Source: a virus (Duplodnaviria > Heunggongvirae > Uroviricota > Caudoviricetes). Taken from it: a DNA stretch of 9,574 bases. Below are positions 1 to 9,574 of this stretch, in pieces. Positions within the stretch are counted from its first letter, which is position 1; every line of letters starts with the position of its first letter. A program made the position numbers and the translations under genes. The stretch lies in the IMG/VR virus record IMGVR_UViG_2671180432_000011; one strand, 5' to 3'. The notes beneath the pieces were generated by a model. It saw nothing but the letters and a program-made list of their open reading frames with translations, searched no databases and had not been told where the DNA came from.

Positions 1-74
1 CCTCAAAAACACCATCATACACTAAATCAGTAAGTTGGCAGCATCACCCCGCCACAGAACAATTATTGCTTTTG

Positions 75-91
75 CCGTTGATGACAATAAA
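75..91. repeat. Left copy of the imperfect direct repeat flanking the restriction-modification cassette
   Basis: CCGTT-G-ATGACAATAAA matches 3179-3194 at 16 of 17 positions with a 1-nt indel. Confidence 0.35.
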
Positions 92-200
92 GTTTTTATC
101 GCAGGCGTATACCACGGTGGGCAAATCTATGAAACCGATTTTTTATCCAGTGCACCGTAAAACCCCCATCCTTCAGGGCGTGGCGGATATCAAACTTTGG

Positions 201-1283
201 TCATTTTCTCTGGCTGATCTTTACCGGATAACCATCCCGAAGATCAATTAAGTGCTCCGGTTCAGAAGCAAACCATGCATAAGATCCCCACGCCAATTCT
301 GGTATTGCCTTTTTAAAAGGCAGAGCACTTCTGTCCATAAATGCCGTAAGGAATGCAAGATTTTTCTCGCTGAACCCAGCGTCAATAGCCAAATGAGTGA
401 GAGTAACTTTTCGTTCCCTGTTTATAGGCCCATCTGTCGCAACTACTTCAGTGAAAACTACAAGCATGTCCGAACCCGTTCGGTCCTCTCCCAAATCAAT
501 CAAAATAATATCTGGAAGTGCTTTTGAGGCATCAATATTCAGCCCCAATGCTTTTGCCAATACATCATCCTGAGCAACAACTTTATTCCCGGATTCAGAC
601 AACCAGAGCACAGTTGGATTCTTAAGAAAATTAGGAGCAAAAACTTCGATGACGGCCTTAGCTATTGTACTTGACGGGCCCGGAGCTAAAGTTCTCTTCT
701 CTCCATTTGGGAAAGTGACGACTACGGCATCAGCAGCAATCACTGCCCCTGATTTCAATAAACGCAACCTAGCAAGAGCGGCTTTGTTCAAATGATTTTC
801 TTGCCAGGAACTTATTGCACTCAGCAGCGAATCTCCTTCAAGCCCGGCATCAAAGAGTGCTGCAAAAGAGCGATTCAAACTGTAACGAGGACGAGAGGAT
901 GTGGTGGGTATACCTTTACGCTCAACAATTGCATTGCAAGGTATTAGGCCATTTTTTATAGTTTCATCACGTATTGGCTCACGCGTATTTTCCGCATACC
1001 ATGCATCAGCAGGCCTTATCTTTTGTTTAGAGAAAGTCATCTTTACCCAGCTTTCTCTGGACGCATCATCAGTAAGAGCAGCCTGCGAATCTCCCATACT
1101 TACAACCTGGCTGGGCCTTATCCATCGCCCCAGCCCCTCAACCGCACCAGCATAAAACATGACAAAAATTGTTTTTGCAGCTATTTCCCGAATTAAATAT
1201 CCACGATTCTCAGTCCCTTCAGGGAAAATTAATTGTAATCTTTCCCGGATAACATTCAATGGGGGAACAACAGGCAGATTCAT
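201..1283 (-). CDS. Candidate Type II restriction endonuclease, 360 aa, partner of the upstream methyltransferase; family unassigned (BsuBI/PstI-like is a hypothesis only)
   Basis: Uninterrupted 360-codon ORF. Its ATG (1283-1281) overlaps the methyltransferase TGA stop (1282-1280) as ATGA, implying translational coupling. GGAG lies about 10 nt upstream inside the methyltransferase 3' end. Possible PD-(D/E)xK-like stretch 'LPDIILIDLGED...VVFTEVV'. No Walker or methyltransferase motifs. The nuclease function is inferred from context, not shown. Confidence 0.5.
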   Translation of the reverse strand: MNLPVVPPLNVIRERLQLIFPEGTENRGYLIREIAAKTIFVMFYAGAVEGLGRWIRPSQVVSMGDSQAALTDDASRESWVKMTFSKQKIRPADAWYAENTREPIRDETIKNGLIPCNAIVERKGIPTTSSRPRYSLNRSFAALFDAGLEGDSLLSAISSWQENHLNKAALARLRLLKSGAVIAADAVVVTFPNGEKRTLAPGPSSTIAKAVIEVFAPNFLKNPTVLWLSESGNKVVAQDDVLAKALGLNIDASKALPDIILIDLGEDRTGSDMLVVFTEVVATDGPINRERKVTLTHLAIDAGFSEKNLAFLTAFMDRSALPFKKAIPELAWGSYAWFASEPEHLIDLRDGYPVKISQRK

Positions 1284-3112
1284 GCAATCATCACTCCATA
1301 GAAACCAGCGATAGTTCTCTCAATAATCCGTCTGTGGACGCCAGCATCAATTAACGATTGAATCTCCATCACCTGCTCCAGAGAAGGCAACGGGATTGAA
1401 TTCAATTCATAGGCCGAAACAGCAACACTTCCGCTTATACACCTGAACGCCCGATCGACAACATGCGAATTAAGTAGCATATCAATAACATCAGGGCGAA
1501 CCGCAGAGAACAATCCGTTTGAATATACAATATTAATATGGTTTTCAACTACTACGCCACCAGTTTCATCTATAAATCCCTGAGGTAAAATTGCCGCTAA
1601 AATCCTTCTGTCCTGTTCCTTCGATGTTGTCCGCTGAACAAGCACACATTCAGATTTTGTCACAAGGAAACCCTGTTGTGGGGTTATATCGATATAGGGA
1701 ACATGATTTTTTCTGTCTGCACTAAAACGAAAACCAGCTGAAGTTATTGATTCCGCCCAGACTAATGGGTAGCTATTTTTTCCTTTCGTCGTACGCAACT
1801 GCGACTTAAATCGATTCCAGACTAACTGACCTGTAGAGACTGAGTATCCCAGATCAGCTAAACGCGTAGACATCTGTTTTAATACATTAAGAAAACAGGC
1901 ATCATCTTTAACGCGTGGCAAAAGCCACGTTGCTCCACCTTTTTCTATATCAACATTACCTATTTTCTCAATTTTTGCTTTGTTCAACCCCTTAGGGACA
2001 AGTGAGGATACCTGGGCCCGAACTTTATGTTCTCCCGCCTTGAATGCTGTCAACATTGTTTCCTGGAGAACATCGTCAAAGACCCCATCCCTGTCAGTGA
2101 CGAAATCAAGGGCATACGGAGTAGTTTTTTCGGTCAAAAGGGTTCGCAGCGCGGTGAAATACTGCCCACCAAGAAAAGAAGTTGGCGTAAGAAATGCAAT
2201 AACTCCTGTTTTCTCTTTAACCATGCGAACAGCTAAGTCGGTGAACAATCCATATAGATTTGCATGACCAAATAACGAACGAGAATATTTTTCTCTCGTT
2301 TTAATATCGAGAGTGACACGTCCGTAAGGCGGATTCCCTACCACAAGATCATAACCAGAAAATTTATCTTGCTGAAGCGCATCAGCAACAATAATTGTAT
2401 CTTCAGGCAATCTACGTTTTACCTTTACACATAGTGGCATTAGTACAGATTCGAGCAATACCAAACTCATCCAAGCCGCAAATGGATCGATCTCTATCCC
2501 CTTTAAACGACGACTGATTCTCCTCAACATCCATTCAGGGGAAGACCCCTTGTCTTTTTTTAACATTCGAATGGCTACTGGTGCCAAAAATGCACCGCCA
2601 CCACACGCAGGATCAATAACCGATGCATGAGAAAAATCAACACCAGACTTTTCAGCCAGGTCCAAGAGACGCGCTACCAAAGGTGGGGGGGTATAGTAAG
2701 CCCCCAATTCCGAACGGTAAGCGGATGGCAGCATTACCGTATAAATTGACCCAATCAGATATCCAGCGTCCTCCGCCGGAAATTGAGCAATAAGCTCACC
2801 TGTTCGTTCAGCGAGCTCGCGTGCATCACATGGAATGTCTTCTATGTAAACAGTGTGCGGTACTGCCCTCATTTTAATGCTGCTTTTTTGCTTTTTTGCA
2901 AGGGTATCCCAATATGCAGCTACGATGCTGAAGCAGTATGAGCGGGCATGCATCAACCTTGACTGCCCGGTTTTGTAATTGCCCGCATAACCTTTGGCCA
3001 TGGCTTTACAAGTTTGATATCTTTCCAGATTAGAAAACTCATTATCTGTAAAAAAATCAAAATGTTGCACATTCATAATGTAAAATCCTAATGTATCAAA
3101 CATGCGGGCCAT
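1280..3112 (-). CDS. N6-adenine DNA methyltransferase, gamma class (Eco57I/TaqI-like motif order), 610 aa
   Basis: AdoMet-binding motif I 'VIDPACGGGAFL' is followed about 90 aa later by catalytic motif IV 'VVGNPPYG'; this order is diagnostic of gamma-class amino-methyltransferases. A C-terminal region of about 280 aa after NPPY is the likely target-recognition domain. The start is uncertain: ATG at 3112, 3103 or 3076, the last with AGGA upstream. Confidence 0.85.
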   Translation of the reverse strand: MARMFDTLGFYIMNVQHFDFFTDNEFSNLERYQTCKAMAKGYAGNYKTGQSRLMHARSYCFSIVAAYWDTLAKKQKSSIKMRAVPHTVYIEDIPCDARELAERTGELIAQFPAEDAGYLIGSIYTVMLPSAYRSELGAYYTPPPLVARLLDLAEKSGVDFSHASVIDPACGGGAFLAPVAIRMLKKDKGSSPEWMLRRISRRLKGIEIDPFAAWMSLVLLESVLMPLCVKVKRRLPEDTIIVADALQQDKFSGYDLVVGNPPYGRVTLDIKTREKYSRSLFGHANLYGLFTDLAVRMVKEKTGVIAFLTPTSFLGGQYFTALRTLLTEKTTPYALDFVTDRDGVFDDVLQETMLTAFKAGEHKVRAQVSSLVPKGLNKAKIEKIGNVDIEKGGATWLLPRVKDDACFLNVLKQMSTRLADLGYSVSTGQLVWNRFKSQLRTTKGKNSYPLVWAESITSAGFRFSADRKNHVPYIDITPQQGFLVTKSECVLVQRTTSKEQDRRILAAILPQGFIDETGGVVVENHINIVYSNGLFSAVRPDVIDMLLNSHVVDRAFRCISGSVAVSAYELNSIPLPSLEQVMEIQSLIDAGVHRRIIERTIAGFYGVMIA

Positions 3113-3178
3113 AACATCTCATGGTGGCGCATAGCAAACTGGCCCGAAGAATATCACGCACCAAGTCGATCTCATAAC

Positions 3179-3194
3179 CCGTTATGACAATAAA
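3179..3194. repeat. Right copy of the imperfect direct repeat flanking the restriction-modification cassette; overlaps a 16-bp palindrome TCATAAC-CC-GTTATGA (3172-3187)
   Basis: CCGTTATGACAATAAA. Lies in the 214-bp intergenic region between the phage zinc-ribbon gene and the methyltransferase start. Confidence 0.35.
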
Positions 3195-3326
3195 TCTTTG
3201 TAGCTGAACTCACTTGGTGATTTGTCAATCATTCCTGGCCTCCAGTTCGTCCTGAATCTCTTTATCGAGTTCACCGTATTTGTTAGTCCTCATCACTCAC
3301 GACTTGACTTCCAGAAATAACCTTGA

Positions 3327-3683
3327 TTATTCGGGGCTATATTTTGTCACCCTGCGTATCCGCGCTTTCGCATTACGCTCAATCTGGATTAGCTTTTCTA
3401 TATTTTTTCGCCTTTCCCGCTCCTCCTGGCGCAAGAGCCTTACATCATCTGCCAGTCTGGTTTCTCTTTTCGCCACAGAGAGCATCCAGTCAAATGGCTC
3501 CACAACTGCACCGCAAATTTTACAGCGGACCTGACGCTCTTTTTCGTCAACCCGGACAGAAGCGTGATGGCAATATGGTCTTTCCGATGGCTCATAAAGA
3601 AAATTAACCTGATTACGAGGGTTATCCTCTTTTACCGGAAATAAAACAATATTGCTTAACTCATCTTCTGGTTTTATTTCCAT
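3327..3683 (-). CDS. Hypothetical phage protein, 118 aa, zinc-ribbon-like (C-H-H...C-x2-C) N-terminal half and charged coiled-coil-like C-terminal half
   Basis: ATG at 3683 is preceded by a strong RBS, AAAGGAGAGGAGC. The ORF-track start at 3740 has no RBS and would abut the upstream stop. Motif 'YCHHASVRVDEKERQVRCKICG'; tail 'RLLRQEERERRKNIEKLIQIERNAKARIRR'. Confidence 0.55.
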   Translation of the reverse strand: MEIKPEDELSNIVLFPVKEDNPRNQVNFLYEPSERPYCHHASVRVDEKERQVRCKICGAVVEPFDWMLSVAKRETRLADDVRLLRQEERERRKNIEKLIQIERNAKARIRRVTKYSPE

Positions 3684-3740
3684 GCTCCTCTCCTTTGATG
3701 CGAATGCCAGCGGTAATTGAAGCCTGATAGCTAATTTCAC

Positions 3741-3886
3741 TCACAGTACCGCCTCCTGAAAATCACCCTGATAGAAAGCCGGTACACGCTGCATAACTTC
3801 ACTCTTCCGGCACTCGCGACAGATTATGTTCTGATGTCTGTCGTAGCGGCGTATTTCTCCGTCCGGTAATGACCAGATAAGGTCCG
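3741..3886 (-). CDS. 3' portion of a small hypothetical protein with a CxxC motif; 5' part hidden in the N-run
   Basis: The frame is open across all visible bases to a TGA at 3743-3741: '...DLIWSLPDGEIRRYDRHQNIICRECRKSEVMQRVPAFYQGDFQEAVL'. The position is nin-region-like. Confidence 0.35.
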
Positions 3887-4136
3887 NNNNNNNNNNNNNN
3901 NNNNNNNNNNNNNNNNNNNNNNNNNNNNNNNNNNNNNNNNNNNNNNNNNNNNNNNNNNNNNNNNNNNNNNNNNNNNNNNNNNNNNNNNNNNNNNNNNNNN
4001 NNNNNNNNNNNNNNNNNNNNNNNNNNNNNNNNNNNNNNNNNNNNNNNNNNNNNNNNNNNNNNNNNNNNNNNNNNNNNNNNNNNNNNNNNNNNNNNNNNNN
4101 NNNNNNNNNNNNNNNNNNNNNNNNNNNNNNNNNNNN

Positions 4137-4168
4137 TCCCGCTCTTCCTGTGTAAATACTTTTGCCAT
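4137..4168 (-). CDS. 5' end of a small hypothetical gene (MAKVFTQEER...) running into the N-run
   Basis: ATG at 4168 with a G-rich RBS (GGGGGCGCTT) about 5 nt upstream, 15 nt after the stop of the preceding gene. Its frame differs from the 3741-3886 fragment, so this is probably a separate small gene. Confidence 0.3.
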
Positions 4169-4183
4169 AAGCGCCCCCGGCAA

Positions 4184-4909
4184 TCACTTTTCCGACACAA
4201 TACGACCGGAGGAATCGACAATCTGTCGAACAATATCCCGGTGCTTGTTCAGCTCCCGCAACGCGGCGCAGACACGCTCCCACTTCTGGACATGACTTTT
4301 CGCCCGACGCAGTTCGCGGTTTGCCATATGCAGCGATGGTAAAACCAGGTCATCCGCTTGCGTTTCGGTGAACGATGGCAACGACTGCACAATGTCCGCC
4401 ACAGTTTCTGTTTTAATTTCTTCCTGTGTTGCAGCTTCCTGTACCGGTAACGCAACACCTGCTGGCTGAGGAAAGACTTTACCATCCGTTTCCGCTATGG
4501 ATGCGGCTTTCGGCTCTGCCGGTAAATCAGCGCCCGGTATGCAGTACCGAAATTTACCGCCCTGATTCACGCGAATCAGACGCCCTTTGCTGATTGCCAT
4601 GGCCAGCGATGAATTCGCCCGGCGGGAGGTAATCCCGAACATCAGTGCCAGCTCATCCGCCGTTTGTGGGCCATGTTGTTCAATCGCCTCAGTCAGCATT
4701 TGCGCTGTCACTTTCGGTACCGGTGACACTGGTTCACTTTCACCAGCCTGAATCAGCCACCACATCGAACCCTTGTTATCCGCTTCACCACGGCGCTTCA
4801 GTTTCCACAGTTCGTTGACCGCATCTTCACGGCTGATTCCAAGGCGGGACGCCACCACATGTGAAGAGGCTCTTTTCAGTGCTTTCAGTGCGTCAAATAC
4901 AGTTTCCAT
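4184..4909 (-). CDS. Conserved lambdoid-prophage protein with two winged-helix-like segments (DUF1627-like, tentative)
   Basis: ATG at 4909 is preceded by GGAGG at an 8-nt spacing, 19 nt after the DnaC-like stop; the ORF-track start at 4927 is a TTG. Segments '[20 protein letters not shown]' and '[21 protein letters not shown]' resemble HTH/winged-helix recognition regions. The family name is from memory, not a search. Confidence 0.55.
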
Positions 4910-4930
4910 TAAAACATCCTCCAACAAAAA

Positions 4931-5438
4931 TTACTTCACAACTCCCGGAAAGCTGACATTTGAACGCCAGCTATCCCAGTTAAACGTCACCCACCGACAA
5001 CCGTTCATGGTCATGCGGTCCATAATCCTCTCACCAAGAAGCGTGCTCATTGCGGCATGATTCAGGTTTGTTAACATCCCGACACTGCACAGTGATGCTG
5101 TCCGGCGATCAATTATCTGGTGCAATACCACCTGCTCGTTTTTCGTCTCCCGCTGAATGCCTATTTCATCCAGGACCAGCAAATCAACCCCGCAAAGCTC
5201 CTGTAAAAATTTTTCACCGGATTTGCCGTTGTCGTAGCTGTCATGCAACACGCTCATGACATCAGACTCGGTGACGATAATCACGCTGCGCCCCTTCGCC
5301 ATCAGCCGGTTACCCATCGCCGCTGCAAGGTGATTTTTCCCGGTGCCGGTTTTACCGCTGAACACAAAATTCGTGCACCCGGTCATCAGTTCGTCAGCTA
5401 TGGATTTGGCCTGGCTCAGCGCGTATTTTTGCCCGTCG
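4931..5438 (-). CDS. DnaC-like AAA+ helicase loader (replication protein), C-terminal about 169 aa visible; N-terminus masked
   Basis: Walker A 'FSGKTGTGKNHLAAAMG' and Walker B 'VDLLVLDEIG'. I checked that the frame stays open upstream of the track start at 5386 as far as the mask ('...DGQKYALSQAKSIADEL-MTGCTNF...'). Confidence 0.85.
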
Positions 5439-5688
5439 NNNNNNNNNNNNNNNNNNNNNNNNNNNNNNNNNNNNNNNNNNNNNNNNNNNNNNNNNNNNNN
5501 NNNNNNNNNNNNNNNNNNNNNNNNNNNNNNNNNNNNNNNNNNNNNNNNNNNNNNNNNNNNNNNNNNNNNNNNNNNNNNNNNNNNNNNNNNNNNNNNNNNN
5601 NNNNNNNNNNNNNNNNNNNNNNNNNNNNNNNNNNNNNNNNNNNNNNNNNNNNNNNNNNNNNNNNNNNNNNNNNNNNNNNNNNNNNNNN

Positions 5689-6660
5689 GGGGTTTTCAAA
5701 ATTCCGGTCCGGCCCAAAAAACGTCGTCGCTCGCTGAACAAATTCCGTTCCCGCTTTCCCGGTCGCCGCCAGGTATCTCGCGTAACGCCTCACACCATCC
5801 AGCATGGTCTCTGGTGGCCCCCCCTCGCGCAATCTGGCCTTCCAGGCACTGAATGCGGATTTCTTCGGGTTTGCCCCGGCACGCAACGGGTATTCCCGCC
5901 AGACCTGTTCGAACACATCCGGATAATCCACTCGTCCCACAGGCTGCCCGGTGTTTTCCGGGGCTACCCGATCGGCTTCCCGCTGAATGGCGGAATCGGC
6001 TTCAGGCTGCTGCAGTTGGAGTGATTGCTCCGGCCTTGCGGTCATCACCTGCTGCACAGCGCCCGAATCGGCTTTCAGCGCATACGCTGAATCGGCTTCC
6101 GGTGTCGAGCCTGCTGGCTGACCAGGATTGACGGTCTGAACATCCCCTGCCTGGTTCGTGGCGTTTTTTACGCCATGGACCATAGTGTTTTGATCTTCTT
6201 TATCTGTATCTTTATCTGTATCTGTCGTGACTCGTCGTGACATGTGCGTGACATTTCGTGACGCGCCGTGACAATCGCCATTTTGTTCCCGCTTTCTTTC
6301 CCTCTCTCGCTGCGCCCTCTTGCGCTCTGCAGGAGATTTTGCGGTTTGCGAAATATTGCCGTTGTCCTCTTTAAGCACCTGGCGTTTTTCCCATCCAGTG
6401 ATTAAATCACCATCAAGTACCCGCCCCTGCATCGTCTGCAAAATTGAATCAATTACCTCTTCTGTCACGTCGAGCGCACTTGCCAAATCTTCTGTCGTGA
6501 CATCAATGTGACCTCGCGTGACATTTCGTGACGCGCTCACCAGGAGGTGGATATACACTGCCATCACTGTTGCAATTGGCTGCCCTGACACCCTGGCAAT
6601 TGTTCGCCACTTAGGGTCATTTGGCATGTCATGCCATAATCTGAGCCAGGCGTTAGCCAT
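5689..6660 (-). CDS. Putative replication initiation protein (lambda-O position; possibly YdaU-like), N-terminal about 324 aa visible; 3' end masked
   Basis: ATG at 6660 with RBS GAGGTG 4 nt upstream. It sits between the CII-position gene and the DnaC-like gene. Phased iteron-like CGTGAC repeats lie inside it. Low-complexity linker 'TDTDKDTDKED'. Confidence 0.6.
6221..6272. repeat. Iteron-like array A: five CGTGAC hexamers phased at 10-11 bp (starts 6226, 6236, 6247, 6257, 6267), inside the initiator gene
   Basis: Read directly. Includes the 21-bp unit GCGTGACATTTCGTGACGCGC at 6246-6266, which recurs exactly at 6516-6536. A 12-bp tandem (ATCTGTATCTTT / ATCTGTATCTGT, 6202-6225) lies immediately upstream. 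Confidence 0.5.
6491..6540. repeat. Iteron-like array B: CGTGAC/TGTGAC hexamers phased at 10-11 bp (starts 6496, 6507, 6517, 6527), plus an inverted copy GTCACG at 6464-6469
   Basis: Read directly. Contains the second exact copy of the 21-bp unit at 6516-6536. Confidence 0.5.
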
Positions 6661-6731
6661 ACTCACCTCTTCTGATACCGAATCTTTTTACTCACGAGTT
6701 GCCGGGAGCGATTCGATATGGCTATTGTCAG

Positions 6732-7017
6732 TCAATGTACTGCCACAGCATTTCCTGCCGGGCCACCACGGTTCATCTGATTGAAACCGGCGATTGCCAC
6801 TGCGACAAAATCATCAGCGTCTCTCACCAGTCGTTCATGCGTCTCCACCAGTTCCCGAAAATAAGCTGAACTGTGGCTGCGCATTCGAGCCACCAGCGGA
6901 GGTGGCATTGCCCTTTCGATCGCAGGTAACAACGCCTGAATTTTTTCAACAGCGTCAGGGGTGTCTTTATCCAGCCAACGGAAAATCTTTTGGGTGTTGA
7001 GATAAAGCGTGTTGTGC
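6732..7017 (-). CDS. C-terminal 95 aa of a CII-position regulatory protein (YdaT-like by position); N-terminus masked
   Basis: Open frame ending at a TGA at 6734-6732: '...AIERAMPPPLVARMRSHSSAYFRELVETHERLVRDADDFVAVAIAGFNQMNRGGPAGNAVAVH'. It sits between the Cro-like gene and the initiator. The identity is positional inference. Confidence 0.4.
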
Positions 7018-7278
7018 NNNNNNNNNNNNNNNNNNNNNNNNNNNNNNNNNNNNNNNNNNNNNNNNNNNNNNNNNNNNNNNNNNNNNNNNNNNNNNNNNNN
7101 NNNNNNNNNNNNNNNNNNNNNNNNNNNNNNNNNNNNNNNNNNNNNNNNNNNNNNNNNNNNNNNNNNNNNNNNNNNNNNNNNNNNNNNNNNNNNNNNNNNN
7201 NNNNNNNNNNNNNNNNNNNNNNNNNNNNNNNNNNNNNNNNNNNNNNNNNNNNNNNNNNNNNNNNNNNNNNNNNNNNNN

Positions 7279-7419
7279 ACACCAACGTAATATTTTTTCT
7301 CCTGTAAGTTTTGCACGCCCCGTTATAACGTGGCTGACCATCCCTTGGGATGCGCCAACAATCTCAGCAAATGAACTCTGGGTTATATGAAAATGATGCA
7401 AATATTCTCCAAGATTCAT
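7279..7419 (-). CDS. Cro-like HTH regulator (YdaS-like by position), N-terminal 47 aa visible; 3' end masked
   Basis: ATG at 7419 with upstream GGGCGGA. HTH 'ITQSSFAEIVGASQGMVSHVITGRAKLTGEKIL'. Divergent from the repressor gene across an operator-bearing intergenic region. Confidence 0.55.
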
Positions 7420-7530
7420 AATCCGCCCTATGTGATGTGTTACCAATGCATAATTAATAGCACTGTTATTTTTAAAAGTAAATAGTGATACTATTTCAAA
7501 GTGATTAGCAATCTTATTAGAATTGGATGT
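7420..7530. promoter_or_regulatory. Divergent promoter/operator region between the Cro-like gene and the repressor gene
   Basis: AT-rich. Plus-strand extended -10 'TGaTACTAT' (7486-7494) for the repressor operon. Candidate minus-strand promoter: -35 TTTACT (7482-7477), 17-nt spacer, -10 TATTAA (7459-7454). Both overlap operator half-sites. Promoter calls are by eye. Confidence 0.45.
7481..7495. promoter_or_regulatory. Operator-like palindrome AATAGT-GAT-ACTATT; a further half-site AATAGC at 7456-7461
   Basis: Perfect 6-bp inverted arms with a 3-bp GAT spacer. Near-identical to the palindrome at 8592-8606. Confidence 0.45.
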
Positions 7531-8031
7531 ATGAAAAGAAAATCATTGTCAGACACCGACCTCAACGCCGCCAGAAGACTGAAAGAAATCTGGATGGCAA
7601 AGAAATCTCAGTTGGGATTGACTCAGGAACGTGCGGCGGAAATTATGGGGTTTTCAACACAAGGGGCGGTAAGTCACTACCTAAATGGTCAAACCCCACT
7701 AAACCTTGAGGCTGTTCTAAAGTTTGCTGGCTTACTGAAAGTTCCCCCTGAGTCAATCAGGCCAGACATGGTAGATTTGCTGCAAATTGCAAGGATGTAT
7801 TGTCGAGAACCACAGCAAGATAACATAGTCGCATTACCAGCAGACACAGAACAAACAGAGGATGAACTACCGTTTGCCGTAGAGCCGATGGAACGAGATT
7901 TAATCCATACGTTCAGAGCTTTTCCGAAAGAAGATCAAGAACACATGCTTCAGGAGATGAAAGATAAAAAAGAATCAATGGATCGTACGGTTGCGCGGTG
8001 GTTAGCTGCACAAAAAGGCCGTCGCGCCTAA
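7531..8031 (+). CDS. paaR: PaaR-like HTH transcriptional regulator (phage-repressor-type N-terminal XRE/cI HTH; no LexA-like S24 peptidase domain), 166 aa
   Basis: ATG at 7531 (the track's GTG at 7501 is less likely). HTH 'LTQERAAEIMGFSTQGAVSHYLNGQ'. First gene of a three-gene operon with the antitoxin and ParE. The symbol is assigned from operon architecture. Confidence 0.7.
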   Translation: MKRKSLSDTDLNAARRLKEIWMAKKSQLGLTQERAAEIMGFSTQGAVSHYLNGQTPLNLEAVLKFAGLLKVPPESIRPDMVDLLQIARMYCREPQQDNIVALPADTEQTEDELPFAVEPMERDLIHTFRAFPKEDQEHMLQEMKDKKESMDRTVARWLAAQKGRRA

Positions 8032-8050
8032 ATCAGAGGAGATATGTAAA

Positions 8051-8245
8051 ATGAGTACAGTCCTTTCCCCAATGGTTTCAGAATTTGAGACAGTTGAGCA
8101 AGAAAATAGTTACAACGAATGGCTGCGGGCCAAAGTAGCAGCAAGCCTCGCGGATCCCCGCCCGGCGATTCCGCATGATGAGGTAATGGCGGAAATGGAA
8201 CAAATTATTGCCCAAATTGCTGCTGCAACTCACAGAGGTGAATAA
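8051..8245 (+). CDS. paaA: PaaA-like antitoxin of a ParE-family toxin, 64 aa
   Basis: RBS AGGAG at 8036-8040. The sequence 'LSPMVSEFETVEQENSYNEWLRAKVAASLADPRPAIPHDEV' closely resembles PaaA2 as I recall it. The stop overlaps the toxin start (TAATG). Confidence 0.7.
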   Translation: MSTVLSPMVSEFETVEQENSYNEWLRAKVAASLADPRPAIPHDEVMAEMEQIIAQIAAATHRGE

Positions 8246-8535
8246 TGTTACCCGTTTTATGGCTACCATCTGCTCGTGATGATTTGCGCCAGATCGTAGC
8301 CTACATAGCTAAAGAAAATCCCGCGGCAGCACGCAGAATGAAAATTCGAATTGAAACATCCGTTTTGCCGCTCACAGAGCATCCTTACCTGTATCCTCCA
8401 AGCGAGCGAGTTCTTGGTCTTCGTGAAATTGTAACTCATCCTAACTACATCATCCTTTACCGAGTAACAGCATCAAGCATAGAAGTAGTAAATATTGTGC
8501 ATTCTCGAAGACAGTATCCAGGCAAAAACAGTTAA
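8245..8535 (+). CDS. parE: ParE-family toxin (RelE/ParE superfamily), 96 aa
   Basis: ParE signatures 'LWLPSARDDLRQIVAYIAKENPAAA' and 'REIVTHPNYIILYRV...IEVVNIVHSRRQYP'. 1-nt start/stop overlap with the antitoxin gene. Confidence 0.85.
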   Translation: MLPVLWLPSARDDLRQIVAYIAKENPAAARRMKIRIETSVLPLTEHPYLYPPSERVLGLREIVTHPNYIILYRVTASSIEVVNIVHSRRQYPGKNS

Positions 8536-8551
8536 TTATTCCCGCCGACAG

Positions 8552-8577
8552 AACCACCTTAGGGTGGTTTTTTCTTG
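8552..8577 (+). terminator. Rho-independent terminator of the paaR-paaA-parE operon
   Basis: Stem AACCACC (8552-8558), loop TTAG, stem GGTGGTT (8563-8569), then a T-tract TTTTTTCTT, starting 17 nt after the parE stop. Confidence 0.6.
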
Positions 8578-8591
8578 CCCCAACAAAAAAC

Positions 8592-8606
8592 AATAGCGAT
8601 GCTATT
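8592..8606. promoter_or_regulatory. Second operator-like palindrome AATAGC-GAT-GCTATT, embedded in a 10-bp inverted repeat (AAACAATAGC 8588-8597 / GCTATTGTTT 8628-8637); GATGCTATT repeats at 8625-8633
   Basis: Read directly. Same AATAGY-GAT-RCTATT architecture as 7481-7495. Confidence 0.45.
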
Positions 8607-8814
8607 TACATCAAAAAAAATAATGATGCTATTGTTTCAGGCGTCAACCCACCCCGCCCCACAGAATGCAGGGCAATACTTCGAGTTACCAGACAGTGGT
8701 CAGGGGTTAAGTAGCCAGCCCGAGGCGTAAGAACATGACGGCAGGGTTCAATCTTTAACTATGCAGCAGGTTTTTTGTTCCGCCACCCCGGCGTTAAGGG
8801 GAAATGAGGTCAGC

Positions 8815-8967
8815 ATGGATACTATCGATCTTGGCAACAACGAATCTCTGGTGTGCGGCGTGTTCCCTAACCAGGATGGAACGTTTACCGCCATGACGTA
8901 TACCAAAAGCAAAACGTTTAAAACCGAATCTGGCGCGCGTTGCTGGTTAGCCAGAAACACTGACTGA
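8815..8967 (+). CDS. Small hypothetical protein, 50 aa (MDTIDLGNNESLVCGVFPNQDG...)
   Basis: ATG at 8815 with GAGG 5 nt upstream. The track's longer start at 8761 lacks an RBS. The position matches small early-leftward prophage genes. Confidence 0.4.
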   Translation: MDTIDLGNNESLVCGVFPNQDGTFTAMTYTKSKTFKTESGARCWLARNTD

Positions 8968-9344
8968 TGAGGCTGACGATGGAATTTAAAGATTTACCGT
9001 CTGATGTACAGAAAACAGCAGCTCATACATTGCATTCTGTGCTGCGAGAAATCGGGAAAGATATTGCAAGCGAGCCAGCAAAAGATCTGGCCCGGAAAAT
9101 CAAGACCGCTTTCGTTGAGCTTTATAATGTTGGCACTGACTCTGAAACTGTCGAGACCAAGACCGTAAGTTCACCAATATTCTCACTTGAGCCAAGCGTA
9201 TTATCAGGTGAAATATGCACCGAGATTTCCAGCGAACTGCTTCCGGTAATACGAGAAGCAATTCGCCGTCGCGGTTTGGATGGAAGTTATGATCATGACG
9301 TTCTGCAAGTTCTCAGGACAATGGTGACTTCACTGGGGATTTGA
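8967..9344 (+). CDS. Hypothetical protein, about 121-125 aa
   Basis: ATG at 8967 overlaps the upstream TGA (TGATG); an alternative ATG at 8979 has GAGG at a 6-nt spacing. No motif recognised. Confidence 0.55.
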   Translation: MRLTMEFKDLPSDVQKTAAHTLHSVLREIGKDIASEPAKDLARKIKTAFVELYNVGTDSETVETKTVSSPIFSLEPSVLSGEICTEISSELLPVIREAIRRRGLDGSYDHDVLQVLRTMVTSLGI

Positions 9345-9574
9345 TCCCTGCGTCCTCTAAGCTTTTGATATAGCGGTCCTCCAAGAAGCGGTAAATTTTG
9401 TCGAAATCATCTTTTCCCTCTGGTTTATTCAGAGGATTACAGGACCCGTAAGTAGCGGCATACATTTCAACCGTTTGGTAATGACTCCAACTTATTGATA
9501 GTGTTTTATGTTCAGATAATGCCCGATGACTTTGTCATGCAGCTCCACCGATTTTGAGAACGACAGCGACTTCC

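Follow-up and report, generated by a model that had tools for sequence, protein, structure and literature searches.

The two adjacent genes studied here constitute an ordinary restriction-modification (R-M) system that is already known and annotated. By analogy with characterised relatives they very probably form an active, classical two-gene Type II system of the PstI/BsuBI/SdaI family, organised as a prophage cassette in which the methyltransferase gene (M) precedes the endonuclease gene (R). The cassette is located in a window of 9,574 nucleotides, which is the whole stretch of DNA that was analysed (IMG/VR record IMGVR_UViG_2671180432_000011), and the carrier is a decayed lambda-like (lambdoid) prophage, almost certainly of Shigella sonnei. 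RefSeq already names the two proteins as BsuBI/PstI family endonuclease (WP_001053102.1) and methyltransferase (WP_000113425.1). What can be added is that the near-uniform single Type II R-M system of S. sonnei corresponds to a PstI/BsuBI-family cassette in an IS1-damaged lambdoid prophage, and that the same cassette moves between chromosomal defence islands and the accessory slots that lambdoid and P2-like prophages offer. Beyond such bookkeeping its importance is small.

A previous sequence-only reading of this DNA had described two ORFs, of 610 and 360 aa and joined by an ATGA overlap, without giving their strand. Both are present, on the minus strand, and the overlap was confirmed by direct reading, M ending in '...ATT GCA TGA' and R starting with 'ATG AAT CTG'. 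The features of the pair are:

1280-3112, minus strand: methyltransferase gene M, 610-aa ORF if read from its first ATG, or 598 aa should translation begin at Met13.
201-1283, minus strand: endonuclease gene R, ORF of 360 aa.
1280-1283, minus strand: ATGA stop/start overlap of M and R, read directly from the sequence.
3113-3326, minus strand: intergenic region of 214 nt upstream of M, the only place for a cassette-specific promoter.

The length of 610 aa holds for the longest ORF, but the gene calls of the Kluyvera and Serratia homologues start at the position that corresponds to Met13, which would give 598 aa; the corresponding ATG is found at 3076 with an AGGA 9 nt upstream. We infer from the ATGA overlap that translation of R is coupled to that of M. 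The arrangement is widely shared: M is adjacent to and upstream of R, in the same order, in 76/80 genomes sampled from Alpha-, Beta- and Gammaproteobacteria, the methyltransferase match stopping 0-78 nt ahead of the nuclease match in these 76 loci.

The 360-aa protein had been proposed to be the cognate restriction endonuclease, and this is borne out by Pfam, by PADLOC, by likeness to SdaI in both sequence and fold, and by the adjacency of M and R. A profile search against Pfam identified both BsuBI/PstI domains, BsuBI_PstI_RE_N (PF17728; E-value 1.2e-30, 106.6 bits, profile positions 2-136 of 140) and BsuBI_PstI_RE (PF06616; 9.3e-45, 152.2 bits, positions 2-152 of 154), far over their gathering cut-offs of 27 bits. 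The PADLOC model REase_II matches over the full length (2.8e-128). As had been noted before, the protein lacks a recognisable methyltransferase or ATPase motif, and the Pfam scan showed no such hit. To our knowledge SdaI is the only member of the BsuBI/PstI family with a solved structure. In the sequence search of the PDB only its entry 2ixs matched significantly (1.8e-16), and 2ixs was also the one Foldseek PDB match below 1e-3 (E=1.1e-12, probability 1.00), the latter obtained with a model of medium confidence (pLDDT 71.8) that has a TM-score to SdaI of 0.37-0.41. The endonuclease is divided as follows:

Residues about 10-172: N-terminal wHTH-type DNA-binding domain, as indicated by PF17728 and the likeness to SdaI.
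Residues about 188-349: C-terminal PD-(D/E)XK-type catalytic domain, with P257-D258 and E279.

An alignment of 14 homologues, including the copy in the window, has 118 invariant columns, and the latter retains every residue that is invariant in the 13 others, with which it shares 63-89% identity. P257-D258 and E279 are invariant in these 14 subfamily members and align with D233 and E248 of SdaI and with the PD...E of EcoGIII. The motif YAxN(S/T)RExxR of the N domain is common to the endonuclease, SdaI and the biochemically active R.EcoGIII. The column of SdaI's K251 is occupied by Ala282, and by Ala across the whole subfamily, and conserved candidates for the catalytic lysine are K254 and K292. 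We dropped the idea of a dead nuclease based on Ala282, since the residue is subfamily-invariant and the active R.EcoGIII has Thr at the same position; Ala in this column is therefore not a sign of inactivity.

The sequence-only reading had also left room for an uncharacterised methyltransferase-linked defence pair lacking a PD-(D/E)XK nuclease. This alternative is refuted, since PF06616 belongs to the PD-(D/E)XK superfamily (PMC3424549). A broader form of it, in which the 360-aa protein is not a nuclease and the pair represents either an uncharacterised defence system or a fragment of a BREX, MADS or Type IIG system, is hardly credible. It could draw on NCBIfam hits that the methyltransferase gives with PglX and MAD2 models, but these reach only 16-37 bits where the cut-offs are 400-900, and they span just the shared catalytic core. 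Both BsuBI/PstI nuclease domains, the PADLOC models and the SdaI matches by sequence and fold speak against it, as does the neighbourhood: the pair is flanked by phage backbone genes and has no further defence genes next to it, and the two-gene unit recurs alone in many contexts.

The assignment of the larger protein as a gamma-class N6-adenine methyltransferase stands, with motifs I and IV intact and Pfam matches to Eco57I (1.7e-13) and N6_Mtase (2.1e-9). Residues 139-142 read YYTP, 167-175 form motif I (DPACGGGAF) and 260-263 form motif IV (NPPY), which leaves ~350 residues C-terminal to these elements; motif order and C-terminal remainder together correspond to the gamma-class order. PADLOC's MTase_II model PDLC03338 matches full length (1.8e-300, residues 7-608) and the best solved relative in the PDB is M.TaqI. 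The protein is ~100 aa longer than EcoGIII-type methyltransferases and has an N-terminal extension (~97 aa) that is clade-specific. No Pfam match was obtained for the N-terminal 141 aa at E-values up to 10.

How the operon would be transcribed was explored by a simple consensus scan, from which weak or non-canonical signals escape. Neither a sigma-70 promoter nor an intrinsic terminator of the minus-strand operon was found. In the 214 nt upstream of M no promoter reached 9/12 matches or more; the region has a perfect TTGACA at about 3229-3224 that is not accompanied by an acceptable -10 partner. As no operon promoter or terminator was detected, expression in the lysogen is a presumption. The scan result could be taken to favour a reading in which the nuclease is inactive or unexpressed and the locus is a solitary methyltransferase with a mainly epigenetic effect on gene expression, as has been reported of M.EcoGIII in E. 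coli O104:H4. Prophage decay, with IS1 truncating the neighbouring parE, points in the same direction, as do at least one Stx phage, namely ArgO145, in which an EcoGIII-type R is frameshifted and M intact, and the ~1,900 genes affected by EcoGIII methylation (PMC6602927). Against this, R is full length and 100% identical to the copy of E. coli FDAARGOS_943 (GCF_016026335.1), it keeps 118/118 invariant columns including PD258 and E279, the intact identical sequence occurs on at least 1,000 contigs, and R appears translationally coupled to M. We therefore consider an inactive or unexpressed nuclease quite improbable.

The immediate surroundings of the pair were compared by blastn with L002, a syntenic prophage without R-M genes. 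The window aligns at 49-146 and again at 3323-3884, so that the flanks end at 146, in parE, and resume at 3323, at a 137-aa backbone gene; in L002 the interval holds three small unrelated genes. This context comprises:

1-48: IS1 end.
49-160, plus strand: what is left of a parE toxin gene at its 3' end, matching a RelE/ParE toxin gene in loci L001 and L002; downstream backbone flank, truncated by IS1 and convergent with R.
147-3322, no strand assigned: variable cassette extent, from the blastn comparison with L002.
3327-3740: ORF of 137 aa with a Zn-ribbon, conserved backbone, between the ATPase gene and the methyltransferase.
Masked ORF, between the ATPase gene and the methyltransferase.
4184-4927: DUF1627 ORF, between the ATPase gene and the methyltransferase.

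The cassette comes last on the replication-gene strand, ahead of a ParDE/nin-type region, with two ParE-type toxin-antitoxin loci beside it. An earlier description of the pair as lying immediately downstream of the replication module is right as to downstream but not as to immediately, since three ORFs separate the methyltransferase gene from the DnaC/IstB-like ATPase gene (4931-5386). The 137-aa Zn-ribbon ORF was considered as a controller protein and rejected, because it is present in prophages without the cassette. The pair was also said to be AT-richer than the phage backbone. Its GC content of 0.436 is indeed lower than the 0.515 of 3327-7446, but 3327-3740 has 0.449 and 7447-9574 has 0.448; the contrast is limited to the replication genes, as both the adjacent backbone gene and the immunity side are low in GC. 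The term moron fits in so far as the cassette is present or absent between syntenic prophages with conserved flanks, but in the strict sense it is unproven since no promoter or terminator of the cassette was found. The more general proposal of a prophage-borne defence cassette is supported by the R-M domains and by the presence/absence polymorphism in a lambdoid accessory slot.

At least 1,000 contigs, for the most part from S. sonnei, encode identical proteins, and a PADLOC survey of 994 S. sonnei genomes counted 982 Type II systems, about one per genome (PMC13293514). Because S. sonnei is a clone of recent origin, the fact that its isolates share the sequence says little about selection. Related cassettes occur in comparable places. 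Those of Kluyvera and Citrobacter, 86-89% identical, follow the replication genes of lambdoid prophages and thus occupy the same slot, whereas in Serratia a 75%-identical cassette separates gpA from the portal gene in a P2-like prophage, the gpA-gpQ interval being a defence hotspot defined in PMC9122126. Nor are such cassettes confined to prophages, since they occur in a Klebsiella defence island and on a Burkholderia chromosome as well, which argues that the cassette is not phage-specific.

The PstI/BsuBI-family assignment suggests how the system would work. The methyltransferase would transfer the methyl group of SAM to N6 of an adenine in each strand of a short palindrome. The N-terminal winged-helix domain of the nuclease would bind the same palindrome and its C-terminal PD-(D/E)XK-type domain, with D258 and E279, would cut it when unmethylated. 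With the ATGA overlap, translation of R would depend on and follow that of M, so that, we propose, a new host would be methylated before it can be cut. The expected outcome is that unmodified phage and plasmid DNA is restricted on entry, and in S. sonnei the pair likely hinders both transformation and infection by phages.

It is established that Type II R-M systems cause post-segregational killing. Loss of the cassette would have the same consequence here, which would help the prophage remnant to persist. This raises the question whether an active R-M system could have been selected here chiefly as a selfish addiction module, stabilising the prophage remnant, rather than for host defence. Such a role would agree with the retention of the cassette in essentially all S. 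sonnei genomes despite the IS-disrupted prophage, its rarity in E. coli (2/5,426 complete genomes) and the two adjoining ParE-type toxin-antitoxin loci, which likewise serve stabilisation. The uniform presence in S. sonnei may, however, reflect recent clonal descent, and homologous cassettes sit in recognised anti-phage hotspots. As the same biochemistry yields both addiction and defence, the former does not exclude the latter, and we regard addiction as the chief role as rather unlikely.

With respect to the recognition site, the characterised family members known to us all have a CTGCAG core: PstI, BsuBI and EcoGIII recognise CTGCAG and SdaI recognises CCTGCAGG. By this analogy our best guess, at roughly even odds, is CTGCAG or a related site with a TGCA core. 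The specificity is not transferable from EcoGIII since identity is only 25-26%. The cassette has no CTGCAG where ~0.7 is expected, the window has two, and the carrier prophage has nine against 10.4 expected. Pooled over 80 host loci the observed/expected ratio of CTGCAG is 0.90, rank 44/64, which amounts to no special avoidance. The most depleted site in these loci is CTCGAG (observed/expected 0.43). As palindromes are depleted in general and the comparison has no taxon-matched control, we regard site avoidance as uninformative on the specificity. A literature search returned no report on recognition site or activity for the enzyme, the subfamily or the S. sonnei system, and a Burkholderia cepacia complex methylome preprint has no mention of CTGCAG, PstI or BsuBI. 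We tentatively envisage, as a possible but doubtful combination, that the subfamily with R of ~360 aa and M of ~600 aa, which includes the near-universal S. sonnei system, recognises a site other than CTGCAG or CCTGCAGG, that the N-terminal extension of M has a separate role, for example in operon autoregulation replacing a C protein, and that the methylation is a lineage-wide epigenetic mark of S. sonnei, EcoGIII-like as in O104:H4. Existing long-read methylation data should reveal the site, and knowing it would help strain engineering and the design of phage therapy.

Among the systems with which the pair can be compared, BREX, MADS and Type IIG do not fit, given that the methyltransferase is far under the NCBIfam cut-offs and that its only neighbours are phage backbone. 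PstI and BsuBI, which recognise CTGCAG, are the founders of PF06616 and PF17728. At the level of Pfam domains, at which the comparison was made, the endonuclease resembles them end to end. SdaI shares the plan of an N-terminal winged helix and a C-terminal PD-(D/E)XK-type domain; its D233 and E248 correspond to D258 and E279, and the YAxx(S/T)RExxR motif is also aligned. It differs by an overall identity of ~21% and by having K251 in place of Ala282. EcoGIII is the nearest analogue that has been studied. PMC6602927 and PMC3893438, with reference to Fang et al. 2012, describe it as a PstI-like R-M system of Stx2 prophages that methylates CTGC(m6A)G, cleaves CTGCAG and confers resistance to lambda-like phages. 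Its carriers include Stx2a prophages of E. coli O104:H4, O145:H28 and O111:H-. The proteins are homologous (E=4e-22 for R, 7e-27 for M) and both systems are lambdoid accessory cargo with the order M then R and a 4-nt stop/start overlap. Identity is nevertheless 26% for R and 25% for M, whereas published EcoGIII homologues are ~99% identical, and the proteins differ in size, M having 610 aa here against 489 aa and R 360 aa against 317 aa. EcoGIII immediately follows cI and shares its strand (in ArgO145 the order is cI, M, R), whereas the present pair lies past the replication genes, ~4.4 kb away from the repressor gene and on the other strand. We rejected the identification of the pair with EcoGIII itself because of the 25-26% identity, the other position in the phage and the lack, by megablast, of any phage record carrying the pair. 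Homologous cassettes also sit among the defence cargo of temperate-phage hotspots, namely P2 gpA-gpQ and the lambdoid slots.

The window belongs to a lambdoid prophage, in which the minus-strand order is cro/YdaT-type region, replisome organiser, IstB/DnaC-like ATPase, DUF1627, Zn-ribbon ORF, methyltransferase gene (M) and endonuclease gene (R). The features are, by position:

1-48, IS1 end, terminal inverted repeat
49-160, parE 3' remnant (last 112 nt), downstream of R and convergent with it
201..1283, minus strand, R, ORF of 360 aa
1280..3112, minus strand, M, ORF of 610 aa
3327-3740, minus strand, Zn-ribbon ORF
4184-4927, minus strand, DUF1627
4931-5386, minus strand, IstB/DnaC-like replication ATPase
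5416-6666, minus strand, replisome organiser
7501-8031, plus strand, HTH repressor of 176 aa with an HTH_3 domain, the putative prophage repressor
8051-8535, plus strand, intact PaaA2/ParE pair adjoining the repressor gene

No S24 peptidase domain was detectable in the 176-aa putative repressor, and the 125-aa ORF at 8967-9344 (plus strand) had no Pfam match. The PaaA2-type antitoxin (64 aa, 3e-23) and ParE toxin (96 aa, 1.8e-17) genes overlap by one base. At the other end the window starts inside IS1, whose insertion truncates the parE toxin gene; the matching ParD antitoxin gene, as in intact relatives (14538-14795 of the related prophage locus L001), would lie past IS1. Masked N runs at 3887-4136 (250 nt), 5439-5688 (250 nt) and 7018-7278 (261 nt) break the DUF977/DUF1627-region ORF, the replisome-organiser/ATPase junction and the cro/YdaT-type region, and gene calls are incomplete there.

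R is a BsuBI/PstI-type endonuclease. Profile search matched both halves of this family, PF17728 (1.2e-30) and PF06616 (9.3e-45). Both matches span almost the whole profile and far exceed the gathering score, and the PADLOC REase_II model matches full-length (2.8e-128). SdaI (2ixs) was the only chain matched in a sequence search of the PDB (1.8e-16) and the sole significant match in a fold search with an AlphaFold2 model of R (pLDDT 71.8; E=1.1e-12, probability 1.00). Together with its linkage to M, this supports the proposal of the sequence-only reading that the 360-aa ORF is the cognate restriction endonuclease. Its alternative, an uncharacterised methyltransferase-linked defence pair without a PD-(D/E)xK nuclease, is refuted, since PF06616 is included in the PD-(D/E)XK superfamily (PMC3424549). 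Residues D258 (of PD) and E279 of R align with D233 and E248 of SdaI. The column of SdaI K251 holds Ala in all 14 aligned subfamily members, R included, and Thr in R.EcoGIII, for which biochemical activity has been reported in the literature; for these reasons we do not read the Ala as a defect.

M bears the intact motifs YYTP (139-142), DPACGGGAF (motif I, 167-175) and NPPY (motif IV, 260-263) followed by some 350 C-terminal residues, an order that identifies a gamma-class enzyme. Pfam matches are Eco57I (1.7e-13) and N6_Mtase (2.1e-9), the best solved relative is M.TaqI, and the PADLOC MTase_II model matches full-length (1.8e-300). The stop of M and the start of R share ATGA at 1280-1283; the sequence there reads '...ATT GCA TGA' and 'ATG AAT CTG'. 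Both ORFs, their overlap and the gamma-class N6-adenine assignment are thus as first described. The start of M is ambiguous (3076-3112, minus strand): 610 aa are given in RefSeq and by the longest ORF, while the equivalent of Met13 (598 aa) is the called start in Kluyvera and Serratia homologues and in some S. sonnei records. AGGA lies 9 nt upstream of Met13, which may be the true start. Gamma- and betaproteobacterial homologues conserve residues 1-97 (2822-3112, minus strand), which the alphaproteobacterial homologues and M.EcoGIII lack; a Pfam scan of this extension with the E limit raised to 10 matched no model. An operon-regulatory role for it is conceivable.

Across 80 Alpha-, Beta- and Gammaproteobacteria genomes encoding a relative of R at 47-70% identity, the relative of M ends 0-78 nt upstream of it on the same strand in 76. 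M-then-R is a conserved, co-inherited operon.

Compared with syntenic prophages, the shared flanks stop at 146 and restart at 3323, and three small unrelated genes occupy the interval there. Homologous cassettes occupy the same slot of lambdoid prophages in Kluyvera (R identity 89%) and Citrobacter (86%; L089, a Citrobacter sedlakii prophage), and are found in a Serratia P2-like prophage between gpA and the portal gene (75%), in a Klebsiella defence island with an IS3 element and HNH/ScoMcrA-type genes (72%) and in plain chromosomal context in Burkholderia (68%). The gpA-gpQ region of P2 has been described as a defence hotspot (PMC9122126), and a homologous cassette there supports mobile defence cargo. 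The Klebsiella pneumoniae island (L090, 848-11876) holds its M-R cassette near a 1,287-aa DUF4365 protein and an IS3-family transposase, with two ScoMcrA/HNH-type (Type IV restriction-like) genes, and looks like a defence island. Directly downstream of the Citrobacter cassette (L089, 9451-11277) lie genes for a RecA-like protein (369 aa) and a LexA DNA-binding domain protein (133 aa). The stretch 141-193, from parE stop to R stop, has an 89%-identical counterpart at 1476-1527 of L002, a prophage without the system, with the holin gene on one side of it and tRNA genes on the other; the stretch may represent a module, intergenic or terminator, that recurs where mosaic segments join.

The presence or absence of the cassette in the lambdoid slot agrees with the suggested prophage moron, but in the strict transcriptional sense this status is unproven because neither a promoter nor a terminator was found for the cassette itself. 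The pair does lie downstream of the replication module, though not immediately, three ORFs separating it from the DnaC/IstB-like ATPase gene. It is likewise AT-richer (GC 0.436) than the replication genes (0.515) but hardly so against the adjacent backbone gene (0.449) or immunity side (0.448).

From its family, M would m6A-methylate a short palindrome, which the N-terminal winged-helix domain of R would recognise and its PD-(D/E)XK-type domain would cleave when unmethylated. Through the ATGA overlap, translation of R would be coupled to, and follow, that of M. The outcome would be restriction of incoming DNA and post-segregational stabilisation of the prophage remnant.

To our knowledge a CTGCAG core is common to all characterised relatives of R. 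Since R also shares the N-domain motif YAxN(S/T)RExxR with SdaI and EcoGIII, analogy favours a CTGCAG-like site; no assignment for R or M was found in the accessible literature. Site avoidance was uninformative as a proxy for specificity. Pooled over the 80 host loci (1.32 Mb, carrier loci alone) and counted without a control set, no other hexamer palindrome comes near the depletion of CTCGAG (279 observed, 648 expected; below expectation in 72 loci and above in 5), and CTGCAG is barely depleted (O/E 0.90).

At least 1,000 contigs, overwhelmingly from Shigella sonnei, encode proteins identical to M and R, and among 5,426 complete E. coli genomes only 2 carry the pair. In E. coli FDAARGOS_943 it lies between the replication module and ParDE/DUF968/RusA/Q, annotated in RefSeq as 'BsuBI/PstI family type II restriction endonuclease' and SAM-dependent methyltransferase. 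Among 994 S. sonnei genomes a PADLOC survey counted 982 Type II systems, and it calls the species 'highly uniform' in R-M content (PMC13293514); the locus is not named there, and these systems are most simply the one described here. The pair belongs to a long-known R-M family, is correctly named in RefSeq, has full-length models in a standard defence-finder database and is probably included in the counts of published surveys.

The closest point of comparison is the PstI-like system EcoGIII, carried by Stx2 prophages, which is described (PMC6602927 and PMC3893438, citing Fang et al. 2012) as methylating and cutting CTGCAG, restricting lambda-like phages and altering expression of about 1,900 genes. 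The Stx phage ArgO145 (L003, 4824-5778) has an intact M gene along with an EcoGIII-type R gene whose annotation marks a frameshift and in-frame stops; it exemplifies the decay of a prophage-borne R-M system to a solitary methyltransferase. M and R are homologous to their EcoGIII counterparts, with identical gene order and 4-nt overlap, but are only 25% (M) and 26% (R) identical to them in sequence, and EcoGIII adjoins cI whereas the present pair lies beyond the replication genes. These identities and the different phage location rule out an EcoGIII orthologue; judged by sequence, M and R represent a separate subfamily within that family.

What the first reader, a model, noticed from the sequence alone, without database searches (positions are those of the whole stretch)
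6199..6540. Helically phased CGTGAC iterons and an exact 21-bp direct repeat inside the initiator gene: candidate replication origin
There are two clusters of CGTGAC hexamers spaced at 10-11 bp (five at 6226-6272, four at 6496-6532) and a perfect 21-bp repeat GCGTGACATTTCGTGACGCGC at 6246-6266 and 6516-6536. A 12-bp tandem repeat lies beside the first cluster. In lambda the origin is a set of iterons inside the O gene bound by O protein; this looks like the analogous arrangement. The repeats also give the protein repeated 'ASRNVT...VTT' segments.
Basis: partly seen in the sequence, partly recalled or inferred. Interest (0 to 1): 0.5.

Follow-up and report, generated by a model that had tools for sequence, protein, structure and literature searches.

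The report
Prophage replication origin inside initiator gene
The repeats are real and look like the replication origin of an E. coli prophage, built like the phage lambda origin (initiator-binding repeats, an easily melted AT-rich tract, a hairpin) inside the initiator's own gene; the same layout is kept in related prophages of many bacteria, but nobody has tested its function.

Summary
There are five exact CGTGAC hexamers at 6226-6272, spaced 10/11 bp. At 6496-6532 there are three exact copies plus one TGTGAC variant. The exact 21-bp repeat and the 12-bp tandem are also there. The hexamers sit in all three reading frames of a minus-strand gene for a phage replication initiator, which is followed by a DnaC-like helicase loader.

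I compared 62 homologous loci from other species (mostly proteobacteria, plus a few metagenome bins labelled otherwise):
- Both arrays keep their position and phasing.
- The motif falls into three main classes (GTCACG, GTAACG, CGAACGC), nearly always the same class in both arrays.
- The downstream array is always followed by an AT- and purine-rich tandem tract, even in hosts with 60-69% GC, and often by a hairpin.
- Prophage mosaics break exactly at the end of this tract. Repeats plus N-domain therefore move as one module, and C-domain plus loader as another.

Order and position within the gene nearly match lambda ori in gene O, although the proteins show no detectable sequence similarity. The origin reading is well supported by comparison but is not demonstrated. 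It is a new member of a known kind. The second array, inside the DNA-binding-domain coding sequence, is the unusual part.

The parts
6226..6272 (-). Iteron array 1: five GTCACG cores (gene strand) on a 10/11-bp period, in the linker-coding part of the initiator gene (aa 132-147).
   Evidence: Conserved at the same gene position in 62 related loci, with class switches.
6496..6532 (-). Iteron array 2: three exact GTCACG cores plus one GTCACA variant (6507-6512), inside the coding sequence of the winged-helix N-domain (aa 45-57).
   Evidence: The same hexamer as in array 1 in 33 of 39 loci. Synonymous sites are frozen.
6464..6469 (+). Single inverted copy of the core, about 30 bp downstream of array 2 in the gene direction.
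   Evidence: Present at the equivalent place in 14 of 22 GTCACG-type loci. Significance uncertain.
6246..6266 (-). Copy 1 of the exact 21-bp di-iteron unit (GCGCGTCACGAAATGTCACGC on the gene strand).
   Evidence: Lineage-specific long words shared between the two arrays occur in many loci (mean 11.5 nt against 7.0 for a control zone).
6516..6536 (-). Copy 2 of the exact 21-bp di-iteron unit.
6183..6225 (.). AT-rich tract, purine-rich on the gene strand, which includes the 12-bp tandem at 6197-6223. Candidate DNA unwinding element. It encodes DTDKDTDKED.
   Evidence: Least stable 40-bp duplex of the gene starts at 6182 (-43.2 against mean -57.8, sd 3.9). A homologous tract follows array 1 in nearly all loci (mean GC 0.27 against 0.55 for the gene). 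Asp codons GAT:GAC are 193:12 in the tract against 516:580 elsewhere. The length varies between 3 and 12 hexamer units among near-identical E. coli copies.
6152..6182 (.). Inverted repeat (13 pairs, 2 of them G-T; 5-nt loop) directly after the AT-rich tract.
   Evidence: Hairpin-forming sequences are enriched in the 80 nt after the tract across 57 loci (mean z -1.58 against -0.36; 20 against 4 loci with z<-2; Wilcoxon p 2e-6). This is the same relative place as the lambda ori palindrome.
6274..6660 (-). N-terminal domain of the initiator (winged helix). The probable true start is the ATG at 6660, because homologues begin MAN...
5689..6190 (-). Visible part of the C-terminal domain of the initiator. 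The 3' end and the stop codon are hidden in the masked run 5439-5688.
   Evidence: 91% identical to the C-domain of an O157 prophage initiator that has an unrelated N-domain.
4931..5386 (-). DnaC/IstB-like AAA+ helicase loader (5' end masked), the presumed partner of the C-domain.
   Evidence: Pfam IstB_IS21, E 5e-18. PHROG 'DnaC-like helicase loader', E 2e-55. NCBIfam DnaC, E 4e-59.

Best explanation
The segment at about 6150-6540 is the vegetative replication origin of this lambdoid E. coli prophage, embedded in the gene of its own initiator.

Proposed mechanism:
1. The winged-helix N-domain of the initiator binds the GTCACG cores. Their 10/11-bp period puts them on one face of the helix, head to tail: five in the linker-coding region and three or four about 270 bp upstream.
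2. The resulting nucleoprotein complex destabilises the adjacent AT-rich, strand-asymmetric tract (6183-6225), which is bounded by an inverted repeat (6152-6182).
3. The C-domain brings in the DnaC-like loader encoded just downstream, and with it the host DnaB helicase.

Shown here: the repeats, their phasing, their DNA-level conservation, their co-variation, the AT tract, the hairpin, the fold of the N-domain and the module boundaries. Inferred: binding, melting, loader recruitment, and any role of the upstream array (looping or strengthening of the complex, or negative control).
For: (1) The repeats are far beyond chance. In the 40-kb genome of the 97%-identical phage Evi, the only clusters of the hexamer lie in this gene: 8.4 per kb against 0.44 per kb elsewhere.

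(2) The selection is on DNA, not protein. The hexamers occupy all three frames. In 22 GTCACG-type homologues, third-codon positions inside the hexamers have mean entropy 0.10 against 1.37 outside. The four positions not fixed by my selection of loci score 0.53, 0.27, 0 and 0. Val-Thr is encoded GTCACG 80 of 138 times in the array zones and 4 of 33 times elsewhere.

(3) The layout is conserved in 62 loci from other species (mostly gamma-, beta- and alphaproteobacteria, plus a few metagenome bins labelled Acidobacteria, Anaerolineaceae, Collinsella or Solirubrobacteraceae). The arrays lie at gene nt ~135-170 and ~360-440. Spacing between successive cores is 10 (84 cases) or 11 (22 cases).

(4) The core switches class (GTCACG, GTAACG, CGAACGC, and others), nearly always the same class in both arrays. 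33 of 39 loci have the same hexamer in both; 0 of 2000 permutations reach the observed concordance; the rest of each gene holds 0-1 copies.

(5) An AT- and purine-rich tandem tract always follows array 1. Its strong GAT/AAA codon bias persists even in GC-rich hosts. It is the least stable duplex of the gene. Hairpins are enriched after it.

(6) Mosaic breakpoints fall at window ~6191-6203. One prophage has the same N-domain and keeps the CGTGAC arrays and the tract, but has a DnaT-like C-domain and a lambda-P-like loader. Another has the same C-domain and a DnaC-like loader, but an unrelated N-domain. It carries a different phased repeat (AAGCCCCTT), again in two clusters about 265 bp apart.

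(7) Order and coordinates match lambda. Lambda O has iterons at nt 349-433, an A-rich tract at 434-476 and a palindrome at 477-504. This gene has the same three elements at nt 389-435, 436-478 and 479-509. In lambda and in SPP1 this arrangement is the proven origin (PMC7466680, PMC6316719).

(8) The N-domain model is a winged helix, most like DnaD-NTD and replication-initiator winged-helix domains.
Against: There is no experimental evidence for binding, unwinding or origin activity for any member of this family, and I found no paper on it. The 62 loci are related, so the conservation statistics are not independent events. Linkage of the repeats to the N-domain is partly automatic, because they lie inside the gene. 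Some homologues lack the upstream array (L122, L137, L144) and a few lack obvious repeats (L110, L112, L131, L133), so the upstream array at least is dispensable. No residues outside the array-2-encoded loop distinguish the iteron classes, which leaves the recognition mechanism unexplained. The hairpin test used mononucleotide shuffles and a single control zone.
Confidence: 0.75

Rival explanations
1. The hexamer arrays are initiator-binding sites, but they serve autoregulation or copy control rather than initiation. Possible mechanisms are a transcriptional roadblock within the initiator's own gene, or pairing of arrays as in iteron plasmids. Replication would then start elsewhere.
For: Array 2 lies early in the coding region, where bound protein could block transcription from the early promoter. 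Two separated arrays recall the control iterons of P1 and F-type plasmids (my own knowledge, not tested here). Some homologues lack array 2, as expected for an accessory regulatory element.
Against: Array 1 is universally coupled to a conserved tract of low duplex stability and a hairpin, in the exact lambda order. A pure operator would not need these. No other cluster of the motif exists in a complete 40-kb relative, so no alternative origin with the same sites is visible.
Confidence: 0.1
2. The repeats are binding sites for some other protein, such as a host factor or a phage regulator (for example the YdaT/CII-like or Cro-like products encoded upstream), and not for the initiator.
For: Nothing direct. 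Binding by the N-domain is only inferred, and no specificity-determining residues were found outside the loop encoded by array 2.
Against: The arrays stay inside the initiator gene across very different prophages and hosts. They change class together with the N-domain lineage. They are replaced by a different repeat when the N-domain is replaced. They stay with the N-domain when the C-domain and loader are swapped.
Confidence: 0.07
3. The repeats have no DNA-level function. They would be a by-product of a repetitive or low-complexity protein linker, of replication slippage, or of recombination scars at a module junction.
For: The tract encodes a low-complexity DKDT linker. Its unit number varies between 3 and 12 among near-identical prophages. 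Mosaic junctions sit at its edge.
Against: The hexamers are read in three frames. Synonymous positions inside them are frozen while neighbouring ones vary. The codon choice GTCACG for Val-Thr is specific to the array zones. The GAT/AAA bias of the tract persists in hosts with 60-69% GC. RNA folding of the region is no better than shuffles (z 0.64), and there is no Rfam match.
Confidence: 0.04

Closest known systems
Phage lambda ori inside gene O (and the six-iteron origins of Stx phages P27 and 933W)
   Same: The origin lies in the middle of the initiator gene, between an N-terminal DNA-binding part and a C-terminal part that recruits the loader. The order is iteron array, then an A-rich AT tract on the coding strand, then an inverted repeat, at almost the same gene coordinates. 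The gene order is early promoter, cro, cII-like gene, initiator, loader. Extra iterons upstream of the core four exist in Stx phages and are needed for replication (PMC7466680).
   Different: There is no detectable sequence similarity to O (no Pfam hit; hhalign probability 0.1%). The iterons are 6-bp asymmetric cores in direct repeat on a 10/11-bp period, not 18-19-bp dyad-symmetric sites. A second array lies 270 bp upstream, inside the DNA-binding-domain coding sequence. The loader is DnaC-like, not P.
Bacillus phage SPP1 oriL inside gene 38 (replisome organizer G38P)
   Same: Direct repeats plus an AT-rich unwinding element lie inside the organizer gene and are bound by its product, and a loader gene follows (PMC6316719). 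SPP1 gene 38 shows ACG-containing direct repeats followed by an A-rich tract at mid-gene. The window protein gives weak PHROG matches to 'replisome organizer' families (E 1.7e-5 and 3.4e-4). NCBI names close relatives 'phage replisome organizer'.
   Different: The profile comparison with G38P is not significant, and there is no Pfam PF09681 hit. SPP1 has a second origin, oriR, far away in the genome. Here the second array is intragenic, and no distant cluster exists in a complete relative.
Iteron-containing plasmid origins (Rep winged-helix initiators such as pPS10, F, R6K and RK2)
   Different: Plasmid iterons are about 17-22 bp and lie outside the rep gene. The Rep proteins have two winged-helix domains. 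No sequence relationship was found.

Membership tests
Lambda-type origin (ori within the initiator gene) | Located inside the initiator gene, at the junction between the N-terminal (origin-binding) and C-terminal (loader-binding) parts. | tested here: met
   Array 1 and the AT tract lie at aa 132-158. Mosaic breakpoints fall at window ~6191-6203. The N-domain and C-domain are exchanged independently.
Lambda-type origin (ori within the initiator gene) | An array of four or more repeated initiator-binding sites. | tested here: inconclusive
   An array of 5 (plus 3-4 upstream) phased repeats is present and conserved. Binding by the initiator cannot be tested with these tools.
Lambda-type origin (ori within the initiator gene) | Iterons of 18-19 bp with internal dyad symmetry. 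| tested here: not met
   The conserved core is the asymmetric hexamer GTCACG in direct orientation on a 10/11-bp period. Flanking positions are only weakly biased. Compare the lambda iterons.
Lambda-type origin (ori within the initiator gene) | An AT-rich tract on the promoter-distal side of the iterons, followed by an inverted repeat. | tested here: met
   Lambda comparison.
Lambda-type origin (ori within the initiator gene) | Initiator homologous to lambda O (Pfam Phage_rep_O). | tested here: not met
   No Pfam family at E<=0.01. hhalign of the N-domain profile against lambda O gives probability 0.1%.
Lambda-type origin (ori within the initiator gene) | The fragment supports initiator-dependent replication. 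| not testable with these tools
   Needs cloning or marker-frequency experiments.
SPP1 G38P-type replisome organizer with internal oriL | N-terminal domain of the replisome-organizer family. | tested here: inconclusive
   PHROG 'replisome organizer' families match at E 1.7e-5 and 3.4e-4. The fold is most like the DnaD N-terminal winged helix. NCBI names relatives 'phage replisome organizer'. Against this, there is no Pfam hit, and hhalign against G38P gives probability 0.2%.
SPP1 G38P-type replisome organizer with internal oriL | Direct repeats plus an AT-rich unwinding element inside the organizer gene. | tested here: met
   SPP1 gene 38 sequence. Description in PMC6316719.
SPP1 G38P-type replisome organizer with internal oriL | A second, distant origin (oriR) with the same repeats. 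| tested here: not met
   In the complete 40-kb genome of the 97%-identical phage Evi, no cluster of the hexamer exists outside the initiator gene.

The most novel reading that the evidence does not exclude
This is a bipartite origin. The second iteron array is written into the coding sequence of the initiator's own DNA-binding domain (end of helix 31-47 and loop 48-57). It is functionally required, for example for looping or wrapping about 230-270 bp of DNA into the initiation complex, or for feedback control. The family has diversified into at least three main iteron classes by concerted change of both arrays. The only residues that distinguish the classes (aa 48 and 50) are the ones encoded by the iterons. 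So the same nucleotides may specify both the binding site and part of the reading head.
Probability: 0.25. Interest if true: 0.6.

Novelty: new member of a known kind. Interest (0 to 1): 0.4.

Why it matters
This replication module occurs in about 40% of complete E. coli genomes (2237 of 5426), including Shiga-toxin-producing lineages, and in prophages of many proteobacteria. Yet its origin has apparently never been mapped. A defined origin would help in several ways:
- It would allow construction of replicons and marker-frequency assays for these prophages.
- It would explain why mosaic junctions fall where they do.
- It offers a natural series of initiator and iteron specificity classes (GTCACG, GTAACG, CGAACGC, and AAGCCCCTT with an unrelated domain) for studying how origin recognition evolves while the binding sites must also encode protein.

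It also shows that the lambda layout (iterons, AT tract, hairpin in the middle of the initiator gene) recurs with proteins that have no detectable sequence similarity.

Tried and rejected
- **Protein-level repeat:** rejected. The hexamers use three frames, synonymous sites are frozen, and codon choice is specific to the array zones.
- **Structured RNA:** rejected. There is no Rfam match, and the mRNA segment folds no better than shuffles (z 0.64).
- **Internal promoter:** one weak sigma-70-like match at 6248-6275, against 0.7 expected. Not pursued.
- **Homology to lambda O or SPP1 G38P:** not significant by profile comparison. No Pfam or NCBIfam family matches the initiator.
- **Specificity-determining residues in the N-domain outside the array-2-encoded loop:** none found.
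- **Literature:** searches for a prior description found nothing on this family. The motif-string search returned only irrelevant primer sequences. The Eru replication-region paper on Stx phages does not mention iterons or this module.
- **Viral-contig scan with the N-domain:** returned only 99%-identical E. coli copies. It was useless for divergence, but it gave the tract-length polymorphism.
- **First hairpin test with a crude perfect-stem finder:** only a small difference, 5.6 against 4.8. It was replaced by the energy-based test.

Full report
**1. The observation**

CGTGAC occurs on the + strand at 6226, 6236, 6247, 6257 and 6267 (spacing 10, 11, 10, 10) and at 6496, 6517 and 6527. One inverted copy lies at 6464-6469.

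- The window has 9 copies against 2.9 expected, and none of 200 dinucleotide-preserving shuffles reaches 9.
- A chain of five copies of one hexamer at 10/11-bp spacing was never approached in 5000 mononucleotide shuffles of the gene, where the maximum was 3.
- The 21-bp repeat is exact at 6246-6266 and 6516-6536.
- The 12-bp tandem TCTTTATCTGTA is at 6197-6223.

**2. Context**

The repeats lie in a minus-strand gene that runs from the listed GTG at 6666 (more probably the ATG at 6660, since homologues begin MAN...) into the masked run 5439-5688.

- The protein matches phrog_3729 'replication initiation protein' at E 8e-225. It has no Pfam or NCBIfam family.
- Downstream lie a DnaC/IstB-like AAA+ loader (4931-5386) and a DUF1627 gene.
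- Upstream lie a YdaT/CII-like gene, a Cro-like HTH gene and a divergent CI-like repressor.

This is a lambdoid early-right operon. The DNA is 97% identical to Escherichia phages Evi, Tritos and others. It matches 2237 of 5426 complete E. coli genomes.

**3. The repeat is a DNA-level feature**

- On the gene strand the core is GTCACG. It is read in all three frames: as Val-Thr, as (S)er-Arg, and across Cys-His-Gly.
- In 22 homologues of the GTCACG type, third-codon positions of conserved residues have mean entropy 0.10 inside the hexamers and 1.37 outside (Mann-Whitney p 9e-6). Four of the eight in-hexamer positions were fixed by how I chose the loci. The other four score 0.53, 0.27, 0 and 0.
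- Across all loci, Val-Thr is encoded GTCACG 80 of 138 times in the array zones and 4 of 33 times elsewhere.
- The mRNA segment has no unusual fold (z 0.64), and there is no Rfam match.

**4. Comparative evidence**

A scan of one genome per species with an alignment of N-domain homologues gave 62 loci. Most are from gamma-, beta- and alphaproteobacteria; a few are metagenome bins labelled Acidobacteria, Anaerolineaceae, Collinsella or Solirubrobacteraceae. Amino-acid identity to the window ranges from 37% to 98%.

- **Position.** In most of them the same architecture appears at the same place. One array lies at gene nt ~135-170 and one at nt ~360-440.
- **Spacing.** Spacing between successive cores is 10 (84 cases) or 11 (22 cases) for GTCACG, and 10 (44) or 11 (4) for the GAACG class.
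- **Core classes.** The core falls into three main classes: GTCACG (22 loci), GTAACG(C) (about 6) and (C)CGAACGC (19). Variants include CGTCACG at 5/10-bp spacing (L109) and ACTACGTA (L130, L141).
- **Concordance.** The two arrays of a locus carry the same core. Of 39 loci with at least three phased copies in the downstream array, 33 have at least two copies of the same hexamer in the 82-nt upstream zone. The rest of each gene holds 0-1 copies. No permutation of 2000 reaches the observed concordance (106 against a mean of 51 and a maximum of 78).
- **Shared words.** Many lineages share 17-21-nt words between their two arrays, and the words differ between lineages (mean 11.5 nt against 7.0 for a control zone).
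- **Exceptions.** A few loci have only the downstream array (L122, L137, L144). A few have no obvious repeats.

**5. The AT-rich tract and the hairpin**

- Directly after the downstream array, nearly every locus has a tandem of AGATAA, AGATAC or AGAGAA units. Mean GC of the lowest 36-nt window is 0.27, against 0.55 for the genes, with 77% purine on the coding strand. In the 16 loci with at least 60% GC it is 0.32.
- Asp and Lys codons in the tract are GAT:GAC 193:12 and AAA:AAG 153:43. Elsewhere in the same genes they are 516:580 and 467:425.
- In the window the tract (6183-6225) is the least stable 40-bp duplex of the gene (-43.2 kcal/mol against mean -57.8, sd 3.9). It is among the four least stable places of the whole window.
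- Among 80 near-identical E. coli copies, the iteron numbers are almost constant (3+5 in 76 copies, 3+4 in 4), while the tract varies from 3 to 12 hexamer units.
- An inverted repeat follows immediately at 6152-6182 (13 pairs, two of them G-T).
- Across 57 loci, the 80 nt after the tract fold better than shuffles (mean z -1.58; 20 loci below -2). A control zone in the N-domain gives mean z -0.36 with 4 loci below -2 (Wilcoxon p 2e-6). The stems have different sequences; CCCCC...GGGGG is common. This test is crude: it used mononucleotide shuffles, a single control zone, and related loci.

**6. Modules**

Partial matches in E. coli genomes stop at query positions 502 and 514, which correspond to window ~6191-6203, the distal edge of the AT tract.

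- One prophage (L002) has the same N-domain at 87% DNA identity. It keeps five CGTGAC, the tandem tract and an expanded upstream array. Its C-domain is DnaT-like and is followed by a lambda-P-like gene.
- An O157:H7 prophage (L003) has the same C-domain (91%) and a DnaC-like loader, but an unrelated N-domain. At the corresponding places it carries a different phased repeat, AAGCCCCTT: three copies next to a purine-rich tract, and two copies about 265 bp further into the N-domain coding region.

So the repeats and the tract travel with the N-domain, and the loader travels with the C-domain.

**7. The protein**

- An AlphaFold2 model of aa 1-131 has mean pLDDT 78.8 and exceeds 90 over most of the core. 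It is a winged helix.
- The upstream array encodes the end of helix 31-47 and the loop 48-57.
- Only residues 48 and 50 distinguish the GTCACG and CGAACGC classes at 75% consensus or more. How specificity is read therefore remains open.

**8. Specificity within a genome**

In the complete 40-kb genome of phage Evi, 9 of the 26 copies of the hexamer (both strands) lie in the initiator gene. That is 8.4 per kb against 0.44 per kb elsewhere, and no other cluster exists.

**9. Comparison with known origins**

| Element | Lambda gene O (nt) | This gene, from ATG 6660 (nt) |
|---|---|---|
| Iterons | 349-433 | 389-435 |
| A-rich tract | 434-476 | 436-478 |
| Inverted repeat | 477-504 (28-bp palindrome) | 479-509 |

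- In lambdoid phages this arrangement in the middle of O is the origin. The iterons bind O, and the AT tract is where unwinding occurs. Stx phages carry two extra iterons that are needed for replication (PMC7466680).
- In SPP1, oriL lies inside gene 38 and consists of direct repeats plus an AT-rich unwinding element bound by gp38 (PMC6316719). The gene 38 sequence shows the same layout at mid-gene.
- The window protein is not detectably similar in sequence to O or G38P.
- Its repeats are short asymmetric direct repeats rather than 19-bp dyads.
- The intragenic second array has no counterpart in either model.

**10. Verdict**

The origin reading is the best explanation (confidence 0.75). It rests on anatomy and strong comparative signals, not on function.

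The rivals are:
- initiator-binding sites used only for control (0.10);
- sites for another protein (0.07);
- no DNA-level function (0.04).

I found no description of this family's origin in the searchable literature. However, predicting an origin from repeats inside a phage replication gene by analogy with lambda is routine (for example PMC7924643). I therefore rate it a new member of a known kind, of moderate interest. The conserved, concertedly evolving second array is the feature most worth an experiment.

Noticed in passing
L003 ~3023-3060 and ~3291-3318 (E. coli O157:H7 JEONG-1266 prophage): An initiator with an unrelated N-domain but the same C-domain carries a different phased repeat, AAGCCCCTT. 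It has three copies next to a purine-rich EQEQ-coding tract and two copies about 265 bp upstream in the N-domain coding region. The two-array layout may therefore recur in a second, unrelated N-domain family.
   Followed up: partly
window 6197-6223; L004-L083: The AT-rich tandem is length-polymorphic (3 to 12 hexamer units) among 99%-identical E. coli prophage copies, while iteron numbers stay at 3+5 (76 of 80 copies).
   Followed up: yes
P0043, P0061, P0076; L145: Some homologues of the N-domain are fused to an HNH endonuclease domain (PF01844) instead of a loader-recruiting C-domain. L145, which is one of them, shows no iteron arrays.
   Followed up: no
L130 and L141 (Serratia MAG, Pantoea sp.): These divergent homologues have ACTACGTA-type phased repeats at gene nt ~330-365, no AGATAA tract, and a much longer protein. 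They may be a different origin design.
   Followed up: no
L149 2530-2640 (SPP1 gene 38): SPP1 gene 38 has GAAACGACA and AAAGACACG direct repeats followed by an A-rich tract at mid-gene. The cores contain ACG, as all three iteron classes of this family do. The N-domain region aligned to array 2 has three ACG at 9-bp spacing. This may be coincidence or deep homology.
   Followed up: no
window 201-1283 (-) and 1280-3112 (-): A restriction-modification pair sits in the prophage: a BsuBI/PstI-family endonuclease (E 9e-45) and an Eco57I/N6-adenine methylase-like protein of 610 aa.
   Followed up: no
window 8051-8245 (+) and 8245-8535 (+): A PaaA2-like antitoxin and a ParE-family toxin pair lie next to the immunity region, followed by a DUF1391 (YdfA-like) gene at 8761-8967.
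   Followed up: no
window 6464-6469: An inverted copy of the core (Asp-Val-Thr encoded GAC GTG ACA) lies about 30 bp after array 2. It is present at the equivalent place in 14 of 22 GTCACG-type loci.
   Followed up: partly
P0019; L143: Near-identical (97-99%) fragments of this E. coli initiator are filed under Staphylococcus saprophyticus and a Collinsella MAG. This is probably contamination or mis-binning.
   Followed up: no
window 3900-4180, 5439-5688, 7019-7278: Three masked N runs hide the 3' end of the initiator gene, the 5' end of the loader gene, and parts of the cro/YdaT-like genes. The window appears to be IMG/VR contig UViG_2565956726_000003 (same length, 9574).
   Followed up: no

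What the first reader, a model, noticed from the sequence alone, without database searches (positions are those of the whole stretch)
7420..8577. Three-component ParE toxin-antitoxin operon sits in the prophage immunity-repressor position
An HTH regulator, a 64-aa antitoxin and a ParE toxin form one operon (19-nt gap, then a 1-nt TAATG overlap, then a strong terminator). It is transcribed divergently from a Cro-like gene across an operator-bearing region, the same topology as lambda cI-rexAB versus cro. This matches the PaaR-PaaA-ParE three-component system described for an E. coli O157:H7 cryptic prophage. The repressor here lacks an S24 autocleavage domain, so any induction would be SOS-independent or antirepressor-mediated. 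The toxin-antitoxin pair may stabilise the prophage or exclude superinfecting phage.
Basis: partly seen in the sequence, partly recalled or inferred. Interest (0 to 1): 0.5.

Follow-up and report, generated by a model that had tools for sequence, protein, structure and literature searches.

The report
Prophage repressor operon carrying ParE toxin-antitoxin
This is a Shigella sonnei copy of an already described arrangement, a prophage immunity repressor co-transcribed with a PaaA antitoxin and ParE toxin, so it is a correct but ordinary finding whose only new detail is a repressor with a lambda-CI-like DNA-binding head.

Summary
There are three same-strand ORFs: HTH regulator 7531-8031, 64-aa PaaA 8051-8245 and 96-aa ParE 8245-8535. 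They have a 19-nt gap, a TAATG overlap and a hairpin/T-run terminator, and they diverge from a Cro-like gene.

The interpretation also holds. PaaA and ParE match the solved E. coli O157:H7 PaaA2 and ParE2 (E 1e-23 and 7e-37). The regulator shares the conserved C-terminal module of PaaR proteins and has no S24 peptidase domain.

The idea that this operon occupies the cI-rexAB position is already published for prophage CP-933P (Jurenas 2021, PMC8630535; Prolic-Kalinsek 2023, PMC9986795).

What I add:
- The window is 100% identical to Shigella sonnei chromosomes. There it lies in a ~9.4-kb prophage stump with IS1 on both sides.
- The repressor is a hybrid, with a lambda-CI-like N-terminal domain (about 31-40% identity depending on the method; target-normalised TM 0.85-0.94) and a DicA/PaaR-type C-terminal helical hairpin. 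PaaR2 itself shows no CI similarity.
- Four 15-bp dyads (AATAGY-N3-RCTATT) form OR-like and OL-like pairs flanking the operon, and the predicted PRM-like promoter implies a leaderless mRNA.
- In relatives, the slot behind the repressor carries other cargo (HigBA, a HipA-like pair, or nothing recognisable).

Verdict: a new member of a known kind, of low interest.

The parts
6732..7017 (-). Readable C-terminal 94 codons plus stop of ydaT (CII analogue); the 5' part is hidden by the N mask 7018-7278
   Evidence: Translation. The full 141-aa protein from the identical S. sonnei locus matches PDB 8bt1 YdaT (E 3e-70) and 3c4r (E 4e-79). PHROG 163 'CII-like transcriptional activator' E 5e-44 for the L001 orthologue.
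7279..7419 (-). Readable N-terminal 47 codons of the Cro-like ydaS gene (87 aa in full; the 3' end is masked)
   Evidence: ORF. Weak HTH_3 hit on the readable part (E 0.0025). The full-length L001 orthologue hits PHROG 35 'transcriptional repressor' at 6.6e-16. No detectable similarity to CP-933P YdaS, so it is a different immunity type.
7454..7482 (-). Predicted PR-like promoter: -35 TTTACT (7482-7477), 17-nt spacer, TGn-extended -10 TATTAA (7459-7454), driving ydaS-ydaT
   Evidence: Read from the sequence. It has 8/12 consensus matches, so it falls below the scanner's threshold. It is conserved in relatives. This is an inference.
7456..7470 (.). OR1-like operator dyad AATAGCACTGTTATT, overlapping the PR spacer and -10
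   Evidence: half-sites conserved in relatives.
7481..7495 (.). OR2-like operator, the perfect dyad AATAGT-GAT-ACTATT. It overlaps the PR -35 and abuts the PRM -35
   Evidence: FDAARGOS_944 has AATAGC-GAT-GCTATT, a symmetric double change that keeps the dyad.
7504..7518 (.). Tentative weak OR3-like site ATTAGCAATCTTATT, between the PRM -35 and -10
   Evidence: It has 3 mismatches to the dyad pattern, which is not above chance by count (15 found vs 10 expected). It is proposed only from its position (23 bp centre-to-centre from OR2) and partial conservation.
7495..7523 (+). PRM-like promoter TTCAAA-17-TAGAAT. The -10 ends 7 nt before ATG 7531, which predicts a leaderless paaR mRNA
   Evidence: Promoter scan; both hexamers invariant in four relatives. 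There is no usable SD before the ATG. Leaderless paaR2 and cI are documented. The transcription start here is an inference.
7531..8031 (+). paaR-type immunity repressor, 166 aa: lambda-CI-like N-terminal domain (res ~1-91), disordered linker (92-118), DicA/PaaR-type helical hairpin (119-166)
8051..8245 (+). paaA antitoxin, 64 aa, with no DNA-binding domain
8245..8535 (+). parE toxin, 96 aa, translationally coupled to paaA (TAATG)
8547..8579 (+). Intrinsic terminator of the operon (hairpin 8550-8571 plus T-run)
8592..8633 (.). OL-like operator pair AATAGCGATGCTATT (8592-8606) and AATAATGATGCTATT (8619-8633), 27 bp apart
   Evidence: The spacing is 25 bp in E. coli relatives.
8605..8635 (+). Predicted PL-like promoter: TTTACA, 19-nt spacer (17 nt in relatives), TGn-TATTGT, reading towards ydfA
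   Evidence: Read from the sequence and from the alignments. The design matches the predicted PR. A PL analogue downstream of the TA operon is documented for CP-933P. This is an inference.

Best explanation
The region is the immunity (lysogeny-maintenance) operon of a lambdoid, Qin/CP-933-like prophage remnant in Shigella sonnei, with a PaaA-ParE toxin-antitoxin pair as cargo in the slot that rexAB occupies in lambda.

Proposed mechanism; only the homology and the anatomy are shown here, the rest is inferred.
- The 166-aa repressor binds, through its lambda-CI-like N-terminal HTH domain, 15-17-bp dyads (AATAGY-N3-RCTATT). These sit at an OR cluster between paaR and ydaS and at an OL pair just past the operon terminator.
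- Its short C-terminal helical hairpin (DicA/PaaR type) provides oligomerisation in place of the S24 peptidase domain. The repressor is therefore not RecA-cleavable.
- Bound at OR1/OR2 it shuts the rightward promoter (ydaS = Cro analogue, ydaT = CII analogue) and the leftward PL-like promoter. It probably also stimulates its own weak PRM-like promoter, whose transcript starts at or next to the ATG (leaderless).
- paaA and parE ride on the same transcript and are translationally coupled.
- PaaA has no DNA-binding domain and neutralises ParE by wrapping around it. Because PaaA is protease-labile (shown for PaaA2), loss of the locus frees ParE and kills or arrests the cell. The module therefore acts as an addiction device that holds the immunity region, and here the whole stump, in the chromosome.
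For: Homology:
- PaaA matches PaaA2 (PDB 3zbe E 1.4e-23; PF21217 E 3e-23).
- ParE matches ParE2 (5cw7_B E 6.7e-37). It is 86% identical to the ParE of the other O157:H7 locus.
- The PaaR C-terminal module is conserved in both O157:H7 regulators and matches the C-terminal part of the NCBIfam DicA model (E 7e-8).
- The N-terminal domain is homologous to lambda CI (phmmer 2.9e-9; BLASTP 5e-14; AF2 model vs 1lmb/3kz3, target-normalised TM 0.85-0.94, rmsd 1-2 A, 36-40% identity).

Anatomy:
- Gene order, 19-nt gap, TAATG overlap and terminator.
- Dyad operators in two clusters flanking the operon, with conserved half-sites and variable centres in relatives.
- PRM-like promoter ending 7 nt before the ATG.
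- A perfect YdaT box TTGATTcatgaaAATCAA at the ydaS/ydaT junction in the identical S. sonnei sequence, matching the published YdaT operator.

Context and selection:
- Prophage context.
- Purifying selection on all three genes (dN/dS 0.04-0.09).

Published experiments on the CP-933P homologue:
- PaaR2, YdaS and YdaT act as CI, Cro and CII analogues, paaR2 is leaderless, a PL analogue exists, the switch is bistable, and the locus stabilises a plasmid.
Against: - Nothing was tested experimentally for this allele.
- The DNA-binding domain and the Cro-like partner are not homologous to those of CP-933P, so operator logic cannot simply be transferred. CP-933P has four inverted repeats; here I see two strong sites and one doubtful site at OR.
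- The OR3-like site is not above chance.
- PR and PL are below the scanner's threshold. The PL spacer is 19 nt in this strain against 17 in relatives, so PL may be crippled.
- The element is a ~9.4-kb stump without lysis or morphogenesis genes, so 'immunity' is vestigial.
- S. sonnei is clonal, so identity among its genomes says nothing about selection in this host.
- Part of ydaS/ydaT is N-masked in the window and was read from an identical chromosome, not from the window.
- The cellular target of ParE2-type toxins is unresolved in the literature.
Confidence: 0.85

Rival explanations
1. A genuine, self-contained three-component TA system. PaaR would be the detached DNA-binding half of a split antitoxin, whose main job is to autoregulate the TA operon. 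The prophage location would be incidental.
For: Gene order and tight coupling. This is the original naming of the O157:H7 systems, cited. DNA similarity to the O157:H7 loci starts inside the paaR C-terminal region and runs through paaA-parE as one block (query 374-989), so the CTD and the TA travel together.
Against: The N-terminal domain is a CI homologue and the C-terminal module resembles DicA, a prophage repressor with no TA. The same dyads also sit at an OL-like position beyond the operon, implying control of other promoters. Relatives of the same repressor family are followed by HigB/HigA, a HipA-like pair or no recognisable TA. The published work concludes that the TA is embedded in prophage immunity control.
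Confidence: 0.08
2. A Rex-like abortive-infection or superinfection-exclusion module. ParE would be released when another phage infects, protecting the population.
For: The module sits in the same slot as lambda rexAB. Relatives carry other TA or kinase-type cargo in this slot, which fits a defence hot-spot. Many TA systems are known to act in phage defence (general knowledge).
Against: No match of any of the three proteins to PADLOC defence models. No experimental report for PaaA-ParE in the papers read; single-cell work detected no ParE2 activation under steady-state conditions.
Confidence: 0.15
3. An inert relic. The three ORFs are intact only because S. sonnei is a young clone, and neither the switch nor the toxin still functions.
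For: The element is a stump between IS1 copies, lacking integrase, lysis and structural genes. The PL-like spacer is lengthened to 19 nt in this lineage. Identity among S. sonnei genomes is uninformative.
Against: No frameshift or stop in any of the three genes, nor in ydaS or ydaT. The operators, the PRM hexamers and the YdaT box are intact. The family is under strong purifying selection. A stump that keeps exactly an R-M pair and a TA pair is what addiction would predict.
Confidence: 0.1

Closest known systems
paaR2-paaA2-parE2 (RAE2) of cryptic prophage CP-933P / Sp12, E. coli O157:H7. The same locus is present in phage Evi LR597642
   Same: Same gene order, same TAATG-type coupling, and the same position between ydaS-ydaT and the ydfA/dicB-side genes. 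PaaA is 67% identical. ParE is about 70% identical by eye from the alignment, and phage Evi's ParE is 67.4% identical. The PaaR C-terminal ~45 residues are conserved. YdaT is nearly the same protein (E 3e-70 to 8bt1). A YdaT box lies at the ydaS/ydaT junction. There is an OL/PL analogue downstream of the toxin gene, a leaderless-type promoter geometry, and no S24 domain.
   Different: The repressor N-terminal domain is unrelated to that of PaaR2. It is 166 aa against 123 aa and has a long disordered linker. The Cro-like protein is unrelated. The operators are 15-17-bp dyads of a different sequence, apparently three rather than four at OR. In short, this is a different immunity specificity grafted onto the same CTD-TA block.
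Second O157:H7 locus (L002; presumably the CP-933M paaR1-paaA1-parE1 homologue mentioned in PMC8630535)
   Same: This is the closest TA pair among the characterised strains: ParE 86% and PaaA 77% identical. The PaaR CTD is 56% identical over 64 aa. The flanking genes are the same.
   Different: Its regulator (133 aa, MMSALEV...) has yet another HTH domain. I could not confirm from the tools that this locus is the one named paaR1 in the literature.
Bacteriophage lambda cI-rexA-rexB / OR / cro-cII
   Same: Same topology. The repressor N-terminal domain is homologous, including the basic N-terminal arm (KRK vs KKK) and the acidic residues aligned with the CI positive-control patch (E34, D38 -> E, E). 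That comparison is my reading of the alignment plus textbook knowledge. Operator centres are spaced 25 and 23 bp against 24 and 23 bp in lambda. OR2 abuts the PRM -35. The repressor mRNA is predicted to be leaderless. The terminator is followed by OL/PL.
   Different: There is no S24 peptidase/dimerisation domain, so no RecA-mediated induction. The recognition helix and the operator sequence differ. The cargo is a ParE TA pair instead of RexAB. The CII analogue is a POU-type YdaT.
DicA repressor of the Qin prophage (E. coli K-12)
   Same: Same chromosomal neighbourhood (the ynfF-H/dmsD/clcB side; that this is the Qin position is from my own knowledge of K-12). Same downstream ydfA-type gene. 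The C-terminal module matches positions 74-130 of the DicA model.
   Different: The whole-protein score is 32 bits against a cut-off of 101, so it is not a DicA equivalent. The N-terminal domain differs. As far as I know, DicA is not followed by a TA pair.
Classical ParD-ParE (RK2, Caulobacter, Vibrio)
   Same: ParE-fold toxin (Pfam PF05016), with the antitoxin gene immediately upstream.
   Different: The antitoxin has no ribbon-helix-helix DNA-binding domain. Transcription control is delegated to a separate prophage repressor.

Membership tests
PaaR-PaaA-ParE module | ParE-fold toxin closely related to ParE1/ParE2 | tested here: met
   PDB 5cw7_B E 6.7e-37 over residues 1-93; Pfam ParE_toxin 64 bits vs cut-off 23; 86% identity to the O157:H7 L002 toxin.
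PaaR-PaaA-ParE module | Small PaaA-type antitoxin without a DNA-binding domain, encoded immediately upstream of the toxin | tested here: met
   Pfam PF21217 PaaA2 81.9 bits vs cut-off 27; PDB 3zbe E 1.4e-23. No HTH, RHH or AbrB family was reported.
PaaR-PaaA-ParE module | Separate HTH regulator of PaaR type as first gene of the same operon | tested here: met
   Same strand, 19-nt gap. The C-terminal 64 aa are 56% identical to the O157:H7 regulator (E 6e-23) and are conserved in PaaR2. The N-terminal domain is NOT homologous to PaaR2. Membership therefore rests on the CTD and on synteny.
PaaR-PaaA-ParE module | Location in a lambdoid immunity region, divergent from ydaS-ydaT | tested here: met
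   The YdaT box is present in the identical S. sonnei sequence.
PaaR-PaaA-ParE module | Toxicity of ParE, neutralisation by PaaA, repression by PaaR, and addiction | not testable with these tools
   Known only for the CP-933P homologue. It requires wet-lab assays.
Lambda CI / LexA-type (S24) phage repressors | CI-type N-terminal HTH domain | tested here: met
   phmmer 2.9e-9 to 1lmb; BLASTP 5e-14; Foldseek target-normalised TM 0.85-0.94, 36-40% identity.
Lambda CI / LexA-type (S24) phage repressors | C-terminal S24 peptidase domain with self-cleavage site | tested here: not met
   No Peptidase_S24 hit at E <= 0.1. The meaningful alignment to full-length CI ends at the N-terminal domain. The AF2 model shows only two C-terminal helices after a disordered linker.
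DicA repressor (NCBIfam NF007257) | Whole-protein match above the curated cut-off | tested here: not met
   32.4 bits vs cut-off 101. Only model positions 74-130 (the C-terminal module) match, E 7e-8.
Canonical ParD-ParE | Antitoxin with its own DNA-binding (RHH) domain that autoregulates the operon | tested here: not met
   PaaA matches only the PaaA2 model (plus a sub-threshold DUF2922 hit) in Pfam. NCBIfam names it a RelB-family antitoxin through a 45-position model that covers the toxin-binding part.
Known anti-phage defence systems (PADLOC) | Match of any component to a defence-system model | tested here: not met
   No hits for the three proteins at E <= 0.01. This says nothing about function.

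The most novel reading that the evidence does not exclude
The gene slot directly behind DicA/PaaR-type, non-cleavable prophage repressors is a general cargo bay for addiction or defence modules: ParE here, HigBA in a Salmonella relative, and a HipA-like pair in a metagenomic relative. In S. sonnei the ParE pair, together with the neighbouring type II restriction-modification pair, would be what has preserved a 9.4-kb IS1-bounded prophage stump with a still complete CI/Cro/CII-type switch. The hybrid repressor (lambda-CI head, DicA/PaaR tail, with 244-aa tandem-HTH relatives) would then be a natural intermediate. It would show how SOS-cleavable CI repressors were converted into SOS-blind ones by domain swapping inside the gene.
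Probability: 0.3. Interest if true: 0.4.

Novelty: new member of a known kind. Interest (0 to 1): 0.2.

Why it matters
It matters little for discovery. The architecture, the CI/Cro/CII analogy, the missing peptidase domain and the addiction role are all published for the E. coli O157:H7 homologue.

Its modest value is comparative.
- This allele gives direct sequence and structural homology between a PaaR-type repressor and lambda CI. The published PaaR2 lacks that homology, which made the CI analogy purely functional.
- It shows that the immunity cassette (repressor head, operators, Cro) is exchanged independently of the repressor tail plus TA block.
- It is fixed in S. sonnei, a heavily sequenced pathogen. 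There, a stump that retains both a TA pair and an R-M pair is a tidy natural example of addiction modules surviving genome decay.

Tried and rejected
- The consensus terminator scan did not report the + strand terminator. I traced this to the stem rule consuming the T-run and confirmed the hairpin by folding.
- The first frame guess for the regulator (7532) was off by one and was corrected to 7531.
- The O157:H7 locus fetched first (L002) turned out not to be RAE2, because its regulator starts MMSALEV rather than MQKKE. RAE2 was recovered from phage Evi.
- Looking for the window's Cro-like protein among solved structures gave only marginal HTH hits, and it has no similarity to CP-933P YdaS.
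- A third OR operator could not be supported statistically.
- The + strand promoter-like site inside paaR (7618-7646) and the - strand one at 8647-8620 are within chance expectation (3 found vs 2.5 expected), so I do not interpret them.
- PADLOC gave nothing.
- A whole-window megablast was dominated by IS1 hits and was only useful for partial matches.
- I did not use the large representative-protein search or the metagenome/genome contig scans, because the identity of the locus was already settled.
Full report
**1. What is in the sequence**

The window has three + strand ORFs in the stated interval.
- An HTH protein has its best-supported start at ATG 7531. This gives 166 aa, and the stop is at 8029-8031.
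- A 64-aa ORF lies at 8051-8245.
- A 96-aa ORF lies at 8245-8535.

From the raw sequence, the first gap is 19 nt. The second junction is TAATG, with one shared base. Both downstream genes have Shine-Dalgarno-like motifs.

The segment after the toxin gene folds into a 9-bp hairpin (8550-8571) followed by a T-run (dG -15.1 kcal/mol, z -3.1). The consensus scanner missed it because its stem rule absorbs part of the T-run.

The window contains three N masks: 3887-4136, 5439-5688 and 7018-7278. The third hides the 3' end of the divergent Cro-like gene and the 5' end of the gene after it.

**2. Where it comes from**

The regulator's exact sequence occurs in thousands of assemblies. All readable parts of the window are 100% identical to the first of the chromosomes retrieved (L004). 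The matching proteins are named Shigella sonnei in the protein database. One of the retrieved chromosomes, HE616528.1, I recognise as S. sonnei 53G; that is my own knowledge.

In that chromosome the element is a stump of roughly 9.4 kb. From one end to the other it reads:
- an IS1 copy;
- a BsuBI/PstI-type restriction enzyme and an N6-methyltransferase;
- small ORFs, a DUF977 protein and a DUF1627 protein;
- a DnaC-like ATPase and a replisome organiser;
- ydaT and ydaS;
- the three-gene operon;
- a ydfA-like gene and one more ORF;
- a second IS1 copy.

Host genes ynfF-H, dmsD and clcB follow in some strains. No integrase, lysis or structural genes remain.

A 99.3%-identical copy of the operon in E. 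coli FDAARGOS_944 sits in a much fuller lambdoid prophage. The order there runs from int, exo, dicB and ydfABC, through the operon, to ydaS, ydaT, replication genes, Q, lysis genes and terminase. That order fixes the operon at the cI-rexAB position.

**3. Identity of the three proteins**

PaaA:
- Pfam PF21217 (PaaA2) scores 81.9 bits against a cut-off of 27.
- PDB 3zbe/5cw7 PaaA2 matches at E 1.4e-23.

ParE:
- Pfam ParE_toxin matches at 1.8e-17.
- PDB 5cw7_B ParE2 matches at E 6.7e-37 across residues 1-93.

I recovered the authentic RAE2 locus from phage Evi, where the regulator begins MQKKE as in the paper. I also fetched a second O157:H7 locus, L002.
- Against L002, ParE is 86% and PaaA 77% identical.
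- Against RAE2, PaaA is 67% identical.

The regulator aligns with both O157:H7 regulators only over its last ~60 residues (56% identity, E 6e-23). The three N-terminal domains are mutually unrelated.

**4. The regulator is a hybrid**

- **N-terminal domain.** Residues 2-81 align with the lambda CI N-terminal domain (E 2.9e-9; BLASTP 5e-14). An AlphaFold model (mean pLDDT 78.6, about 90 in the domain) superposes on 1lmb, 3kz3 and 1rio. The target-normalised TM is 0.85-0.94, rmsd 1-2 A, and identity 36-40%. PaaR2 shows no such similarity (E 0.49). This agrees with the published remark that PaaR2 resembles CI only functionally.
- **Linker.** Residues 92-118 are predicted to be disordered.
- **C-terminal module.** Residues 119-166 form a helix-turn-long-helix. 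This tail matches model positions 74-130 of the NCBIfam DicA model (E 7e-8).
- **No peptidase.** There is no S24 peptidase domain.
- **Relatives.** The protein database shows 166-aa relatives at 75-90% identity in E. coli and E. albertii. It also shows a 154-aa Salmonella form. In addition there are 244-aa forms that carry the CI-like head, a second L002-type (presumably PaaR1-like) HTH domain and the same tail.

**5. Regulatory anatomy**

- **Operators.** Four dyads matching AATAGY-N3-RCTATT with at most one mismatch occur in the window. Two lie between paaR and ydaS (7456-7470, 7481-7495). Two lie just past the terminator (8592-8606, 8619-8633). Shuffles give 0.06 such sites, but the pattern came from these sites, so that figure is only indicative.
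- **Independent support.** In relatives about 80% identical overall, the half-sites are invariant while the central bases change. FDAARGOS_944 also carries a symmetric double substitution in the central OR site that preserves the dyad.
- **PRM-like promoter.** It reads TTCAAA-17-TAGAAT at 7495-7523 and is invariant in relatives. It ends 7 nt before the ATG, and there is no usable SD. This predicts a leaderless mRNA, as shown experimentally for paaR2 and cI.
- **PR- and PL-like promoters.** By inspection, a PR-like promoter (TTTACT-17-TGcTATTAA, - strand) overlaps the two OR dyads. A PL-like promoter of the same design overlaps the OL dyads.
- **Doubtful third site.** An OR3-like site at 7504-7518 is positional only and is not above chance.
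- **YdaT box.** The identical S. sonnei sequence has a perfect published YdaT box, TTGATT-N6-AATCAA, at the ydaS stop / ydaT start. This lies inside the window's mask.
- **Neighbouring regulators.** YdaT itself is close to the crystallised CP-933P protein (E 3e-70). The Cro-like protein has no similarity to CP-933P YdaS.

The mosaic is therefore as follows. ydaT is conserved. The cassette of ydaS, operators and repressor head is replaced. The block of repressor tail, paaA and parE is conserved. At DNA level, the O157:H7 loci match only query positions 374-989 of the operon, which supports this.

**6. Constraint and distribution**

- Against two ~80%-identical E. coli loci, dN/dS is 0.08 for paaR, 0.04-0.05 for paaA and 0.06 for parE, with dS above 1. 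All three genes are maintained as proteins.
- In 5,426 complete E. coli genomes, this allele or its ~80% family is present in 65.
- RAE2-type DNA is present in 633 genomes.
- Any detectable relative of the operon is present in 842 genomes.

**7. Is the regulator part of the TA system?**

I looked up the neighbourhoods of three relatives.
- A Salmonella protein with the CI-like head and a DicA-like tail is followed by HigB plus an HTH protein.
- A 244-aa tandem-HTH relative is followed by a HipA_2 protein plus a DUF3037 protein.
- A 133-aa Salmonella relative of the L002 type is followed by an unrecognised ORF and then ydfA.

All three are divergent from ydaS/ydaT-like genes. The repressor family is therefore not tied to PaaA-ParE, and the slot behind it takes varied cargo. 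This favours the reading 'immunity repressor plus TA cargo' over 'three-component TA'. It agrees with the insertion hypothesis in the published discussion.

**8. Comparison with the literature**

Jurenas et al. 2021 (PMC8630535) report the following.
- paaR2-paaA2-parE2 lies in the CP-933P immunity region.
- paaR2 is leaderless, and a PL analogue exists.
- The switch is bistable.
- PaaR2 lacks the autocleavage motif and is insensitive to mitomycin C.
- The locus is addictive.

Prolic-Kalinsek et al. 2023 (PMC9986795) state that paaA2-parE2 replace rexA-rexB and that PaaR2 replaces CI. I found no paper in the library that discusses the S. sonnei allele or a CI-headed PaaR. That is absence of evidence within this library only.

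**9. Verdict**

The finding is a new member of a known kind, with a hybrid repressor as a minor variant feature. Exclusion of superinfecting phage remains untested (no PADLOC hit). Interest is low (0.2).

Noticed in passing
window 201-3112 (- strand): A type II restriction-modification pair: a BsuBI/PstI-family endonuclease (201-1283) overlapping an N6-methyltransferase/Eco57I-type protein (1280-3112). It lies in the same prophage stump, so the stump carries two addiction-type modules.
   Followed up: partly
window 9471-9574; L004 1-382 and 9963-10660: The window ends in the terminal ~100 bp of an IS1 copy, and another IS1 lies just left of the window in the S. sonnei chromosome. The prophage remnant therefore has IS1 on both sides. 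This also explains the >10,000 megablast hits of the whole window.
   Followed up: partly
window 8610-8620: The A-run between the two OL-like dyads is two bases longer than in E. coli relatives. This gives 27 bp instead of 25 bp between the sites and a 19-nt instead of 17-nt spacer in the predicted PL-like promoter, so early-left transcription may be weakened in S. sonnei.
   Followed up: partly
window 7481-7495 vs L001 12192-12206: The central OR dyad differs from its 99.3%-identical E. coli counterpart by a symmetric pair of substitutions (AATAGT..ACTATT vs AATAGC..GCTATT). The change keeps perfect dyad symmetry.
   Followed up: no
proteins P0013-P0023 (loci L012, L013): These 244-255-aa relatives of the repressor carry two HTH domains in tandem (a CI-like head plus a second HTH of the kind in the L002 regulator) before the shared tail. 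They are followed by a HipA_2 protein and a DUF3037 protein instead of PaaA-ParE.
   Followed up: partly
L010/L011 3001-4339: A Salmonella relative with the CI-like head and a DicA-like tail (154 aa) is followed by a HigB toxin and an HTH (HigA-like) gene in the same slot.
   Followed up: no
L003 (phage Evi LR597642.1) about 5001-5279: The ParE2 gene is present but not annotated in the deposited phage Evi record. This record carries the complete RAE2 locus in a 40-kb phage genome.
   Followed up: no
window 3887-4136, 5439-5688, 7018-7278: The N masks do not preserve length. They correspond to 245, 338 and 259 bases in the identical S. sonnei chromosome, so coordinates cannot be carried across a mask. 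ORFs reported through the masks (for example 5416-6666 and 6732-7316) are artefactual in length.
   Followed up: yes
window 8812-8967 and 8967-9344: A ydfA-like DUF1391 gene and an overlapping 125-aa ORF of unknown function follow the PL-like promoter. The latter has no Pfam hit on record. The ydfB, ydfC and dicB genes seen in the E. coli relative are absent before the IS1.
   Followed up: no
window 7618-7646 (+ strand, inside paaR): A promoter-like site TTGACT-17-AATTAT could in principle drive paaA-parE independently of PRM. The number of such sites in the region is no higher than in shuffles (3 vs 2.5), so it may be chance.
   Followed up: no

Follow-up and report, generated by a model that had tools for sequence, protein, structure and literature searches.

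The window analyzed here, a stretch of 9,574 nucleotides of viral DNA (Caudoviricetes, IMG/VR record IMGVR_UViG_2671180432_000011), carries near-identical palindromes on both sides of a toxin-antitoxin (TA) operon, which raises the question of the proteins that bind them. Palindromes upstream of type II TA operons are normally the operators of the antitoxin. The original prediction compared those of the window with OR and OL of phage lambda, and proposed that one regulator controls both the immunity switch and the downstream early promoter, with the TA pair inside the immunity region. Our comparison of sequences and characterized relatives indicates that the palindromes are very probably the binding sites of a prophage repressor and its Cro-like partner, which would control promoters on both sides of the operon. 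With considerable confidence, the window can be read as a lambdoid immunity switch of the Rac/Qin/CP-933P-like kind, in which operators of the form AATAGY-N3-RYTATT control the promoters PR, PRM, and PL around a repressor-TA operon.

Predicted operator dyads around the toxin-antitoxin operon

The two palindromes on which the prediction was based are present at 7481-7495 and 8592-8606, and both are perfect 6+3+6 dyads. The half-sites AATAGC (7456-7461) and GATGCTATT (8625-8633) were also found; they had been described as isolated, but they are parts of the full dyads AATAGCACTGTTATT and AATAATGATGCTATT. The window contains four 15-bp dyads AATAGY-N3-RYTATT, two of which (7456-7470 and 7481-7495) fall between the divergent cro-like and repressor genes, while the other two (8592-8606 and 8619-8633) fall past the terminator of the repressor-TA operon. 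The same operator type is present at both ends of the PaaR-PaaA-ParE operon. The predicted operators, none of which has a strand, are as follows.

7456..7470: operator OR-A, AATAGCACTGTTATT, covering the PR -10, with outer AATA/TATT unchanged in every relative
7481..7495: operator OR-B, AATAGTGATACTATT, a perfect 6+3+6 dyad
7504..7518: OR-C, candidate weak third operator, ATTAGCAATCTTATT, within the PRM spacer
8592..8606: operator OL1, AATAGCGATGCTATT, a perfect 6+3+6 dyad whose end overlaps the PL -35
8619..8633: operator OL2, AATAATGATGCTATT, covering the PL -10

OR-B is placed like OR2 of lambda, running 2 bp into the PR -35 and lying directly next to the PRM -35. The 10-bp inverted repeat noted on the OL side pairs 8588-8597 with 8628-8637 at 100% complementarity. 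Six loci of the same immunity type (type 1), about 80% identical overall, were available for operator comparison. The centre-to-centre distance from OR-A to OR-B is 25 bp in all six, and OL1 and OL2 are spaced by 27 bp in the window and 25 bp in its five relatives. Across the 24 operator copies (15 distinct) of these loci, AATA and TATT at the outer ends never vary and the base at the centre is unconstrained, as would be expected if a helix-turn-helix (HTH) dimer binds the site. The OR-B of the window differs from that of L001, a 98.6%-identical relative, by a symmetric double change that preserves the dyad and is not seen in any of the five relatives.

Each side of the operon has two clear operators, and no third OL site scored 9/12 half-site positions. 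OR-C carries a small conserved dyad, GATT-N3-AATC (7503-7513), and differs from AATAGYNNNRYTATT by two mismatches, a level at which matches occur at chance frequency (5 unrelated ones across the window against 4.2 expected). It is retained as no more than a candidate, supported by where it lies (23 bp from OR-B) and by its conservation.

The motif itself is well beyond chance. With up to 3 mismatches allowed, AATAGYGATRCTATT gave 7 strand-matches in the window, every one of them in the two operator regions, while shuffled windows gave a mean of 0.69 and reached 7 in 0/200 shuffles. Outside the two regions, no site with at least 10/12 half-site positions was found in the window or its five same-type relatives. 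The prophage-wide motif search suggested with the original prediction was carried out on 49.9 kb over the L001 prophage, where matches with at most one mismatch were confined to OR, OL, and one isolated position (9 strand-matches against 1.37 expected; 9 reached in 0/100 shuffles). The lone match outside OR and OL is at chance level.

Regulators, promoters, and the proposed switch

The genes and other elements around the dyads are listed below.

7156..7419, minus strand: cro/ydaS-like HTH gene, readable only at 7290-7419 (7019-7289 is masked), its end placed from L001
7531..8031, plus strand: repressor gene, 166 aa, with a CI-like N-terminal HTH and a PaaR2-type C-terminal tail
8051..8245, plus strand: paaA-family antitoxin gene, 64 aa (PF21217 PaaA2, E = 3e-23; PDB 3zbe PaaA2, E = 1.4e-23)
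8245..8535, plus strand: ParE-family toxin gene, 96 aa (PF05016, E = 1.8e-17; ParE2 5cw7_B, E = 6.7e-37)
8550..8576, plus strand: intrinsic terminator that closes the repressor-TA operon, with stem AACCACC/GGUGGUU and a downstream U-run
8645..8814, plus strand: conserved leader from PL to ydfA, common across immunity types
8815..8967, plus strand: ydfA (DUF1391), first gene of the PL-side operon (PF07151, E = 1.3e-28)

The repressor matches only HTH_3 and HTH_31 in Pfam. Its residues 2-81 match the lambda repressor N-terminal domain (1lmb, E = 2.9e-9), and its basic arm MKRKSL aligns with the lambda arm KKKPL. No S24 peptidase domain was found by Pfam, and the PDB match extends only to about residue 90. 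Over the C-terminal 44 aa, identity to PaaR2 is 52% (E = 4e-15), while the N-terminal part gave no BLASTP alignment with PaaR2 and 24% identity in a forced global alignment. When sequenced phages were searched for the repressor, only lambda-type cI at about 31% identity was found, and DNA matches in sequenced phages were limited to the ydfA leader region. The Cro-like product has a weak Pfam HTH_3 match on its 43 visible residues, and the annotation of L001 gives a full 87-aa HTH homologue followed by a YdaT-family gene. The HTH regions of the repressor and the Cro-like protein are 38% identical over 48 aa and have S/T-QG-x-VSH in common.

As had been proposed, the TA pair falls within the immunity region, in the place occupied by rexAB in lambda. 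The toxin ATG at 8245 overlaps the stop codon of the antitoxin. No DNA-binding domain was detected in the antitoxin by Pfam, and PaaA2 is also without one (PMC8630535). The terminator predicted after the operon was recovered as a hairpin with a U-run (dG -15.1 kcal/mol, z -2.9); the scanner found the same hairpin in L002, and it is conserved in six loci. The stop of parE (8535) and the start of ydfA (8815) are separated by 279 bp, in agreement with the 280 bp first given for this intergenic region. In the relatives, ydfA is followed by ydfB, ydfC, and then dicB or kil; no N-like gene is evident after PL.

Three promoters are predicted around the dyads.

7454..7482, minus strand: PR-like promoter of the cro-like operon, read from the sequence, with -35 TTTACT (7482..7477), a 17-bp spacer, and extended -10 TGcTATTAA (7462..7454)
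7495..7523, plus strand: PRM-like promoter, TTCAAA-17-TAGAAT, matched by the scanner in the window, L001, and L002
8605..8635, plus strand: PL-like promoter, with -35 TTTACA (8605-8610) and extended -10 TGcTATTGT (8627-8635)

PR scores 8/12, under the scanner threshold of 9, and rests on its extended -10. All of its positions are conserved in the six type-1 loci and its build is the same as that of PL, the two being inverted copies of one ~40-bp promoter-operator module. For the repressor operon, the dyad at 7481-7495 had been said to overlap an extended -10 element. That element, TGaTACTAT (7486-7494), occurs only in the window, where the symmetric double change in OR-B creates it, and has no counterpart in the five relatives, whereas TTCAAA-17-TAGAAT is invariant across the six loci; the former was rejected, and the latter is more likely to be the repressor promoter, with a leaderless start at 7531. 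Its -10 stops 7 nt short of the repressor ATG (7531), the A of which is the 8th nucleotide past the -10, and no Shine-Dalgarno sequence is evident before this ATG. The geometry implies that the repressor mRNA in the window is probably leaderless, as was shown by 5' RACE for paaR2 of CP-933P (PMC8630535).

The PL spacer is 19 bp in the window and 17 bp in all five relatives, owing to two extra A residues within the run 8613-8620, and the scanner calls TTTACA-17-TATTGT with TG in both L001 and L002, whereas the window gives no such call. PL in the window may be weak or dead because of this spacer, with the phasing of OL1 and OL2 shifted by 2 bp. Two further promoter-like sequences, TTGACT-17-AATTAT (7618-7646, plus strand) and TTGACG-16-CATTAT (8647-8620, minus strand), were taken as chance matches because they are absent from L002 and the scanner total equals the shuffle expectation.

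From these elements we infer the following switch. The repressor, the PaaA antitoxin, and the ParE toxin would be co-transcribed from the PRM-like promoter up to the hairpin terminator. Repressor dimers would bind the 15-bp AATAGY-N3-RYTATT operators, and the Cro-like protein, whose recognition helix is almost the same, is likely to bind them too. A pair of operators would act over the -10 and -35 of PR, which is predicted to drive the cro-like, ydaT-like, and replication genes, and two more, 1.1 kb away, over the -35 and -10 of PL, predicted to drive ydfA (and dicB or kil in relatives). Repressor on OR-B could activate PRM, as lambda CI does at OR2, while the candidate OR-C, a weak site, may permit negative autoregulation or repression by Cro. 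OR and OL may be looped together through the conserved C-terminal tail. With an antitoxin that has no DNA-binding domain, TA expression would depend on the immunity switch.

Immunity types and alternative explanations

Eleven loci of four immunity types were compared, type 1 comprising the six loci that include the five relatives of the window. The mean ungapped score of OR against OL was 17.3 within a type and 8.8 between types, with a shuffle background of about 8. The longest common substring (11.4 within a type, 7.9 between types) was too crude a measure, being blurred by operator centres that vary and by AT-rich runs, and ungapped local alignment was used instead. Across the eleven loci, the repressor DNA-binding domain, the Cro recognition helix, OR, and OL change together, and the exact motif of the window was not found in the type 2-4 loci. 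The PL leader is 89-98% identical to those of types 1, 2, and 4, while the adjoining operator segment is 63-68% identical across types; by these identities, the leader marks the right-hand limit of the type-specific segment. It was also considered as a structured RNA (8642-8830) and rejected, as its folding was no better than that of shuffles (z +1.45), and its alignment fold gave a covariation term of +0.58 with a compensatory change in only 4/51 pairs. Rfam had no match in the whole window, including this leader.

The recombinant locus L010 separates the regulators from the TA genes, in what is a single comparison of L009, L010, and L008. In L010 the TA pair is that of L008 (94% and 91% identity), while OR and OL are those of L009; its OL is 90% identical to that of L009 and 59% to that of L008. 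OL follows the regulators, not the cassette that lies between OR and OL. The co-variation of OR and OL with type, together with experiments on CP-933P (PMC8630535), supports the original proposal in the form that one set of regulators would serve both the switch and the downstream early promoter. The PaaR2-type tail is common to all four repressor types. Co-evolution of the tail with the TA pair seems unlikely, since the tails of L010 and L008 are only 56% identical while their TA genes are 94% and 91% identical. As the tail does not seem to track the TA pair, it is more likely to be an oligomerisation element than a TA-docking element.

The predicted promoters overlap the operators, which keeps most of OR conserved, so conservation of OR alone does not separate operator from promoter, and the dyads could be duplicated promoter sequence, with PR and PL as copies of one promoter without operator function. 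The inverted ~40-bp copies, whose -35 and -10 elements overlap the dyads, fit such an origin, and promoter conservation would keep much of the sequence. However, a promoter does not need perfect 6+6 dyad symmetry, and the symmetric outer AATA/TATT is invariant while promoter-spacer positions and the dyad centre vary. The double change in OR-B of the window relative to L001 is symmetric and preserves the dyad. Moreover, in types 2-4 the motif is replaced entirely along with the DNA-binding domains, even though sigma-70 does not differ between the types. We therefore regard it as very unlikely that the dyads are only duplicated promoter sequence with no operator function. Chance similarity in AT-rich intergenic DNA is hardly credible: both regions are AT-rich and two-mismatch matches do arise at chance frequency, but the observed counts were never reached in the shuffles, and the position and spacing of the sites are conserved over six loci.

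Autoregulation, in which the antitoxin or an antitoxin-toxin complex would bind the palindromes and control the operon, is usual for type II TA operons. It deserves next to no weight here, as the 64-aa antitoxin of the PaaA2 family has no detected DNA-binding domain, the operators track the repressor/Cro type rather than the TA variant, and half of the sites are downstream of the operon at another promoter. It is also unlikely that only one of the two regulators uses the dyads, for example the repressor, with Cro on GATT-N3-AATC (7503-7513), or the reverse. A separate conserved small dyad is indeed present in the PRM spacer, and CP-933P has two overlapping classes of repeats, the exact PaaR2 and YdaS sites having been left open (PMC8630535). 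Nevertheless, the repressor and Cro of this type have almost identical recognition helices, this matching recurs in the translations of the other three types, and the DNA protected by the two CP-933P proteins overlaps, with PR, PRM, and PL repressed by each (PMC8630535). Binding of the dyads by both the repressor and its Cro-like partner remains the preferred explanation.

A broader reading, which we put forward tentatively and at somewhat less than even chance, is that PaaR-type immunity regions comprise at least four heteroimmune specificities on a constant scaffold of tail, PaaA-ParE, and PL leader, in which the DNA-binding domain, Cro, OR, and OL form a matched set. If so, OR and OL would be exchanged as a matched set even though an independently recombining TA cassette separates OL from the rest. 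Selection would keep OR and OL matched, most simply through a tail looping repressor bound at both, and the addictive TA cassette would have to survive every immunity swap, as was proposed by Jurenas et al. (PMC8630535). The window would then be a lambda-CI-headed member, with a PL weakened by a 2-bp insertion. The layout published for CP-933P is not an isolated instance but one of several predicted heteroimmune versions in E. coli prophages. In 72 of 5,426 complete E. coli genomes, matches covered at least 80% of the segment 7291-8900; the TA pair was matched in 842 genomes.

A predicted clean 15-bp operator combined with a CI-homologous DNA-binding domain would be convenient for studying specificity swaps on a fixed oligomerisation tail. 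The natural mosaics allow direct tests of whether OR and OL need to match for looping, and of whether the TA pair constrains recombination in the immunity region. For annotation, the trio of an HTH protein, RelB, and RelE/ParE in such prophages is best read as an immunity repressor with a passenger TA pair, and the ydaS/ydaT pair should not be taken for a TA system.

Comparison with known switches

The likeness to lambda holds in that the same operator type flanks the operon, but the number of operators seems to differ, with two clear ones per side and a candidate third at OR, against three per side in lambda. In both, divergent PR and PRM share operators, the repressor operon with its accessory genes ends just before OL/PL, the repressor N-terminal domains are homologous, including the basic arm, and the middle operator lies directly against the PRM -35. 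Lambda has operators spaced comparably to the 23-25 bp of the window. The operators of the window differ in being 15 bp long and of another sequence, and a ParE-type TA pair replaces rexAB. The distance from OR to OL is 1.1 kb in the window and about 2.3 kb in lambda. Unlike lambda CI, the repressor of the window has no LexA/S24-type C-terminal domain, so RecA-dependent self-cleavage would not be expected.

The cryptic prophages Qin (dicA/dicC-ydfABC-dicB) and Rac (racR/ydaS-ydaT) of E. coli K-12 have the same PL-side genes as the relatives of the window: ydfA, ydfB, ydfC, and dicB or kil. Their switches have a YdaS/YdaT-type rightward operon and a short repressor without self-cleavage, as here, and their repressors and operators differ from those of the window. 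No TA pair is known to lie between the repressor gene and the leftward promoter in these loci.

The closest counterpart is the paaR2-paaA2-parE2 locus of CP-933P / Sp12, reported by Hallez et al. (2010). In E. coli O157:H7, this prophage carries paaR2-paaA2-parE2 with a divergent ydaS-ydaT pair, and PaaR2 acts as CI, YdaS as Cro, and YdaT as CII, in a switch that is bistable (Jurenas et al., mBio 2021; PMC8630535). Its OR and OL operators and a repressed PL have been described, and EMSA, DNase I footprints, and GFP fusions showed that PaaR2 and YdaS bind OR and repress PR, PRM, and PL (PMC8630535). The structure of YdaT has also been reported (PMC9986795), and a repeat resembling the YdaT OM sequence is present at the ydaS/ydaT junction of L001. 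The gene order of CP-933P and the window is alike: ydaT, ydaS, OR, regulator, paaA, parE, terminator, OL/PL, and ydfA-type genes. The antitoxins and toxins are homologous, the regulator tails are 52% identical over 44 aa, both regulators are without a peptidase domain, one kind of operator is present at OR and at the PL-like promoter beyond the TA genes, and the promoter geometry in the window fits a leaderless regulator mRNA. The differences lie mainly in the elements of recognition. The N-terminal domain of the window regulator is unrelated to that of PaaR2 and resembles that of lambda CI, and the first 43 residues of the Cro-like proteins are about 35% identical. The operators are AATAGY-N3-RYTATT in the window and GTTTAGTAA-type repeats in the published locus; among the loci compared, L008, which carries PaaR2, was the sole one with GTTTAGT repeats. 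OR occupies an intergenic region of 111 bp in the window and 97 bp in CP-933P. Three operators at OR and three at OL, plus four OR inverted repeats, have been reported for CP-933P (PMC8630535), in contrast to two clear ones per side in the window. A TA pair wired into the lysis-lysogeny switch of a prophage is a layout already known from CP-933P (PMC8630535), and by its CI-like N-terminal domain and different operator sequence, the window is predicted to be of a different immunity type.

Genes and probable operators of the immunity region

As originally predicted, matching palindromes flank the toxin-antitoxin operon, and this observation was confirmed: AATAGTGATACTATT at 7481-7495 and AATAGCGATGCTATT at 8592-8606 are both present in the window, each a perfect dyad (6 + 3 + 6). 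The half-sites described as isolated do occur, but each lies within a complete 15-bp site, AATAGCACTGTTATT or AATAATGATGCTATT. The 10-bp inverted repeat is exact (8588-8597 / 8628-8637) and reflects the two OL sites, whose outer halves it takes in along with three flanking bases.

Features of the immunity region (window positions)
Farther along the minus strand, beyond the Cro-like gene: replication genes, then a restriction-modification pair
Start 7419, minus: Cro-like HTH gene; the rest of it, and the beginning of the next gene, fall in N-masked sequence
7456-7470: OR-A, 15-bp site AATAGCACTGTTATT
7481-7495: OR-B
7531-8031, plus: 166-aa HTH protein (repressor)
8051-8245, plus: 64-aa PaaA2-family antitoxin (PF21217, E 3e-23; PDB 3zbe, E 1.4e-23)
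8245-8535, plus: 96-aa ParE toxin (ParE2 5cw7_B, E 6.7e-37)
8550-8576, plus: hairpin with U-run (dG -15.1 kcal/mol, z -2.9)
parE stop (8535) to ydfA start (8815), plus: 279-bp gap
8592-8606: OL1
8619-8633: OL2, 15-bp site AATAATGATGCTATT
8815-8967, plus: ydfA/DUF1391

No DNA-binding domain is present in the antitoxin, whose gene follows the repressor gene after just 19 bp, ribosome-binding site included; the toxin-antitoxin (TA) pair would therefore share the transcript of the repressor gene. N runs (7019-7289, ~5440-5690, ~3890-4180) hide parts of the cro-like, ydaT-like and replication genes and of another ORF, and therefore the PRE/YdaT part of the switch is unreadable in the window itself. 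In the 98.6%-identical relative (L001), the stretch masked here contains two genes, one for an 87-aa HTH protein and one of the YdaT family. The minus strand at 201-3112, within the prophage and downstream of the replication genes, codes for a restriction endonuclease of the BsuBI/PstI type (201-1283) and for an Eco57I/N6-adenine methyltransferase (1280-3112); the close relative has different genes there.

With up to 3 mismatches, the operator motif gave 7 strand-matches in the window, all at the OR and OL regions, compared with a mean of 0.69 in shuffles (7 reached in 0/200). No site with at least 10 matches at the 12 scored half-site positions was found outside these regions in the window and five related loci. 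The prophage-wide motif search proposed with the original prediction also favoured it: across 49.9 kb covering the whole prophage of the 98.6%-identical relative, the degenerate motif (at most 1 mismatch) was found at OR, at OL and in one isolated match besides, giving 9 strand-matches against 1.37 expected, a count reached in 0/100 shuffles. Among 24 copies of this operator type (15 distinct), from loci about 80% identical overall, the outer AATA and TATT are invariant, positions 5-6 and 10-11 vary slightly, and the central base is free. OR-A and OR-B are spaced by 25 bp in 6/6 loci of the type, as are OL1 and OL2 in the five relatives. At 7504-7518, inside the PRM spacer, lies a third candidate operator whose sequence match is at chance level.

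Immunity types and the proposed coupling of OR and OL

Ten loci that share the window's gene order, taken from complete genomes of E. coli, were compared with it, and four types were distinguished by their regulators.

Immunity types: loci; repressor length; operator or sequence common to OR and OL; recognition helices from translations (repressor, Cro)
Type 1: window, L001-L005; 166 aa; AATAGY-N3-RYTATT; STQGAVSHY, ASQGMVSHV
Type 2: L006, L007; 133 aa; ACAGTTTTTTATTGT; TQQTVQQW, AQQTVWQW
Type 3: L008 (PaaR2, starting MQKKE); 123 aa; GTTTAGT-type repeats and TTAAGTCAAGTA; SYLSQLMSGR, SYLSQMASGR
Type 4: L009, L010; 132 aa; CACTTTTAAAGTTA; AQQSVQKW, PQQVVSRW

The match between OR and OL is restricted to the same immunity type. 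The mean best ungapped score was 17.3 within types (minimum 11) and 8.8 between types (maximum 14), with a shuffle background of about 8, and the exact type 1 motif is absent from every locus of types 2-4. In addition, the recognition helices of repressor and Cro are alike in all four types, and the two type 1 proteins share 38% identity over 48 aa (BLASTP). Such likeness would be expected of two proteins that recognise the same operators.

Matching OR and OL might reflect simple linkage or functional coupling. L010 (type 4) has a TA pair with 94% and 91% identity to the L008 pair (type 3) and only 73% and 72% to the L009 pair (type 4), whereas its OL shares 59% identity with the L008 OL and 90% with the L009 OL. 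Although the cassette was exchanged independently, OL thus stays with the regulators and OR; in this single comparison, functional coupling is favoured over simple linkage. The immunity region is a mosaic. TA variants are reassorted among the immunity types, with a PaaA2/ParE2-like pair beside a type 4 repressor in L010.

Predicted promoters and peculiarities of this copy

The predicted repressor promoter PRM, TTCAAA-17-TAGAAT (7495-7523), was reported by the promoter scanner in the window, L001 and L002, and is invariant across six loci. The end of its -10 lies 7 nt from the ATG (7531), with no evident Shine-Dalgarno sequence. Lambda cI is leaderless, and the predicted geometry matches that of leaderless cI and paaR2. 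In lambda, CI at OR2 activates PRM; the end of OR-B adjoins the start of the PRM -35, the position of that activating CI.

The predicted promoter of the cro-like operon, PR, is TTTACT-17-TGcTATTAA on the minus strand (7482..7454; score 8/12; extended -10), and PL, toward ydfA, is TTTACA-17-TGcTATTGT in L001 and L002 (scanner). The two are inverted copies of one module: operator, TAC(T/A), spacer, and a second operator containing TGcTATT. At both promoters, one operator would cover the -35 and one the -10, and RNA polymerase should therefore be blocked when both are occupied.

The OR-B dyad had been thought to overlap an extended -10 of the repressor operon, TGaTACTAT, but this sequence is found in the window alone, where it arises from a symmetric double substitution in OR-B, and it was rejected as the operon promoter. 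Relative to the 98.6% relative, OR-B is changed at 7486 (position 6, C to T) and 7490 (position 10, G to A), which leaves the dyad perfect and creates the extended -10-like sequence, present in none of the relatives.

The A-run at 8613-8620 in the PL spacer has 8 A in the window versus 6 in both 98%-identical genomes, making the spacer 19 bp versus 17 bp in five relatives and the OL1-OL2 spacing 27 bp versus 25. The scanner did not report PL in the window. The longer run may be a real weakening mutation that cripples PL, or a homopolymer sequencing error. From near 9476, the end of an IS1 element (9476-9574; matches annotated as IS1A/IS1B transposase) truncates the PL-side operon just beyond a 125-aa ORF (8967-9344) without a Pfam family. 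The ~170-nt PL-ydfA leader (8645-8814) is 89-98% identical across types 1, 2 and 4, and several sequenced phages contain it too; it had no Rfam match, folded no better than shuffles and showed almost no covariation.

The close relative's prophage retains lysis, head and tail genes, and therefore this immunity type is not restricted to remnants. That prophage (NZ_CM177019.1 177000-226900), integrated beside tRNA-Ser, appears close to complete: genes for lysis, terminase, an HK97-type head and a sheathed tail are present, along with an IS4 inside the tape-measure gene and a second, unrelated ParD/ParE pair.

The repressor and comparison with CP-933P

Residues 2-81 of the repressor are homologous to the lambda CI DNA-binding domain, basic N-terminal arm included (1lmb, E 2.9e-9), and gave no alignment with the PaaR2 N-terminus; the last 44 residues share 52% identity with PaaR2 (E 4e-15). 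The regulator is not PaaR2 over its whole length and has a CI-like head on a PaaR tail. It was absent from the sequenced-phage collection, where the best match was a lambda-type cI (~31% identity). A tail of ~45 aa (F-AFPEEDQ..ML.EMKDKKESM..ARWLAAQK.RRA) is common to all four repressor types, and the N-terminal domains are unrelated (L006-L010).

In CP-933P, a cryptic prophage of E. coli O157:H7, paaR2-paaA2-parE2 was shown to lie inside the immunity region, with PaaR2 CI-like, YdaS Cro-like and YdaT CII-like; binding of the 97-bp intergenic region was demonstrated for PaaR2 as well as YdaS by EMSA and DNase I footprinting (PMC8630535). A PL-like promoter with OR-like operators beyond the TA genes is repressed ~100-fold by PaaR2 and by YdaS, the paaR2 mRNA is leaderless, PRM933P is activated at low PaaR2 levels, and PaaR2 is without a self-cleavage domain (PMC8630535). 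The published YdaT site is TTGATTN6AATCAA, and the CP-933P operator OM and PRE lie at the ydaS stop / ydaT start (PMC9986795). In L001, the inverted repeat TTGGTTTTCATGAATCAA (2859-2876, corresponding to masked window ~7149-7166), one base off this site, falls precisely on the ydaS stop / ydaT start, as do OM and PRE, although its count alone is not significant.

In effect, the original interpretation rediscovered the published CP-933P model independently. Its placing of the TA pair inside the immunity region agrees with the arrangement demonstrated experimentally there (PMC8630535), and control of the switch and the downstream early promoter by one regulator set is supported, with details corrected, by the OR-OL match only within types and by the homologue experiments. 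Strong comparative evidence and these experiments indicate that the same mechanism probably operates in the window. Of the new points, those of greatest use are the four matched immunity types and an OL that follows OR across a swapped TA cassette. The published CP-933P operator repeats are of the GTTTAGTAA type, whereas the window operator is different; likewise, the two repressors are alike in the C-terminal tail but differ in the N-terminal DNA-binding domain. The window would represent a new DNA-binding specificity within an arrangement already described.
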